Part shown: positions 1 through 64,000 of the stretch, piece after piece
Layout: every line of letters starts with the position of its first letter
Position numbering within the stretch: position 1 is the stretch's first letter
Source of the DNA: a virus
Length of the DNA: 64,000 nucleotides
Virus record (IMG/VR): IMGVR_UViG_3300020196_000003
Direction: 5' to 3' (one strand)
The notes under the pieces: generated by a model
Seen by the model: the letters and a program-made list of their open reading frames with translations, nothing else
Databases searched by the model: none
Told to the model about the DNA's origin: nothing
Position numbers and translations under genes: made by a program

Positions 1-889
1 CAGCTTGTCTTGGGTCGTCAGGTAAACCATGTGTACCAAACACCTCATAAACTCCTTTAACTAATTCGTGAACTAATAATGGGAAAGTTACGGCTCTTGC
101 CTTGACTGTTGGTGGATCTGTTTCTGCATCAAACTCTGATTGACCCATTTGACCACTACCGCTTCCAGCCATTCCTTCCATGTCAGGAAATATCCAATAA
201 GCATGTTCCATAAGTGCTTGTGTAACGGCGTATAGGTTCATTAATTGGGGATTCATATTATTAATCTCATCTCTCACCAAATTATACATGTGCCCTCCTT
301 TGAAAGCGGCCCCTTGAATAAGTGAGTTAATGAATCTTCGTTTTGCTCTCTCCAAATTAAAGTTTTCCATATCTCCCATTAATTCTTGAACCTCTTCTTC
401 ACTTGGCATTTCAGGTTCACTTTTCATTCCTTCAGCAGCACTCATAGGTTGTGTTACAAGTTCAGCGTCAAACTGCATTGCTCCTTCAGGTATTCCTAAC
501 TCTCTAACCACTAATTCAACTGCTAAATCTTCAAGTTCTTCTTTATTTTGAGACTGAATCATCATTAGTCTTTGCATGGCCTGACCTACCGTCATCATAA
601 GTTGCATAAGAGCGTTTCCACCTTGAATGGTTCTTGTGTCTCCCATCGCCATTCTTACTTTCTCAACTGAGTCTTTGAATCTTTTCGAAGATATTAACTC
701 AACAAAGTCTCTGTCCATATTTGGCATTGCTGGAAAATTTGAGTATGGTGTTTGTTTTCCTAAGATTTTTCTTTCAACGTCACCAGCCATTCTTTCAGGT
801 CCTTCGTAGTCAATTGGTGCTTCCATCAATTTGATGAACTCTTTTTTTGAAATTCCTTCCGTATATAATCTTTTTTTAATATTTCCCAT
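1..889 (-). CDS. hypothetical protein, 3'-truncated by window edge
   Basis: Not in ORF track. Manual translation from ATG at 889 (MGNIKKRLYTEGISKKEFIKLMEAPIDYEGPERM...PLLVHELVKGVYEVFGTHGLPDDPRQA) stays open to position 1. Confidence 0.85.
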   Translation of the reverse strand, partial: MGNIKKRLYTEGISKKEFIKLMEAPIDYEGPERMAGDVERKILGKQTPYSNFPAMPNMDRDFVELISSKRFKDSVEKVRMAMGDTRTIQGGNALMQLMMTVGQAMQRLMMIQSQNKEELEDLAVELVVRELGIPEGAMQFDAELVTQPMSAAEGMKSEPEMPSEEEVQELMGDMENFNLERAKRRFINSLIQGAAFKGGHMYNLVRDEINNMNPQLMNLYAVTQALMEHAYWIFPDMEGMAGSGSGQMGQSEFDAETDPPTVKARAVTFPLLVHELVKGVYEVFGTHGLPDDPRQA

Positions 890-890
890 C

Positions 891-1310
891 TTATTTAAAT
901 TCTATTCCAAGTTCATCGAAGGTTAACCAATCAGGCATATCACCTTCTCTTCCCGCCTTAGGGTCTGGTTTTGGCCCTGGTTTTGGTTTGTAAGGTGTTT
1001 TGGGTTGCTTAGGTTTGGTTCCCGGATCTATTTTAATTCTTTCTTTTTCTTTTGTACCAGGTAACATTACAGGAAGATCCATTTCTTCATCAAGTTCAAT
1101 ATCACCATTTGGTTTTGCCATCCCTTTGAACATTCCATCTAAGTCAAAAGAAGGAACATCTCCACTATAATCATCCATATCTACAAAACCTTCTTCGTAG
1201 TCATCAAGGTGGACTTCCTTAACCTCAGGTTGTTCTGATAAGATACGACCTCTGTTATAGTTTAACAGATACTTCATATCTTTAATTTCCTCAATAATTT
1301 GTTTTTTCAT
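891..1310 (-). CDS. hypothetical protein (acidic plus Pro/Lys-rich), putative head-associated
   Basis: 139 aa ORF; N-terminal IIEEI..MKYL..Y..G.ILSEQ leader; TATTTAT motif at 1325-1331. Confidence 0.75.
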   Translation of the reverse strand: MKKQIIEEIKDMKYLLNYNRGRILSEQPEVKEVHLDDYEEGFVDMDDYSGDVPSFDLDGMFKGMAKPNGDIELDEEMDLPVMLPGTKEKERIKIDPGTKPKQPKTPYKPKPGPKPDPKAGREGDMPDWLTFDELGIEFK

Positions 1311-1341
1311 ATCGGTTTTATTTTATAAATATCAAGTTTTT

Positions 1342-1626
1342 TTATTCAGGCACCATATAGTACTGATATCCTAAAGAATAATATAAGAATTGTCCTTTAT
1401 TCTTCAATACAGAATTAATATCGGCTTGTTTTGTAACCTTAACTCCAACAATCTTTTTGTCCTTTGGTATTTTTCTACCAGGGTGTGTATTCAATACATC
1501 CTCAACAGGATCCAAATAGTATTTGAGTTTTTTAATTAGGGTTTTCTTATCACCTACGGTTCCAATTCCGTATTGTTTACAAAGTGATTTGATTTCGGGT
1601 AATTCAAGTTTAGTTAAGTCTTCCAT
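1342..1626 (-). CDS. SAP-like DNA-binding domain protein
   Basis: N-terminus DLTKLELPEIKSLCKQYGIGTVGDKKTLIKKL fits the SAP helix-extended-helix pattern. Confidence 0.6.
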   Translation of the reverse strand: MEDLTKLELPEIKSLCKQYGIGTVGDKKTLIKKLKYYLDPVEDVLNTHPGRKIPKDKKIVGVKVTKQADINSVLKNKGQFLYYSLGYQYYMVPE

Positions 1627-1630
1627 TCTA

Positions 1631-1662
1631 CAAAGATAAGGAATTAAACTTCAATTTCCAAA
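1631..1662 (-). promoter_or_regulatory. Bacteroidota-type -33/-7 promoter
   Basis: Minus strand reads TTTG-N20-TATCTTTG-TAGA-ATG. Confidence 0.7.
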
Positions 1663-1905
1663 TGAACTGTTTTTGAAGTAGTTTAGATATTTAGCGGAAT
1701 GTTGATCCCAAACAGGTTTTTTACCTCTTTCTTTGTCAGTGTAACCTTGATCATATGAATGATTGACTATTTGTTTTTCTAAGGGTTTAATTTCCTTTTG
1801 AAGGTTCTCTAAAACTAAACGTGTTTCTTCTGAAAGTCCCTCAACTTTCAAATACTGATCTATTTTTTTTACAATTGGTCCCATGTTGTTAAATATATCA
1901 ATCAA
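1651..1905 (-). CDS. hypothetical protein
   Basis: 84 aa ORF co-oriented with neighbours. Confidence 0.65.
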   Translation of the reverse strand: MIDIFNNMGPIVKKIDQYLKVEGLSEETRLVLENLQKEIKPLEKQIVNHSYDQGYTDKERGKKPVWDQHSAKYLNYFKNSSFGN

Positions 1906-2497
1906 AGTTTTCTAAATCAACTTCCACATCAATAGGAATACCGTATTTTTCTAATAATTTGTAGAAAAACTCATAACATTGGTTATTTAGTCCGCCAAAA
2001 AAATCTCCCGTTTCATATGCTTCTTGAGCTTCGTACAGTGCATCCCAAAGATTACCTTTCACTAAACTTTGTTCCTCAGTCTCAGGATCAAGAAAATAAT
2101 AACTTACTGTTCCATTACCATCAATATCTATCGATAGATCGACAATATCATATTTATAACCTTTTACTTCTTCGATATTAGTGACTTTAATTTCAGTATC
2201 TAAGTCTAATTCAGGAACAACAAGTCTAAAAGTTTTATCTAAGACTTCTTCTTTAAGTTTTTTATATAAATTATTAAATCCACCATTATATCTATACCAA
2301 ATTGGTCTAATTGTTTGAAAGTCTTCAGTTGTATTCTTTTCAATTCCAGAAATATCATAGATAATATCATCAAGATGAGGTTCTTCACCCATCTTTTTTT
2401 GTTTGTCCCAAACTTTATAACAAAATTTACGAAGATTTTCTTCGGTAATATTTTCCATTATTAAATTTTGTTGTCGTTCTGTTATTATTATTTTCAT
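1898..2497 (-). CDS. hypothetical protein with MKIIITE.Q leader
   Basis: 199 aa ORF; leader shared with the gene starting at 2904. Confidence 0.8.
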   Translation of the reverse strand: MKIIITERQQNLIMENITEENLRKFCYKVWDKQKKMGEEPHLDDIIYDISGIEKNTTEDFQTIRPIWYRYNGGFNNLYKKLKEEVLDKTFRLVVPELDLDTEIKVTNIEEVKGYKYDIVDLSIDIDGNGTVSYYFLDPETEEQSLVKGNLWDALYEAQEAYETGDFFGGLNNQCYEFFYKLLEKYGIPIDVEVDLENFD

Positions 2498-2520
2498 TAT
2501 CCAAAGAAGGGTTAAAAGAT

Positions 2521-2904
2521 TTATGGAATATTAAATATGTTTGCTCCATTAACCTCTTTTATTTCTACATCAGGAAATAATACTTTGAAGTAGTCGTATA
2601 TTAAGTGTTTGATGTGTCTTGACCTAATATGACTTGGAATAATTCCCTCCATCTCATCTTCTAGTGAATAATTATAATATAATGTTTTAGATCCCATCAT
2701 ATAAGTAAATAAACTTTAACCATTCTCATTTTTTAATCGTATAGCTGAATACCCTTGATGTGATGAGTCAACATCTTGTTTCAACATTTTAATAAACAAC
2801 TTTTTATACTTTGGGTATTCATCACTATACTCAGCGTCCCAACGATCTCTTCTATAGTTTTCGTTGATTAAATTTAACTGACCTTCCGTGATAATGATTC
2901 TCAT
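2521..2904 (-). pseudogene. MRIIITE-leader gene interrupted by an in-frame TAA
   Basis: From ATG 2904 the frame hits TAA at 2716-2718, then stays open (SLFTYMMGSKTLYYNYSLEDEMEG...NIFNIP) to TAA at 2521-2523. Confidence 0.65.
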
Positions 2905-2921
2905 AATAATAAATACCTTGT

Positions 2922-2951
2922 AAAATAAAAAACCCACCATAGAGGTGGGTT
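2922..2951 (-). terminator. rho-independent terminator
   Basis: AACCCACC-ataga-GGTGGGTT 8-bp stem with a U-rich tract on the minus strand, after the LRR gene. Confidence 0.75.
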
Positions 2952-2970
2952 ATATTTGATGTTTGTTTTC

Positions 2971-4350
2971 TTATGTAAACAAGTTGAAGTCTTCATCCTC
3001 CTCAGCTCTTCTTAGAACTGAATCAGGTATAATATTCTTACCTTCAGATCCTGGTATGTTTAACACCATTAGATTTGGCATGTCTCCAACACACTCAGGT
3101 AATCTTTGAAGGTTTTTATTATCAACCAAAGATAGGTATTGTAAATTAGGTAACTCACAAATTGATTCAGGTAAAGACACAATACAATTAACGAAGTTAA
3201 GTGCTTGTAATTGTTTAAATCTACTAACATCACTAGGAATATTTAATTCAATATTATCACCTGATCTTGATGAGTTCTTGAATGTGAATCTTTTTAGGTT
3301 TTCGGGTAATGTCGCAAATAACTCATCAAACCCATAAAGAGCGACAAATTTAGATGCTGAGTCACCAGGGTAGTCAATAACCACTTTATCACCTTTTTCA
3401 CCCGCCAATGACTTCATGAACTCAGGTTTGAAGAATTGTTTAAGTTCTTCTTCATTTGTGTTAAGGAATTCCACAAGATTGATTTGTCTATCTGATGGGT
3501 CCATGTATTGGTTAGAAGGGAAGTGGAATTGATAACGAAGGGCTGGAAGACCTGATACATCACCATGTTCTTTTTCTCCTCTATGTTTCTGACCTTTATT
3601 TGGAATAACAACATATAAAGGACCATCTTTGATATAACGCTCAAACCAACTTAAACCAGGTGAAGATGTGCACCATCTTGTTTCACCTTTACTTTCTTCT
3701 TGATATGAACCTCCGTAGAAACATGCAGCATTTTTACCAAGTTTACCAGTGTCTGATATTTTAGCAACAGTCCAATCTTGACCACGATAAACAATTTCAG
3801 CACCAGGGTGAGCATATGTTTTAGACGCCTCTTTTTTTTCAGTTGCAGAAGCTTTGGTTTTTTCTAAACTGAAATCTTTAACATTATCATATAAAGTATC
3901 AGGAGTCAATTTATTGATGTCTCTAAACTCTTGAGGTAATCTATTTTTGAATCTTTCAAACTTTTTAAGGTCACCAGTAACCTTATATAAGTCTTCCATG
4001 AAAAGATCTTGGAATTGTTTAAGGGCCGCCTTGTATTGACCTGATTGAGGATCCACAATGTTTAATGGATGGTCACCTGGTAACTTAGGTGTTACAAAGT
4101 TTTTTAACAACCACTGAGTATATTTTCCGATTTTCACTCGGTCCATATCTTGTGGTTTTATATTGTCTATATCCATACCTTCAGGAAAGCTTGAAGTTGG
4201 GTCGGCTGCGATAAAAGCAATCAAAGTTTCAAACGGCATGATACCCTTTTTTCCCTTTTCTTTTGGTTTTACGAACTTATCAAAAAGGACTTGAAATCTT
4301 GAACTTTCAACAATAAGATCTCTAAGAAGATTGGTGAATCTAAGTGACAT
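2971..4350 (-). CDS. leucine-rich-repeat protein (C-terminal LRRs; N-terminal WCT-motif domain)
   Basis: LPESICELPNLQYLSLVDNKNLQRLPECVGDMPNLMVLNI repeats; TRWCT, GPLYVVIP and RYQFHF motifs. Confidence 0.8.
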   Translation of the reverse strand: MSLRFTNLLRDLIVESSRFQVLFDKFVKPKEKGKKGIMPFETLIAFIAADPTSSFPEGMDIDNIKPQDMDRVKIGKYTQWLLKNFVTPKLPGDHPLNIVDPQSGQYKAALKQFQDLFMEDLYKVTGDLKKFERFKNRLPQEFRDINKLTPDTLYDNVKDFSLEKTKASATEKKEASKTYAHPGAEIVYRGQDWTVAKISDTGKLGKNAACFYGGSYQEESKGETRWCTSSPGLSWFERYIKDGPLYVVIPNKGQKHRGEKEHGDVSGLPALRYQFHFPSNQYMDPSDRQINLVEFLNTNEEELKQFFKPEFMKSLAGEKGDKVVIDYPGDSASKFVALYGFDELFATLPENLKRFTFKNSSRSGDNIELNIPSDVSRFKQLQALNFVNCIVSLPESICELPNLQYLSLVDNKNLQRLPECVGDMPNLMVLNIPGSEGKNIIPDSVLRRAEEDEDFNLFT

Positions 4351-4392
4351 ATTAATTTTATTTTTAAATAAATATTTGTAATTATAAAAAAA

Positions 4393-5244
4393 TTAGTAAT
4401 TCATGATAAGTAATTCTTCTCCCATGTTTTGTTTTTCACCTTTTTTTGCTGAAGCGGCCTTTGTAAACTTTTTTGTAACCCAAGTGTATTGATCTTTAGG
4501 AAACCATTCGTGAAGTAATTCAAAGTCATAATAAGACAATGAAAACTTACCTTGAACTCCGTGTAGTACATTTGCCAACCTTTCGTGATCTTGTGTTTCA
4601 AAGTTGTGATTGGAGTAATAAGATCCTTCACCAACGATATAATACGGTGGATCAACGTAAAAATATGTTGTAGGTGAGTCATATTTTGTGATTACATCTT
4701 CAAAATCCATGTTTTCAACAAAAGTAATAGATTCAAACATCTTTTGCCACTTTTCGTTTTTTAATTTATTCATGAATGAAGTGAACTTTGAGTGGTATTT
4801 ACCTTTTAAATCTATAAATTTTGATTTTGATGGATTAGCGCCAGAAAAAACTTGTGTTAATACATATATGTATTTTGCGGCAACTTCATAATCATAAGCT
4901 TCAGGAGTGAAATTTTCTTTGAATATTTGAGCTTGGAAGTTGATAAATTGTTCTTTACAAATTGGATCGGTAGAGTGTTCGTCTTTTTTTTGAACCACTA
5001 ATTTCTCACACTCTTGTAGAAGTCGTTTATGATTTTTCAAACACTGATACATGTTGTAGTTTAATTTATTAAAATCGTTGTAAACAACGGTTTTTAGATT
5101 TGGATAGTCTATTAAATTCATTTTAAAGAATGTCCAGAATTGACCACTAAATGGCTCAACATATGTTTCAATATCTTTTGGTATATTGGGGATTATTAAT
5201 TGTGGGGCAATTTTTGATTTACCACCAATATATGATACACACAT
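4393..5244 (-). CDS. D12-class (Dam-like) N6-adenine DNA methyltransferase
   Basis: YIGGKS, VEPFSG (motif I), VYND, FYVDPPY (motif IV), ELLIMNY. Confidence 0.9.
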   Translation of the reverse strand: MCVSYIGGKSKIAPQLIIPNIPKDIETYVEPFSGQFWTFFKMNLIDYPNLKTVVYNDFNKLNYNMYQCLKNHKRLLQECEKLVVQKKDEHSTDPICKEQFINFQAQIFKENFTPEAYDYEVAAKYIYVLTQVFSGANPSKSKFIDLKGKYHSKFTSFMNKLKNEKWQKMFESITFVENMDFEDVITKYDSPTTYFYVDPPYYIVGEGSYYSNHNFETQDHERLANVLHGVQGKFSLSYYDFELLHEWFPKDQYTWVTKKFTKAASAKKGEKQNMGEELLIMNY

Positions 5245-5247
5245 GAC

Positions 5248-5445
5248 CTATTTTTTAATAATTTTATTTGGTTTAGCTAAATTTTATTTATCCTATGAAG
5301 GTTGAAAATTATCTAACTAATTAATAATAGATATTTTTTCTGACTTATCAAACTTTGAAATTGGTTTTACATGGTAAATATGCTACTAACCCCAATTATT
5401 CCAAAACATCCCATCTGTAAATTATTTTTTAATGTTTATTTTCAA
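5248..5445 (-). pseudogene. decayed HNH endonuclease (C-terminal remnant)
   Basis: Single frame reads LKINIKK*FTDGMFWNNWG**HIYHVKPISKFDKSEKISIIN*LDNFQPS*DK*NLAKPNK, resembling the HNH consensus QFTDGM.W.NYGEWHIDH.KP...NLQPLW..ENL.K.NK. Confidence 0.75.
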
Positions 5446-5469
5446 CGTTGCAATATTTAAATTATAGTT

Positions 5470-5640
5470 ATGGAAGATAAAAAAGCAACAGAAGTAAAAT
5501 GCCACACCTGTGACAAAAGTAAGCAAGTCAAAAATACACAAATCTTGGTTTTAGTTTTTGGTGGTATTTTCTTTTTTTTCGGTGTATACGGAATTGTGTC
5601 TTTTGTTCACGATATTATTTCACTTTTTCAATCCCTTTGA
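5470..5640 (+). CDS. small CxxC plus single-TM membrane protein
   Basis: Manual translation, 56 aa (below track cutoff): [56 protein letters not shown]. Confidence 0.7.
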
Positions 5641-6545
5641 TATTTTAAGTATTGATTTACAATCAAATCACCAACAGTTTCTAATCTAAATCCTTTTGAC
5701 TTAACTCTCAAAGGTGTGGAAGTATCTATATTTTTAGGTAATTTAATATTCAACTCACCATCAGGATGAGGAACAGAAATATAACCATTTTGTAAATCGT
5801 GTAAATTAAAGTAAGCATTATAAACCAAATGATTAGCCAATTTATTAAAATTATTCTGTGGTTTGAGTTCAATTCTTATGACTAAATCACCGTAAGACCC
5901 ATTTTTAAAATCCCCAACGTTCTTAAGCCTGAGGAACTGACCATTATCCACTCCATGAGGTAATGATACGTCTAAATTTTTTATTTCACGTTTCGAACCA
6001 ATACCATTACAAAGAAAACAAGGTGTTATAAGTTTATTTCCATGACCACCACAATTTTCACACGTTGTCTGTATTACCTGTATAAAAAATCCAGACCCTA
6101 CTTTTCTAATCACAACACCCGACCCATTACAAACATTACAAAGTTTTCTTTCCCCCCCTGTTCCGTTACAAGGTTCACACATAATTGATCTTCTGTAAGA
6201 AAGAGTGTGTCTATTACCCATATAGGAGTCTAGAACCCCGACATTTACAGTAATGTTAGTTGTATGGACAGATTGATTCGGTTTTCTTATATTAAACAAG
6301 TCAGAAAAAAGATCTTCAGAATTGTCCAAATTTACAAACGGATTTTTTCTTTTCAAGTCATAATCTTTTCTTTTATTTTCATCACTCAAAATATCATATG
6401 CGACCGATATTTTTTTAAACTTATCTTCATTTCCTCCTTTATCGGGATGATTTTTTTTTGCCAATTTTCTATAAGCAACCTTTATTTCATCTTGTGTTGC
6501 ATTTTCCTGTACTTCAAGTACTTCGTAATAGTTTTCAATATTCAT
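5628..6545 (-). CDS. dnaJ: DnaJ chaperone (J domain, zinc finger, C-terminal domain)
   Basis: HPD motif; four CxxCxGxG repeats; C-terminal GDL motifs. Confidence 0.95.
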
Positions 6546-6575
6546 TTATTTTTTTGAAATGTTATTATTTGTTTT

Positions 6576-7214
6576 ATGAATTATTTAGTTGTTTTATTCA
6601 AAAATAAAAAAAGAAAAAAAATAATCAACAAGTTTATAACGAGAGAAAAAGCAGAAAAATTTTTTGATAGTCTTATCAAAAAAAACTCAACTGTTCAATT
6701 TGAAGTCCAAGTCGAGAATGCTAATGTTATAAACTATGAATTATGTTTACTGCAAAAAAGAGATGACAACTTCGAAAAAATTTTTATCAAAGATAGTTTA
6801 GGGAGACAAAAACTTGTTGAAACTGATGATCCAAATTACAAAATAATCAGAGTTGAAAGATACAAAATTTCCGAAAAAATATTTGATATTGAAAAAAAAA
6901 CAAAAATAACTTTGGAGGAATTTATAGAAAATTATCTTTCTAATTTTGATTTGAAACTTTTATCTATACTTAACAACAAAGTTGTGTTACAAAATAATGA
7001 TGTTATAAAATTATTTTCTCTAAAAAATGAACACGAGTCCAAGAGATTTTTGGAAATTCTTAATCATTTAATGATGAGAAGTCAAAGATCGGATTGTATA
7101 ATAGTTTCTGATTCATCAAAAAGTCAAAAAAAATACCTGTATAATATTTTAGATAATCAGGGGTTTCGTAAGCAGTGTTTGTATAGAAAATCAACTACTT
7201 TTAAACATAGATAA
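6576..7214 (+). CDS. hypothetical protein
   Basis: 212 aa ORF, divergent from dnaJ. Confidence 0.8.
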   Translation: MNYLVVLFKNKKRKKIINKFITREKAEKFFDSLIKKNSTVQFEVQVENANVINYELCLLQKRDDNFEKIFIKDSLGRQKLVETDDPNYKIIRVERYKISEKIFDIEKKTKITLEEFIENYLSNFDLKLLSILNNKVVLQNNDVIKLFSLKNEHESKRFLEILNHLMMRSQRSDCIIVSDSSKSQKKYLYNILDNQGFRKQCLYRKSTTFKHR

Positions 7215-7499
7215 TATTTTTTTTAAAAAACTTTTTTTGAATGATATTTCTATTGGTTTCTGTTCTGTTTGTTCGGAAACGTCTTCTATAAAAACATGTT
7301 CTATTTCAGATATATTTATCGAAAATCTTTTGTGTACGTGATCTATTTTTCTGAAGTTTTCTTGAACACTTTTAAAATCAGTTTCATTTAATTGATACAC
7401 ACATATAACTTTACCTTCGGGAAAGGTATTTTGTATTGCATCTGTAACAAGAGCCAACTTTTCTATAATCCCAAAATCACTTTTTTGATTTTTTTCCAT
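7191..7499 (-). CDS. hypothetical protein
   Basis: 102 aa ORF in a run of overlapping minus-strand genes. Confidence 0.7.
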   Translation of the reverse strand: MEKNQKSDFGIIEKLALVTDAIQNTFPEGKVICVYQLNETDFKSVQENFRKIDHVHKRFSINISEIEHVFIEDVSEQTEQKPIEISFKKSFLKKILSMFKSS

Positions 7500-7690
7500 A
7501 AAGTCAATTTTTCGGTTTTTGGTAAAAGATCTTGTTTTTCAAATGTTTTTATTTCATGAATTAACTTTAATTTTTTACTATCCAATTCTTTTTGATCCTT
7601 TTCAAGTTCACTTTTCAACCAAGTTAGAGTTTGTTCCTCTCGTGTCAACAATTTCTTCTCCATCATACAATTTTTCTTCTGTGATATCAA
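7463..7690 (-). CDS. small coiled-coil hypothetical protein (true start probably near 7663)
   Basis: ORF fills the gap between neighbours and overlaps both. Confidence 0.55.
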   Translation of the reverse strand: MISQKKNCMMEKKLLTREEQTLTWLKSELEKDQKELDSKKLKLIHEIKTFEKQDLLPKTEKLTLWKKIKKVILGL

Positions 7691-8036
7691 ATTTTAATGA
7701 TTGTAAATTATCAAAATTTTGTTTTTCAAAAATTTTCTTTAATTCATCAATTTTTTGTTTTAACAACCTTTCTTTCATTTCTATTTCACGATTATAAGAA
7801 ATAATATTTTTAATACTATTAATAGTTTCATTCATGAACTTATCGTCAAACTCACAAACGAAAGAAAAAAATCTGTATCCTTCTTTTAATTTTTCATTTT
7901 CAATTATTTTATCTTCAATGACGTATTTTTTTGGTATTTTCCAAGTATCGGGAAATTCAATATCAATTGCTAAGTATGTCTTTAATTTTCTGACCGATAC
8001 TAAAAAAGTAAAAATTTCTTTTAATTGATTGTACAT
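7608..8036 (-). CDS. hypothetical protein
   Basis: 142 aa ORF. Confidence 0.75.
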   Translation of the reverse strand: MYNQLKEIFTFLVSVRKLKTYLAIDIEFPDTWKIPKKYVIEDKIIENEKLKEGYRFFSFVCEFDDKFMNETINSIKNIISYNREIEMKERLLKQKIDELKKIFEKQNFDNLQSLKFDITEEKLYDGEEIVDTRGTNSNLVEK

Positions 8037-8042
8037 GTTATT

Positions 8043-8237
8043 TTATAAAAATTTTGTTAAAATATAGGTTATTAAATAAGAAATAAAAAAGTAATTGGAT
8101 ATTTTGTCAAATTGATCATAAATTATTTTATTGGGATTTTCATTCGATATTTCTCTTATTATTATCGTTAATCTATTCAAAATAAAGACGATAGACAAAA
8201 CAAAAATAAACAAAGTTAAAATATCAAATATTTCCAT
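8043..8237 (-). CDS. small two-TM membrane protein
   Basis: 64 aa with two hydrophobic segments. Confidence 0.65.
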   Translation of the reverse strand: MEIFDILTLFIFVLSIVFILNRLTIIIREISNENPNKIIYDQFDKISNYFFISYLITYILTKFL

Positions 8238-8238
8238 A

Positions 8239-8409
8239 TTATTTTTTCTTTTCTTCTAAAATTTGACCCCTCAATTGTTGTAAAAGTGATTTTAAATCCT
8301 GTGAGGTTTTTCTTGCTCTTGTTCCAGCACTTTTGTTTCCGCTGAAAAATTTGTTAACATCAACACTTAGTTGTTCAGTTAGTTCTTTAATTTTTTCTAA
8401 AGTTTCCAT
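8239..8409 (-). CDS. histone H1-like (Hc1 family) DNA-binding protein
   Basis: Missed by track (56 aa): METLEKIKELTEQLSVDVNKFFSGNKSAGTRARKTSQDLKSLLQQLRGQILEEKKK; GNKSAGTRARK is the Hc1-like signature. Confidence 0.85.
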   Translation of the reverse strand: METLEKIKELTEQLSVDVNKFFSGNKSAGTRARKTSQDLKSLLQQLRGQILEEKKK

Positions 8410-8474
8410 TTTAAAAATAAAAAATTATTGTTTATTAAAATAAATAATAAAAATAATGAGTGTTAATGTAAAGG

Positions 8475-8942
8475 TTACTTTTTGAGATTTTTATCAAGTG
8501 ATTTATAAATGTTTGATATCAAATCTAAATCTACTTGTGTGAAAGGTTTTTCACGGTTGAACAGATCATTAAAAAAAATATCAATAGAATTTCTCAACTC
8601 ATCTCTATCCTGTTTGTAGTATATTTCATTGAAGAGTGCGTAAAAGTATTCACAATGTTCACCTTTTATTTCAAATGAAATGTTTTCTTTTTCAAAGTTA
8701 TCGATAACTTGTTTCCAACACCACTCGAAATGTTTTTTATTATCTTCTTCATTCATTTTGATGGTAGTTTCATTCGATTCATAACCTTCACCTAAATATG
8801 TTGATTTGATCATGACAAACAAACTGTAAGATAAATCATAATAAAGATCCATCTTTTCTGGTATAATGTTATTAATTCTAAACCAAACATCTACATGTTC
8901 GGGATCAACATTTTTAGTAATGTAATTGTAAAAATTATCCAT
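8475..8942 (-). CDS. hypothetical protein
   Basis: 155 aa ORF; TTTACA-N16-TATAAT upstream. Confidence 0.8.
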   Translation of the reverse strand: MDNFYNYITKNVDPEHVDVWFRINNIIPEKMDLYYDLSYSLFVMIKSTYLGEGYESNETTIKMNEEDNKKHFEWCWKQVIDNFEKENISFEIKGEHCEYFYALFNEIYYKQDRDELRNSIDIFFNDLFNREKPFTQVDLDLISNIYKSLDKNLKK

Positions 8943-8989
8943 AGTTTCAAACTACGAAAATATTATAATTGAAAATTTTTTAATGTAAA

Positions 8990-10561
8990 TTATTGAGTTT
9001 TTCCATCATAAGTCATTAGCTTATGTATTTTTAAAAATTCTTCCGTTAGTTTTTCAACTTGTTTTTCGTTAACCGATTCTTCGATTTTACTCAAAACAGA
9101 TTGTGAGCTTTTTTTACCTCTTTTGGTTTTCAAAGATCCTATTTCAGTATCTTCACCAGCTTGATCAACGGGTTGTGGTTGTCTTTTGTAAGACGCGTCT
9201 GCCTGTTCTTGACCGTAAAGATTTTCTTCAAAGTTTTTAAAGAATTTGTCTCCTACGTTTGAAGGTACGACATTCCCTAAAGCGTTTCCATCTTCATCAA
9301 CTTGAGCATTTCCTGTTGTACTATGACCTTTCAAATATTTTTCAATATTCTTTTTATTTGGTTTGATTTCATCAAATCTTAAGTTAGTTAGACCTGGACG
9401 TGAAAAAGCATCATTATAATCATCAACAGCATCCGATGGTGTATATTTTTTTCTGATACCTTTTTTCAGACCACCATTTTCAGTTGGGAATTTTTGAGTT
9501 TGTTTCATTTCCCATTTTGAATCTTTGTCCGAAACTCCTTTTAAATAGTTAGTTATTTTTTTTGCAACACTATTTAAATAATTATCATTTTCTTTTTTAT
9601 CCGCTTTATGAGCTCTTTCATATTCTTTATATCCCTTAGGTTCTTTGAATGAAAACTTTTTTTCTTCATTAACTAAATTTTCAATAAAACTTATTAATTC
9701 ATTTTCGGAAAAAATTAAACTTTCGACACTCTTACTATTTGCGATTTGTTTTCTTTTTTCAGTGATATAGGATTCTTTTACAGGAAGTGTTTTTCCGTCG
9801 AATTTAAATGTTTTTTTACCTGCTAATTTGGCTTTGTTTACTTCATTTGCAAACTTATTCCCTTCTTCAACTTCTTTTTCGAACTTAACTTCATAAAGTG
9901 GTTCTTCATCTTGTTGTTTTCTTAACATTTTAAAATCTTCTTTATCAAGTCTACCATTTTTGTTTTTATCTAATCTATGTTGTTTACCATGAAGTTTTTC
10001 TGTTATTTCTTTATCGTCACTATATCTATATTTAGTTTTATATGATGGCATATCGTCAGGTAATGGTGCATCAAACCTAAAATCATCTTCATCTTCCTCA
10101 TAATCGTAATCCGGTGATGGCGCATTAAACCTGAAGTCATCTTCATCTTCCTCATAATCGTAATCCGGTGATGGCGCATTAAGCCTGAAGTCATCTTCAT
10201 CGAAATCATCACCATATTCATAACTCCTGTCTGACATAAGATCCGCTTTATCTCTTCTTGACATTTTAGCAAAGTTTTTATTACCAAATCTCGGGTGTCC
10301 ATCATCCATACCTCCAAGTTCCATAATTTCAACTCCTTCGTTGTTATATCCACACTCAGAACATTCACCTTCTTTTATTTCACCACCACATTCCTCACAC
10401 ATTGATTTTTCCTCTTGTACATAATCGAAAGAACCACCCGCAGGATGAAACGGAGTTTTATCGTCATAATTCAATTTATTCAAAATTGAGTTTGCTTTTT
10501 CATTCAAACTTTCATTCAAAATTTTTTGAAATCTTGATTTAATATATTGGTGTGTATTCAT
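8990..10561 (-). CDS. highly charged modular protein (Zn ribbon, EF-hand-like motif, acidic repeats); putative head core/internal protein
   Basis: CEECGG..ECSECG; DKNKNGRLDKEDF; many (I/L/V)xE sites; TATTTAT at 10577-10583. Confidence 0.7.
   Translation of the reverse strand: MNTHQYIKSRFQKILNESLNEKANSILNKLNYDDKTPFHPAGGSFDYVQEEKSMCEECGGEIKEGECSECGYNNEGVEIMELGGMDDGHPRFGNKNFAKMSRRDKADLMSDRSYEYGDDFDEDDFRLNAPSPDYDYEEDEDDFRFNAPSPDYDYEEDEDDFRFDAPLPDDMPSYKTKYRYSDDKEITEKLHGKQHRLDKNKNGRLDKEDFKMLRKQQDEEPLYEVKFEKEVEEGNKFANEVNKAKLAGKKTFKFDGKTLPVKESYITEKRKQIANSKSVESLIFSENELISFIENLVNEEKKFSFKEPKGYKEYERAHKADKKENDNYLNSVAKKITNYLKGVSDKDSKWEMKQTQKFPTENGGLKKGIRKKYTPSDAVDDYNDAFSRPGLTNLRFDEIKPNKKNIEKYLKGHSTTGNAQVDEDGNALGNVVPSNVGDKFFKNFEENLYGQEQADASYKRQPQPVDQAGEDTEIGSLKTKRGKKSSQSVLSKIEESVNEKQVEKLTEEFLKIHKLMTYDGKTQ
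10056..10201. repeat. 54-bp tandem repeat (about 2.7 copies) encoding DDFRxNAPSPDYDYEEDE
   Basis: Units start at 10083, 10137 and 10191 (partial). Confidence 0.9.
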
Positions 10562-10592
10562 TTTTTATTTTTCTTTATAAATATCTTTATTT

Positions 10593-11330
10593 TTATCTTT
10601 TTTTGATTTGTTCAAAAACAATTTTCGAAATAAAGTTTTTATCAATCCCATAATTACTCGAGACACTGTCAATTGCGTTTTGGACAGACTCGTTTTCAAA
10701 TATTCTAAGGGCCTTTATATCTCCTTGATTACAATATGGGAATTTTTTACACTGTTTTTTAACTTGAACTCTTTTTGCACCGGGCATATACTTTGTTGAG
10801 GCGCCTTTCCAATGTTTTTTACTCATAGATTTTGCCCAAATAGCCGGTTGATTATATTGACCCGATGAAGATGAGGTTGTGGCCTCTTTAGTTTCTATTT
10901 TCTGCTCTTTTCGTTCTCTAACTGTTTTAACTAAATCTCCTTTAGTAATTGTTTTTTCTGGTCCCGATGAGAGAAATGGCATTGTATAGCCACCTCCTGA
11001 AGCGGTGTCAGTGGCTTCTTTGTTTTCTTCTTTTTTCTTAGCTTTGTTTAAATTTAAAATCGATTCTAAGAATTGTTTTAAGTCATCAGGATCTTTTAAA
11101 TATTCTTTTATTTTTTTTCTTATTTCGTTATTTGACATTTTTTTGTTCCTTACTAAACTATAAATTGTTTTCAAATCTTCTTTGTTTTTCAGGTAATTTA
11201 GAAAATGATTTTCTTCATTTAATTCAGATGCGGTTTTATTTATCACTTTAATCGCGTCGAGTTTTGCATCTATATTACTACTTAATCCTTCACCTACTTT
11301 TTTTTTAAGATCACTTAAATAATTTTCCAC
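10593..11330 (-). CDS. hypothetical protein (EAT..SG.Y..P motifs; CKKFPYC)
   Basis: 245 aa; GTG start overlapping the upstream stop. Confidence 0.75.
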   Translation of the reverse strand: MENYLSDLKKKVGEGLSSNIDAKLDAIKVINKTASELNEENHFLNYLKNKEDLKTIYSLVRNKKMSNNEIRKKIKEYLKDPDDLKQFLESILNLNKAKKKEENKEATDTASGGGYTMPFLSSGPEKTITKGDLVKTVRERKEQKIETKEATTSSSSGQYNQPAIWAKSMSKKHWKGASTKYMPGAKRVQVKKQCKKFPYCNQGDIKALRIFENESVQNAIDSVSSNYGIDKNFISKIVFEQIKKR

Positions 11331-11575
11331 TATGCGTTTCTAAATTTAGACTCCCAAAAATATCTTTGTTGATACATTGTTGCGAAATATTCTTGGAAAG
11401 ATTTTATTACTATTTCTTTAACATTTTTTTTTAATTCTCCCTTTTCAATTTCTTTTGAAATTTTATTGATAAGTTTTTCCTCAAATTGTTTGGCAGTGTT
11501 AGAATCGAAAAAGTCTTTTATTTCTTTTCTCATCATAATTTCCAATTCTTTTTTTTCTGAGGAAGTAAGTGCCAT
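11330..11575 (-). CDS. hypothetical protein
   Basis: 81 aa, translationally coupled to neighbours. Confidence 0.75.
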   Translation of the reverse strand: MALTSSEKKELEIMMRKEIKDFFDSNTAKQFEEKLINKISKEIEKGELKKNVKEIVIKSFQEYFATMYQQRYFWESKFRNA

Positions 11576-11997
11576 TATTTTGAAATCAAAGCATACGTTA
11601 ATGGTGCTATTATAATACCCGCTATAATATTAAATAGTGTATTTTTAGTTTTGAGTCTTTTATTTTCTTTAGCCAGGTTTATATTTTCTTCTTTATATAT
11701 TTTAACACTTTTTTGTTTTTCAGAAATAATTTCTTTATTGAGTTTGTTTTCTTCTTTCCAAAACTCGGTTTCTTTTTTTTGAAGAATTATTTTGCCATTC
11801 AGTTCATGAATTTCATTTTCATATGTTAAAACAATTTCTTTTAACTTATCGTATTCATTGAGGTCCAAAAGTATTTGTTGGACAACATTATAAGGAATAC
11901 ACATTTTGGTGGTATCCACAATAGGTTTTTGAGGGACTTGTGAGTTTAAGTTTATAACTGTAAAAAATAAAGTTAAAATTAATATTATGTTTTTCAT
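11575..11997 (-). CDS. signal peptide, coiled-coil and C-terminal TM protein (spanin-like candidate)
   Basis: Hydrophobic N- and C-termini around a coiled coil; near the amidase. Confidence 0.5.
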   Translation of the reverse strand: MKNIILILTLFFTVINLNSQVPQKPIVDTTKMCIPYNVVQQILLDLNEYDKLKEIVLTYENEIHELNGKIILQKKETEFWKEENKLNKEIISEKQKSVKIYKEENINLAKENKRLKTKNTLFNIIAGIIIAPLTYALISK

Positions 11998-12001
11998 TTT
12001 T

Positions 12002-12355
12002 TTAAAATTTGTATCTGTTTCTTAGTAAACTATCAATTTTTTTTTCATCCGCATTTTTAATTTCGTTTTCCTTGACAGTATAGTAGTTTTTTATTTCGTT
12101 TCTTTGGATTTTGATTTTGGATATTTTTTTATCAATTTTTTTTATTTCAGATTGGTAAAAAGTTATAGAATCTTGTATTTGAGATTGTTTTTTTTGTATT
12201 TCTTTGATTCGGGTTTCTATTTGTTCTAGTTTATATTTATTTAATTCAGTTACGGTTTTAACAGGTGTAAAAACTTTCATAAGTAAATATGATAGAACTA
12301 TACCTAATATTATTAGTATTATGTTTTTCCAATTATATGTAAAAAATTTTTTCAT
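12002..12355 (-). CDS. N-terminal TM plus coiled-coil protein (i-spanin-like candidate)
   Basis: IILIILGIVLSYLLM followed by heptad repeats. Confidence 0.5.
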   Translation of the reverse strand: MKKFFTYNWKNIILIILGIVLSYLLMKVFTPVKTVTELNKYKLEQIETRIKEIQKKQSQIQDSITFYQSEIKKIDKKISKIKIQRNEIKNYYTVKENEIKNADEKKIDSLLRNRYKF

Positions 12356-12939
12356 TTTTTGGTATCTTCTTGTCTTGAAGCAACAATTTTACTCCATTTA
12401 TTTTTAAATTTTTGGTAATAAGATTGTAACTTTGATATAGTTAATAAATGATTTTGATCAATTTTTATCATTTGACCATTTATATAAATTCCGTCGGATT
12501 CATTTACTGTATAAAAAAATTCCAAATTACTTTCTAATAATTTTCCTGTCCATTCTACGTTTTCACTGAAAACATTTAATTTACCAAATTCAACAAGTTC
12601 TGCAACATCCGTTCTAAACTCATCCACGCTAGAAGTAAAAGCATTTTTCTCGTCTGTTGTAATTTGTAAGTCAGCCTCTTTTTTTCCGTGGAAAACTATC
12701 AGATTACCCAAAATTCTGTATGTTTTTTGTTTATCTTTTTTTATCCCAATTTCGTCAGAATCTTTTTTTTCTTTATTGGATAAAGATCCGTCTGAATCTT
12801 CGATTTTATCTTTTTCTAAAATTGCCTCACTTAAAATACCATATTTTTTTTTGATATTACTTACATCTTCGTTGAGTTCTTTATTAAGAATTACTTTGGA
12901 TCTCTTGATTAAACTCTTTATTTCTTCAAAATTATTCAT
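12352..12939 (-). CDS. hypothetical protein
   Basis: 195 aa ORF. Confidence 0.75.
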   Translation of the reverse strand: MNNFEEIKSLIKRSKVILNKELNEDVSNIKKKYGILSEAILEKDKIEDSDGSLSNKEKKDSDEIGIKKDKQKTYRILGNLIVFHGKKEADLQITTDEKNAFTSSVDEFRTDVAELVEFGKLNVFSENVEWTGKLLESNLEFFYTVNESDGIYINGQMIKIDQNHLLTISKLQSYYQKFKNKWSKIVASRQEDTKK

Positions 12940-13525
12940 TTTCTAATAGTTTTTTAAATTTTTCAAAATTAAATGCCGGACTCAAATCCGTCGCAAATTC
13001 ATCGAAGTTCGATCTACTAAATATACCATTATAAGACTCAATACCTCTAATTTTTGTATTATGTCCTATAAAGTTTTTCGAAAAATTATATTTTTTTGTT
13101 AAATTAATACACAATTCAGCTGTTTTATTTATTTGAATTTCAGTGTACGGATGCCAAAAAAAATAATCTCTCCATTTACGATCATAAACTTTTTCTTTAT
13201 AAATATTACCAATCCAGTTAATGTGATAATGTTTTAATGGTTCTTTTTTTAGCCAACCTAAATTTTCTAAACAAACAAATATTGATTTTGAATTAATTTT
13301 ATCATTATTAGAAAAATTTCCGTTCAAATAATCATTAATTAATTTAATAATTTTACCTTCTCTTGAGATAATATAATGTGGTAATTTGATTGGTTTACCA
13401 CCAAATCTAAATTTTATAGAAATCATATAATCAAGAAGAGTTCTAGAGGTGTGACATAAAACTATTTGATTTTTTTTGTCTTCTTTTTTAAAATTTGTTT
13501 GGATTAAATTTTCTATTATTTCCAT
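12932..13525 (-). CDS. N-acetylmuramoyl-L-alanine amidase (Amidase_2 type), putative endolysin
   Basis: IVLCHT, HYIISREG, SIFVCLEN, YTEIQ, IGH, DLSPAF motifs. Confidence 0.75.
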   Translation of the reverse strand: MEIIENLIQTNFKKEDKKNQIVLCHTSRTLLDYMISIKFRFGGKPIKLPHYIISREGKIIKLINDYLNGNFSNNDKINSKSIFVCLENLGWLKKEPLKHYHINWIGNIYKEKVYDRKWRDYFFWHPYTEIQINKTAELCINLTKKYNFSKNFIGHNTKIRGIESYNGIFSRSNFDEFATDLSPAFNFEKFKKLLENE

Positions 13526-13528
13526 AGA

Positions 13529-14785
13529 TTATTTATGATATTTTAAAACTCTCTTTTTAGTCTCCTCTAACTTTTTATTAAATAATCCTTCCTCCAATTT
13601 GTTTCCTTGGTCATCGAATATTTGACCGTTATCATTTACATAGTATTTAAAAGGAACCTCAACTTCTTTTATTACTTCTACAGGAACCTCTCTAACTATT
13701 TCAACTAATTTATCCACAGGAACTTCAACAATCTTTTCAACTTCCCTAATCACCTCCACAGGAACTTCAACAATCTTTTCAACTTCCCTAATCACCTCCA
13801 CAGGAACTTCAACAATCTTTTCAACTTCCCTAATCACCTCCACAGGAACTTCAACAATCTTTTCATTTATTTGTGTCTCTTGTTGTTTTTGCGTTTCGGA
13901 ACTGAATTTTGATATATCATCTATTAGATAAAAAAAATTTTCAGGTACTTCGATATCTTCGTATTCTTTTTCTTCTTCTTTTCTTCTTCTATAATTTTTG
14001 AATGCTTGGTTTGTTGCAATAACCAAAGCAATTGCTAGAGGATCAAAAACAAAAATTAAAGTTAGAATGAAAAAGTTTGCGGTTTTTTTTATATCCCATC
14101 CAGTTATTTCACTTAAATATTTTATTGCTCCCAATTCACCTGTTTCAATTTCCTTTGATGTTATATCTAAAATGAGAATGTCTAAGTTCGTAATACTATC
14201 ATTTATTGCGTCAATTTTAGACGAAAGTGTGTCTTTACTTTGTTGTGCAATTTTTAATTGTTTTTCAAACGCTTTTCTGTTTCCAGCATTCGCTTTTGTA
14301 ATTACTTGTCCTGATTTTCTATCAATCGTTTGTGTTGTTGTGTTTGTTGAGAGGGCATTTCTTAAATTGGTAATATCTGCATTCAGAACTTTTTTTTCTT
14401 TTTGGTGTTCTTCTTTTATTTTTTCAAATCTTTCTTTCTTTACCTCAATATTATTAATTTTTTTGTTACTAATTTCGAGTCCTGAAATACTTTTTTGAAA
14501 CCCTGTTGCTAACAAACCATATATACCAATTGAGGTCAAAATTGATAATACCAAAATGGCGATTGTTAAATAAATCTTTAAAATACCGTATGTTTTTTTC
14601 CAACTATCGTGAAGATAAGTTGCGATTGCAATTTTAGAAACTTCCAAAAAAGAACCCATAATAATAACAGGAATTGCAACGCCCGAGAAAATAATGGAGA
14701 GTCCGTAAACACTATAATATGCCGCTGTAGATGAAAGTCCAAGAGCACAAAATAGTAATAACCATGATAATAATTTATTATTCAT
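13529..14785 (-). CDS. multi-TM coiled-coil membrane protein with EKIVEVPVEVIREV repeats
   Basis: Three N-terminal TMs, coiled coil, TM with IFVFDPLA, repeat-rich tail. Confidence 0.75.
   Translation of the reverse strand: MNNKLLSWLLLFCALGLSSTAAYYSVYGLSIIFSGVAIPVIIMGSFLEVSKIAIATYLHDSWKKTYGILKIYLTIAILVLSILTSIGIYGLLATGFQKSISGLEISNKKINNIEVKKERFEKIKEEHQKEKKVLNADITNLRNALSTNTTTQTIDRKSGQVITKANAGNRKAFEKQLKIAQQSKDTLSSKIDAINDSITNLDILILDITSKEIETGELGAIKYLSEITGWDIKKTANFFILTLIFVFDPLAIALVIATNQAFKNYRRRKEEEKEYEDIEVPENFFYLIDDISKFSSETQKQQETQINEKIVEVPVEVIREVEKIVEVPVEVIREVEKIVEVPVEVIREVEKIVEVPVDKLVEIVREVPVEVIKEVEVPFKYYVNDNGQIFDDQGNKLEEGLFNKKLEETKKRVLKYHK
13713..13865. repeat. perfect 42-bp tandem repeat, about 3.6 copies
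   Basis: tccacaggaacttcaacaatcttttcaacttccctaatcacc starting at 13713, 13755, 13797 and 13839 (partial). Confidence 0.95.
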
Positions 14786-14830
14786 TTTGTTTTTTTTTTA
14801 TAAATATTAAATTTAAAGTATTTGAAATAT

Positions 14831-14857
14831 AAAAAAGGGTGGAATAAAATCCACCCT
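14831..14857 (-). terminator. rho-independent terminator
   Basis: AGGGTGGA/TCCACCCT stem followed by a U run on the minus strand. Confidence 0.8.
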
Positions 14858-15022
14858 AATTGGTTTCATATCAAGAAATTGGTCATACATTTGTATGAGT
14901 ATGGATAAGACGGTGATCACCACATTTCTGCGTATTTAGCAAATGTCCCTATTTTTTAATCATCATAACCCTACCTAAACAGGGTTATGAAAATTTTTTA
15001 ATGGAAAGTCACAAAACCAATT
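14858..15022 (-). ncRNA. candidate structured non-coding RNA (unknown family)
   Basis: 13-bp closing helix with G-U pairs valid only on the minus strand; several internal hairpins; abuts a terminator; no ORF. Confidence 0.45.
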
Positions 15023-15075
15023 ATCTAACTCGTCACTAAAAAAATAATTCTTTTTTTGAATCACCAAAAATTATT

Positions 15076-15876
15076 TTATAAATAATCAAATAATTCTGTA
15101 GAATCGTTTCTTAGTCGACGAATAGCCTTTTCTTTAATCTGACGAACTCTTTCTTTTGTTAAACCAAAATCACTTCCAATATCTTCTAAAGTTCGTGGTG
15201 TTCCCGTCAAACCAAAATAATCACAAACAATAACTTTTTCGCGAGTGTCTAAAACATCTAAAAGAGTCATCAACTTATCTTTAAGAATATCTTGGGTATT
15301 AAAAAATGCGTCAGGCAAAACGGCATTTTTATTTTCAATCATATCTAACAAAGTATCACCTTCTTCATTGATATTCATGTCAAGATCGATTATTGAAGGT
15401 AATGTTGAAAACTTGTCCTCAAGTTTTTTTCCTGACTGCTCAACCTCTTTTTTTGCCTTTTGTAGATCCTGCACCACATTGACCGGTAGTCGAATGGTTC
15501 TTGCGTTGTCATTTAAAGACTGAATGATCGATTGTTTAATCCACCACACACCATAAGATATAAAACGGAGATCTTTTTCCCAATCAAAGTTTTTAATTGC
15601 CTTCATAAGTCCTAAATTTCCTTCAGCAATCAAATCAGACAAATCAAGTCCTTGATTTTGATATTGTTTTGCTACCGTAATTACAAAACGAAGATTTCCT
15701 TCAATGATCTCTTGCTCAATTCGTCTTCGTTCATAAGTTGGTGTTTCTTCTGACTTCATTTTTTTTGCCAACTCTTTTTCTCTTTCTACAGTCATTACCT
15801 TAATTTTTCGAATATCCTTTAGGTAATGTTGTATTTCCTCTTGATTTATATGTGCTCCCGTGTTTTTGTCTTTCAT
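15076..15876 (-). CDS. RNA polymerase sigma70-family factor (RpoD/RpoS-like, no region 1.1)
   Basis: NLRFVITVAKQYQNQGLDLSDLIAEGNLGL, FISYGVWWIKQSI, RTIRLP, TLEDIG..FGLTKERVRQIKEKA. Confidence 0.95.
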   Translation of the reverse strand: MKDKNTGAHINQEEIQHYLKDIRKIKVMTVEREKELAKKMKSEETPTYERRRIEQEIIEGNLRFVITVAKQYQNQGLDLSDLIAEGNLGLMKAIKNFDWEKDLRFISYGVWWIKQSIIQSLNDNARTIRLPVNVVQDLQKAKKEVEQSGKKLEDKFSTLPSIIDLDMNINEEGDTLLDMIENKNAVLPDAFFNTQDILKDKLMTLLDVLDTREKVIVCDYFGLTGTPRTLEDIGSDFGLTKERVRQIKEKAIRRLRNDSTELFDYL

Positions 15877-15885
15877 ATATTATAA

Positions 15886-16413
15886 TTAGATTGATTTTGA
15901 GTACTCTTGTAATTTTTGTTTTTCTATTTCTGTAAGTGACTCCATACCTTGAAAGCTAATCTTATCAAGTAACTCGTCAAGTGTCATGTTACAAACCTGT
16001 GGTTTTTTTATTTTCATAATGAGATCTGATAAGTCCAAAAAAATTTCGCCATCTTTTGATGCTTTGAATTCATAATTGATTTTTGGGGGTGTTGGTTTGT
16101 TTTTTGATTTGGTTTTCTTTAACGACAACAAGTGCTCAAGGTTGTCTTTTGGCATGTTGGACGCTGAACTTCTTGGTTTGGGTGTTAGAAAATATTCAAA
16201 ACAATTAAGTTCGTCGTTGATAATATTGATCCATCCTGCCATTTCATCGATTGTCATGTCTGATGCGAAGTGAAATATTGCGTGTTTGTCTCCAAACATA
16301 AATTTCGCTTCCTTGGATGTCATTTGTTCTGCAATTCTACTTGCAATTTCATTTGTGGATATTTCTGAGTTTTCAACTGTGTTGTCGTAATAAACAAAAA
16401 GTAAGTAATTCAT
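15886..16413 (-). CDS. hypothetical protein with C-terminal DUF6576-like motif
   Basis: LDELLDKIS..GMESLTEIEK..L, resembling the C-terminus of Bacteroidota rhomboid proteases; TATATTTG at 16436-16443. Confidence 0.6.
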   Translation of the reverse strand: MNYLLFVYYDNTVENSEISTNEIASRIAEQMTSKEAKFMFGDKHAIFHFASDMTIDEMAGWINIINDELNCFEYFLTPKPRSSASNMPKDNLEHLLSLKKTKSKNKPTPPKINYEFKASKDGEIFLDLSDLIMKIKKPQVCNMTLDELLDKISFQGMESLTEIEKQKLQEYSKSI

Positions 16414-16464
16414 GTGTTGTTTTTAAAATGTTCTACAAATATACTAATAAAATTGGGATTTGTT

Positions 16465-17283
16465 CTAATTTTTCACCCTTTCAAGACAAATATTAAAATA
16501 TTGCTCAGATATTTCAGATCCTATATAATTTCTTTGTGTTTCTATTGCACCTTTTGCTGTTGTACCACTACCCATAAATGGGTCAAAGACAACATCATTT
16601 GGGTTTGTCCAACTTATTATATGGTCCTTTACAAGTTGTATTGGGAATATTGCTGGATGTTGGTACGCAATCTCATCTTCTTGACCATTTTTTGATGTTT
16701 TATATGTCCAAACATTATATCTTTGACCATATTCTTCTATGACTTTCTTTTTCCTCTCAACCATAGTCCCATCAACTTGTCTTGATGTATTTTTACCCCA
16801 ACTTCCAACTTGGCCTCCATACACATTTTTTCTATCTTTAATTGAATTAAATGTTTTCGGTTTACCTTTTGAAAAAACGAACATATATTCGAATATTTGA
16901 TGGTAACGATTTGAGGACGGATTCGAAAAATTATTCTTCATGTAGATCATAGTGTCGTGAATATTAAATCCAAGTTCTTTAAAGAATAAGGCTTGTCTAA
17001 AAGATGTTCCAGTTTCACTTCCTTTTTCCGTCCCATCACCTACAACCCAAACAACAACACCACCAGGTTTTGTTACCCTATAAAGTTCTTTGGCAATATT
17101 TTCAAAATCGAAAGAATATCCATTAAATTCAGTTTTCTTTCCTGTAATATGATTATTGTATGTTCTTAAGTCATCATATGGGGGGGAAGTGACTGTCAAA
17201 TCAATATTATTATCGGGTATTTTAGACAATGTTTCTAAACAATTTTCATTGTATATCTTATTTATTTCTATCATATTTTTCAA
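16465..17283 (-). CDS. beta-class N4-cytosine/N6-adenine DNA methyltransferase
   Basis: VTSPPY (motif IV) precedes HPAIFP and VFDPFMGSGTT (motif I). Confidence 0.92.
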   Translation of the reverse strand: MKNMIEINKIYNENCLETLSKIPDNNIDLTVTSPPYDDLRTYNNHITGKKTEFNGYSFDFENIAKELYRVTKPGGVVVWVVGDGTEKGSETGTSFRQALFFKELGFNIHDTMIYMKNNFSNPSSNRYHQIFEYMFVFSKGKPKTFNSIKDRKNVYGGQVGSWGKNTSRQVDGTMVERKKKVIEEYGQRYNVWTYKTSKNGQEDEIAYQHPAIFPIQLVKDHIISWTNPNDVVFDPFMGSGTTAKGAIETQRNYIGSEISEQYFNICLERVKN

Positions 17284-17719
17284 AAAATTTTTTGGAGGAA
17301 ATTGATTTATTTTTACCCAATGGTAATTTCATAATATCCTCTTTAGTTAATTCAATTGTATTAATTATTCCTTCTTCAATTAATCTCTTATCTATAAGTA
17401 CAAACTGATCCACAGAAAGTAATTTTTCTGAGAATCCTTTTTCAGTGACTTTTCTACCAAAACCAACTTCTTTAGATGACGCAAAACTAACTTTGTCAGT
17501 TATAGTTCTTATCTCACTTTTACTGTTGTTTTTTTCTTTAACATCAAAAGATGAATTTTCTTTTTCTCTAACACCATTATTAGAATTTTGATGTAAAAAT
17601 TCTCCAATTCTACCTAACATTCTTCCATCGTTAAACATTTCAATAGTTTTATCTATTGGTAAACCAAATCCTTGAGCAATCATTACCCAATTCAAATTAT
17701 ATGTGTTCATTCCCCTCAT
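17258..17719 (-). CDS. putative PD-(D/E)xK-like restriction endonuclease
   Basis: GE...SFDV...SEIRT motif; overlaps the methyltransferase; has its own promoter. Confidence 0.4.
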   Translation of the reverse strand: MRGMNTYNLNWVMIAQGFGLPIDKTIEMFNDGRMLGRIGEFLHQNSNNGVREKENSSFDVKEKNNSKSEIRTITDKVSFASSKEVGFGRKVTEKGFSEKLLSVDQFVLIDKRLIEEGIINTIELTKEDIMKLPLGKNKSISSKKFFEKYDRNK

Positions 17720-17723
17720 AAAA

Positions 17724-17754
17724 CAAAACTACAAATAATATTTCAAATTACAAA
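17724..17754 (-). promoter_or_regulatory. Bacteroidota-type -33/-7 promoter
   Basis: Minus strand reads TTTG-N19-TAGTTTTG-TTTT-ATG. Confidence 0.65.
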
Positions 17755-20120
17755 ACTTTTGACACATTATTTTCTTTACGAATTTTAACAACGTGTTCTC
17801 CCCACTGATTAATTAGGTTAGAGTGGGATATAATGAACACTTTCTCAAAGTAATTTTTTACTTTAATAAAGAACTCGTATAACATATCATAGTTATCGGG
17901 AGACACCTTACCAAACACCTCGTCCATCACGACCAAATTTGGTGTAGGGAGCGTACAGATCTTAGTCAATACCGATCTTAAAGCTAGTGAAGCAATAGTT
18001 TTTTCATAACCTGAACCACTTGTCATAAGTTTTTCAACACCAGTACTGTTATCAATCATCATAAACTCAACCTCATTCTTATCGTTGATTCTGATTTCAA
18101 GTTTGAAGTAGCAAGAATCTTCCATAAGTCTTTGTAATTCTGAATTAATCAGCGGCATCATAGTTTTCATTATGATTTTAGAAACTCCATTTTTACCATA
18201 AGCTTCCAAGTATATCTTATAGATTTTTTCTTTTTCCTCTTCTTCTTTGATTTTAACAATCATTTTTTTGTTGTTATCAATCTTTTCATTTAACGAGGTA
18301 ATTGAAACTTTGTTACCAGAAATTACGGAATTTATTTTTGTTTTTTCTCTTTCAAGTTCTTCAAGTCTTGAATCAGCCTTGATTAGTTGTCCGTCAATCT
18401 TTTGATTTTCTTGGATCTTGTCTTGGATTTCTTCCCACCTTTTAAGTTTGTCTTTTAACGCACTTATTTTCAAATCACAACTTTCAACTGAGATCTCATA
18501 CTTTTCTTTAACAAGTTTGTTTTTTTCATACTCATCAAACTCTTTTTTTAACTGAACAAAACTTTGTTCTTTGCGGGATAAATCCTGCATAAGTGTCGTT
18601 TTTGTGTTTTTTTGCACGATTAATCCATCAAGTTCTGCAATTTTAGCATTTGTGATTGCTGCGTTCATTAATTCAATACCACAGTGTTCACACTTGATTC
18701 CACCTTCTACTTCAGATTTCAATTTGTTGATTGATGAAATTTCGGTATCAATCTGAACGATCTCTTTGTAGACCTCATTATATTGTTCTTTAACCTCATC
18801 GTGTTTGTCCTCATGATAAAACTCACTTGGTTCAACTACTTTAAGTTCGTTGATTTTAGAAACGTAACCTTTCTTTTCAAAATCAATCGTGTTGATTTCT
18901 TCTTGAGTGTTGGTTGGGTTTAATCTACTAATTTCTTGGTCAATGTTTGTATGTTTCTTTTTCAACATGTCATCACGATAGTTTTTACCTTTCGTAATTG
19001 CATCTTCAACATTTGTTAATTCTTTTTGAATTTCATCAATTTGAGTTGTAAGTGTCCCAATTGATTCTTCGTGAGTAGTAATATCATTTTTCAATTCTTC
19101 AGATGAATATATGTTTGACAACTTTTGTTTTGAAAATTCTCCGTAGATTTCTTTAGCAACCTCCTCTTTCTTTTTCAAAAACTCAAGACCCATAAATCTT
19201 GATAGAACCTGACCACGAGCCGTTGGTTTTGACTCCAATAATTCTTCAAGGTTTGATCCTGTTGTAAGAATGGTCATTAAAAAGTCTTCTTTGGTTCCAA
19301 TTGAGGTTTTGATGAAAGCTTCAGTTTCTCTTCTTTGTTCTCCTGTAAAGTTTAATAACGTTCCGTCAGATAGTTTTTTAAAAAAGTCTAATTCGGTTTT
19401 AACATTCCATTCACCTTTCTTGGACATCTTTCTTTCAATATTTCTAACAATAACATATTCTTCACCATCAATTGTGATTTCACCTTTAACATGAACTTTG
19501 TCTTTGTTTGAAAATCTGTTGAATATTTCTTCAGCCTTTGTTGTCTTTGTTGTTTCGTTAAAGAACAAGAACATTAAAAGATCCACCGTCAATACGGTTT
19601 TACCACCGAAGTTTGGTGGATCTGACTCTACCACCACAATACCATTTAATTTATCAAAATCTAATTTTTGATTTTCACCGTATGATAAAAAGTTTGAGAA
19701 CTCAATGTTTCTAATATACCACTTCTTAAACTGAGATTGGTTTTCCTCATCACCATTCATTTTGTTTTCAACCATTTTGTTGATCCCAAAAATATCATCA
19801 GTCTTATCTTTATGTCCTTTTGACTCAATAAAGTTCTTTAATAGATCCAATTGGTAATTCGCATCACTAATGTTTACTGAAACATCAATAGATTGCATTT
19901 CATCAGTTTGCACCGTTTTAGCTTTGGTTAAAACGTTAACATTTGTGGTGTTGTATTTTTTCGAGAAGTAATGTTTTACACTTTTGATTTTATCTTGTGT
20001 AAAGTTTTCTGGTAAATCTTCCCATACAACTTGTATTATGGGATTTTTAAAGCTTGGAAAGTCCAAATCTTTTATCATGATTTTGTAGTTAAATAATTTC
20101 AGTGGATTAAATAAATCCAT
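17748..20120 (-). CDS. sbcC: SbcC/Rad50/gp46-like recombination ATPase
   Basis: NFLSYG, NFGGKT (Walker A), CEHC hook, SGYEK signature, VVMDE (Walker B), IISH. Confidence 0.9.
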   Translation of the reverse strand: MDLFNPLKLFNYKIMIKDLDFPSFKNPIIQVVWEDLPENFTQDKIKSVKHYFSKKYNTTNVNVLTKAKTVQTDEMQSIDVSVNISDANYQLDLLKNFIESKGHKDKTDDIFGINKMVENKMNGDEENQSQFKKWYIRNIEFSNFLSYGENQKLDFDKLNGIVVVESDPPNFGGKTVLTVDLLMFLFFNETTKTTKAEEIFNRFSNKDKVHVKGEITIDGEEYVIVRNIERKMSKKGEWNVKTELDFFKKLSDGTLLNFTGEQRRETEAFIKTSIGTKEDFLMTILTTGSNLEELLESKPTARGQVLSRFMGLEFLKKKEEVAKEIYGEFSKQKLSNIYSSEELKNDITTHEESIGTLTTQIDEIQKELTNVEDAITKGKNYRDDMLKKKHTNIDQEISRLNPTNTQEEINTIDFEKKGYVSKINELKVVEPSEFYHEDKHDEVKEQYNEVYKEIVQIDTEISSINKLKSEVEGGIKCEHCGIELMNAAITNAKIAELDGLIVQKNTKTTLMQDLSRKEQSFVQLKKEFDEYEKNKLVKEKYEISVESCDLKISALKDKLKRWEEIQDKIQENQKIDGQLIKADSRLEELEREKTKINSVISGNKVSITSLNEKIDNNKKMIVKIKEEEEKEKIYKIYLEAYGKNGVSKIIMKTMMPLINSELQRLMEDSCYFKLEIRINDKNEVEFMMIDNSTGVEKLMTSGSGYEKTIASLALRSVLTKICTLPTPNLVVMDEVFGKVSPDNYDMLYEFFIKVKNYFEKVFIISHSNLINQWGEHVVKIRKENNVSKVL

Positions 20121-20122
20121 TT

Positions 20123-20440
20123 TTATTCTTCAGTAGGTATTTCTCTATCTTCAATTGTATAACCCGTACTATAATACTCAGGTTCAAATTCTTTGTTAAT
20201 TTTCGCTGACTCCTCTTCATTTGGTGTAAATTTGAATGCGTGATCGATAGTTTTGTGTTCAACAACTTCATAATTTATTTCGTTTCCTTGGACTTCGACC
20301 TTTATTTCATCATCTTTTAATTTATTCAATTGTTCTTGTAATAAAAGATCAAATGCTTTTTGCGTTTCTGATTTTTGTTGTTTAATTTTTGCGTTTCTTT
20401 TTGCAACTTTTGCTCTGTGTTCTTTAGCCTTCTTACCCAT
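20123..20440 (-). CDS. hypothetical protein with basic N-terminus
   Basis: 105 aa ORF. Confidence 0.7.
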   Translation of the reverse strand: MGKKAKEHRAKVAKRNAKIKQQKSETQKAFDLLLQEQLNKLKDDEIKVEVQGNEINYEVVEHKTIDHAFKFTPNEEESAKINKEFEPEYYSTGYTIEDREIPTEE

Positions 20441-20454
20441 TTTATTTTTTTTTA

Positions 20455-20808
20455 TTAATTATTACTCGGTCTATTTTCTTCAAACCATTCAATTATTCCG
20501 TTAATTGCCCATACAGCCCCTGCTGAGACAATACCGTCAAAAAACCAAGAATACGAAATTGGTGTGTTGAACATATGATTTGTAGGTGAAAAAATCAATA
20601 AGGACAATACAAATCCACCCCACGTTGAAAAGCAAAGTGGACAGTTAATTAATCCTGATAAAAATTTACCTATTGGTTGTAATGGTAATAATTCATTATT
20701 AGCCCATCGGCCTAAAAAATCTCTTAATCCTTGGAATATTGATCCGTAAACCATAATATTCATTAGTCCATAACTCATAATGAACCATACTAAAACTTTT
20801 GTTATCAT
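20455..20808 (-). CDS. membrane protein (DUF1360-like, CPLC)
   Basis: Three hydrophobic segments; LINCPLCFSTW motif. Confidence 0.6.
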   Translation of the reverse strand: MITKVLVWFIMSYGLMNIMVYGSIFQGLRDFLGRWANNELLPLQPIGKFLSGLINCPLCFSTWGGFVLSLLIFSPTNHMFNTPISYSWFFDGIVSAGAVWAINGIIEWFEENRPSNN

Positions 20809-21443
20809 ACTCGTTTGTTTAAATTTGATCCCCTGAGTAGATAAGCCTGATTTTGGTTACCATTCAAAAGGTCTCGGTTTATTTTTTCTAATTGTTTTAT
20901 TTGTTCGTTCTTTTGTTGTAGTTCAGTTCTTAGATTTTGTAATGTCTCTTGAAGTAGTTTTGCTTTGTCATTACCTTTTGAAATGTATAAACTTCGTCTA
21001 AGTTCATCTATTTCTTCATTCTTTTTAAACATTTCATTTTCCAAGTTTACAATTATTTCGCCAAGTTCATTTTCAGTTGTTTTGTCACTAATATATTCTA
21101 TTTTTGTGACAACTTTTTCGACAGGTATTTCTTTAAGTACCTCAACTATTTTTTCAACTTCAACGATTCTATCAACAGAAACCTCAACAATTTTTTCCAC
21201 CTCTTTTATCACTTCAACAGGTATTTCGTTTTCCGCCCATTTTTTTTGTTCCACCCCTGTTTTTAAGTTTTTTTCACTATCATTGAGTGTTTTTTCTAAA
21301 AGTCCATATTTTTTAATATCAAAACCTTGTTTAAAACATAGATACATAAAGTTATCCACATCTTCAATTTCTTGTGATTCACAAAAGGCAGATACCGCCA
21401 GCATTATTTCTTTATTAAAGATTTTGAAGTTTTTCAATTCCAT
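20805..21443 (-). CDS. coiled-coil protein with EKIVEV/IPVE repeats
   Basis: EIPVEVIKEVEKIVEVSVDRIVEVEKIVEV. Confidence 0.7.
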   Translation of the reverse strand: MELKNFKIFNKEIMLAVSAFCESQEIEDVDNFMYLCFKQGFDIKKYGLLEKTLNDSEKNLKTGVEQKKWAENEIPVEVIKEVEKIVEVSVDRIVEVEKIVEVLKEIPVEKVVTKIEYISDKTTENELGEIIVNLENEMFKKNEEIDELRRSLYISKGNDKAKLLQETLQNLRTELQQKNEQIKQLEKINRDLLNGNQNQAYLLRGSNLNKRV

Positions 21444-22206
21444 TTTCGATATCTTCGAATGATTTTATTTTGAACTTTAAAAATGGTTTCGGGTTCGGTA
21501 GATCAACATAAGAATATTCTTTTGTTTCAACATCATAAATTCCATATCCATGTCGTTCAATATTTTCTCCGATGTTTTGTTGGATTGGTGATCCGATCAT
21601 ATAACCCTTTCCTGTTTTGAATTGGAACTCTTGTCGTTTATGAATATCACCACATAATACAGTTTCAAGTCCATCAAACTTTTCAACATCATACGCTTCT
21701 TGACCGAAGTCAAATCCAAGATCGGTTTTCATTCCTTGAATTGGTCCATGAAACAATCCAATTCGTTTACCTTTAGATTCTGTAATATCAGGTGGAATAT
21801 TTCCTTGGTATTGTGAATACACACACCAACTAATATTATCATCTTCATACACACCACGGTCTTTGTAGTAAACAATATTTTTACTATTAAGTGATTTAAT
21901 TATTGGTGATAGTGCGTCCAATCGTTCTGTATTATTTACCAAGAAGTCGTGGTTACCTGGTATGATAATTGTTTTACAAATGAATGAACATTCAGTTAAA
22001 ATCCAACTAACCATTTCAATAAGTTCAGGTGTCATTTGATTTTTAGAATGAACAAGGTCACCAGTAAAAACAATCCTATCAGGTTCCAATTCTCGCCATT
22101 GTTCAATTGCAGTTTCTAAGATTGACTTGTAAAGATCGTGGTCTTTAAATAGTCTGATGTGTAAATCCGAGAAATGAACTAATTTTTTAATCATATTATT
22201 TTTCAA
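21415..22206 (-). CDS. sbcD: SbcD/Mre11/gp47-like metallophosphoesterase nuclease
   Basis: SDLH, GDLVH, GNHD, FHG, GDIH motifs. Confidence 0.88.
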   Translation of the reverse strand: MKNNMIKKLVHFSDLHIRLFKDHDLYKSILETAIEQWRELEPDRIVFTGDLVHSKNQMTPELIEMVSWILTECSFICKTIIIPGNHDFLVNNTERLDALSPIIKSLNSKNIVYYKDRGVYEDDNISWCVYSQYQGNIPPDITESKGKRIGLFHGPIQGMKTDLGFDFGQEAYDVEKFDGLETVLCGDIHKRQEFQFKTGKGYMIGSPIQQNIGENIERHGYGIYDVETKEYSYVDLPNPKPFLKFKIKSFEDIENGIEKLQNL

Positions 22207-22417
22207 TTCTCATATTTGTATTTGCGATTGGTGCTCTAAACACAGGAATTGATGTGTGTGAGTCCTCATCAACTTTTTTCATGACTTCGTAAAAACCAAG
22301 TTCACTACATTTAACGGTTGATATATTTTCGAAAGTTAATAATACATTTGATTTTCCTATTGAACCTTCTAACAAGGTTACATCTTTTGTTGTTGTGTTA
22401 AAAATTAATGTTTGCAT
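22196..22417 (-). CDS. hypothetical protein
   Basis: 73 aa ORF. Confidence 0.7.
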   Translation of the reverse strand: MQTLIFNTTTKDVTLLEGSIGKSNVLLTFENISTVKCSELGFYEVMKKVDEDSHTSIPVFRAPIANTNMRIEK

Positions 22418-22418
22418 T

Positions 22419-22661
22419 TTAATCGTTTAATTGTTGTTTAGTTTCACAATAGACCTCAAATGGTGGTGAATATGGGTCTGTTTTTGGAAATGGGTTAATT
22501 GGAACTGGAATTTGTTCATACCTATGAATTGATGGTTTTGGATTTTCATCTTCAACCATATTCATTTTTTCAACTATAGGTGTAATATCTATGTGTTTGT
22601 TTTCAAGTTTACCATGTAGGTATCCTTCTAACCAAATATAAAATTCTTTATAACTTAACAT
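22419..22661 (-). CDS. hypothetical protein
   Basis: Start reassigned to ATG 22661 (MLSYKEFYIWLEG); the track's TTG-started extension overlaps a nuclease relic. Confidence 0.65.
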   Translation of the reverse strand: MLSYKEFYIWLEGYLHGKLENKHIDITPIVEKMNMVEDENPKPSIHRYEQIPVPINPFPKTDPYSPPFEVYCETKQQLND

Positions 22662-22662
22662 A

Positions 22663-22818
22663 TTAAATATATTTCCATTTATAACCACCAGCGGTTTTTG
22701 TTCTATTTTGTAAACAATTGACAATTGATGTTCTCAAAATTTTAGTTTCAATTGATGCTTGTTTAGTATTACTATAAGTTTTTTTTCATATTATCGTCAA
22801 GTGTAGACTGAAGTATTT
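22663..22818 (-). pseudogene. NUMOD1-type DNA-binding domain remnant of a homing endonuclease
   Basis: KILQSTLDDN[frameshift in A8 run]KTYSNTKQASIETKILRTSIVNCLQNRTKTAGGYKWKYI*. Confidence 0.7.
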
Positions 22819-22959
22819 TTATTCTCTACAATATAAAGTCGCAAGTATCATTCTTGCAAACTTGAAGTGTTTAACTTTGTTTAACTTCAAACCGTACATT
22901 GAAGCAATGCTTTGCAAATATGGTTTAGCTTCGCTTATGGTCATTTTTCCAATTTCCAT
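22819..22959 (-). CDS. small hypothetical protein (46 aa)
   Basis: MEIGKMTISEAKPYLQSIASMYGLKLNKVKHFKFARMILATLYCRE; start overlaps the upstream stop (TAATG). Confidence 0.65.
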   Translation of the reverse strand: MEIGKMTISEAKPYLQSIASMYGLKLNKVKHFKFARMILATLYCRE

Positions 22960-23177
22960 TAGTCTATAAATAATTCAAAATCACCATTAACGTGTCCGCA
23001 TTCGTTACACATGTATGTTGGAAATGGAACAATCGTGTCTTCAGAACTTCCTGTTAGTAATTTTGGAACTTTTTTTAACATCGTTATTTCTTTAAAAAAC
23101 TTTGAACCACACTTTTCACATTTGATCGTTTGTTGTTGTCGTAAGTCAATTTTGGGTCTAATAATTTCGTCGTTCAT
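22959..23177 (-). CDS. zinc-ribbon protein
   Basis: CEKCGS and CNECGH. Confidence 0.75.
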   Translation of the reverse strand: MNDEIIRPKIDLRQQQTIKCEKCGSKFFKEITMLKKVPKLLTGSSEDTIVPFPTYMCNECGHVNGDFELFID

Positions 23178-23193
23178 AATTTTTTTTATTTAA

Positions 23194-23222
23194 AATATAG
23201 TTTATTTTTTAAGTTTAGTCAA
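23194..23222 (-). promoter_or_regulatory. sigma70-type promoter
   Basis: TTGACT-N17-TATATT. Confidence 0.6.
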
Positions 23223-24065
23223 ATATTGTTTCATGTCCATTTCGAGAATTGTATTCATAGTTTTCTTAGAAACTCTGTGTTCATGGTATTCTTTTTTATC
23301 AGTTAACAATACAATAATACACCCCAATAATTGAATATCCTCGTATTTAGATCCTTCCAACATTTTCAACAATAATTTACCATAAAAAGGTAGTTGAGTG
23401 TTGTAGTGGCCAAGAGCGTTATCAAATAGATCATGAAATGGTGATTTCATTTTTTTTGTATATCGTGTGGTTTCAAAGTTCTTAGGTTTATTACTTTTCC
23501 AATCAGTTATTAAAATACCAACTTTTCCGTTTGTTCCAACAACTAACCAGACCTTATCGGGTTGACCAGTATATCCAAGTTCAGGATGACCTAACACTAT
23601 CTCCGTATCAATCAACACACACCCTCTTTCTTTTAGAAGATCAATATATTTTTTACCTGCAATAATCATAGAATCACTTTTAATGATCTGTTCAGGGTCA
23701 CATTGAAATATTGGTTGACGAACCTGTTTTTCGATACCAAACTCTTTAAGAGTGTGTTCCTCTAAAATAAAGTGACAACGAGAACCTAAGTTAGTTGATT
23801 TTCTACCGGCTTCAGCCCACTCTTCCATTAATCTTTTAGCTCCATCTACATCCCAACCTGCCTTGTTAAACGCGGCCTGCTCTGTTGGAAAGTCGTCGTA
23901 GAAAAGTTTCATGACTTTTGAAACTGATGGAAAATCACTTCTCAATTTTCCCTTCTCATCTAACATCGTATATGTGTGACTTTCTTCTACAAAAGTTATC
24001 TGAAACTCTTTTTGTCTTTCAGACAAGATATCTCGTATTTCTTGTGCTATTTTTTTTAAATCCAT
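23202..24065 (-). CDS. PD-(D/E)xK superfamily exonuclease
   Basis: PSVS, GSRCH, GQPD...ITDWKS, QL..Y motifs. Confidence 0.8.
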   Translation of the reverse strand: MDLKKIAQEIRDILSERQKEFQITFVEESHTYTMLDEKGKLRSDFPSVSKVMKLFYDDFPTEQAAFNKAGWDVDGAKRLMEEWAEAGRKSTNLGSRCHFILEEHTLKEFGIEKQVRQPIFQCDPEQIIKSDSMIIAGKKYIDLLKERGCVLIDTEIVLGHPELGYTGQPDKVWLVVGTNGKVGILITDWKSNKPKNFETTRYTKKMKSPFHDLFDNALGHYNTQLPFYGKLLLKMLEGSKYEDIQLLGCIIVLLTDKKEYHEHRVSKKTMNTILEMDMKQYLTKLKK

Positions 24066-24964
24066 TATCTTATTATATAATAATATTCATTTTTTATTTC
24101 ACCCCTAAGATCGGCAATATCTTTTTCGTCAGGTAACTTTATTAATTTAATTCTACCCCATAATTCACCACCATGTAACTCGTGATAAAGTTTCACCGCA
24201 TTTTCCCATGCGTCGGCATCCAAACAGATAATAATATTCCCTTTGGCCTTTTGGTAGATTGTTTCGAACAAAAGTTCTGACATATGTTTACCTAACATCG
24301 GAATCGCATTGTCTAAAAACAAACCATCAAAGGCCCCCTCAACCAAATAGATATCACGATCCCAATCAATAAGGTTTTCCCAAAATATAATTTTGTCTTT
24401 TTCTGCTTCAGGATTTTTATATTTAGCTCGAGCCATCGGGTTCCAACTTCTGGCTATATAATAATTCAATTCACCCTTACTATCGTATGATGGAATCACA
24501 ATACGACCAGCGTGATCACCTTTATCACAAAAACCAATTTGATATTTTTCGATCATATAATCGGTAATTCCCCGATTATATAAATAATTTAACGCAGCTT
24601 TTCTAACAGGATAAACAGGACTTGAATCTTTGAACAAAGTGTATCTATCGGGAAGTCTTAGTTTTTTTTTGGGTTTTTCTCTTCTAAATACCGTTTCAGG
24701 TTTTAATACTTGATATAGTTTTTTTTGTTTTTTATTTCCATATTTGTCAAATAATTTCCCGAGTGACCCTCGAGTACCTTCACTATCAGAACAACTCCAA
24801 CACTTGAACACGTTGTCTATATAATTGACCTCTAAATTATGTTTATTTCTATCGTCATCACATACAGGACAGTTAAAGGATATTTGCCCACGATTGGGGT
24901 AGTGGAGTCCGTGCTCCCCCAAAACATCCTCTAATAACTCAACTAAAGCATCATTTTCATCCAT
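24065..24964 (-). CDS. dnaG: DNA primase (Zn finger plus TOPRIM)
   Basis: CPVC/CWSC, RIVIP, KYKN, LVEGAFD, CLDAD. Confidence 0.92.
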   Translation of the reverse strand: MDENDALVELLEDVLGEHGLHYPNRGQISFNCPVCDDDRNKHNLEVNYIDNVFKCWSCSDSEGTRGSLGKLFDKYGNKKQKKLYQVLKPETVFRREKPKKKLRLPDRYTLFKDSSPVYPVRKAALNYLYNRGITDYMIEKYQIGFCDKGDHAGRIVIPSYDSKGELNYYIARSWNPMARAKYKNPEAEKDKIIFWENLIDWDRDIYLVEGAFDGLFLDNAIPMLGKHMSELLFETIYQKAKGNIIICLDADAWENAVKLYHELHGGELWGRIKLIKLPDEKDIADLRGEIKNEYYYIIR

Positions 24965-24971
24965 CCTTTAT

Positions 24972-25000
24972 AATATAGTCATAAACTTTTTATCAATCAA
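24972..25000 (-). promoter_or_regulatory. sigma70-type promoter
   Basis: TTGATT-N17-TATATT upstream of the primase. Confidence 0.55.
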
Positions 25001-25025
25001 CTACACAAAGTTTTATCATTTTTTA

Positions 25026-25032
25026 TATTTAT
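25026..25032 (+). promoter_or_regulatory. TATTTAT putative late-promoter motif (plus-strand copy)
   Basis: 7 nt before ATG 25040; orientation flips with gene strand compared with the minus-strand copies. Confidence 0.55.
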
Positions 25033-25039
25033 TATTGAC

Positions 25040-25276
25040 ATGCCAACACAAATTACTGTTAATTTTTCGGGTGGTTCACCTCCATTTGATATTTATACTT
25101 GTGATACGGGTTACACGACTTGTATTTATGTAGACACGGTTGGTTTTGGAGAATTACCATATTCGTTTGACCTTCCATTTGTTTTGGAGGGTATGTCTTC
25201 TGTTGGAGTAAAGGTAGTTGACAGTAATGATTGTTTTGCATCAAATAATTCAATAATAGAATATGGCAAGTTGTAA
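25040..25276 (+). CDS. small Cys-containing putative virion protein, paralog of 33830..34054
   Basis: Shared PPF....CD.....C.Y..T...LP..F.LP...DS..C pattern. Confidence 0.7.
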   Translation: MPTQITVNFSGGSPPFDIYTCDTGYTTCIYVDTVGFGELPYSFDLPFVLEGMSSVGVKVVDSNDCFASNNSIIEYGKL

Positions 25277-26753
25277 TAATTTAGGAGTATTTGCACTTGA
25301 CACTTCAGCTAGTCTAAATCTTTGTCTTTCAGCCCAAACAAATAATGTTTATGGTGATAGTTTAGTAGTTAGTAAGGGAGTTTATTTAGACTCAGGATGC
25401 ACAATGGCTTTAACAACAATTTATTTAAGTAATGGTATTAACTTATATGAAACGAATTCTATAGGAGAAATTATAGGTATTACAGGATGTCCTTGTAATT
25501 ATTTAGGGACTTTTTCATCTGCCTCAGATCCTGACACAAGTTGTTTAGGGCCATTTATATTTGAGGTATATGGTTCAAACCTAAATATCGGAAAAACTCT
25601 ATATTCGAACTCTTCATGTACAATTAATTATATTACAACTTTTTTATCCGACGGTGTTAACGTGTACAGTGTTGATTCAGTAGGAGTTATTGATACTATT
25701 TACGGTTGTTCGTGTGGAGCATTTGTTTGTGTTCATAACGACACCGTTTATGACGACCAATATCAGTTTGCAGGGGTTTTCGATAGTCAAAACTATTACA
25801 CAGGACAAACAACCAATTTTAACATATTTTATTCATCAAGTGAATCTCGTTGGTGTTTAGCCCAAAACCTTGGCGATCCTTGCGATCAGTTTGGTCCCTT
25901 TGGAAGTACTTCGTCCTGTCCTGATTTTGATGACACGGTTGCCTATACAGGATTTTGTGTAACGACCACTACTACAACAAATCCTTGTGTTGATTTTGAT
26001 TTTGATGCGGTTTTTGATTGTTATGTACCGCCAACTCCAACTTTGACTGCAACAAACACGCCAACTCCAACGCCAACTCCAACACCATCAACATCTGCAA
26101 TTTGTGGTGGACTATCTATTGATGTATCGGTAAGTGGTTACACACCAACCCCAACGCCGACATATAGCCCCACCCCAACCCCGACAAGTCAAATTAAGCG
26201 AAACTGTAATTTTAGTGGTGAAGTTGTATTTAATACATTCAATGAAATACTTCAATGTGCAAATAGTAAAAAATTTAAAGATTGTTTCACGGGTCAAGAG
26301 TATTTTTCTTCGGATTTAATTTTAATATCAGAAACAACTTCGAAACCTAAAGAAGGTTACGTATATAATGCAATAATAAACAATCAAGGACGTTGTGTTA
26401 TTTATGAAGGGTTATTTGAAAACATAAGTGGTGTAGATGACGTAATTCTTAAAAATGAAGTTGGTTCTAGAATCGATGGGTCCTGTTTACAATGTATTCC
26501 AAACCTTTCTGCGACCCCAACTCCAACTCCAACACAGACTCCAACACCTACTCCTTCGACGACACCATGTGTATTAGTTAGATGGTATGTTGCAAACAAT
26601 AGTCTAAACGAAATTAAATATGTTTATTATAATTGTGGTGAAGAATTGACTGGCGGACTAAACGCCTATTCCTCCCTCTATGTATGTTCGAGTTCCACCC
26701 CAACATCAAACTCTCCCAACTTCACTGTAACATCATCTCAAACAATTTGTTAA
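25263..26753 (+). CDS. Cys-rich putative fibre/decoration protein with (PT)n linkers
   Basis: Duplicated N-terminal domain, three PTPT tracts, a T6 tract, many Cys. Confidence 0.7.
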   Translation: MASCNNLGVFALDTSASLNLCLSAQTNNVYGDSLVVSKGVYLDSGCTMALTTIYLSNGINLYETNSIGEIIGITGCPCNYLGTFSSASDPDTSCLGPFIFEVYGSNLNIGKTLYSNSSCTINYITTFLSDGVNVYSVDSVGVIDTIYGCSCGAFVCVHNDTVYDDQYQFAGVFDSQNYYTGQTTNFNIFYSSSESRWCLAQNLGDPCDQFGPFGSTSSCPDFDDTVAYTGFCVTTTTTTNPCVDFDFDAVFDCYVPPTPTLTATNTPTPTPTPTPSTSAICGGLSIDVSVSGYTPTPTPTYSPTPTPTSQIKRNCNFSGEVVFNTFNEILQCANSKKFKDCFTGQEYFSSDLILISETTSKPKEGYVYNAIINNQGRCVIYEGLFENISGVDDVILKNEVGSRIDGSCLQCIPNLSATPTPTPTQTPTPTPSTTPCVLVRWYVANNSLNEIKYVYYNCGEELTGGLNAYSSLYVCSSSTPTSNSPNFTVTSSQTIC

Positions 26754-26782
26754 AAAAAATATCGTCCAAAAGGACGATATTT
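26752..26782. terminator. hairpin terminator between convergent genes
   Basis: AAATATCGTCC-aaaa-GGACGATATTT 11-bp stem with an adjacent A run. Confidence 0.75.
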
Positions 26783-26807
26783 CAAATTATCGGTATTTAA
26801 AACGATA

Positions 26808-27131
26808 TTATCTTCGTCTTCTAAAATATCTTGATTCCGACATTGTCTCCATATCCATATCCATTTTGTTTTTACCCCAATTTGGATTTGGTCTTTGACT
26901 TGCAATGTCCATATCATTTTTTTCACTTCTAATTGCAAATTCCAATTCTTTCAAGTCAGACATAATTTCATCTGGTGTTCTTGCACCCAATGTACCACCT
27001 CTTTCTTCTAAAAAACTTCTCAAAAAGTCCATAGCACTTCTTTGTTCTGTTCTTTCATCTTCCATTTCAAAAATGGTTCTTTTAACTATTCTTGATAAAT
27101 CTCTTTCTGTTAATTTAACTATTTTTTTCAT
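26808..27131 (-). CDS. protein with MKKIVKLTE.DL.RIVK leader and Arg-rich tail
   Basis: 107 aa; TATTTAT at 27144-27150. Confidence 0.75.
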   Translation of the reverse strand: MKKIVKLTERDLSRIVKRTIFEMEDERTEQRSAMDFLRSFLEERGGTLGARTPDEIMSDLKELEFAIRSEKNDMDIASQRPNPNWGKNKMDMDMETMSESRYFRRRR

Positions 27132-27171
27132 ATTTTTTTAATTATAAATATAGAGGTAATTGAAAAATTTT

Positions 27172-27780
27172 TTAATTCCAAATTTTTTTGTATCTCATAA
27201 ATCCTAAAACACAAGTATAGGCATCTGTTTGATCAAAATTTTCTTTTTTAAGTGTATTGTTTTTAGTATAATGCCAAGTAATCTGAGGTTCTCTTTTAGC
27301 CACCTTTTCCCAAATTATTATTTTTTTATCAACATCTTTAGGTAGTCCACCAAATAATACAAATTTCTTTTTATCATTTTCTTGGACCAATTCAGGAAAT
27401 GCAAATTTTCTTGAATTATAAGTTGAAATAAATTCAGGAACTATATCTAAAACATTATAAATTTCTTTAAAAATAAAACTATTGAATCTAAGAAGAGTTT
27501 GTATTGTATGAAGATTGTTAGAATTCAAAAGTGGTTCTTCTATTATCACTCTAACTATACCTAAATTTTTATAATATTTTAATTTTTCGGCAAATATTTC
27601 AGACTTAAGTATAAGTTCTTTTAATTTTTCGTCTTCTTTTTCCATTTTGGGTCTTGGTGAAACATGTGTAAGTTCCAAAAGATCTTGACTTTGAATATCG
27701 AATAATGCCCAACCAATAGTGCGGGTTGAAACGTCAAGTCCTAATATTTTAGGGGTGTTTTTTAATTTTGTGTTATTCAT
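27172..27780 (-). CDS. ruvC: RuvC-like Holliday junction resolvase
   Basis: ILGLDVS..TIGW, IIEEP, D..DA acidic residues. Confidence 0.8.
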   Translation of the reverse strand: MNNTKLKNTPKILGLDVSTRTIGWALFDIQSQDLLELTHVSPRPKMEKEDEKLKELILKSEIFAEKLKYYKNLGIVRVIIEEPLLNSNNLHTIQTLLRFNSFIFKEIYNVLDIVPEFISTYNSRKFAFPELVQENDKKKFVLFGGLPKDVDKKIIIWEKVAKREPQITWHYTKNNTLKKENFDQTDAYTCVLGFMRYKKIWN

Positions 27781-27879
27781 TTAAATTTTCTTAGAAAGAA
27801 TTTTCTTATTTGCATATAAGATTCAAAATTTTAACTCACCGTAAAGTTCGGTAAAAAGTTTAAATTGTAAAGTTTCCGA

Positions 27880-30387
27880 TTAAATATCTAATTTAACAAA
27901 ATATTGTTGAATTCCCTGTCTCAAAACTGGCGATTGCATTTTGGACATTATTAAAACATCTTTGTTTTCATCCATCAATGCAATTTCCGTAATGTAAGAT
28001 GGTGTTCCGAAAGTCCAAGTTGGATTTTGCGAAATTATGAATTCATTTACGCTCAAATTAATTTTATATTTCATTTCGTAAATTGTTGCTTGGATGTCTG
28101 TTTCCAAATTTCCATAAAAATAGTATTCATCCCCGAAATTTAAATTTACTCCACTTGCACCGTTTGGTACTAAACTTACATAATCATTTAAGTCATAATA
28201 AGGTGCCGAGTAATAGTTTTCTGAAGTGATTACAAATGTGGTTGCTGTAAGAGATTCTTGAGTTACAAACCCATTTATAAAATCATTTTGTATCTGACTT
28301 GTAAAATCTATCATCCTCCATAAAGTAGGGTCAGGTCTTACACCTGTTGGTCTAATTTGTGCTAAAATTTGAAATTCTTGAGCGTAAAATCCAGCAGGGA
28401 CAACACATGTTGGACATTGAGTTGTGGTTGTTGTTGTGTAAGGATAAAATGTGGTGGTAGTTGTTGTGTTAGGATAAATTGTGGTGGTAGTTGTTGTGGT
28501 TGTTGGTGAATATCCAGGTTGAACTAAACATGGAAATTCACCACCAAATCTTACTGCAACATTTTTTGGTGTGTCTGGTGTGCAAATATTTTCAGTTCCC
28601 ACAACACTCGTGTAATAATTACTATGTAAAGAATTTGTGAATGTATTGGTATTTGACAGTCTATAAGTAACCCATAATGTTTCTGCTCCTCCAGTTAAAA
28701 CACCTGTAGTATTCGAGGTTCCACAAGTATTCGGTGTAATCAATGAAACTTGTGGTGCTGGTAGAGTCCAGTTTCTGTTTGATTTATTGGATAATGCCGC
28801 AACCAATTCTTCGTCATCAATGATGATTAGTTTGGAATCGGGATATACTTTTCCAATTCTACTTGGCAAACCATTAGATTGTGCAAATGTGTCCCACAAA
28901 TTATAATATCTAATACCAAGTTGATTCATCTGTTGTGATATTTTAGACTTAGTAAATTGTACTTGAAATAAATTTTGATTTTCGAATCCTGGTGGATCAA
29001 CAAAAAAAGTTTGCCCAAAACAACATTCAGGATTTTTATGCCACATTATTGTTGGCATGTAAAGTTTGAAATTTCTTGCTTGGCCTTGCGTATTTTCGGG
29101 ATTCGTAAAATCATAAGGTTCTAATGCAAATTTTTCACCATAAAAAAAATCAATTGTTTGATTGGTATAATGAATAATTGCGATTGCTTTTTGTTCTTCA
29201 GGTGTCACTACAATTTTTTCTTTGAAAGAATTATAGTAATAAACATCATCGGTAGAACTTTGACCCTTTGATGAATTATAACCAAAGTATTCTTTTTGAC
29301 CTATATAATTTATTGAGCCGAATTTTGTGTAATCTTGGAATTTAGTCGATATCAAACCAGCAGGGCTTTCAGTCCACGGAATATTCATATTCCATATTTT
29401 AACATCAAACTGATCCGTATCACAAACAGATTCAAAATCAATAACATTTTTATTCCAATGTGGTTCAGGAGTAAAACTATCATATATTGGAACCATCTGC
29501 GGGGGATAAATTAAAGTTCTTGCCAAACAATCGCTTGATAAATTAGTAAAGTCAGGTGTATTTCTGTCTAATGTTAATAGGTTACCGCAAACATCAACAA
29601 TTTTATAAGTAAGAATTGAAAAACAACTAACGACATCTTTTATACAATCTGGTGGTTGAGGTATTGGACATTGAGCGCTTGGTGTGGGTGTTAAACATGG
29701 AGTATGTGTCGGTGATGGTGTAGGTGTAGGTGACGCACATGGTTCTGATAATGTGCTTGTAGGAGTGGGTGTTGGTGTTGGTGTACTGTAAAGGGATGGT
29801 GTTGGTGTTGGTGTTGGATAATTACTACAAACACAATCAGTTTTTGCCCTACCATCGTAATAAATTGTTATAAAATCACCAACATTCGGGGTGTTGTTGT
29901 TTTGAACGTTACAGTCCATTTTTTCGACCAAAATTTGATTTGTTCCTTTAAGAGTGGACATATTAACCACATAATTTGGAGTTATGACATACGAATTATT
30001 TACAAGTGCCTTCCAATCTATTGTAGTTGCGGTTGTATTTCCCGTAAAAAAACCTCTCATTGCGGCCCTATTATAAACAGAATTAATATCAGAGTCCATA
30101 AAAGGTATACCATATATGTTAGTTTCACCTTGATCAACCAAATAAGGATATTTTATATATTGTCGGTTTGACTCAGGAACACCCGAACTATTTTGGGCAT
30201 TAAATTGTGGCTCTAAAACTACAGTATTTGTTTGGTTATAGGTTGTAGGTAATTCATCATATGTAATTTCACTATCTCCAACCGCAAAATAGACAATATT
30301 AAATCTCCCTTCAGACATTCTTTGTCTTCCTGTATCAGTTACCCTTGTATTAACTAAACCTGATGTGTTTTTTATTATATATGCCAT
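27880..30387 (-). CDS. tail-collar/fibre-type structural protein with PT- and T-rich insertions
   Basis: N-terminal TDTGR...FAVGDSE and C-terminal ITEIALMDENKD resemble tail-collar fibre proteins. Confidence 0.6.
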   Translation of the reverse strand: MAYIIKNTSGLVNTRVTDTGRQRMSEGRFNIVYFAVGDSEITYDELPTTYNQTNTVVLEPQFNAQNSSGVPESNRQYIKYPYLVDQGETNIYGIPFMDSDINSVYNRAAMRGFFTGNTTATTIDWKALVNNSYVITPNYVVNMSTLKGTNQILVEKMDCNVQNNNTPNVGDFITIYYDGRAKTDCVCSNYPTPTPTPSLYSTPTPTPTPTSTLSEPCASPTPTPSPTHTPCLTPTPSAQCPIPQPPDCIKDVVSCFSILTYKIVDVCGNLLTLDRNTPDFTNLSSDCLARTLIYPPQMVPIYDSFTPEPHWNKNVIDFESVCDTDQFDVKIWNMNIPWTESPAGLISTKFQDYTKFGSINYIGQKEYFGYNSSKGQSSTDDVYYYNSFKEKIVVTPEEQKAIAIIHYTNQTIDFFYGEKFALEPYDFTNPENTQGQARNFKLYMPTIMWHKNPECCFGQTFFVDPPGFENQNLFQVQFTKSKISQQMNQLGIRYYNLWDTFAQSNGLPSRIGKVYPDSKLIIIDDEELVAALSNKSNRNWTLPAPQVSLITPNTCGTSNTTGVLTGGAETLWVTYRLSNTNTFTNSLHSNYYTSVVGTENICTPDTPKNVAVRFGGEFPCLVQPGYSPTTTTTTTTIYPNTTTTTTFYPYTTTTTTQCPTCVVPAGFYAQEFQILAQIRPTGVRPDPTLWRMIDFTSQIQNDFINGFVTQESLTATTFVITSENYYSAPYYDLNDYVSLVPNGASGVNLNFGDEYYFYGNLETDIQATIYEMKYKINLSVNEFIISQNPTWTFGTPSYITEIALMDENKDVLIMSKMQSPVLRQGIQQYFVKLDI
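28421..28505. repeat. 30-bp tandem repeat encoding TTTTTT(I/F)YP(N/Y)
   Basis: Units at 28421, 28451 and 28481. Confidence 0.8.
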
Positions 30388-30414
30388 TTATTTAATAAAT
30401 ATTCTTATTTTGAT

Positions 30415-32544
30415 TTATTCATTCGGTTGTGGTGTAGGTGGTGAAGTGATGATTGTTTTAGGATTACAACAACTACAATTGTTTAAAACAACATTCGATA
30501 GCGTAAGTGAATAATATCCTAATGCAAATTTACAAAGTCCAACTGGTTGATTGATTATGTTTGTAGAAGTGCTCCCTGATATTACTTGACCACTTGTCAT
30601 AGTTATTGTATTTAAGAATTGTTTTACGATTTGTGTATTATTAATAGGTCCTGTTATACTACACGGACCACCTAATGCATAAACATTGACTAATGTGTTT
30701 ACAAGTGTCATATTCCCAACACCTTGAATATTTGTGAAATTATTATATGTTGGTATTGGAATTAAATTTTGGGGGTAATAATTAAAAGTTGAATTCATTA
30801 CGACATCTAATGTAATGGTCACTCCAATCGGTAGAGACGGAGCGGTTAAAACAAAAGTATTATTGTTGTAATTTATATTGAAATCGATCACATAATCTGT
30901 TATAGGAACATTACCAACCACAATGTTTGTTAATGAACCTGTTACATTATTTGAGTCTAATACAAAAATATCGTAATTGCCAGGTGACAAACTACCGAAT
31001 ATTGGTGACGATTGATATGTAAGTCCTCCATTGATAGAATATTGATAAGGCATTTGACCTCCATTTGCACTTACGGTAATACTTCCATTAGTATTACATT
31101 CTGCGTCATTTACAACAGTTGAAACCACAATTTCATAAGAATCCAAACATTCGCCTTGAGTCATTTGTAAACTTAAAACTTCAGGAGGTCCATAAATTTG
31201 CCAATTACTTAATGGTGGATATGTCGGGTCATTGTTAACAATATTTATTAACGAATTTGAATAACCTGTAAATACCCATTGTGGCGGTGTTGATCCAATG
31301 TTCCAATAAACAACATATTGACCTGATGTTGAAGAAGTACCAGTCGAAGGGGAGGAAGGGGCCGAAGGAGAAGCTGAAGAACTTGTTGATGAAGACCAAC
31401 TTGGTTCTCCATTTATTGTATTACCCGAATCTAACTGTATTTGTAGTAATTCAACAGGAGAATCTGTTTTTGATGATCTTATAGTTAAAGTTACACACAA
31501 TGATGTCAATTCAATAGGTATAGTCGGCTCTTCACAATTACCTAATGTGGATTGAGTTATCGAATATTGTGTGTCAGAAATAATTACCCAATTTCCTGTT
31601 GAACCAGTAGGATATAAATAATCATTTTTGGTTAAAATGTTGTAGGGTTCCCCTTGACATTCCAAAGTAGTACAAAAAACCCACATATTATTATTTTGAT
31701 CCCAAAATACATACCCCAAAAGTTCTACACCATATTGTATGATAAAATAAGGTTTTGTGTTTTTGAAACCTTCGGGTTGTGAATTTATAAAAACAAGTTC
31801 GCTTTCAACCAAACCAGTAAGTACAAAACACATACCAGAAAAATTTGTGGTTTCAGCAGTTAAACTACAAGTTGTTGTCGCCGAAAAATCACCATAGTAG
31901 TCAGTAATTGTTGCCGAATAATCTCCAACCCCCAAATTAGTTAGTGCTGGAGCAAAACTTCCGATTTCCCAAAAAATAATATAAGGCGGAGTTCCACCTG
32001 TAACGATCAATTCTACCGCACCATCAAAAGTTCTATCTGAGGAGGGTTGTTGTGTAAAACAACTAACTCCCATTGGAAATATCGTAATCACATCGCATTC
32101 ATTTTTGGGTTTAACCGAAGGAATACTTGTCGGACATTGATTGTCTTCACAAATATCCGTTAACTTTAAAGGTATCTGAATTTGATCATCAAACTGAGGA
32201 TAAATTTTACTACAAATATTGTAAGTTAAACCTTGTGTAATTGTGTCTACAACAATGTTGTCATTACAATCGACATATGTTATGTCTGTTGTTTGGTCTT
32301 TTGATTTTATAAAATAACAATAACAGTTACAAGTGCAAGTAATTCCTGTATTGATTGTAATTTCATATGTTATATCACATTCCACAATACCTAAATCGAC
32401 AACAAAAAAACAAGTATCAGGTGTTTGTCCAGATATATCAATAGAAACATAATTAAATGATGACTCACTCAAACCAGAAAAATTTGATATAATTGGAGGA
32501 TATGTTCCATCACAGGAATAGAGTATATAACAGTTTTCTATCAT
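30415..32544 (-). CDS. Cys-rich SprB-repeat putative virion/adhesin protein
   Basis: VTGGTPPY...LTNLGVGDYSATITD and NGSITVSANGGQMPYQYSING...LSPGNYDIFVLDSN; Ser/Pro-rich linker. Confidence 0.7.
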   Translation of the reverse strand: MIENCYILYSCDGTYPPIISNFSGLSESSFNYVSIDISGQTPDTCFFVVDLGIVECDITYEITINTGITCTCNCYCYFIKSKDQTTDITYVDCNDNIVVDTITQGLTYNICSKIYPQFDDQIQIPLKLTDICEDNQCPTSIPSVKPKNECDVITIFPMGVSCFTQQPSSDRTFDGAVELIVTGGTPPYIIFWEIGSFAPALTNLGVGDYSATITDYYGDFSATTTCSLTAETTNFSGMCFVLTGLVESELVFINSQPEGFKNTKPYFIIQYGVELLGYVFWDQNNNMWVFCTTLECQGEPYNILTKNDYLYPTGSTGNWVIISDTQYSITQSTLGNCEEPTIPIELTSLCVTLTIRSSKTDSPVELLQIQLDSGNTINGEPSWSSSTSSSASPSAPSSPSTGTSSTSGQYVVYWNIGSTPPQWVFTGYSNSLINIVNNDPTYPPLSNWQIYGPPEVLSLQMTQGECLDSYEIVVSTVVNDAECNTNGSITVSANGGQMPYQYSINGGLTYQSSPIFGSLSPGNYDIFVLDSNNVTGSLTNIVVGNVPITDYVIDFNINYNNNTFVLTAPSLPIGVTITLDVVMNSTFNYYPQNLIPIPTYNNFTNIQGVGNMTLVNTLVNVYALGGPCSITGPINNTQIVKQFLNTITMTSGQVISGSTSTNIINQPVGLCKFALGYYSLTLSNVVLNNCSCCNPKTIITSPPTPQPNE

Positions 32545-32560
32545 GTTTTAATATAAATAA

Positions 32561-33541
32561 TTAAAAACTGTATTTTTGAAGATAAGTTTTCATGTTTTCA
32601 ATATATTTTATTGTTGAGCTTTTAGAATCTATATAATCAAAATAATTTATGTTTTCTTTTAATTTTTTTAATGGGTCTATATTAATATAGGAACCTTTGT
32701 AGAATTTTGTATTTTTTAAGTCTTCAGTAACTCCTGCCATATGTAAAATTGGTTTTTTTTCATAGACTTCAATATTGTCGGTCGCCCATGAAAAATCAAG
32801 TTCTTTTGTTATAACTGTTTGTTTGTTGTCCTTCCACAAGTTCCACAATAAACTCCACATTTCTGCAGTCCAAAATTGAATTTCTCCAGGTGATATTGGA
32901 AATCTTTTTTGATAATCTAACATTTGATTATACAACCCTATTGAGTCTTCATATATTTTTTCCCACAACTCATATGTTGTATCTTTGATAATATACTGAC
33001 CTCCACCTGAATGTAGTCTATTTTTTTCAATAACGTCGATATCAATTTTTACAATTTCTGCCATTTCTTCTAACAACTGATTTCTTGTTGAACTCGGGTA
33101 TTGTTGTTCATATCTTCTACAACAATCAACTATATAGTCATAACTAATATATCCATTCGTGTCTGACAAATAACAAACGTCATCTTGAATCATTTTTTCA
33201 AAATTTGGTAAAGTTCTAAATATTATATCCGCGTCATGTAGAAAAAATAATTTTCCGTTTTGAGGACAATCTTTAATCCACTTTGAAATCAGGTATGGTT
33301 TTATAGAAGGTATGTAATGTTTTTTTTTTCTTTCGTCAAAATAGTAATGGACTTTTACTCCCATTTTTTTTAACTCTGAAGACTCCTTAGATGGCTCTTG
33401 ACTTGGGGTTACAATTGCAAAAATTATATGAATATTTGATGGGTCAATTTTTTTTTCAATAAAGTTGTGAATATAAAGTTTGGCTTGCCAAATGAAGTAT
33501 GGAACATCTGGTTGTGCTGTGACAAATAATAGATTTTCCAT
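32561..33541 (-). CDS. GT-A fold glycosyltransferase, SGT1/HPAT-like peptidyl O-glycosyltransferase candidate
   Basis: YIPSIKP, FLHDADIIFR (DxD), GGGQYII, WTAEMW, ILHMAG. Confidence 0.65.
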   Translation of the reverse strand: MENLLFVTAQPDVPYFIWQAKLYIHNFIEKKIDPSNIHIIFAIVTPSQEPSKESSELKKMGVKVHYYFDERKKKHYIPSIKPYLISKWIKDCPQNGKLFFLHDADIIFRTLPNFEKMIQDDVCYLSDTNGYISYDYIVDCCRRYEQQYPSSTRNQLLEEMAEIVKIDIDVIEKNRLHSGGGQYIIKDTTYELWEKIYEDSIGLYNQMLDYQKRFPISPGEIQFWTAEMWSLLWNLWKDNKQTVITKELDFSWATDNIEVYEKKPILHMAGVTEDLKNTKFYKGSYINIDPLKKLKENINYFDYIDSKSSTIKYIENMKTYLQKYSF

Positions 33542-33575
33542 AAAAAAAAAATAAATAAAAAAACTATAAAGTGAA

Positions 33576-33818
33576 TTAACCTACCTTATCAATTGTAACA
33601 ATTCAATATGGAATTACTGTAACGTTTCATGAAGCCACTTGATGTTTTATAAACATCTGATTATTAACATTACTATTTATCTCCCATTTTAATTTTACAT
33701 TCTTGTTCGCGGTTGTTGTTTGGAAAAATAAGTTCCAAGCAGGAACAACATAAAGAGAATTCTATGATTAACCGATTCGACTTAAACTATTAGGAACATC
33801 TAAACCGTTTTGGTAAAG
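33576..33818 (-). pseudogene. decayed tail-fibre C-terminal domain
   Basis: One frame with 4 internal stops: LYQNGLDVPNSLSRIG*S*NSLYVVPAWNLFFQTTTANKNVKLKWE...VAS*NVTVIPY*IVTIDKVG*. Confidence 0.65.
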
Positions 33819-33829
33819 TCAAAATCTGT

Positions 33830-34054
33830 TTATGAAGAACAGTAAACAATTTCATAAAACAAACACCCCTGACTATCAATGATGGTGAGTTGCATGGCAG
33901 GAGCTGTGTCGAATTGCGAAGGTAAATTAAAAATATGAGGTAAGGTTGATCCTGTTCCTAAATATTGGCATTGATTACCATATATATCACAAGCAATACC
34001 ACTAAATGGCGGGACTAAATCAACTATTGTTGTGACTGAAACTTGGTTTGCCAT
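33830..34054 (-). CDS. small Cys-containing putative virion protein, paralog of 25040..25276
   Basis: 74 aa; shared motif pattern. Confidence 0.7.
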   Translation of the reverse strand: MANQVSVTTIVDLVPPFSGIACDIYGNQCQYLGTGSTLPHIFNLPSQFDTAPAMQLTIIDSQGCLFYEIVYCSS

Positions 34055-36253
34055 TTAACTACAATCTACACAAGAAATGTTATAATCAATTACTAAATTA
34101 ACTTCTATTTCTGTATCTTGTAATGGATTTATAACTTGTGGTTTACAGGATTTATTAATTTCTTCACAGTTTGTTTTTATCGTAATTCTATTAGAAACTA
34201 AATCAATAGTTACGTCCGAAATTCCAACAAAACCATTCAAAATGTCAGTGATCGCTTCCGCCCACTGAATATCGTTAGGATAATCTGTTCCACCATTAGA
34301 TGAATAAAATTCAGTAATGGCGGATTGTGAACCCACTTTAGCTGAAATAGAAAATGTCGCAGAGTCTATAATACAATTGGTATCTCCACTTGTTAAATCA
34401 TAAAACCCTTCTAGAAACATTGATCTAACAGTTCTTTTTGTGACTAATCCACTATCGATAAAAATATTATTACAAACATTGTAATATTGATAATTACTAA
34501 ATTTTTTTGTTCCTTGTAAGGTTGTGTATTTCGTAAGACTACATCCACTTTCGTCAATCACAGTTAAACTATAAGTGCCTGCGGTTAGACCAGTCACAAC
34601 ATAGCCATCTTGTGTCTCTGCAGTACCTCCACTCCAATTGAGAGTAAATGGCGGAGTTCCTTGTGTTATAAATGCGGTTATAGACCCGTCTTTACCAACA
34701 ATTGGTTGGTTAGGAACTAAATTAAAATTTACAGGTTGACTTGTTGATATGTTTATTGGAAATGTTTGAATACAATTAGGTGTTGAAGAATCTTGTATTG
34801 TTAATACATAATTTCCCGTGTATAAGTTGTTAAAAACATTGAATGGACTTGTGACTGTTGTTGGATTTGTACCTGTGGGTCCTACCAAAGTATAAATATA
34901 CGGAAATGTTCCACCAGTTGATGCTTCAACTTGTAAAATCCCATTGTTCAAACCACAAGTTGTTCCTGTCACTTGAGTTGTAGCACTAAATAAATTAACA
35001 GACTCAATTACTGTGGATGTAGTATAAGTACACCCTGTCGATGTGACTGTAACAATATAAGTTCCATTTGATAACCCATTGAAAGTTTGATTAGAATTTC
35101 CCATTAAGCCAACTTTACTAATACCTGTAGAACCAGATATAGAAATTTGTAGATTTAATACGGGACTTAATCCACCATCAACTAAAACATTCAAAGATCC
35201 ATTGTTCACTGAACAAGTAGAATTTGTTGTCGTTAACTGAACGGTTGTAAAAGAATTAGGAGTTGTCAAACTTACTGAATCGTAAATTGTACATAGTCCG
35301 GCATCGGTGACTAAAAAAGAATAAAATCCTGTTGACAATCCTGTAAATGTAACTGATGAACTAAATGTTATTTCAACTTGTCCTGTAGAAGCACTAAAAA
35401 AATATGGTGGAGTTCCATCTACAATTATAAATTCTACCTCTCCATCGTTACTAAAACATGTTGGTTGTGAAATTACAATAAAACCACCCGAAGTTAATGG
35501 GGCAACTGAATTAACCGTAAATGATTGTGAGGAGGAACAACCAATAGAATTAGTAACTGTTGCGATATATACACCTGCCGTTAGACCGGTAATTGTAGAC
35601 CCTGTTTGACCATTTGCGTTGGAAGACCACGTTATTGTGTAATCGACTGATGGCGATGTTAAACCTGTGATAAATATTTTACCACTTCCATTTCCAATAC
35701 AACTAGCATCATCAACAACATAACCACCAAAGGTGATACCTGATGATGGATTTAAAATTACTGAAGCGGTAATTCCATTACATCCTCCACCATCATCGGC
35801 AACTATGTAGTAAGTTCCCGCAGACAGACTTGTGAAATCTAAATAGTTTGTGGTAGAAATTCCACTAGTTATTAGATTATTCGTAATGTCATAAAGTAAA
35901 AATGTTGTAAAACCATAAACGGATGAGGTGAATCCTGTTATACTTCCGTTGTTGAATCCACAACTAGTATTTGTAGAATCAATTGTGGCGGTTGTTCCTG
36001 TTGAAATATAGACTGTAATTATAATTGAAGCCGAAGTACCGTCAGTTATTTGTAAAAAGTAAGTTCCACCTGATAAACCAGTTACCCTATATTCGTATGG
36101 TTCGGTTAGAGCTGAAGTTGGTAGTGGACAACCTGCGGTTATACAGTTTACCGCAAATGGGGGTGTTGATCCTGTGACGCTGAAAAACAGCTCAGCTGAG
36201 TTTGTATTTGTACAATCACCTCTTACACTATATTGTTCAATCGAAATACTCAT
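34055..36253 (-). CDS. SprB-repeat adhesin-like putative tail protein
   Basis: About 7 repeats of C..NNGSI.....GGT.P......TGL.AGTY.L.V.D..GC. Confidence 0.8.
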   Translation of the reverse strand: MSISIEQYSVRGDCTNTNSAELFFSVTGSTPPFAVNCITAGCPLPTSALTEPYEYRVTGLSGGTYFLQITDGTSASIIITVYISTGTTATIDSTNTSCGFNNGSITGFTSSVYGFTTFLLYDITNNLITSGISTTNYLDFTSLSAGTYYIVADDGGGCNGITASVILNPSSGITFGGYVVDDASCIGNGSGKIFITGLTSPSVDYTITWSSNANGQTGSTITGLTAGVYIATVTNSIGCSSSQSFTVNSVAPLTSGGFIVISQPTCFSNDGEVEFIIVDGTPPYFFSASTGQVEITFSSSVTFTGLSTGFYSFLVTDAGLCTIYDSVSLTTPNSFTTVQLTTTNSTCSVNNGSLNVLVDGGLSPVLNLQISISGSTGISKVGLMGNSNQTFNGLSNGTYIVTVTSTGCTYTTSTVIESVNLFSATTQVTGTTCGLNNGILQVEASTGGTFPYIYTLVGPTGTNPTTVTSPFNVFNNLYTGNYVLTIQDSSTPNCIQTFPINISTSQPVNFNLVPNQPIVGKDGSITAFITQGTPPFTLNWSGGTAETQDGYVVTGLTAGTYSLTVIDESGCSLTKYTTLQGTKKFSNYQYYNVCNNIFIDSGLVTKRTVRSMFLEGFYDLTSGDTNCIIDSATFSISAKVGSQSAITEFYSSNGGTDYPNDIQWAEAITDILNGFVGISDVTIDLVSNRITIKTNCEEINKSCKPQVINPLQDTEIEVNLVIDYNISCVDCS

Positions 36254-39240
36254 TATTGATTACAATAGATTTCGAACGATAATCCGATGTTTATTTCAAA
36301 CTGATTAAAGTTCGGTATGCAATTATTATTGAAAACGGTCACAATTTCATCATCTTCATTAATATTATAACTGTAACCTGAAAGTTGTAAATTATTTAAC
36401 GCCTCAGTTAATCCATTAATCCAATCTTGATTAGTCGGAACATTGAAAGGTCCGACTCCAACAAAAAATTCATAGTTTGTAAGTACAACGCCATTTAATC
36501 TCAAATCCGCGTACCATGTAGAAACTACAGTATTCGGTAAACACGTTGCCGAATCCAAAGAATTATTAGAGTAAAAACTGTCTAAAGTAGAATTTAACAC
36601 AGACCCCATCGAGGTAATGATTGGGTTATCATTCCAAGGATATAATCCACATATAACTTGTTGGACTGGACAATCGTAAACAAAAACTTGAGTAGAAAGT
36701 GAACATGGTTTACATGGTACGGGAACAATTTTACATCCTTCTTGTCTTCTCCATACAAACTTTTGTCTATGAAAAATAGAATTTTCTAATTTTACACCTG
36801 TATTCCAAATAGTGGTTGCAGGAACCATTTGTTCAACCATTCTAATCCAATAGCTTCCCATACCATTGATATAATCTATCATAGTTTGATATGTAAAATT
36901 ATCGTTAGTAATTCCTGCTTGTGTTTGTGATTCTAAATATTTCCAATATATAGATTGCAGTGTTGGGTATCCCCCTGTTTTGCCGTCCGTTATAAATTGT
37001 CTATTTCTAGTGTTTACCATGTTTCTCCAAAAAGTTTGAGCAAATTCGAAAAAAGTTTTTTGTTTTGGTTTTGGAACTATTGTTGTCCAATCTATACCTC
37101 CGTATCTCGGGTAGAGATTTTGTACCTTACAAGGCGTATCCGGTGTGTAGAAAAGACCTTGTTCGGGGATTGGGTAATTATATTGTCGAGACATTGTCCA
37201 AACATCATAGACTAAACCTTGTGCGGGATTCATCATAATGTCCACATTTTTAACATTTAATGTTAAACATTCTTCACCAACAGAATAATAAGCCGTAAAT
37301 CCACCATCAGATGCGAGTCTGAGTGTTGGATTTGTATCTGTCCAACTTTTTTTGTTGTCACTAATTCTTTTTAACTTATATCCCAAATTCATGTATGGGA
37401 AATTTCTATACAATTGAAGATATTCTTCACCGTAATTGAAAGGTAATAATTCTGTTTGAAAATTAGGGTTGTTACCTATAAATATTTGATTTGTTGGTGG
37501 TGCAAACTCCGGCATTCTATGATCTGGTGTTGATTCAAACCAACCTCCACCTATTTGGAAAAAATACGATTCTGATTGAGTTGCCATCTTTGGACATCCA
37601 AAATCATCAACAGGATAATCTTCTCTTGTTGTTAAAACTGTTCGATTTGCTAACGTTGTTGTAAAACCAGTGTATTGAATTCCTTGTATGGAAAATGTGT
37701 TGTTTGTTTCTAGTACTGGAAATTGTTCAGTAAATGTTCCTCCAGATAAACTTAAAAACTGTTGTTGGAATTCAGACATGTTGATTCTTTGATCGGCAAC
37801 ATAAATGTATTCGTTAAAATCTATCAGTGCTTCTGGAGCCCCCACCATTCTAAGCAAACATTCTATTGATTTACGAGTTCCTTTGGATTTGAACAACCAC
37901 GCCGAATTTATAATTAAATTTCTATAAAATTGATAGTTTATCTCTTCAGGTGTTGGTCCTATTTGTAATCCAGGAAATGTGTTTGGTTGGGTTGTAAAAA
38001 CCGCTTGTAATAATTCTTCGTTTGATATTGGCGAAAAGTTTGTAACCCATCCTAATGTTTGAGCCAAATTTTTAAGAAGTTGTGATGGTATGTCATTTTT
38101 AACGGTATAATGAACACTATTAATATTCCCTAAAACAGAAATGAAGGACTTTGTTTGATCAAAACTTCTACCATAAATTTGTAACAATTTTTCAAATTTA
38201 CGATCTGGAGTATCAAATTCTTTCAAGCATCCAGTTGTCAAAAATCTCGATATAATATTTGTATTATACGTATCTAAATTAATTGCAAAATCATTAATTT
38301 TGGTAAGATAATTATCGAAAACTTGGGATTCAATATCTAAATTCCACACCCCACTTTTTGGAAATGTTGCAAGTTCAGTTGTTATAGTAAAAGTTCCATC
38401 TTCTTGTTCTTTAGGAACCGTAAAGGTTGCGGTATATGCCGGAGTTATATTTCTATTCAGTAAAAATTTTTCTACTGGATCAAACTTCAAGTTGAAAACT
38501 CTGTTAACTTCAAAACTATTTGGTCGAATAACCAAATAGTCGTATGAAATACTGTCTCGATTAAATGGATTACCATCAACTATCATTTTTAAAGAAGTAG
38601 ATTTATTAGTTGTTGGGTATAAATAATTTATTGGATATTCATTTCCATTCACTACTAATACATATTTTTTATATTCCAACTTCATGTTTCTCAAAATAGA
38701 AATTTCCATTTCATTGAACAACATATTGGTTTCTGCGTTAACTGTGTAATCTATATCGAATGGGTTTCTTATCGATGTTATCAGTATTTCTAAAGTTGTA
38801 TCGTTTTCAACTGAGTCATAAGTTATATTAAAGGCTGTCTCTTGTGTGATAAATTTGTCAGTAGTTGGAGAAACTTCTAAACCTGCCGGAAAAAAATTTA
38901 TTATTTTGGTTATTGATACTGAAAATCTTTTAATCAATGATCCATACTGTGTAAAATTAGTAACTTGGGATAAATCGTAGTTAGGATATACTCTGTAGTT
39001 GTTCGCCAATATTTCCGCGGCTTCGACGTTGTTTTCAATATTTATACCTTGTAAATTTATAGGATCTGAAAAAGTTCCGATATTAAATTTTCTAGTTTGT
39101 TTTTCAGAAATATTTGTGGTAAAGTTGAAATTTGCTTGTGTCAAACCTCCTCCAGTTACTAACTGAACTCCAACCAAATTATTTGAAAATTGATTGGCGG
39201 CGCTACTCTGAGTGGGACAAGTAAATTTATTAACCGCCAT
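36253..39240 (-). CDS. baseplate wedge-like protein (P2 gpI/T4 gp7-like motif)
   Basis: LLKNLAQTLGW ... LFKSKGTRKSIECLL; located in the baseplate block. Confidence 0.55.
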   Translation of the reverse strand: MAVNKFTCPTQSSAANQFSNNLVGVQLVTGGGLTQANFNFTTNISEKQTRKFNIGTFSDPINLQGINIENNVEAAEILANNYRVYPNYDLSQVTNFTQYGSLIKRFSVSITKIINFFPAGLEVSPTTDKFITQETAFNITYDSVENDTTLEILITSIRNPFDIDYTVNAETNMLFNEMEISILRNMKLEYKKYVLVVNGNEYPINYLYPTTNKSTSLKMIVDGNPFNRDSISYDYLVIRPNSFEVNRVFNLKFDPVEKFLLNRNITPAYTATFTVPKEQEDGTFTITTELATFPKSGVWNLDIESQVFDNYLTKINDFAINLDTYNTNIISRFLTTGCLKEFDTPDRKFEKLLQIYGRSFDQTKSFISVLGNINSVHYTVKNDIPSQLLKNLAQTLGWVTNFSPISNEELLQAVFTTQPNTFPGLQIGPTPEEINYQFYRNLIINSAWLFKSKGTRKSIECLLRMVGAPEALIDFNEYIYVADQRINMSEFQQQFLSLSGGTFTEQFPVLETNNTFSIQGIQYTGFTTTLANRTVLTTREDYPVDDFGCPKMATQSESYFFQIGGGWFESTPDHRMPEFAPPTNQIFIGNNPNFQTELLPFNYGEEYLQLYRNFPYMNLGYKLKRISDNKKSWTDTNPTLRLASDGGFTAYYSVGEECLTLNVKNVDIMMNPAQGLVYDVWTMSRQYNYPIPEQGLFYTPDTPCKVQNLYPRYGGIDWTTIVPKPKQKTFFEFAQTFWRNMVNTRNRQFITDGKTGGYPTLQSIYWKYLESQTQAGITNDNFTYQTMIDYINGMGSYWIRMVEQMVPATTIWNTGVKLENSIFHRQKFVWRRQEGCKIVPVPCKPCSLSTQVFVYDCPVQQVICGLYPWNDNPIITSMGSVLNSTLDSFYSNNSLDSATCLPNTVVSTWYADLRLNGVVLTNYEFFVGVGPFNVPTNQDWINGLTEALNNLQLSGYSYNINEDDEIVTVFNNNCIPNFNQFEINIGLSFEIYCNQ

Positions 39241-40145
39241 TAAGGTGTGATATTATTAAATGCTTTAGAAAAATCAATATTGTCGCCTCGGTTTTCTCTT
39301 ACTTCATAGAGTAGAGAGTTGAATTGGTCTTTGATTTCATATAAGTTATACTGTTTATAAATATTATTATCAGTATCGTAAATTGTATAGATACCGTCTT
39401 CAATCGACTTAGTTTGGTTTCCATATAAGGCAATTGCAAGGGTTGAGATGTCTTGGTCTACAATTTCAATTTCTGTTGAAATTGGATTAAAATATGTGTT
39501 TGTTATAATAATATTTTGATTAGGTTGTCCAATGAATGGAGTTGCACTTGGTTTGTTACTAGGCGAAGACGATGGTGATAAAGTACAAAACATCAAATTT
39601 GTTGCACCCTCCACATATCGATATCTAATTGATTTTTGAATTGTGTTGGTTAAGTTTTGAATGACGGGTTCGCAATAAAAGGATGAAGTTATTATTCTAA
39701 AAAAATTTGGAATTTTAGTCCCATCTGAATTCAAATACTCAACTCTAAATCCAACGAGACCTTGATTTATAAATTTATTTTTGTATTCAACAGGAACATT
39801 ATTAAGATCAATTACAATTCCTTTGACATTAGGTAATGCAGACAAAACCCCACAATCAGTTATTGTTGTTCTAATTTGTGCTGGTCTTATCATAAGTGTA
39901 TATATTCCTAAACTAGTGAATTGATCTGCGGGTAATTTTAAACTGTATAATCCCCCTAAAACCTCCACAGTATTTCCACCAGTCTCATTATTGTTAAAGT
40001 AGGGCCTCAAAACATCTTGTGCGTTTAAAGTGGTTAAAATAAAGTTTTCCGTGTCATCTCTTGATGGTGTATAAACCATGACAATTTCTACGTCCTCGGG
40101 GCTTACGTCTGCCGGTCTTATTGTCCCATAATTACCTGTTGCCAT
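39240..40145 (-). CDS. putative structural protein
   Basis: 301 aa in the baseplate block; TATTTAT at 40164-40170. Confidence 0.65.
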   Translation of the reverse strand: MATGNYGTIRPADVSPEDVEIVMVYTPSRDDTENFILTTLNAQDVLRPYFNNNETGGNTVEVLGGLYSLKLPADQFTSLGIYTLMIRPAQIRTTITDCGVLSALPNVKGIVIDLNNVPVEYKNKFINQGLVGFRVEYLNSDGTKIPNFFRIITSSFYCEPVIQNLTNTIQKSIRYRYVEGATNLMFCTLSPSSSPSNKPSATPFIGQPNQNIIITNTYFNPISTEIEIVDQDISTLAIALYGNQTKSIEDGIYTIYDTDNNIYKQYNLYEIKDQFNSLLYEVRENRGDNIDFSKAFNNITP

Positions 40146-40171
40146 TTTTTTTTCTTTTTTTTAATAAATAG

Positions 40172-41347
40172 TTATGTTGATATTTTTTCAATGTTAAAGT
40201 ATTTGTATCCATATTTTTCCAAATCACCTACATTATCAACTTCACCAATTCTTTGTATATTTTCTAGTGGGGTGTATTTACCCCTTTCTACAAAAACATT
40301 AGTTATAATTTCGGGTTCATCAATAACATTAATCAAAGCCTCATTTTTTGTTAGAGCACTCAATACTATGTCACCAGGTGCCAACCCATATGAATCTGTG
40401 ACATATATCGTAAAATCTTCATAATCTAAGTATGTTATTCCATTAATTGTATAGGCAGTATAAGTATTAGATTGATTTGGTCCCCAAAACGTTCCTATTG
40501 CACCTGTTGTTCCAGTTACTTGTAGTCCTAATTTAAATTTGCCAGCATACAAACTTGATTTTGGTCCAAATTGTGATAAATCATTTACAGTCGATAAAGT
40601 TAAACCTGTGATTTGGAATGGAACTGTTGTATAGTTATATGAATAATAATCATTAATATTTGTGTTCGAATCTCCTGTGAAAATATAATCGTAACTTAAC
40701 GGGGTGTTCGCCCAACTACCTCCCGCAGGATAAAATGTTATTGATCCATTAGGGTTTGATATTGTTGCGTTTGTGAAAGGAATATTAATTTTTTTTTGAA
40801 CTTTAGAAATGCCCCAAGGCGAGTTTGCCGTCAAAGTTATTGTATAACTTGTTTGACTAACAGGATAAGTATGTGTAATTGGAGTAATACCCAAAACTAA
40901 TTGTGTTGGGGAACCGTCACCCCAATTAATTGTGTAAGTAGTTAATTGTAAAAATTTTATCAACTCCAAGTCAGAAGTGTTATAGAATGTATAGGTATAA
41001 GGGTTTAATGTGGTTGCAGTAACAATAAAATTGTTTAACACGTCAAGTTGTAAAATCATTCCGTCTGTTGGAGTATAATAACCCAAATCGACAGTAGATT
41101 CAGTAAACATTATATTGATACTCAAACCACTAAGAAATGAAGTGCCTCCAGTGTTTCCTGATAATATATACTCCATTGGAAGATAAATTCCCGTTGTTCC
41201 TGTTGTAGTCGCACTGAGTGTTGTTGCAGTCAAACAACATGGATCTATAATTGTTGTGATATCGGTTTCGCCTGTATACGTTACGTACACTAAATCACTT
41301 TTAATGTTCTCAGGAGATACTATAAAATTATATTGTTGTAGTTCCAT
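40172..41347 (-). CDS. PKD-domain putative structural protein
   Basis: YTINWGDGS...ITHTY...YTITLTA. Confidence 0.65.
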   Translation of the reverse strand: MELQQYNFIVSPENIKSDLVYVTYTGETDITTIIDPCCLTATTLSATTTGTTGIYLPMEYILSGNTGGTSFLSGLSINIMFTESTVDLGYYTPTDGMILQLDVLNNFIVTATTLNPYTYTFYNTSDLELIKFLQLTTYTINWGDGSPTQLVLGITPITHTYPVSQTSYTITLTANSPWGISKVQKKINIPFTNATISNPNGSITFYPAGGSWANTPLSYDYIFTGDSNTNINDYYSYNYTTVPFQITGLTLSTVNDLSQFGPKSSLYAGKFKLGLQVTGTTGAIGTFWGPNQSNTYTAYTINGITYLDYEDFTIYVTDSYGLAPGDIVLSALTKNEALINVIDEPEIITNVFVERGKYTPLENIQRIGEVDNVGDLEKYGYKYFNIEKIST

Positions 41348-42150
41348 TATGGGTTAACGTATTCATACCATTTTATCGGTGTTACTGAATCTCCAACTCG
41401 CAAATTTGTTGAGGTGGAAAACACTTCATATGTTTTAGTTGAGTAATTCAACTCATACCTATAATAGAAATAATCAGAATTATTAAAAGTAAACTTGTTT
41501 GGTAATATTAAATCTTGTTTAGTATTGGTCATTTGTTTGAATGTTCCTATTCTTGCATCAAAAAATTTTGCGGTTACATAAAATTCATCTATATATATGA
41601 AATTTTTGCTCCTTAGCCAATAGATGAAAAAACCTTCTTTATCACCTATAAAATCCAAAATCATTTGCGGTTTTTTAATATCAACTTGAGGAACTAAACT
41701 TGATAATGTTGCAATTTGTGTAGTTCCTTGTTGAACTGGAAGAATTATTGATAAGTAAATTTGTTGTTGTTTTTCATCTACACTATCATAAAAATCCAAC
41801 TTGAAAAAAGATTTTGTAAATGGTTTAGAATAATAATAAATTTCACTAACACTAAATCCATTATTGAGATATGAAATCGACCAATTACCAACTGTATTTG
41901 CAGTTATAGGTTGTGAATAATCATAAAAATAAAAATCATATTGTATCGAGGTGTTTTGGTTTGGAAATATATTTTGTGAAAATCTTGCAATTTCAAAATC
42001 TGCTGCAGGCCCAATGACTTGATCAATAACTTCAACTTCATATTCATCAATCGCCTGATCTTTACCCGTAAAATCCCACTGCATATTGATTGGAACGTTG
42101 ACATAACCATCGATACTACTTTTTATTATTTTAATTCTATTCGCATTCAT
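41347..42150 (-). CDS. putative structural protein
   Basis: 267 aa, coupled within the baseplate block. Confidence 0.65.
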   Translation of the reverse strand: MNANRIKIIKSSIDGYVNVPINMQWDFTGKDQAIDEYEVEVIDQVIGPAADFEIARFSQNIFPNQNTSIQYDFYFYDYSQPITANTVGNWSISYLNNGFSVSEIYYYSKPFTKSFFKLDFYDSVDEKQQQIYLSIILPVQQGTTQIATLSSLVPQVDIKKPQMILDFIGDKEGFFIYWLRSKNFIYIDEFYVTAKFFDARIGTFKQMTNTKQDLILPNKFTFNNSDYFYYRYELNYSTKTYEVFSTSTNLRVGDSVTPIKWYEYVNP

Positions 42151-43948
42151 CGGATAAAGGATCTGCTATTGTTGTAATATTCAACGGTATTGAACCTGAA
42201 GTTGCGTAATCATTGGGTATATTAAATAATTCTGGCGTAATTCTGAATATTGTATTTTTGTATGGATAATGTGCATCATTTAAAAAAGGATAATCTACAC
42301 CAATACCATCAGTATCGATAAACCCGTATGGATATTTATCTCTCCACCTGAAAAGTACCGCTAACGTTGAGTAATAAGAATAATCAGGTATTCCGACTAC
42401 ATTCAATGAATCTGCTTCTTCAACATAATCTGAAAAAGCCGCAATTCGAATTACACTATGTGGTTGATAAAAATAACCAGGTTGATTGGTCGGCGTGAAA
42501 TTAGTAAGTAAGGTAAACCAATTTGTATTATATTTTATTTTGTGTTGATATTCTGAAATAACCCTTTCAAATTGATTATAGTCATTCCATTCACAAAAAT
42601 CCCCATCTATTGTGTCTCCTGATTGTAAAAAATTGTTATAAAAAAATGGACCTGATCCAATAAGTGAAACATAGCTATTTTGTCCTATTAATGGGTTCGA
42701 GTTTATATTATTGTCATCCCACCAAATTTGGGGTTTATTGTTTTCTAAAAAAGTATTAAAATACCAACCTTGTTTTAAATTTTTAGTCCACCCAAAATAC
42801 CCTCTCCAAATTGTAGTAAAAAATAATTCAGATAAAGGTCTTCCTTGATTGTCACTCAATCCTTGTATGTTAACATCACAATTGAAGGAAAGGGTGTATG
42901 TTCTACTTCCTTCTTTCGTTGAGGTCCTGTTTCGATTATCTGGTGTTAATGCGTCTACTTCACATTTTACTTTGTCACCATATATGTTTCTTTCAAAACC
43001 TGCATTTACAACTACCGCACATTCAGGATTTGTAAGAATTCTATGTCTTCTAACATAATATTTACTTATTGTGTCTGCAGAATTGGCAACGTTAATAATT
43101 CTTCTGAAAGTTCCTTGTTGATTACTGTTAAAAGTTGTACCAGTATATCCAATATTTTTTATATTGAATATAAATTGGTCTGAGCCTTTTCCCGAATTTC
43201 CTAAGCTTGCTACTTGAAATATTTCAATTCCATTATAATTGATTGTTAAATAAACATATTCACCAACCTCCAACCCGTGTCTAACGGGACATTTGAATGA
43301 TATTTCATTAGTATTGTTATTATTTCCAACAATTACATAGAATGGGATCCCATCAGATGCCGTCCAATTCCAAGTAATTTGTTTTCTCGGTTCAGAAGCA
43401 AACAATTGTTTATTATAATCATTATTAAATGCGTAACTAATATAATGACTCCAATTATAAGTTGAAGCACTTACGTTTTTGAAGTTCAAATGATTACTAG
43501 GTGGTTGAGTATATCCTACAACATCGTTGTCTGTTCTGATAAAATCGAATTCGAAATATTGTGGAAATCCACTCCAAAGAACTAAAGGATTTATTGGTGG
43601 GTTTGGAATCAATCCATTAATGTTTGCATTACCCGATGGGTAATAATTTGCCGCGTTTTGAACTTCGTTTGTGTAATATAAATTGTTTCTAAAAGGTATA
43701 TATTTTGTAGCTCCTGTCAAACCATTTTCAAATAAAATTGTATATTTCGAAACAGGTCTAAAGACTGTTGAAGCTTGTCGTTCTTCATCAAATACTGTTG
43801 CTAAATTAACATCTACACTTCTATCATATTCGATTAGATTTCTGAAACTTTGAGTAAAAGGCACGTTCAAAAATTCATCTTGTTTAGGTGCGGATTTAAA
43901 TCTTTGTGTTGAAAGAATTATTTTGGTTGAGGGATCTACATTCATCAT
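42137..43948 (-). CDS. putative baseplate/tail structural protein
   Basis: 603 aa, coupled within the baseplate block. Confidence 0.65.
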   Translation of the reverse strand: MMNVDPSTKIILSTQRFKSAPKQDEFLNVPFTQSFRNLIEYDRSVDVNLATVFDEERQASTVFRPVSKYTILFENGLTGATKYIPFRNNLYYTNEVQNAANYYPSGNANINGLIPNPPINPLVLWSGFPQYFEFDFIRTDNDVVGYTQPPSNHLNFKNVSASTYNWSHYISYAFNNDYNKQLFASEPRKQITWNWTASDGIPFYVIVGNNNNTNEISFKCPVRHGLEVGEYVYLTINYNGIEIFQVASLGNSGKGSDQFIFNIKNIGYTGTTFNSNQQGTFRRIINVANSADTISKYYVRRHRILTNPECAVVVNAGFERNIYGDKVKCEVDALTPDNRNRTSTKEGSRTYTLSFNCDVNIQGLSDNQGRPLSELFFTTIWRGYFGWTKNLKQGWYFNTFLENNKPQIWWDDNNINSNPLIGQNSYVSLIGSGPFFYNNFLQSGDTIDGDFCEWNDYNQFERVISEYQHKIKYNTNWFTLLTNFTPTNQPGYFYQPHSVIRIAAFSDYVEEADSLNVVGIPDYSYYSTLAVLFRWRDKYPYGFIDTDGIGVDYPFLNDAHYPYKNTIFRITPELFNIPNDYATSGSIPLNITTIADPLSDECE

Positions 43949-46900
43949 TCTTCTTCTACTGAGACGTAAAGTTTATAAAATCTATCGATTGCCGTTTTAC
44001 CATTATTTAATCCAAAATAGAAGTGATATGGTGCACCAACCACAACCGCTTGATTAGGTATTCCTGAAGGTTGTCCGAAATTTACAACAGTTGGTGGAAT
44101 TAATGGTTCTGGAACTCCAGCCAAAGTATAGTTTGTAATATAACCTAAATTAGTTGTACTAGTTTTATATTTTTCTCCCGATGTTGTAAAATTTAAATCT
44201 TGATAATTTTTCTTAAAAAAACCTTGTCCTATGATATCAGTATACCAATTATTATCTTCTGTTCCAAAAATATTCTGACTAGGATTACTTTTTTTCAAAC
44301 TCCATTTATAGTGAGGAACTTCTTGTGATTTAGGATAACCAAAGTAGTTTTGAATCAAAGGATTGAATGAGTATGTCTCGATTCCTGGCGATTCTATTTG
44401 TCTATATCTTGAACTTTCTTCAGGTGTTTGAAAAAACAAACCAAGTACAGGTTTAATTTCCGCGCCAGAAGGTGGGTTAGAGGGATAATAGTTGTCTCCG
44501 AAAAAAATATAGGAATTTGCATTAGGTCCTTGTAAATTTTCAACTATGAAGGGAAGAACTTTCCATTCAGAGTTAATTGACAACATTTGAGCCCAATCTC
44601 CATCAATTCTATCTCCACCTCGATTACTGTTAAAAAACTGAACGATACCTTTTCCTTCCGAGTTCTTTCCACCAGTACTGATAGGTATGATTCTTTGTCT
44701 GACTCCTTGATTCAATATTCTAGATAAAAATCCTAATTGGACTATATCTGCGTTATCTTGGTAAGATGTTGACTTTAACTGATCGGCATAATATGACGAT
44801 GCATCAGTTTTACAACAAATTTCATTAATAAAAGAATCCCTTGGACCTAAGTCCACTAATGTAGTTGGAAATTGTATTTGTCTTTTATTATAACCATATC
44901 CAGGATAGTTTATCAGAGATGAGGGAATGTTGGGATTTGGGGTCGGACTTGCCTTTCCAATAAATTCTTGAATTGTATTATTCCAAGGTGAAGACCTGTA
45001 ATAAAAAATATTATTGATATCATCGAATATGATTACATTTTTACAATATGAATAGTTTGATGATGAAGGATTTAAACTAAATTGGAGTCTTTTATTAAAG
45101 TTAAACATATATAAAACTCCGTTTATCCAATTGTTTTGAAATGCTTGTGCAAATACCCCCCTACAAGCCGCAAAATTCATTGTAAATCTAACTTTCCATT
45201 CTAAAAACAATCTCACATCTTCATCGTATTGTGAGACATATTTTTTGTTCAATAAACAGTAGCATCCATTAATCATTCTATTTGCAGGAATTGAGCATTG
45301 TCCCGCAGGTAACACACCAACGTTATTACCCGAACCACTATAACAAGCTAAAGGAACCATTCCCTCGCAAGTCAAAGTATTAGTTAAACCTGATGTGATA
45401 TCATCTTGATCTAAAGATTCACCACTCGGTAAATCTAAACCTGCACTAATTGTTGGTGGAGATAATACTCCTCCAACGGCGTAAAATGCAAAATTATTAT
45501 TTTGATGTAACGCATATCCTGTATTAATTTGTGCGCCATTTTCTGTTTTGGTAGAAGTTGGTAATCTGTCACTTCTCATAACTATTCTATTGGAGTCTAA
45601 GAAATTAATCTCTGAAAGTGGATATGTATAGTATGCCGGTGAATATGTAGATACAAGTCCTGCTTGAGCTATAAAATATGGACCATTTACTGGATGTTTA
45701 TAATATTGTTGTTTCTGACAATTTGAATTGCAACTACCACCACTACCCGTAGTTAATGCAATAGGTAAACTTACGTTTGAATTCCATCTCATATATGTAC
45801 CCCCAACAGTATAAAAAGAAACAGGGAGTAATGGTAAAGATTGAGAGTTGATAAGTGTTTGTTGTAAATTTGAAGTACTATTAGTATTTGTATTAAAAAA
45901 TGATGGAAATGGGGAATAGTTATTACTTAGTGTATCGTCCGTACTTAAATAATAATATGGTAAGTTAGATGTGAATGCGGTGTAGGATCCCGAATCAGCA
46001 GTAAAAGTGTATGAAGGGAAGTATAAATTATTAGCATTATTAGTCGATGTATCGTGTTGTTGTGGTTTTACTCCAGTTGGTAGTGCTTGTATTGGTATAT
46101 TCAAATAATACTGCCCTTGAATATTAACTTGGTTATAAGAGTTATAACCGAAAATACGAGATAAATCATAGTTTATAGTTTGTTTTGGTGTGTTTGGATC
46201 CACACCTCTAACAAAGATACAAATTTCTAAGTTTTCGTAATTACTCATGTATTTTATATAATCCGCTATTGTTTCAGTAATAAAACCATCTAGATCACAG
46301 TTTGGTCTTATATATTGCATGTTATGATATAAATAAGCTTCAGGAAAAAAACCTGAAAGTCCTATTGGGTTTTTTATATTGTTAAATTCTGAAATTGTTA
46401 TTCCTGTTATAAGTTGGAAATATTCTAAATCAGGATTGAATTGTAGATATGATTGTTCAACGGCAACGTTACCGTTTACAGGTAATTGACTGACTTGTGG
46501 AGTATTTATAACAATTGTAGCCGAGAGTGACGCGGTTGGATTTGAGGGATTTGCGTATGGAACTGTAGTTGATGTTACACCCGTTGTAGTTACACCAGTA
46601 ATTGCATTATTTTGGAATTGGTTTAAAGTAGCCCCTGTCAAATTAATCATTCTTGATATTAGACCACTATTTGTTGACAAAGGGTTTTGAAATGTTAATA
46701 GATTTCCTGCGCCAATTTGTGACGCGCTTCCTGCATTCATTAGTATAACAACAACTTGATCTTCAAAAGGAGTTGAACCTGAAGTTGGGTTTACAATTGT
46801 TTTGATTTTATTTACACCTGAATTAGCTACATTCGATGTTCCATTGTAAAAATATTTATCTCTTGTGTTAAATTCGTTTAGTTTTTGTGCTAAAGTTACT

Positions 46901-49500
46901 GCCGTAGGGTAAGCAAAAAATCTTATATCAGGACCAGTTCTTTTCCTAGCGGAAAATAAAAAGGGTTGTGGTGATTTTAATAAATATTTTTCATTTGATA
47001 TGTATTTGTTTGGATCTGTAGATGACAAAACATCATATCCCGAAAACATTCTTTGGAAGTCTAAGACGGCTCTGACTACAACATCTTGTGATATATCATC
47101 ATTAGTAATCAAAGTTGTGAATGATTTGAAATAAGGATTAAGACCTGCACATTCATAAGGATCATCTCCGTTTTCGTCATTTTCAAAATTTGGATGACTT
47201 ATTACGTAAGATTGTGGCGAATTCAATGGGGCGATTAGTGAATTTGGCTGAGTCACCTTTAACTCAAATCCGGCAGATCCACTACTGCTCAATCCATTTT
47301 GAGTGTCTTGGATTTCTTGTTTAATTGTGTTTTCATCAAAATCATCATCTAAACTAGCGTTACCACATTGACACTCACAACTTGTACAATCTGGATATGC
47401 AATCATTGGCAGTCCTATTCTTGGAAAATTATCTATTTTACCATTTTTTGTATTGTTAATAAAAAATTTTGTATAAAATATTGTAAATACAATACCTGCG
47501 GCCACTGTTGCTAAAGCATACAGACCTTGACCTATGATTTGTAAAATTGTAGCCACTGAAATTACTGGACCTCCAACGTTTGCATCCGTTAAACTTAAAA
47601 TGTAATAAGCCAAGTCCACACCAGCCTTTACACCCATTGCAGTTATATAAGGGCCTAAAAATAATAACACATATTTTAATATGGGCCAAAGAAGTGCAAT
47701 CAAGTGAGCTACAAATAACAAGACAAGTATTGGAAAAGTTAGAATGTTTATAAGAATGTTGAAAATAAAAAATATGAAATCGAAATTTCGTATAATGTCG
47801 TTTACTGGAAACGTACTAACCGTTGATTTACAAGTGCGATTGTCTATTTCTTTTATACCTAAATGTTTGGCTCTTCCAAAACCATTTTTGTATCTGTCAA
47901 GGAACATTGCCGTTGTATATATTCTGTTATATTGGAATTCATAAAAAGTATCCTTGCAATCTATAGCTTCTTGTACATCTACATAATCATCCCAATCTGT
48001 GCTAAATGCATAAGAACGATAAAGATCAAACAATGATTGTGGATATTGTTTAAAGTTTATAATTTGTGGTTGTGATGGGTCTGTAGGATTTGCAACAATT
48101 TGAAGTGTGTCTCCAAAATTTAATGCAATTGCATTTAATGTTCCTGTATATGGAACTCCATTTATATATATTATATATGATGTTACATTAACCGCTGTTG
48201 GATCCGCTAAACCTTGATTAAAATTTATTGTTGTAGTTGCTCCCGTTACAACTCCTATAGGTAGTGTATATGAATATGTTGAGGTTGAACTATTTGTGAA
48301 TGGATCTTGTGTGTAGTTTGACCATCCGTATTCTTTTATATTCGGTACTAAAAAATTTGCCCTTAAAAAACTGCCTTGCAGACCTTGTTCATTTCGCCAC
48401 CTCAATCTAAATCGATACTTTCCTTTTGTAGGTATTCCTTTACTTGGATCGTTGGATATTATTTGTTGTCCAAATTCGTTGGTAAATACATAGTCCAAGT
48501 TCATTGGGATATTGACTAAAAAAGTTCCGTCACTATCAATTACTTCACCACCCTCCCCAATTTGATATTGTTCCAAAATTGGTAGTCCTTGGTCATCAGA
48601 ATTTATGGTCTGTCTAATTGATTCAATTATACCTGGTCCTGAGACTAACTCACATAGGTTTCCAGTATTATTTTTTGGTTTACAGCTCACCTTTAACGCG
48701 TCGTCATCTGTTGTGGAAACTATTGACCCCATAAAAATCGCTGTGGGTTGGATATTAATATTAGCCAATTTGGTTAAATCAAAATCTGCTCTAGTGATTG
48801 CGACTTGACATAAATCTTGGTCTCCCCAAAATGGGACAACATCAACGTCAAAAATTAAATTTTTGATTTGTGGTAATTCTCTTAAGTTAGTTGATGTTTT
48901 GTATTTTGCCCCGTCAACTTGGGACTCAGTTGCCAAACCTTGTTGGACTAAATCTTGAGGATGTAATGAAAAACATCCTATATCAGAAAGGTCAATATCC
49001 ATTACTATTTTTTGTACACCTATCGGAACTCCAAAAATCATAAAATCCCCACTTTCATTTGTTTTAACTGTAAATCTATAATATTTGTCGTAAACTTCGA
49101 TATAAGTATCGCTCATCAAAACATCCGAAATGTTAGGAAAAGATCCTGTTGATTGATGTCCTCTATAAGATGGTAATTTTGGTAATAAATTATATCTATA
49201 TCCCTCGTCATTTGTATCTGTGATTGTTTTGTAAGGATATATGTCCGTTATTGATGGATTTAATTCATCCGCATCTTCTAACGGAATAAAAACGGATATT
49301 TTAGCGTTAGGTAATCCGAATCCGTTATTTACAAAAACTCTACCAACCACAACACCATAATCTGCACACATTCTTGTGTATACATTATTCGCTAATAACT
49401 TCAAGGATAAAACTTCAAGAGATTCCCAATCTTGTTCCAAATTGACGTTGATATACTTATCACTACCAACTTCGGTCCTTATTCTGTATGATTTAGGCAT
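43945..49500 (-). CDS. large baseplate-region protein with internal hydrophobic (TM-like) segment
   Basis: 1851 aa; N-terminal GVVVGRV..NNG.GLPNAKISV and TNESGDFMIFGVP.G beta-sandwich motifs; about 110 aa hydrophobic block. Confidence 0.7.
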   Translation of the reverse strand: MPKSYRIRTEVGSDKYINVNLEQDWESLEVLSLKLLANNVYTRMCADYGVVVGRVFVNNGFGLPNAKISVFIPLEDADELNPSITDIYPYKTITDTNDEGYRYNLLPKLPSYRGHQSTGSFPNISDVLMSDTYIEVYDKYYRFTVKTNESGDFMIFGVPIGVQKIVMDIDLSDIGCFSLHPQDLVQQGLATESQVDGAKYKTSTNLRELPQIKNLIFDVDVVPFWGDQDLCQVAITRADFDLTKLANINIQPTAIFMGSIVSTTDDDALKVSCKPKNNTGNLCELVSGPGIIESIRQTINSDDQGLPILEQYQIGEGGEVIDSDGTFLVNIPMNLDYVFTNEFGQQIISNDPSKGIPTKGKYRFRLRWRNEQGLQGSFLRANFLVPNIKEYGWSNYTQDPFTNSSTSTYSYTLPIGVVTGATTTINFNQGLADPTAVNVTSYIIYINGVPYTGTLNAIALNFGDTLQIVANPTDPSQPQIINFKQYPQSLFDLYRSYAFSTDWDDYVDVQEAIDCKDTFYEFQYNRIYTTAMFLDRYKNGFGRAKHLGIKEIDNRTCKSTVSTFPVNDIIRNFDFIFFIFNILINILTFPILVLLFVAHLIALLWPILKYVLLFLGPYITAMGVKAGVDLAYYILSLTDANVGGPVISVATILQIIGQGLYALATVAAGIVFTIFYTKFFINNTKNGKIDNFPRIGLPMIAYPDCTSCECQCGNASLDDDFDENTIKQEIQDTQNGLSSSGSAGFELKVTQPNSLIAPLNSPQSYVISHPNFENDENGDDPYECAGLNPYFKSFTTLITNDDISQDVVVRAVLDFQRMFSGYDVLSSTDPNKYISNEKYLLKSPQPFLFSARKRTGPDIRFFAYPTAVTLAQKLNEFNTRDKYFYNGTSNVANSGVNKIKTIVNPTSGSTPFEDQVVVILMNAGSASQIGAGNLLTFQNPLSTNSGLISRMINLTGATLNQFQNNAITGVTTTGVTSTTVPYANPSNPTASLSATIVINTPQVSQLPVNGNVAVEQSYLQFNPDLEYFQLITGITISEFNNIKNPIGLSGFFPEAYLYHNMQYIRPNCDLDGFITETIADYIKYMSNYENLEICIFVRGVDPNTPKQTINYDLSRIFGYNSYNQVNIQGQYYLNIPIQALPTGVKPQQHDTSTNNANNLYFPSYTFTADSGSYTAFTSNLPYYYLSTDDTLSNNYSPFPSFFNTNTNSTSNLQQTLINSQSLPLLPVSFYTVGGTYMRWNSNVSLPIALTTGSGGSCNSNCQKQQYYKHPVNGPYFIAQAGLVSTYSPAYYTYPLSEINFLDSNRIVMRSDRLPTSTKTENGAQINTGYALHQNNNFAFYAVGGVLSPPTISAGLDLPSGESLDQDDITSGLTNTLTCEGMVPLACYSGSGNNVGVLPAGQCSIPANRMINGCYCLLNKKYVSQYDEDVRLFLEWKVRFTMNFAACRGVFAQAFQNNWINGVLYMFNFNKRLQFSLNPSSSNYSYCKNVIIFDDINNIFYYRSSPWNNTIQEFIGKASPTPNPNIPSSLINYPGYGYNKRQIQFPTTLVDLGPRDSFINEICCKTDASSYYADQLKSTSYQDNADIVQLGFLSRILNQGVRQRIIPISTGGKNSEGKGIVQFFNSNRGGDRIDGDWAQMLSINSEWKVLPFIVENLQGPNANSYIFFGDNYYPSNPPSGAEIKPVLGLFFQTPEESSRYRQIESPGIETYSFNPLIQNYFGYPKSQEVPHYKWSLKKSNPSQNIFGTEDNNWYTDIIGQGFFKKNYQDLNFTTSGEKYKTSTTNLGYITNYTLAGVPEPLIPPTVVNFGQPSGIPNQAVVVGAPYHFYFGLNNGKTAIDRFYKLYVSVEEE

Positions 49501-49577
49501 TAAAAAATCGTTTTTTCATAAATAGTTTATTTCCCATTTTCATAGAAAAATAGTCCAATTCATAAAAAAATAAATTA

Positions 49578-51425
49578 CTAAGAAAAATTAACCGATTTTA
49601 AGTTCAAAACTCTAATATTAATATCTTTGTTGGGGAATCTAATTTGGTATACTTGAGTGGGGGTTGCAAATATAGTATCGGCCGTAGGTTGAATTTGTTT
49701 TGTCAAAGGATCTAAGTAAGGCATTGAAGTTTGTGCTGAAGAATACTGTCCTCCAACTTGATTAAAAAATAAAATATCAGAAACACTTACTACTCCATTT
49801 TCTGACTGAAGAAGTTTTCTGATTTCAGAGATGTTAACATTCTGTCCTAATTGAATTACTAACGGATTAAAATATTCTGAGACAATCTGGATCGCCTTTG
49901 TTATAAGCGCCCCTTGGTTTTGACTGTTATCAAGTACAAGATCTACTGTTACACTCAAATCAATTGTTTCTGCCGCTTCCACAGATATATAATCATTTAT
50001 CATTCTATAATTCGAAAGATAATTAGCAATGTTTTGTTTAAGAGTGTTCGACACCACATTTGATAAGCTACCTTCAGTATCATAAGATAACATTTTGATT
50101 CTTATCTTATTGTTTTCTTCGGTAATTGCAACTTTAGCTGGCGCACCAAATTGGGATGGCATAGTCCTAATCAAAGAATTATAATCATTAACTGTAACCG
50201 CCCTTTTCTGTGCCGCAAAATTAAAAGAAACCATGTTTCTAACATCTTCAGTTGTTGGTAAATTAGCGCCACCGATAGTTGCGGTAACATTATTACACTG
50301 TAAACTGTTGATAACAGTTCTATTTACCGAATCCGAAGGCCCATTTACTGCAAAAGAAATAGTCCCAATCTGATTAATGGTGTTTAATCCAACATTACTA
50401 GCTAATCCTCCTCCAATTCTATATTGAACAAAAAGAGTGGTATTGGGCGTTAGTGCCGCTCCCATGGCGTAATTGTTGGTGTATCTACTCAAATCGAATC
50501 CTTTGCCGTCTCTTGCAAATTCTCGAAGTTGTTCTTCAGCAGAAATATTTCCTCCACCAAAAGTTAATTTACAAAAACCTTGAGGTGTATATTCAGAAAT
50601 AAATTTATTCGATGTCGTTATGTATCTTCCAACTTTAATACCTGGTTGATCAGAAACTTTAGTTGGGTCTTCAACAAAAATTCTATCTTGAACTAAGGCG
50701 TCCACTTCATACCACCTGTCTAAACCCAAACTTAAAAAATCTTGTGGGCTTGGTGTTGTTGAATATTGTGTTCCAGGTTTTAACAAAACACTTGTTATAT
50801 TGAGAATATTTTTTTCAGGAAGAAACAATTCTAAATAAGGTTTAACATCATTTGGTGTTATAACTCTTTTGAAAACTTTTGTAACTCCATTTACAACTAC
50901 TTCTCTTTTTACAATAGTATAATTAATTAGTTTTCCACTCGAGTCAAAATTTGGAATTTTAACTCTATTAGGTGACCCTTCAGCGTTTATTGGTGACGCA
51001 AAATCAATATCGTAGACTGTTTCAAATGGTTGTCCAGCGCCATTAACTAAAGACCCTCTTCTCAAAATTCCACAATATCTCAGATCTTCTCTATCTCCAA
51101 AAGCTGGAACGGTAATTGAAAAATCTACTAATCCAACTGAAGGTCTTTGACCCGGCACTTTCAATCCGTAAGTTCTTGCAATATTGTATACAGAGTTTTT
51201 TTGTTGGGCAAATTGTAATACGGTTTCTTGAATACTTCTGTCTATCTGGTAATTCAAATTATCTGTCACGGCAGCATTCAAATCCAACATTACTGAAAAA
51301 ATACCGGCGTCGTTGAAATTTTGAACTAAATCTGGATAGTACGTTCTTGTAAAATTTATAAGTTCAGTTCTAACTCCTTGGAAGTCTCTAGCTACGTATG
51401 ATATTTTTTTTTCTGCCATATTCAT
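49578..51425 (-). CDS. baseplate wedge protein (T4 gp6/baseplate J-like)
   Basis: ARDF..VR.ELI, YRIGGG..SNV, AQKRAVT.NDY; adjacent to the gp25-like gene. Confidence 0.85.
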   Translation of the reverse strand: MNMAEKKISYVARDFQGVRTELINFTRTYYPDLVQNFNDAGIFSVMLDLNAAVTDNLNYQIDRSIQETVLQFAQQKNSVYNIARTYGLKVPGQRPSVGLVDFSITVPAFGDREDLRYCGILRRGSLVNGAGQPFETVYDIDFASPINAEGSPNRVKIPNFDSSGKLINYTIVKREVVVNGVTKVFKRVITPNDVKPYLELFLPEKNILNITSVLLKPGTQYSTTPSPQDFLSLGLDRWYEVDALVQDRIFVEDPTKVSDQPGIKVGRYITTSNKFISEYTPQGFCKLTFGGGNISAEEQLREFARDGKGFDLSRYTNNYAMGAALTPNTTLFVQYRIGGGLASNVGLNTINQIGTISFAVNGPSDSVNRTVINSLQCNNVTATIGGANLPTTEDVRNMVSFNFAAQKRAVTVNDYNSLIRTMPSQFGAPAKVAITEENNKIRIKMLSYDTEGSLSNVVSNTLKQNIANYLSNYRMINDYISVEAAETIDLSVTVDLVLDNSQNQGALITKAIQIVSEYFNPLVIQLGQNVNISEIRKLLQSENGVVSVSDILFFNQVGGQYSSAQTSMPYLDPLTKQIQPTADTIFATPTQVYQIRFPNKDINIRVLNLKSVNFS

Positions 51426-51883
51426 TAAATATTAAGGATAACAAAATCTTGAGATTCGAAGGCTGAATCTGTAATTTTGTAATCAATTTTGATTCTTGCG
51501 GTGTGTTCTAAATTAGCGATGTTTGTTACTTTGAACTCTCTTTCTCCTGAACTATTTACGGTGTAACCTTTGTTTTCTAAACCAGCAGAAGCAGGTTCCA
51601 CAGTTATATTTGTTACTTGTAAATTTGGCATGTAAGTTTTGACCGTATCTCGTATTTCAGATTCTATATCGGAAAAGGTTGGTCCATCTAAAGGTTCGAA
51701 AATATATTCATATAATCTAGTACCGAAATTTGGTAAATAATATCTTGAGCCTTTTCTTGTTAAAAGTAAGTGGACAAGATTTGATCTAATTTCAGTTTCT
51801 GTAGTACTTGTAACGTCCAAATACCTTCCAGTAAACGAATCCACAAAAGGGAAAGAAATACCATAAGTAATACCATTTGCCAT
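51425..51883 (-). CDS. baseplate wedge subunit (gp25/GPW-like)
   Basis: IRSNLVHLLLTRKGSR...PNFGTRLYEYIFEP. Confidence 0.9.
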   Translation of the reverse strand: MANGITYGISFPFVDSFTGRYLDVTSTTETEIRSNLVHLLLTRKGSRYYLPNFGTRLYEYIFEPLDGPTFSDIESEIRDTVKTYMPNLQVTNITVEPASAGLENKGYTVNSSGEREFKVTNIANLEHTARIKIDYKITDSAFESQDFVILNI

Positions 51884-51930
51884 ATCACATATAAATATAA
51901 CTTAGGTTTTTTTTAAGTAAAAAATATATA

Positions 51931-51960
51931 AATAAAAAACCCTCCTGTTATAGGAGGGTT
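51931..51960 (-). terminator. rho-independent terminator
   Basis: AACCCTCCT-gttat-AGGAGGGTT stem with a U tract on the minus strand. Confidence 0.8.
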
Positions 51961-51969
51961 AAATTTTAT

Positions 51970-52092
51970 TTATCTTCTTCTATATTGTCTTTGTCTGTAG
52001 GATTCAACACTTTCAACCATAACAACAGGAGTTCTTCCGAGTCTTCTTAAATTTCTTTGACTATAATATTTTTTATTTATAAATATTACCAT
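51970..52092 (-). other. Arg-rich mini-ORF or deletion remnant
   Basis: MVIFINKKYYSQRNLRRLGRTPVVMVESVESYRQRQYRRR*; lies between TATTTAT (52079-52085) and a terminator. Confidence 0.35.
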
Positions 52093-52104
52093 ATAAAAAA
52101 ATCA

Positions 52105-52317
52105 CTACCGAAGTAATGATTCTCCTTTTTTATATAAAGGTTCGTATGGACAATGCTTACAACGAGACCCACAACAACTCCCTCTTTTAATATGATACGA
52201 TTCTGTCATTACGATCTTGTTGTTTTCATCTTTATAAAAGTCAGGTTCAGGATATTTTTTTGTTGTCTCCTGAACATATAACTGTTGTATCCAATCGTTT
52301 GATGCGCTTACTGTCAT
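52105..52317 (-). CDS. DUF5522-like Cys-rich small protein
   Basis: VMTESYHIKRGSCCGSRCKHCPY. Confidence 0.75.
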   Translation of the reverse strand: MTVSASNDWIQQLYVQETTKKYPEPDFYKDENNKIVMTESYHIKRGSCCGSRCKHCPYEPLYKKGESLLR

Positions 52318-52319
52318 GA

Positions 52320-54179
52320 TTATACTATTTCACAAGCTCCACCCGCACAAGCGGCTTCACCACTAAGGTTTGTATTATCTTGTAATTCGATTACTTTTGT
52401 TAAATCTACATCTGATAATGTTTTAATCAAGCGGTCGAAATCTTCTTCTGTACAATCTTCAAATGGTGCTTGAGTGTATGTTCCTCCATTATATGGTAAC
52501 ACAGATAAACCATTATAAAATTTTCTGTTGTTCCACATCCAATCCCCAACTAAATCCCACTCGTCTTCTTTAATTGAAACCGTCGCTGATACGTTGTGTG
52601 AGTTTTGACCTCCTCTGTGTCCAAATTTGATCCACTCTTGAGATACTTTTTTAACACGTTCCAACATTTGGAATACTGACTCGTGACGAAAAATAGATCC
52701 TTCAGGTGACTTTTGTGGGATTGTAATTACCGCAGTGTCATGAGGTCTAAAGAACTCATCTTCAACTAACTGAGGGTGATTGATTGCCAAGTAAGAATAG
52801 ATTGCTTCGTTTTTACCAACACGAATTCTTCTTAAATAGAAATTATTATGCCAAGCGTGAATACCTGAAGATGTACCTAAAACCAAAGATGAAGTTCCTG
52901 ATGGTTTAACAGTTGTTGTTCTTGCCGCCTTGTTGATTCCAATAAGATTAACAACTCTTTCATTTTCTTGTTTAACAGCAATCGCCGCAGCTTTCATATC
53001 ATAACCCAAAACAACACCTGATCCAATACCTGTCATACCAACTCCGATAAGAGCGTCTTTTTCGGTTGTTCTTTTCCAAACATCACGAAGATAGTGGAAA
53101 TCTGTGTAACCTGCTTGGAGTGTCCCGATAAATGCCGCCCCTTTAACTCTTTTTTCAAAGTCTTCTTGAGATTCGATGTCAGACGCATTTACCTCACACA
53201 AGTTACAGAACTGATAGGGACGAAGACCGATTTCACAACAAGGATTAGTTCCCCAGTCTTTATCGTTTGATAAATAGATTCCAGGTTCTCCCGCTCCTGA
53301 CAACTCGATTCGTTTCCAAAGGTCCATAAAATAATCTTTAGTAACTTTGTGACGAAGAAGAACTGCTGAGTTATTTGCTCTACCTCTTTGGGGATTTGAT
53401 TCCCACCAACCTCCAGACTTACAAGAAATCATTTCATCATCATCTGCCGAGAATAGTGAAATCAAAGCCGCTCTGCGAATACCACCTGCTAATACTGAAT
53501 CTGCAATATGGCAAATAATATCGTGGGTTTCAATAGGTGAGAGTTTTTCACCGTCAACTTTGTTTTCAAATACTTTGATAATGTTATGAATACAATCTTT
53601 TAATGGTTGTGGTCCAGGAGCTTTTCCTCCTGATGTAACCAACAATGCACCCTTTTGACGGATATCTGAAAAGTCAAAAATTGGTGTTGATGATTTAACA
53701 CCTAAATAAGATTCGATCAATACTTTGATTGCATCAGCCCACCCTTCAATGCTATCCCCGATTAAATATCTTCTTGTTCTATTTGGATTCGGTTTTTTAA
53801 TTTCAGGTAGTTTTTCTACGTGATGTTTTTGAACTGAAAATCCTACACCTGTACCACCTAACAATAAAAACATTGTTTCTGAAAATGCATCAAAGTGGTC
53901 AATTGGCATGTATGCACAGTTATAAATTCGGTTTGGTGAGATTTCAATTGGTTTTCCACCAAATTGTAAAGATCTCATTGAAGGTAAGATTTTTTTATCA
54001 TATACCATTTGATAAACTTCTTCGATCTCATCTTTAATTTGTGGGTATTTCTTTTGGTGCATTTGTTTGTTTCTTGTCACCAGTTCTTCCCACGTTTCTC
54101 GTCTGTTTTTTTCAGGAAGAAACTTTGCGTATTTCATATACACCGTGATATCACTTAATATTCTTTGCGAAATATCCAT
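52320..54179 (-). CDS. nrdJ: class II (adenosylcobalamin-dependent) ribonucleotide reductase, monomeric RTPR type
   Basis: YNC, GTGVGFS, GGIRRAA, GTNPCCE, FCNL, TTVKPSGT, C-terminal CAGGACE. Confidence 0.93.
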   Translation of the reverse strand: MDISQRILSDITVYMKYAKFLPEKNRRETWEELVTRNKQMHQKKYPQIKDEIEEVYQMVYDKKILPSMRSLQFGGKPIEISPNRIYNCAYMPIDHFDAFSETMFLLLGGTGVGFSVQKHHVEKLPEIKKPNPNRTRRYLIGDSIEGWADAIKVLIESYLGVKSSTPIFDFSDIRQKGALLVTSGGKAPGPQPLKDCIHNIIKVFENKVDGEKLSPIETHDIICHIADSVLAGGIRRAALISLFSADDDEMISCKSGGWWESNPQRGRANNSAVLLRHKVTKDYFMDLWKRIELSGAGEPGIYLSNDKDWGTNPCCEIGLRPYQFCNLCEVNASDIESQEDFEKRVKGAAFIGTLQAGYTDFHYLRDVWKRTTEKDALIGVGMTGIGSGVVLGYDMKAAAIAVKQENERVVNLIGINKAARTTTVKPSGTSSLVLGTSSGIHAWHNNFYLRRIRVGKNEAIYSYLAINHPQLVEDEFFRPHDTAVITIPQKSPEGSIFRHESVFQMLERVKKVSQEWIKFGHRGGQNSHNVSATVSIKEDEWDLVGDWMWNNRKFYNGLSVLPYNGGTYTQAPFEDCTEEDFDRLIKTLSDVDLTKVIELQDNTNLSGEAACAGGACEIV

Positions 54180-54195
54180 TTTAATTTTTTTTTAA

Positions 54196-55587
54196 TTAAT
54201 TATTTGTTTGATTTTGGGAGTCCTTTTGTTTCCTTTTTTCAAGTAACTCTCTAACTCTTTGTCTTTGTCTTTCCTCTTTTTGTTCTTCTAACCCTAAGAA
54301 AGTCATAGAGCTTTCAGTATCAATTTCAATCATTGCATTATCAAATTTACAATTTTCAAACACTACCCCATCATCACCTATTCGAGACTTTGTTATCGCG
54401 ATGGTTGCCAACTTTAATTCTTTTTGTTGCAACGTTTTAGCCACCGAGATAATAACATGTCCGACTTGTGCTTTTTTAATTGATCCACCCATTTGATCGG
54501 TCGTTACAAGTTCTGAAGATATTGATGACCTATTTCCTTGAGTTGCGGTCCATCCAACTAAGTTCATTTCGTGACACATAGCCTCGAATGCTCTCATAAC
54601 AGATCCTTCACTTTTCCACTCATCACCTAAGTTTTTGTCAGGAACAATACAATCAATATAGTCTAAAACAACCATATCAATTTTAATTCCTTCGGAAACC
54701 ATTTTTCTAATTTGATTTTTAATTTGTAACATCGTGAGTGTATCAGATGGAAGTTTTTTCAAAATAAGTTTGTTTGGCATCTTGTCGTGGATCTCTGTAA
54801 CCGTATTCATAACATCTTTCTTTTTTTCTGACAAATCATCAGGATGAATCTTTGTCCATAATGTGAAGTGTTTTCTTTGTATTACTTTTGGGTTGTCTTC
54901 GAAAAAGATTTGTAAAACATTGAAACCAAGGTTAAATGCGTGGTTTGAGATTTTGGTTAGTACCGTAGATTTTCCAACACCAGTTGGTGCTAAAATAACT
55001 CCGATTTCACCTTTAGCCAAACCACCTTTTAATAGTCTGTCAATTCCAGATATACCCATAGGTATAGGATGTCTATAATCATCTTCGAGAACTTGATCAA
55101 GGTTTGAGAATACGTCTAACATTGACGTATCTTTTGCTCCGACCTGAAGGGCCGTTTTTACCATTTCTTCGAGAGTGTCATAGTTTTCAAACTCGCCCCC
55201 ATCAATGATCTTCTGTGCTTTTCCCATAACCTTTTGAAGTTCTTGTTGTTTACAGAATTTCAATGCTTTTTCTTGAACAAAACCTACTCCATCAATAGGT
55301 GCATCTTTAATTTTTTTAATTGTGTCTAAGACAATCTTCGATGCCGTTGCCTGTTGTAGTTCAGATTTGCTTATTTGTTCAAGTGTTTCAAAAGACGGTG
55401 TGTGATCGTATTTTAGGTAATACTCTTTTACCATTTGAATTAATATTTTAAAATACTTGTTTTCAAAATAACTGTTTTCGATAACATCAAGAATGGAGTG
55501 TGAAAAGTCTTTATCTACAATAATTTGATTTAATAGTTGTAATTGAAAAGTGTTTCCTAAATACTCAAAATTTTTACTTGTCGCCAT
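54196..55587 (-). CDS. dnaB: DnaB/gp41-like replicative helicase
   Basis: APTGVGKS, VLDYID, WTATQGNR. Confidence 0.92.
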   Translation of the reverse strand: MATSKNFEYLGNTFQLQLLNQIIVDKDFSHSILDVIENSYFENKYFKILIQMVKEYYLKYDHTPSFETLEQISKSELQQATASKIVLDTIKKIKDAPIDGVGFVQEKALKFCKQQELQKVMGKAQKIIDGGEFENYDTLEEMVKTALQVGAKDTSMLDVFSNLDQVLEDDYRHPIPMGISGIDRLLKGGLAKGEIGVILAPTGVGKSTVLTKISNHAFNLGFNVLQIFFEDNPKVIQRKHFTLWTKIHPDDLSEKKKDVMNTVTEIHDKMPNKLILKKLPSDTLTMLQIKNQIRKMVSEGIKIDMVVLDYIDCIVPDKNLGDEWKSEGSVMRAFEAMCHEMNLVGWTATQGNRSSISSELVTTDQMGGSIKKAQVGHVIISVAKTLQQKELKLATIAITKSRIGDDGVVFENCKFDNAMIEIDTESSMTFLGLEEQKEERQRQRVRELLEKRKQKDSQNQTNN

Positions 55588-55620
55588 ATGTTTTTTTCCT
55601 GTTGGTAAAAATAAATAGTC

Positions 55621-56070
55621 TTAGTTTTTAATAAATTCAGAATAAAAATAATTATATTTTTTACCTGAAAAAATGTCAGTAAGTGACGCAAGTATGTTTT
55701 TTAACTTTGGCCGTAGGTCTACGGTATATCTGACCTTTGGAGGATAAACTTTAGCATCAAACTCACGCTGACAAATTGTCATGTCTCCAAGTTTAATTAT
55801 CAAGTTAAAATTTTCAGGACCTTCAGTAATTGATGTGTCTAACACATTAGGATTCTCAAAAATTTCATATTGATTATCTAACATATAAGTTACCGATCTC
55901 ATTTTTAAATCATACTTGAGTTCATTACATAAACTTGTAATGTGTTCATAAAACTCTTCAGATTTATGAGCGTTCTTATTAAACCCTCTAACATTAAAAA
56001 ATCGTTGAACTACAATGTTGTTATTACACATTAACAAAAATTCTAATTTTGTTATATCCTGGTCTTTCAT
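55621..56070 (-). CDS. hypothetical protein
   Basis: 149 aa, coupled to the exonuclease gene. Confidence 0.75.
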   Translation of the reverse strand: MKDQDITKLEFLLMCNNNIVVQRFFNVRGFNKNAHKSEEFYEHITSLCNELKYDLKMRSVTYMLDNQYEIFENPNVLDTSITEGPENFNLIIKLGDMTICQREFDAKVYPPKVRYTVDLRPKLKNILASLTDIFSGKKYNYFYSEFIKN

Positions 56071-57089
56071 TTGTTTGTTTTATTTTTGTTATTTCTAAAT
56101 TTTTGTTTTTCTTTTCTTGTTAATTTTAGGAATGGTTTTAAAAAACTTACCCAAGCGTCGTCACCCTTCGGTAAGTATTTAAAAAACCCGTCCTCCATCA
56201 TCATTCGAATTAGATTTCTATACCCTCTTCCGTCGGGATCCATCGACTCTGAGTAATATAGTCCAACTAATTCTTTTTCCTCTTCATTTAAAAGGGGGTT
56301 ATCCAAGTTAACAAGTTTTTCGTTGATTACAAAAAACTCATCACCAAAAATACCCTCTTTTGTTTTCCCACTGAGGAGGTTATGAAGAACAACGTTTTCT
56401 TTTTCTTCTTTTAAAAGTTTTTCACTCTTTTGTAAAATATATACTAATTCAACATGTTGTTCAAGTAACTCAGGAAACATTTTAATTAAAGTTTTCTCAC
56501 CAAGATAGAATATACCATCAATATTGTCGGAGATATCTCCTGTGAGTATTTTAATTGTTTTAACATTATAGTGAGGGACTTCGATATCGTGAAGTTTTAT
56601 TTTATCTCCCAACTTATAATATTTTTTTGTGGATGGTGAATAAATCGAAACTTTTTCGTCAATCAGTTGAGTCAAATCTCTGTCACTCGAAAAGATTGTT
56701 TTTTCTTCGTCTAAAGAGACTTTGCAGTACTGAGCAATTAAGTCATCAGCTTCTGCATGTTCTGTCTCCAGTTGTCTTACAAACATCTCCTCAAGGTATT
56801 GTTTAACCCTTTGTTTTTGTTCCAAAAAAGATTCTTCTTTCAATTCCGTTTCAGATGATTTACGGTTTAACTTATACTTGGGATAAATTAATCTTCTCTG
56901 AGTCGATGAAGTTTTAGAGTCCCAAAGAACAACAACTTTATTGTAGTTATGTTCTTCGAGGAATTTGCGAAGAGTGTTTATAAAGTGCCATACACCACCA
57001 ACATGTTTTCCATTATGATAGAAATCTCTAACACCATGAAATCCAATTTTCAATAAATTATTTCCATCTACTAATAATGTTTTGGACAC
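56067..57089 (-). CDS. 5'-3' exonuclease (T4 RNase H/Pol I 5'-nuclease-like)
   Basis: LLVDGNN, YKLNR, EADD, SSDRDL, GDISDNIDG...GEKT. Confidence 0.92.
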   Translation of the reverse strand: MSKTLLVDGNNLLKIGFHGVRDFYHNGKHVGGVWHFINTLRKFLEEHNYNKVVVLWDSKTSSTQRRLIYPKYKLNRKSSETELKEESFLEQKQRVKQYLEEMFVRQLETEHAEADDLIAQYCKVSLDEEKTIFSSDRDLTQLIDEKVSIYSPSTKKYYKLGDKIKLHDIEVPHYNVKTIKILTGDISDNIDGIFYLGEKTLIKMFPELLEQHVELVYILQKSEKLLKEEKENVVLHNLLSGKTKEGIFGDEFFVINEKLVNLDNPLLNEEEKELVGLYYSESMDPDGRGYRNLIRMMMEDGFFKYLPKGDDAWVSFLKPFLKLTRKEKQKFRNNKNKTNK

Positions 57090-57110
57090 TTCCTGAAAAT
57101 TAAATGATTT

Positions 57111-58118
57111 CTACTCTACTTCTTCTTTTTCTGTTTTCAGATCAAAGTCACCATCAACTCCGATTATATCTTTCCAATAGTCAGCATACTCTTTCTTATA
57201 CTTTTCTATTGATGCCTTTTCTTCGGTTGTATCTTTACCGGGTAAAAATCCGTGGGGAGTTACAATAATTCTTCCGTCTTCAAAACCAAGACCATTAATG
57301 TGGTTTTTCATAACTGACACTTTTGTCCTTGAAGCAAACTTTACAGTCCTCTTATCTTTTGTTGCTGTGATCTTTGTTGTACCAGCACCTTTTTGATTAC
57401 CAAATAAGAACACCAAAGAGGAATTTAACCAAATTGCTTCACCACCTTTTGCCTTAATTTTTGGTTGACCAAAAGGATTATCGGGCAACTCTACCCATGG
57501 TTGGTTAACCACTATCAAAGTATTTTCGTGTTTGGAATCTGATTTACGAGATCCTGAAATTCTTTGGTTAATACCCATACCGATTTTGTCGGCCAATGCT
57601 GCTGCATTGTGTTGTTTTCCACCTCGCCCTTCATAAGTCATTTTACATGGAACTGATCCGACTGAATCCCACACTATACAAAGTGAATAATCTAACTCAC
57701 CTTTTTCTTGTGCATCCAATAAATCGTTTATATATTCCGTAATTTGTTCAATGTAGTCGAAGTTATTATTAAATAAGAAAAATCCATCCCATGTTAATTC
57801 ACCCGTTTCTTCATCTACCACTTCTTCACAGTCAAGTCCCATAAGTTTGGAGTGTTCAAAAGACCACTTCTGTTCAGTAATAATAAAAACAGGAAGAATA
57901 CCCTTTTTTTGTGCGTCAACTGCAGTTTTAATAAGTGCAGTAGTTTTTCCTGTATCCGAGTGACCGAGCAACATATTCAAGTGTCCTATTGCAGGACCAG
58001 GTAATCCAACCGCATCAAGGAATTCTGAACCAAGATCAAAAAATCTTTGTGGTTTATATTTTGCGTCCGCAGAGAACTTCTTTTTTATCGAAGTAAAGTC
58101 ATTTTTCTTAAGAGCCAT
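57111..58118 (-). CDS. recA: RecA/UvsX-like recombinase
   Basis: GHSDTGKTT, VWDSVG, VVNQ, KGGEA, KN motifs. Confidence 0.88.
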   Translation of the reverse strand: MALKKNDFTSIKKKFSADAKYKPQRFFDLGSEFLDAVGLPGPAIGHLNMLLGHSDTGKTTALIKTAVDAQKKGILPVFIITEQKWSFEHSKLMGLDCEEVVDEETGELTWDGFFLFNNNFDYIEQITEYINDLLDAQEKGELDYSLCIVWDSVGSVPCKMTYEGRGGKQHNAAALADKIGMGINQRISGSRKSDSKHENTLIVVNQPWVELPDNPFGQPKIKAKGGEAIWLNSSLVFLFGNQKGAGTTKITATKDKRTVKFASRTKVSVMKNHINGLGFEDGRIIVTPHGFLPGKDTTEEKASIEKYKKEYADYWKDIIGVDGDFDLKTEKEEVE

Positions 58119-58339
58119 TATAGTCCGTGAATTTTAAAATTTGCGATTGTTTCTAACTTATCTTTTGCATTTGTCATCTGCTCAACTAAGTTATCCATTT
58201 CTTCTGTATGTTGTGGATGTTCTCCAATACCAACAGGATTTGTGAAATAAATATAAAGTCTTGCTTCTGCATCTGCGATTTCTGCCTCATATTTTTTTAC
58301 AAGGGCTTCTTGTAATTTTTCTACCATAAAAGGGTTCAT
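58118..58339 (-). CDS. hypothetical protein (VGIGEHP motif)
   Basis: Start reassigned to ATG 58339; the track's extension overlaps the terminator. Confidence 0.7.
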   Translation of the reverse strand: MNPFMVEKLQEALVKKYEAEIADAEARLYIYFTNPVGIGEHPQHTEEMDNLVEQMTNAKDKLETIANFKIHGL

Positions 58340-58363
58340 AATTTGTTTTTTAAAAATATAAAC

Positions 58364-58395
58364 AAAAAAGGGCACTTTGTATATAAAAAGTACCC
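58364..58395 (-). terminator. rho-independent terminator
   Basis: GGGTACTTT/AAAGTGCCC stem (one G-U pair) plus a U tract, after the SSB gene. Confidence 0.65.
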
Positions 58396-58409
58396 AATTT
58401 TTTGTGTGA

Positions 58410-59273
58410 TTAAAACGGTAATTGTTCGTCGATTTCGTCTTCTAACTGTGGGTCATTGACTTCGTTAATTAGTTTAGAAGTTGATTTTCCTCCTAAAGAA
58501 ACTTCTGAAGTTTCATCATTCGAATAAACATACCCACCTTTTTCTGAGTCCCAACGTGGAGTTTCTCCTCGTGCAATTGCTTCGAGATATTCAACAGGTT
58601 TTTTAGAGTATACATCTTCCCAAGTCATTCCGTCCTCAACCCATTCTTTACCTTGAGTGACATCATTTGAAATTGATGATGGATCGTCATACATTACTGT
58701 TTGAATTACCGTATAAGTCGCTCCTTTCGGAGTTTTTGCTTTAGTCAATTCTAAAATAAGGTCTCGACCATTATCAGGATCTGTAATATCACCTTTAGCC
58801 TTCCAAATAGGAATAATTTTGTCAAGGATTCCTTCTTGTTTGTAGTTGTGTTTGAAACGCCAAAATTTTACTCCGTCTTGTTCGTTGTCACGATCAATAA
58901 CTTTAACAATGTAAAACTTCCGAGCTTTGTATTGTTTTGCAAGTTCTTTATCAGACTCTCTACCCGTTGATATAAGTTCTTCATAAACCTCATTCAAGGG
59001 TGAACGCTCATTATCATTTTTTGATGGATCATAAAATTTTTGCCATTTTCCGTCCACTTGAACTTCGTGGAACCATACTTCTTTAAACGGTGAAGATCCG
59101 TCGGACGTTGGTAAGATTCTAAGTTTTCTTTGTCCTTGTTTTTCATTGTCTTTCAAAAGAGCCGCAAAGTATTTCTTCATTCGGTCTTCAGATGACATTT
59201 TTAATGTAGTGTTAGAACTACTTTGTGATTTTTCGTACTGCGCAAGTACTGCGTTTAGTGAATTTGTCGCCAT
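58410..59273 (-). CDS. gp32-like single-stranded DNA-binding protein
   Basis: RILP, KVIDR, DITDP..GRD motifs; acidic tail ending in LPF. Confidence 0.85.
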   Translation of the reverse strand: MATNSLNAVLAQYEKSQSSSNTTLKMSSEDRMKKYFAALLKDNEKQGQRKLRILPTSDGSSPFKEVWFHEVQVDGKWQKFYDPSKNDNERSPLNEVYEELISTGRESDKELAKQYKARKFYIVKVIDRDNEQDGVKFWRFKHNYKQEGILDKIIPIWKAKGDITDPDNGRDLILELTKAKTPKGATYTVIQTVMYDDPSSISNDVTQGKEWVEDGMTWEDVYSKKPVEYLEAIARGETPRWDSEKGGYVYSNDETSEVSLGGKSTSKLINEVNDPQLEDEIDEQLPF

Positions 59274-59307
59274 GTGTAATTAAAAATTTAAAGTTTATGT
59301 GTAAAAA

Positions 59308-59336
59308 AGTATAAGTATATAGAAAGGTTTTGTCAA
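59308..59336 (-). promoter_or_regulatory. near-consensus sigma70 promoter
   Basis: TTGACA-N17-TATACT upstream of the SSB gene. Confidence 0.7.
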
Positions 59337-59351
59337 TTGGTGTTGAAAAAA

Positions 59352-60023
59352 TTAAGAGTTATATTTGTTCAATAATATGTCGTCTTCATCGTCCATCGGT
59401 TCATTGAAAGATTTTTCAATTTCAGATGGGCTAAAACTTTCAACTTCATCTTGTGTTAGTACGTACTCATTTTTTCCCGTTTTCTCCATTTCTTGTTGTT
59501 TATCTTGGAAAAAGTCGGCCAAATTTTGTTTGAATGGCCCTGAGTCTAGTGATCTTAGTTGTAATTTTTCTTGAGCCGTCTTTGGTCTATATTTTTCGAC
59601 CTTTGTGTCTAATGTGTCAAGTTTAGAGACAATAGAATCCATTTCCGCCAATTTTTCTTCCATTTTTTTTATTTGGTCGAACAAATTAGTAAAATATTCT
59701 TCTTGTTTATCTGCCATCGTTTTTTGTGAATCAACCAAGTCTGTTATGTCAAGTTCTTCAGTTTCTCCTTCGGCCCCTTCCTCCCCTTCGACTGGTACTT
59801 CTTCAACATCAGGATCTGTTTTAGGATCTATAGGTGCCCCCTCAGCTTCGGCTGGCGGTGTGGGTGGTGCTCCTGCCGCTGCTGGATCTACGGGTGGTGC
59901 TCCTGCCGCTAACGGATCCGCAGCTGGTTCTGCGGGTGGTGGTGGAACCTCTTGTTCCATTATGTAATTGTTGATAGACCTATATCTAGCAAGTTCATTT
60001 AATATTTTTTCGTCTAATTTCAT
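59352..60023 (-). CDS. Pro/Ala-rich acidic coiled-coil protein, putative head/scaffold-associated
   Basis: ILNELAR...YIMEQ leader, P/A repeats, coiled coil. Confidence 0.7.
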   Translation of the reverse strand: MKLDEKILNELARYRSINNYIMEQEVPPPPAEPAADPLAAGAPPVDPAAAGAPPTPPAEAEGAPIDPKTDPDVEEVPVEGEEGAEGETEELDITDLVDSQKTMADKQEEYFTNLFDQIKKMEEKLAEMDSIVSKLDTLDTKVEKYRPKTAQEKLQLRSLDSGPFKQNLADFFQDKQQEMEKTGKNEYVLTQDEVESFSPSEIEKSFNEPMDDEDDILLNKYNS

Positions 60024-60024
60024 T

Positions 60025-60249
60025 TTATCCGTTTAGTAAAGTTTTTATACCATGGTTGGTTTCTACTTGTATTTTTTTGAATGTTTTCATAGTATTGTCA
60101 ACTCGTTCAATTAAACCGTCTTTTATTCGAACTGTGTAACAATCTCCAGTATCAAGGTCACAAACTTGTTTAGTTCCGTCACCCATGTCTTTCTCGGAAA
60201 CTCTTGTGTTTTTACCAAGATAATTATCCAATATCATTTTTGTACTCAT
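60025..60249 (-). CDS. hypothetical protein (CDLDTGDC)
   Basis: 74 aa; TATTTAT at 60264-60270. Confidence 0.7.
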   Translation of the reverse strand: MSTKMILDNYLGKNTRVSEKDMGDGTKQVCDLDTGDCYTVRIKDGLIERVDNTMKTFKKIQVETNHGIKTLLNG

Positions 60250-60270
60250 ATCGTTTTTTATTTATAAATA

Positions 60271-63200
60271 TCATGTTATTGTAAAAGTTTGAACTGTTAA
60301 AAAAGCATTGTTAGCTTTTAGGAACTCATCTCTTAAACTTAATTTTTCTTGTTCGGTTAGTGTGGTGTAAACATTAGGTGGTTGTTCGACCGGGTAATTT
60401 AATACATACATTTTTGCAATAGCCGAAGAAACACCTTCTCTAGTGTTAAAATCAAAATTATTTTGTTCTGCTTTTAATAAAGTTAAGATTGGACTAGTTT
60501 TATCTACAAGAAATTTTACAAAATCTTCAAACGAATTAAAAGCAGCAATTGGTAAATTTGAATTTGTTCCTCTTGTAACACAAAAATAATTTTTCTTGAT
60601 TAAATTAATAAAGTTCGGTCCGTATATTTCTTTAAGGTTTATTGTATTGTAATTATGCTCGTATGAAAATATACCGTTTTCTTTACCTGAATCTACATAT
60701 ACAAAACTAAAGGCCATGTTTGCAATAACAGCAGTTGTTTCACCTGTTGCCGAATAACCGCTTGCAATTAACTGTTTTTTAATCTGTTCGAATAACTGTT
60801 TTATAGTTTGTGTGGTTGGTTTCGGTGTATCGAGTCCAGTATACTTTAAGTATATAGGATTTATATTTTCAACACAATCTTGATTTTTAGTTAATGTTTC
60901 CTCTGATTTAATATTAGACAAAATATTATCTTTTTGTGCTAATACATTTTTGGAACTTTCTCTTTCTTTTTTCTCGTTCTGTTGGATTCTTGTTTGAATT
61001 GTTTCTAAAATTTTAATATTAAGTGTTTGTAAAAAATTATCAATTTTTGGAAGAGAGTAAAAAGGTTGTCTTGTTCCTTGAAAATTAGTAGTAAAATTTT
61101 CCTCAGATATATCGTGTGTGATTTTGGTAATCATATAAGGTCCTGAAAACATTGGAACATTTCTTATATTAAAATACATCATAGGTTGTATCAAAGCACA
61201 ACCCATCATATCCACACTACATTCATAACTTCTATTTTTATATAAATTATATAAAGACACTGACTGTGTTGTAGATCTTCTGTTTCCACCTAAATTTGCC
61301 ATCTGATTTAGCATTTCTAGTGACTCAGCGGTCGGTTTACCAGGTGTTTGATTTACAGCAAAACTTTTGAAAATTTGTTGGTTTGGTCTTGTAATGTCGA
61401 CATTAAATCCAACAACTTTATTTGATTTGTCCCAATCTTTTTTATAAGACTGATTTTCTTGCAAAGGATTATCACTAGCCCTTCTCAAATCAAACGCATC
61501 ATCTCTATATCTATAATCTATATTATCTTTCATGTCTAAGTGTTCGCTTGGTTTATTTGCATAGTAGCATAAAAATTTGGGAGAACTGTTTCTATAGTCA
61601 ACATTCAAAAACGTTCCAAAAAGTGTGTTACCAAATTCTAATGTTCCATCAGGTCTTGGTGTTGGGTTTTTTTGCGTGTCTTGTACGTTGTAAAAATTAA
61701 CATATGATGGCAACATAAAATATTGAAAGTTATTCTGAACTAAAATAGTCGTAATCATATCTAACAAAGTGTTTTTATAACTTCCATCTTTTATAAGATC
61801 TTGGATTAAAAAAATGTCAACAATAATTTTATCTCCAACATTTCTACTTGCCCGGTCAACCAGCATCACATCCTCAAAAAGTGTTTTGTTTTGGAAATCA
61901 AAACCCGCAATCCAACTATCGTTTAAAGCCTTGAATGTTTCCCATAGTTCAGTTCTTGTTTGTTCCGTAAATCCGGCTTCCAAATTAGCCCTATTTTCGG
62001 CAAATTCTTGATTTATTAGAACTGAAGGTAAGTTTTTTCTAACTTGTGGTAACATAACATTAATTACATTACCAATATAATTATCAGATTCTATAATATA
62101 ACTATCCATTAAATTGTAGAAAGATGTTAGATTTAAATTATTCTTTTTTAATTTTTCGCTAGCGTAAAGTTTAATAATAGGTGCAAAGTCTTCAACATTT
62201 TTTTCATTAAACTGCACGTTCATATCAATAAAAAAATCAGTAATGTAAGATCCATTATTTTTATATTCCAATTCAGGAATTGATGATGTCCCAACATAGT
62301 TTAATAATTTTTTCCATGTCTCAGGACTTTGCTGTTGCGATGCCGATAACGATACTTGAGGCGGAAGTGTTCCATTTTCGTACGGACCATATATAAATGG
62401 ATCTTCTAAAAATCTTGTCGAAAAAGTCAGATACAATCTTCTGTTAAACTGTGTTGGGTTACCAAATTTGAAAACTATATCATAGTTCATGAAACCTGAT
62501 AAGACTTGTTGAAACTGAGTATTTTGACTTGCGATTATTTCTGTGAGTTTCGTTTCTGGCGAAGTTCCTGTTGGCGTTTGAATTTTCAGGAGTTCTCTCA
62601 TCAGTCCCTGAAAATTTTTATATGTTTGGTCACTAACTATTGTTTTGAAGTTCGGTTGATTATTACTTACTTGTGTGTAGGACCCATCCTGATTTTTCAT
62701 AACATTTAATTGTGTTAATGATTCAGAATTTGTTGTAGGTGGTAGTGTGTCGACATAGTCGTATATAGATCTACTAAAATTTAAAAATTCTGATTCAAAT
62801 AAATCCAAAGTTTTAATGTCAAAAGTTGTAAACAACTCTTCAAAATTTGTATAGTCATTTTGTTTTCCAGTAATCAAAAAGTTTTGTTGATCTTTTTGTT
62901 CGTTAAGAATTTGTTTTAAATATGTAATTGGATTATTTTTTTTGACTTGTGAATTATTGAACCATCCATATTGTGGAGCATTCCAAAATAACCTTACAGT
63001 TCCGTTGAACATAGATGGGTTATCAAATAGTTCTTTTTTCATGTTACCGTTTCGGAAAGTCTCGTCTTTTGCTTGATTAATGTTTGTACCGAAAGATGGT
63101 AAGACATAGTAACCTGTAGTATCCGTAGTTCTTACAACAACGGAATATGGCGATATTCTCATTGTTCTTAACTTGTTAGATGGGTCAAAACCAATCGATC

Positions 63201-64000
63201 CATATATTGTAGAGTCCAAGGTATTAAACATAATCAACTTTTTGTTATCTAAAAGTGGTTGTATTGATCCCGAAGATATTCCTTGTATGTATTGATTTTG
63301 GACAACAAATGGTGAAGTTACTGAATCAGCTTGATTAGATGAAATCAAGTAAATACCCTTACCACCTGTGGTTCCTGAAATTTGACTTATAATTGTTATA
63401 TCCCCATTGAAATTGGGTCCATTTATAATTTGTCCTTGCGTTAAAACATTACTATATATTTGATCAACCTGTAAAGGGGGATTGAGAACTCTGAAGTCTG
63501 ATGTTGTAGTGTTTGCGGTATAAGTGTTTAATTTATAAATACCATTAGAATTTGATGGCCCACTATATTGAGTTTGAATCGTTATCGCAGGATTGATTGT
63601 TGATCCCGATAGGATACTTCCTGTACCCAAAGAATTTAAAGTTAAGCCACTGACACTAACATAACTATTAAGAATGAAACTTGTTACATTCGATGTTAAT
63701 CCTGGTGTAATGTTATAGGTTCCAGTTCCCCCACTTGTATTAGGCCCAAAACTATTAACAATTAAATTAATAATTGTATTCCCAATCGTAATTTTCAACT
63801 GATCTCCAACCGTAATTAAATTTTTAGTTATAGAACTTACACTCAACACATTCCCCGATGACGAACATGTACCAGTCACAGTAAAAACATTGCAATTACC
63901 ACTGATACTTCGAGTTTTTGCAATACCTGAAACTTGTGTTTGACCGCTAAAAAGTTTTAGTCCTTGTAAAAAAACGTTGAAGTCGTCCAGTGTCTGCGGA
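60271..64000 (-). CDS. large baseplate hub-like/tail protein, 5'-truncated by window edge
   Basis: Frame is open to the window end; CSVDMMGCALIQP...FSGPYMITKITHDIS...FTTNFQG resembles the gpD/gp27 hub C-terminal motif. Confidence 0.6.
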   Translation of the reverse strand, partial: PQTLDDFNVFLQGLKLFSGQTQVSGIAKTRSISGNCNVFTVTGTCSSSGNVLSVSSITKNLITVGDQLKITIGNTIINLIVNSFGPNTSGGTGTYNITPGLTSNVTSFILNSYVSVSGLTLNSLGTGSILSGSTINPAITIQTQYSGPSNSNGIYKLNTYTANTTTSDFRVLNPPLQVDQIYSNVLTQGQIINGPNFNGDITIISQISGTTGGKGIYLISSNQADSVTSPFVVQNQYIQGISSGSIQPLLDNKKLIMFNTLDSTIYGSIGFDPSNKLRTMRISPYSVVVRTTDTTGYYVLPSFGTNINQAKDETFRNGNMKKELFDNPSMFNGTVRLFWNAPQYGWFNNSQVKKNNPITYLKQILNEQKDQQNFLITGKQNDYTNFEELFTTFDIKTLDLFESEFLNFSRSIYDYVDTLPPTTNSESLTQLNVMKNQDGSYTQVSNNQPNFKTIVSDQTYKNFQGLMRELLKIQTPTGTSPETKLTEIIASQNTQFQQVLSGFMNYDIVFKFGNPTQFNRRLYLTFSTRFLEDPFIYGPYENGTLPPQVSLSASQQQSPETWKKLLNYVGTSSIPELEYKNNGSYITDFFIDMNVQFNEKNVEDFAPIIKLYASEKLKKNNLNLTSFYNLMDSYIIESDNYIGNVINVMLPQVRKNLPSVLINQEFAENRANLEAGFTEQTRTELWETFKALNDSWIAGFDFQNKTLFEDVMLVDRASRNVGDKIIVDIFLIQDLIKDGSYKNTLLDMITTILVQNNFQYFMLPSYVNFYNVQDTQKNPTPRPDGTLEFGNTLFGTFLNVDYRNSSPKFLCYYANKPSEHLDMKDNIDYRYRDDAFDLRRASDNPLQENQSYKKDWDKSNKVVGFNVDITRPNQQIFKSFAVNQTPGKPTAESLEMLNQMANLGGNRRSTTQSVSLYNLYKNRSYECSVDMMGCALIQPMMYFNIRNVPMFSGPYMITKITHDISEENFTTNFQGTRQPFYSLPKIDNFLQTLNIKILETIQTRIQQNEKKERESSKNVLAQKDNILSNIKSEETLTKNQDCVENINPIYLKYTGLDTPKPTTQTIKQLFEQIKKQLIASGYSATGETTAVIANMAFSFVYVDSGKENGIFSYEHNYNTINLKEIYGPNFINLIKKNYFCVTRGTNSNLPIAAFNSFEDFVKFLVDKTSPILTLLKAEQNNFDFNTREGVSSAIAKMYVLNYPVEQPPNVYTTLTEQEKLSLRDEFLKANNAFLTVQTFTIT

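Follow-up and report, generated by a model that had tools for sequence, protein, structure and literature searches.

A phage-encoded GT-A glycosyltransferase that probably modifies threonine-rich tracts of virion proteins

What does a lone enzyme-like gene do inside the structural gene block of a jumbo myophage from a lake, and on which proteins would it act? The question is raised by a 64,000-nucleotide stretch of viral DNA (IMG/VR record IMGVR_UViG_3300020196_000003), referred to here in its entirety as the window. For this locus, an earlier note had proposed that an enzyme resembling the plant extensin glycosyltransferases SGT1 and HPAT O-glycosylates the phage's own fibre or baseplate linkers. 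Our analysis retains the idea of self-glycosylation, with Thr-rich virion tracts as the likely acceptors by phylogenetic profile, whereas neither the extensin-like Ser/Pro substrate nor the specificity for fibres is upheld. Overall, we consider it probable that this phage GT-A enzyme glycosylates Thr-rich tracts of its own virion proteins.

The gene encodes a 326-aa protein carrying the four motifs YIPSIKP, LHDADIIFR, GGGQYII and WTAEMW in the order originally described, at residues 76, 101, 179 and 224. Pfam and PHROG searches revealed no second enzyme family between 27.9 and 51.9 kb; the other matches in this block were SprB repeats, a weak PKD match, Baseplate_J and gp25. Sequence searches with the enzyme against Pfam, NCBIfam and the PDB gave no match, and its profile match is to PHROG 4417, an unannotated family with its function listed as unknown, over the full length (E 1.2e-65, positions 3–290 of 293). 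Across 136 diverse homologues, D103 and D105 are invariant and H267 is nearly so. Some homologues are fused to the glycosyltransferase domains PF11397, O-FucT and GT6, or more weakly to GT61 and GT25. No hydrophobic helix or membrane segment was detected in the enzyme (highest 19-residue hydropathy, 0.74), and the first strand of its model begins at residue 5.

This model is confident (pLDDT 97), and its single Rossmann-like α/β domain matches solved GT-A structures: glycogenin at Z 15.5 (228 aligned residues, rmsd 3.5), UGGT at 14.1, LgtC at 13.9 and GlyE at 13.4, over 220–240 residues. Foldseek agrees with these GT8/GT24-type matches, and the DxD motif (D103/D105) sits after the core strand 98–101, as is typical of the GT-A fold. 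In silico, the 326-aa protein is a GT-A glycosyltransferase with predicted transfer activity. Best hits to LPS- or DNA-modifying glycosyltransferases had been named in advance as an argument against a virion role, and the LPS enzymes LgtC and WbbM are among the PDB hits. The objection applies only superficially, however: the protein-modifying glycogenin, UGGT and GlyE are equally represented, and all of these matches are at the level of the fold.

Kinship with the plant enzymes is remote. Using hhalign, the enzyme aligned with bacterial proteins positive for PF23452, the HPAT domain (prob 78%, E 1.8e-5, 235 columns, 13% identity), and PF23452 is found in 10% of the members of a neighbouring cluster in the Atlas. 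The Pfam search, judged by the gathering cut-off, gave no PF23452 match for the 326-aa protein, and 2 of 136 homologues matched at E 0.033 at best. A PF23452 search of five jumbo genomes returned zero matches, also for the controls, and so carries no information; a search for plant HPAT or SGT1 via the bacterial bridge family yielded no named plant proteins among the matches listed. The proposed likeness to SGT1/HPAT thus holds for the GT-A fold and a distant relationship to HPAT; by the tests run, the enzyme is not a member of GT95 or GT96.

The strongest pointer to the acceptor comes from the distribution of the family, which is present in 77 cultured-phage records covering Lactococcus, Lacticaseibacillus, Enterococcus, Staphylococcus, Clostridium and Chryseobacterium phages. 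In all nine cultured phages inspected, a poly-Thr tract is found in the gene directly upstream of the enzyme or in the frameshift extension of that gene. Eight of these nine genes encode capsid, tail or decoration proteins, and the enzyme gene itself lies in head–tail operons. Among close relatives, 43 of 43 enzyme-positive loci are tagged and 64 of 66 enzyme-negative loci are untagged, enzyme absence being mostly scored within 6–10 kb of an anchor gene. The three sets of relatives behind these counts divide into 29/0/2/21, 8/0/0/33 and 6/0/0/10 (enzyme and tag/enzyme only/tag only/neither). Exceptions are L315 and L318, which retain a tube tag without the enzyme, and L168 and L122, which carry the enzyme without a T5 run. 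In the Lacticaseibacillus capsid tree, presence of enzyme and tag changed at least three times, and natural pairs of phages with and without the enzyme exist whose capsids are 94–99% identical. Because close relatives lack it, the enzyme/tag module is dispensable.

Enzyme and tag also occur together in siphophage, herellevirus and jumbo lineages that are unrelated to one another and differ in the carrier proteins. Tags occupy separate genes, 2–3 kb apart, and of 32 single-domain homologues located in bacterial assemblies, 27 lie close to a Thr tract. None of 397 Thr runs is encoded by a single codon, and the runs are therefore kept at the protein level. The carriers identified so far comprise the major capsid protein, the tail tube and the tail sheath rather than fibres in particular.

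A similar pattern emerges in the jumbo clade, where T5 runs occur in 43 of 43 enzyme-positive loci and in none of three enzyme-negative loci, although the enzyme loss represents one lineage where genome context could be checked. The tail sheath, encoded about 49 kb from the enzyme gene, has a T/P tract in four of four enzyme-positive genomes. This tract is missing from a complete enzyme-less genome, which also lacks the poly-Thr runs and contains one T7 elsewhere; PT-only sheath tracts are likewise missing from the enzyme-less lineage. The source phage's own sheath, encoded just beyond the window, bears a T/P tract. Co-occurrence with PT-rich genes in jumbo phages had been suggested as a check in the earlier note, and it is seen for Thr runs and the sheath T/P tract but not for (PT)n, which enzyme-less relatives keep in all three homologues. 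This persistence makes Thr runs the better candidate substrate.

Table 1. Features in and around the proposed glycosylation locus
Feature	Position	Strand	Remark
Proposed Thr O-glycosyltransferase for virion proteins (326 aa, soluble GT-A, PHROG 4417)	32561..33541	-	From fold, homologues and context
DxD motif region (D103, D105)	33215..33241	-	Invariant in 136 diverse homologues
W-x-x-E/D-M-W motif, aa 224–229	32855..32872	-	Aligns with W-E-S-D-M of bacterial PF23452 proteins
835-aa conserved phage protein, probably structural	27880..30387	-	Two tracts
Poly-Thr tract T8/T6/T6, aa 623–660 of 835-aa protein	28408..28521	-	Absent from enzyme-less relatives; best candidate acceptor within the window
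(PT)n tract, aa 187–237 of 835-aa protein	29677..29829	-	Weaker acceptor candidate because also conserved in enzyme-less relatives
496-aa Cys/Thr-rich protein	25263..26753	+	T6 at 25962–25979; PT tracts at 26028–26105, 26127–26195 and 26499–26576
RuvC-like resolvase gene	27172..27780	-	Block boundary, outside the proposed system
709-aa SprB-repeat protein, directly downstream of enzyme	30415..32544	-	No conserved tract
Ser/Pro tract, recent in-frame insertion	31322..31385	-	Inverted copy of 59750–59813
Insertion donor	59750..59813	+	Antisense of acidic Glu/Gly linker in ORF 59352–60023
732-aa SprB-repeat protein, upstream of enzyme	34055..36253	-	Ser/Thr-rich overall, no tracts

Within the window (Table 1), the PT and Thr tracts are real and exceed chance, with six T6-coding matches against 0.01 expected and eight (PT)3-coding matches against 0.00 expected. 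The 496-aa gene lies on the opposite strand and outside the minus-strand block, from which it is separated by the RuvC-like gene and a 107-aa ORF; at its tract positions, PT and poly-Thr alternate among relatives. The 732-aa gene had been included in the proposed system and has neither (PT)n nor poly-Thr. A role of the tract proteins as fibres or baseplate components had been deduced from gene context. Folding gave no usable identity for the 835-aa protein, whose poor model (pLDDT 47) reached a best Z of about 6 without a clear structural match, and its Atlas matches were to unnamed viral clusters only. A scan for promoters and terminators returned signals at chance level.

The Ser/Pro tract has a different history. 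This SSSASPSAPSSPS tract is a 60-nt in-frame insertion private to the source phage, matches its donor as a reverse complement at 63 of 64 positions and is absent from 11 loci of relatives. As a recent accidental inverted copy, it is ruled out as a conserved linker or acceptor. An assembly artefact is unlikely because both junctions are present at flank depth in contigs of four runs, which may all represent one sampling campaign, and no joint skipping the insertion is listed in the run contigs. Some relatives' homologues of the same SprB-repeat protein carry a Thr tract.

Could the tracts instead be unmodified passengers of a cassette whose enzyme acts on a host surface polymer, for receptor masking or superinfection exclusion, or on phage DNA? 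In siphophages, one tag directly adjoins the enzyme gene, so linkage is to be expected, and LgtC and WbbM rank among the best structural matches. Yet tags also occur on non-adjacent genes, most distantly the jumbo sheath gene, and the recurrence with different carriers in unrelated lineages, the head–tail operon location and the lack of a membrane segment all argue against this scenario, which we regard as very improbable. If anything less probable still is the attachment, to the same Thr tracts, of a group that is not a simple O-linked sugar, such as the sugar-phosphate transferred by Stealth-family enzymes. The Stealth-type structures (Z about 9.6) fall about 5 Z units short of GT8/GT24-type enzymes, and the motif order agrees with PF23452 proteins, even though Stealth_CR2 weakly matches 3 of 136 family members (best E 0.005).

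A more serious possibility, to which we give rather less than an even chance, is that the family glycosylates poly-Thr elsewhere while (PT)n forms unmodified stiff linkers here, with the targets confined to the Thr runs or the sheath tract. Retention of (PT)n in all three homologues of enzyme-less relatives and the accidental nature of the Ser/Pro tract are in line with this. On the other hand, PT and poly-Thr swap at equivalent positions among enzyme-positive phages, and the enzyme-less lineage lacks PT-only sheath tracts as well. Such a reading is a narrower form of the best explanation and not a substitute for it.

Judged from sequence, the enzyme most likely sugar-coats the virus particle, because its presence across unrelated phages tracks Thr-rich capsid, tail-tube and sheath tags; the acceptor is most likely Thr in poly-Thr or T/P tracts, not extensin-like Ser/Pro. 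In such a system, the phage would make a cytoplasmic, metal-dependent GT-A enzyme, as suggested in silico by fold and DxD, that during virion assembly would move a sugar, presumably from a host nucleotide-sugar, to Thr hydroxyls in the low-complexity tracts of particle proteins that co-occur with it. Likely acceptors would be the sheath T/P, 835-aa poly-Thr and 496-aa Thr/PT tracts in the source phage and, in Firmicutes siphophages, the poly-Thr tails of the major capsid protein, the tail tube protein and small decoration proteins. The outcome would be a mucin-like glycan coat across many repeated subunits, which may protect against proteases or recognition by the host, aid solubility or promote adhesion.

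If true, virion glycosylation would extend to cultured phages of all host genera listed above and to abundant lake jumbo phages, PHROG 4417 would gain a function, and the unusual poly-Thr tails seen in capsid and tail proteins would be explained. A soluble enzyme of the bacterial cytoplasm plus a short tag could then produce mucin-like O-glycans, and the proposal is directly testable in food-grade phage–host pairs. More tentatively, with a likelihood approaching but not reaching even, PHROG 4417 may belong to the HPAT/SGT1 superfamily and form a portable protein O-glycosylation module consisting of one enzyme, which uses short, genetically encoded Thr tags placed on any virion protein. In that case, Bacteroidota RiPP-like clusters would use the same family as a peptide glycosyltransferase, mucin-like glycosylation would be widespread among phages that infect dairy, gut and freshwater bacteria, and the plant extensin enzymes would be matched by a counterpart in prokaryotes or viruses.

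Among known systems, plant HPAT1-3 (CAZy GT95, PF23452) and SGT1 (GT96) initiate protein O-glycosylation on low-complexity hydroxyl-rich tracts, as proposed for the phage enzyme, and HPAT shares its motif order via the bacterial PF23452 proteins. The plant acceptors are Hyp or a Ser adjoining Hyp, and the sugar added is arabinose or galactose. The plant enzymes, however, are membrane-anchored, reside in the ER/Golgi and require hydroxyproline (PMC4908140), whereas the phage enzyme has no membrane anchor and many phage tags contain no proline; since the co-varying tags are mostly pure Thr, dependence on hydroxyproline is argued against. The GT8/GT24 clade (glycogenin, the UGGT catalytic domain, LgtC, GlyE and the PBCV-1 capsid glycosyltransferase 2p6w) has fold and DxD in common with it at Z 11–15.5, but at 7–10% identity, rmsd 3.5–4 Å and TM 0.45, so that neither donor nor acceptor can be transferred.

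Virion glycosylation in mycobacteriophages was reportedly described by Freeman et al. in 2023. According to two papers that cite this work, O-glycosylation of capsid and tail-tube subunits by phage-encoded glycosyltransferases has been proposed or shown for Che8, Corndog and Myrna, and glycosylation of virion proteins lowers antibody recognition (PMC12363180, PMC13445384). The same role is proposed here for one enzyme rather than three and in other hosts; neither the Corndog capsid nor gp49 carries a poly-Thr tail. In the literature consulted, glycosylation of tailed-phage particles is known in mycobacteriophages, through enzymes unrelated to PHROG 4417: Che8 gp108–110 and Corndog gp36–38 did not match the enzyme profile (best 4.2 bits, filters off), and tblastn with the enzyme gave no mycobacteriophage among the matches listed. 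Literature searches on this enzyme family, on poly-threonine tags and on HPAT in phages gave no relevant paper. The closest known proteins are those of PHROG 4417 itself ('prophage pi2 protein 34'; bIL285 Orf45, phage 1706 Orf14, phiFL1A gp51), which belong to the same family as the 326-aa enzyme, while the source phage differs from their phages in being a jumbo myophage whose T/P tracts are internal and do not form C-terminal tails.

The 326-aa open reading frame and its motifs YIPSIKP, LHDADIIFR, GGGQYII and WTAEMW, in that order, are as the earlier note stated. The protein had no match in Pfam, NCBIfam or PDB sequences; over its full length it matches PHROG 4417, a phage family listed with unknown function, on which we found no literature. 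D103 and D105 are invariant in an alignment of 136 diverse homologues. The predicted structure, which is confident (pLDDT 97), resembles those of GT-A enzymes in the vicinity of GT8/GT24 (glycogenin, Z 15.5; UGGT, 14.1; LgtC, 13.9; GlyE, 13.4). No membrane segment was found in the 326-aa sequence, and in longer homologues the domain is joined to further glycosyltransferase domains. The proposal that the enzyme is HPAT/SGT1-like stands as remote homology: a bacterial family scoring above the cut-off of the HPAT Pfam (PF23452) aligns to the enzyme profile over 235 columns (E 1.8e-5, 13% identity), and the motifs line up. It does not stand as membership, because the phage enzyme falls below the Pfam cut-off and lacks an anchor, and because the plant enzymes depend on hydroxyproline (PMC4908140). 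Some members of the bacterial family carry a PqqD domain (PF05402), and in Acidimicrobiia members lie near a 1000-aa fusion of an enzyme homologue with a GlcNAc-transferase domain (PF11397). A GT9-family gene close upstream of the enzyme in one relative, L466, is a possible chain-extending partner.

Homologues 24–38% identical occur in 77 records of cultured phages, and all nine phages inspected have a poly-Thr tract in the gene directly upstream of the enzyme or in its frameshift extension; the carrier is a major capsid protein, a major tail protein or a small protein annotated as tail or decoration in eight, and an unannotated protein in the ninth, MA9V-3. In SA2, VPE25 and bIL285, the end of a tail or capsid gene is overlapped by a poly-Thr frame of a different phase, which suggests that some subunits receive longer tags through frameshifting. 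With relatives anchored on structural genes and scored blind to the enzyme, the counts (enzyme and tag/enzyme only/tag only/neither) were 29/0/2/21 for the Lacticaseibacillus capsid, 8/0/0/33 for the Lactococcus tube and 6/0/0/10 for the Enterococcus tube, raw figures that overstate independence because related phages share traits. Lacticaseibacillus capsids 94–99% identical differ exactly in the tail, and their tree requires at least three changes of the trait. Simple hitchhiking of tag with enzyme explains poorly that relatives carry tags on two or three genes 2–3 kb apart, although there are recombinants (L315, L318, L274). Each of the 397 distinct Thr runs uses more than one Thr codon. Of 32 single-domain homologues in bacterial assemblies, 27 lie close to a Thr tract; exceptions to the pairing are L168 and L122.

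The phage itself has a low-GC genome (~31%), and the window includes replication and baseplate genes. Two stretches of it, 21 kb and 14.6 kb long, are 100% identical to a 117-kb JGI contig, and identical DNA is also present in lake-water metagenomes. A walk along this contig reaches a tail sheath gene ~18 kb past the window end, so the phage is a jumbo myophage; genomes of relatives measure 270–320 kb. In most of 80 loci retrieved using the 835-aa protein, the enzyme gene occupies the same position, and among loci with full context 43 have both the enzyme and runs of five Thr (T5) and three have neither. A sheath T/P tract of ~40 aa is present in four enzyme-positive genomes and absent from a complete 304-kb enzyme-less genome as well as from a second, partial enzyme-less record, both of one lineage. 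The match to the sheath of enzyme-less genome G001 (L537) was reported with one TAA stop inside, probably at the match start. The sheath of our phage has a PT-type tract at aa 292–328. Since enzyme-less relatives keep (PT)n in homologues of the 835-, 496- and 709-aa proteins and miss the poly-Thr tract, sequence comparison makes the Thr runs and the sheath tract strong acceptor candidates and leaves the (PT)n tracts ambiguous.

Features in the window and in fetched loci
Feature	Location	Strand
Enzyme (326 aa)	32561-33541	-
835-aa gene	27880-30387	-
496-aa gene	25263-26753	+
709-aa gene	30415-32544	-
732-aa gene	34055-36253	-
Small Cys-containing ORF, first	25040-25276	
Small Cys-containing ORF, second	33830-34054	
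Gap between 74-aa ORF and enzyme	33542-33829	
Inverted repeat, copy in 709-aa gene	31322-31385	
Inverted repeat, source	59750-59813	
42-bp tandem repeat region	13659-13865	
Weaker similarity to tandem repeat	21139-21227	
Overlapping poly-Thr frames (SA2, VPE25, bIL285)	L087:5661-5924, L088:5600-6000, L082:5940-5990	
HPAT-Pfam-passing family, Acidimicrobiia	L091:1214-2086, L095:1178-2062	
GT9-family gene	L466:2705-3643	

The Thr and PT tracts of the window were confirmed, and they occur far more often than chance predicts. Other parts of the original picture gave way: the 496-aa gene lies on the opposite strand past a RuvC-like gene, and the 732-aa gene has no tract. The 835-aa protein, for which database and structure comparisons gave no identity, is a putative 'fibre stalk'. 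The Ser/Pro tract of the 709-aa gene, offered as acceptor evidence, is a 20-codon insertion missing in the closest relative (neighbouring proteins 93–97% identical) and in 10 other loci. Its source is shown by the window's longest inverted repeat (arms 28 kb apart, complementary at 63 of 64 bases): an acidic linker in another gene, copied as antisense, in frame, into this SprB-repeat gene. Both junctions are seen in contigs from four runs. The tract is therefore a recent copy event, apparently fixed in this phage population, and does not speak for a Ser/Pro acceptor; it exemplifies how low-complexity tracts can arise.

Most relatives have at least one long, variable gene (300–1100 aa, Gly/Ser/Thr-rich) separating the 74-aa ORF from the enzyme; in this phage the gap is just 290 nt. 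An inversion of the block at the RuvC gene, seen in L472, L481, L482, L493 and L499-L502, means that the 732-aa gene does not always adjoin the enzyme; the enzyme, 709-aa and 835-aa genes remain together there. Paralogy is possible for the two small Cys-containing ORFs: the L466 ORF in the second position has the first as its best match. The tandem repeat lies inside a 418-aa ORF.

In silico, the enzyme is a soluble GT-A protein with a DxD motif, sited among structural genes and co-varying with Thr tags. We consider it quite probable that it O-glycosylates Thr during assembly. It would need a metal and a nucleotide-sugar, the latter presumably supplied by the host, since no sugar-nucleotide synthesis gene was found within the window.

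On Bacteroidota chromosomes, fused homologues adjoin double-glycine-leader peptides, peptidase-containing transporters (16 of 71 loci), LanC-like and grasp-with-spasm genes; HlyD is also found in such RiPP-like clusters (L105, L118, L131, L135, L146, L157). In one precursor-like protein a Thr run follows the leader, consistent with a peptide acceptor, and the clusters are candidate glycopeptide pathways. Among phages, virion glycosylation is established in mycobacteriophages (PMC12363180, PMC13445384), whose glycosylation enzymes do not match this profile; the capsid of one of them, Corndog, has no Thr tail. The PHROG 4417 system would glycosylate virions with another family of enzyme and a tag of its own.
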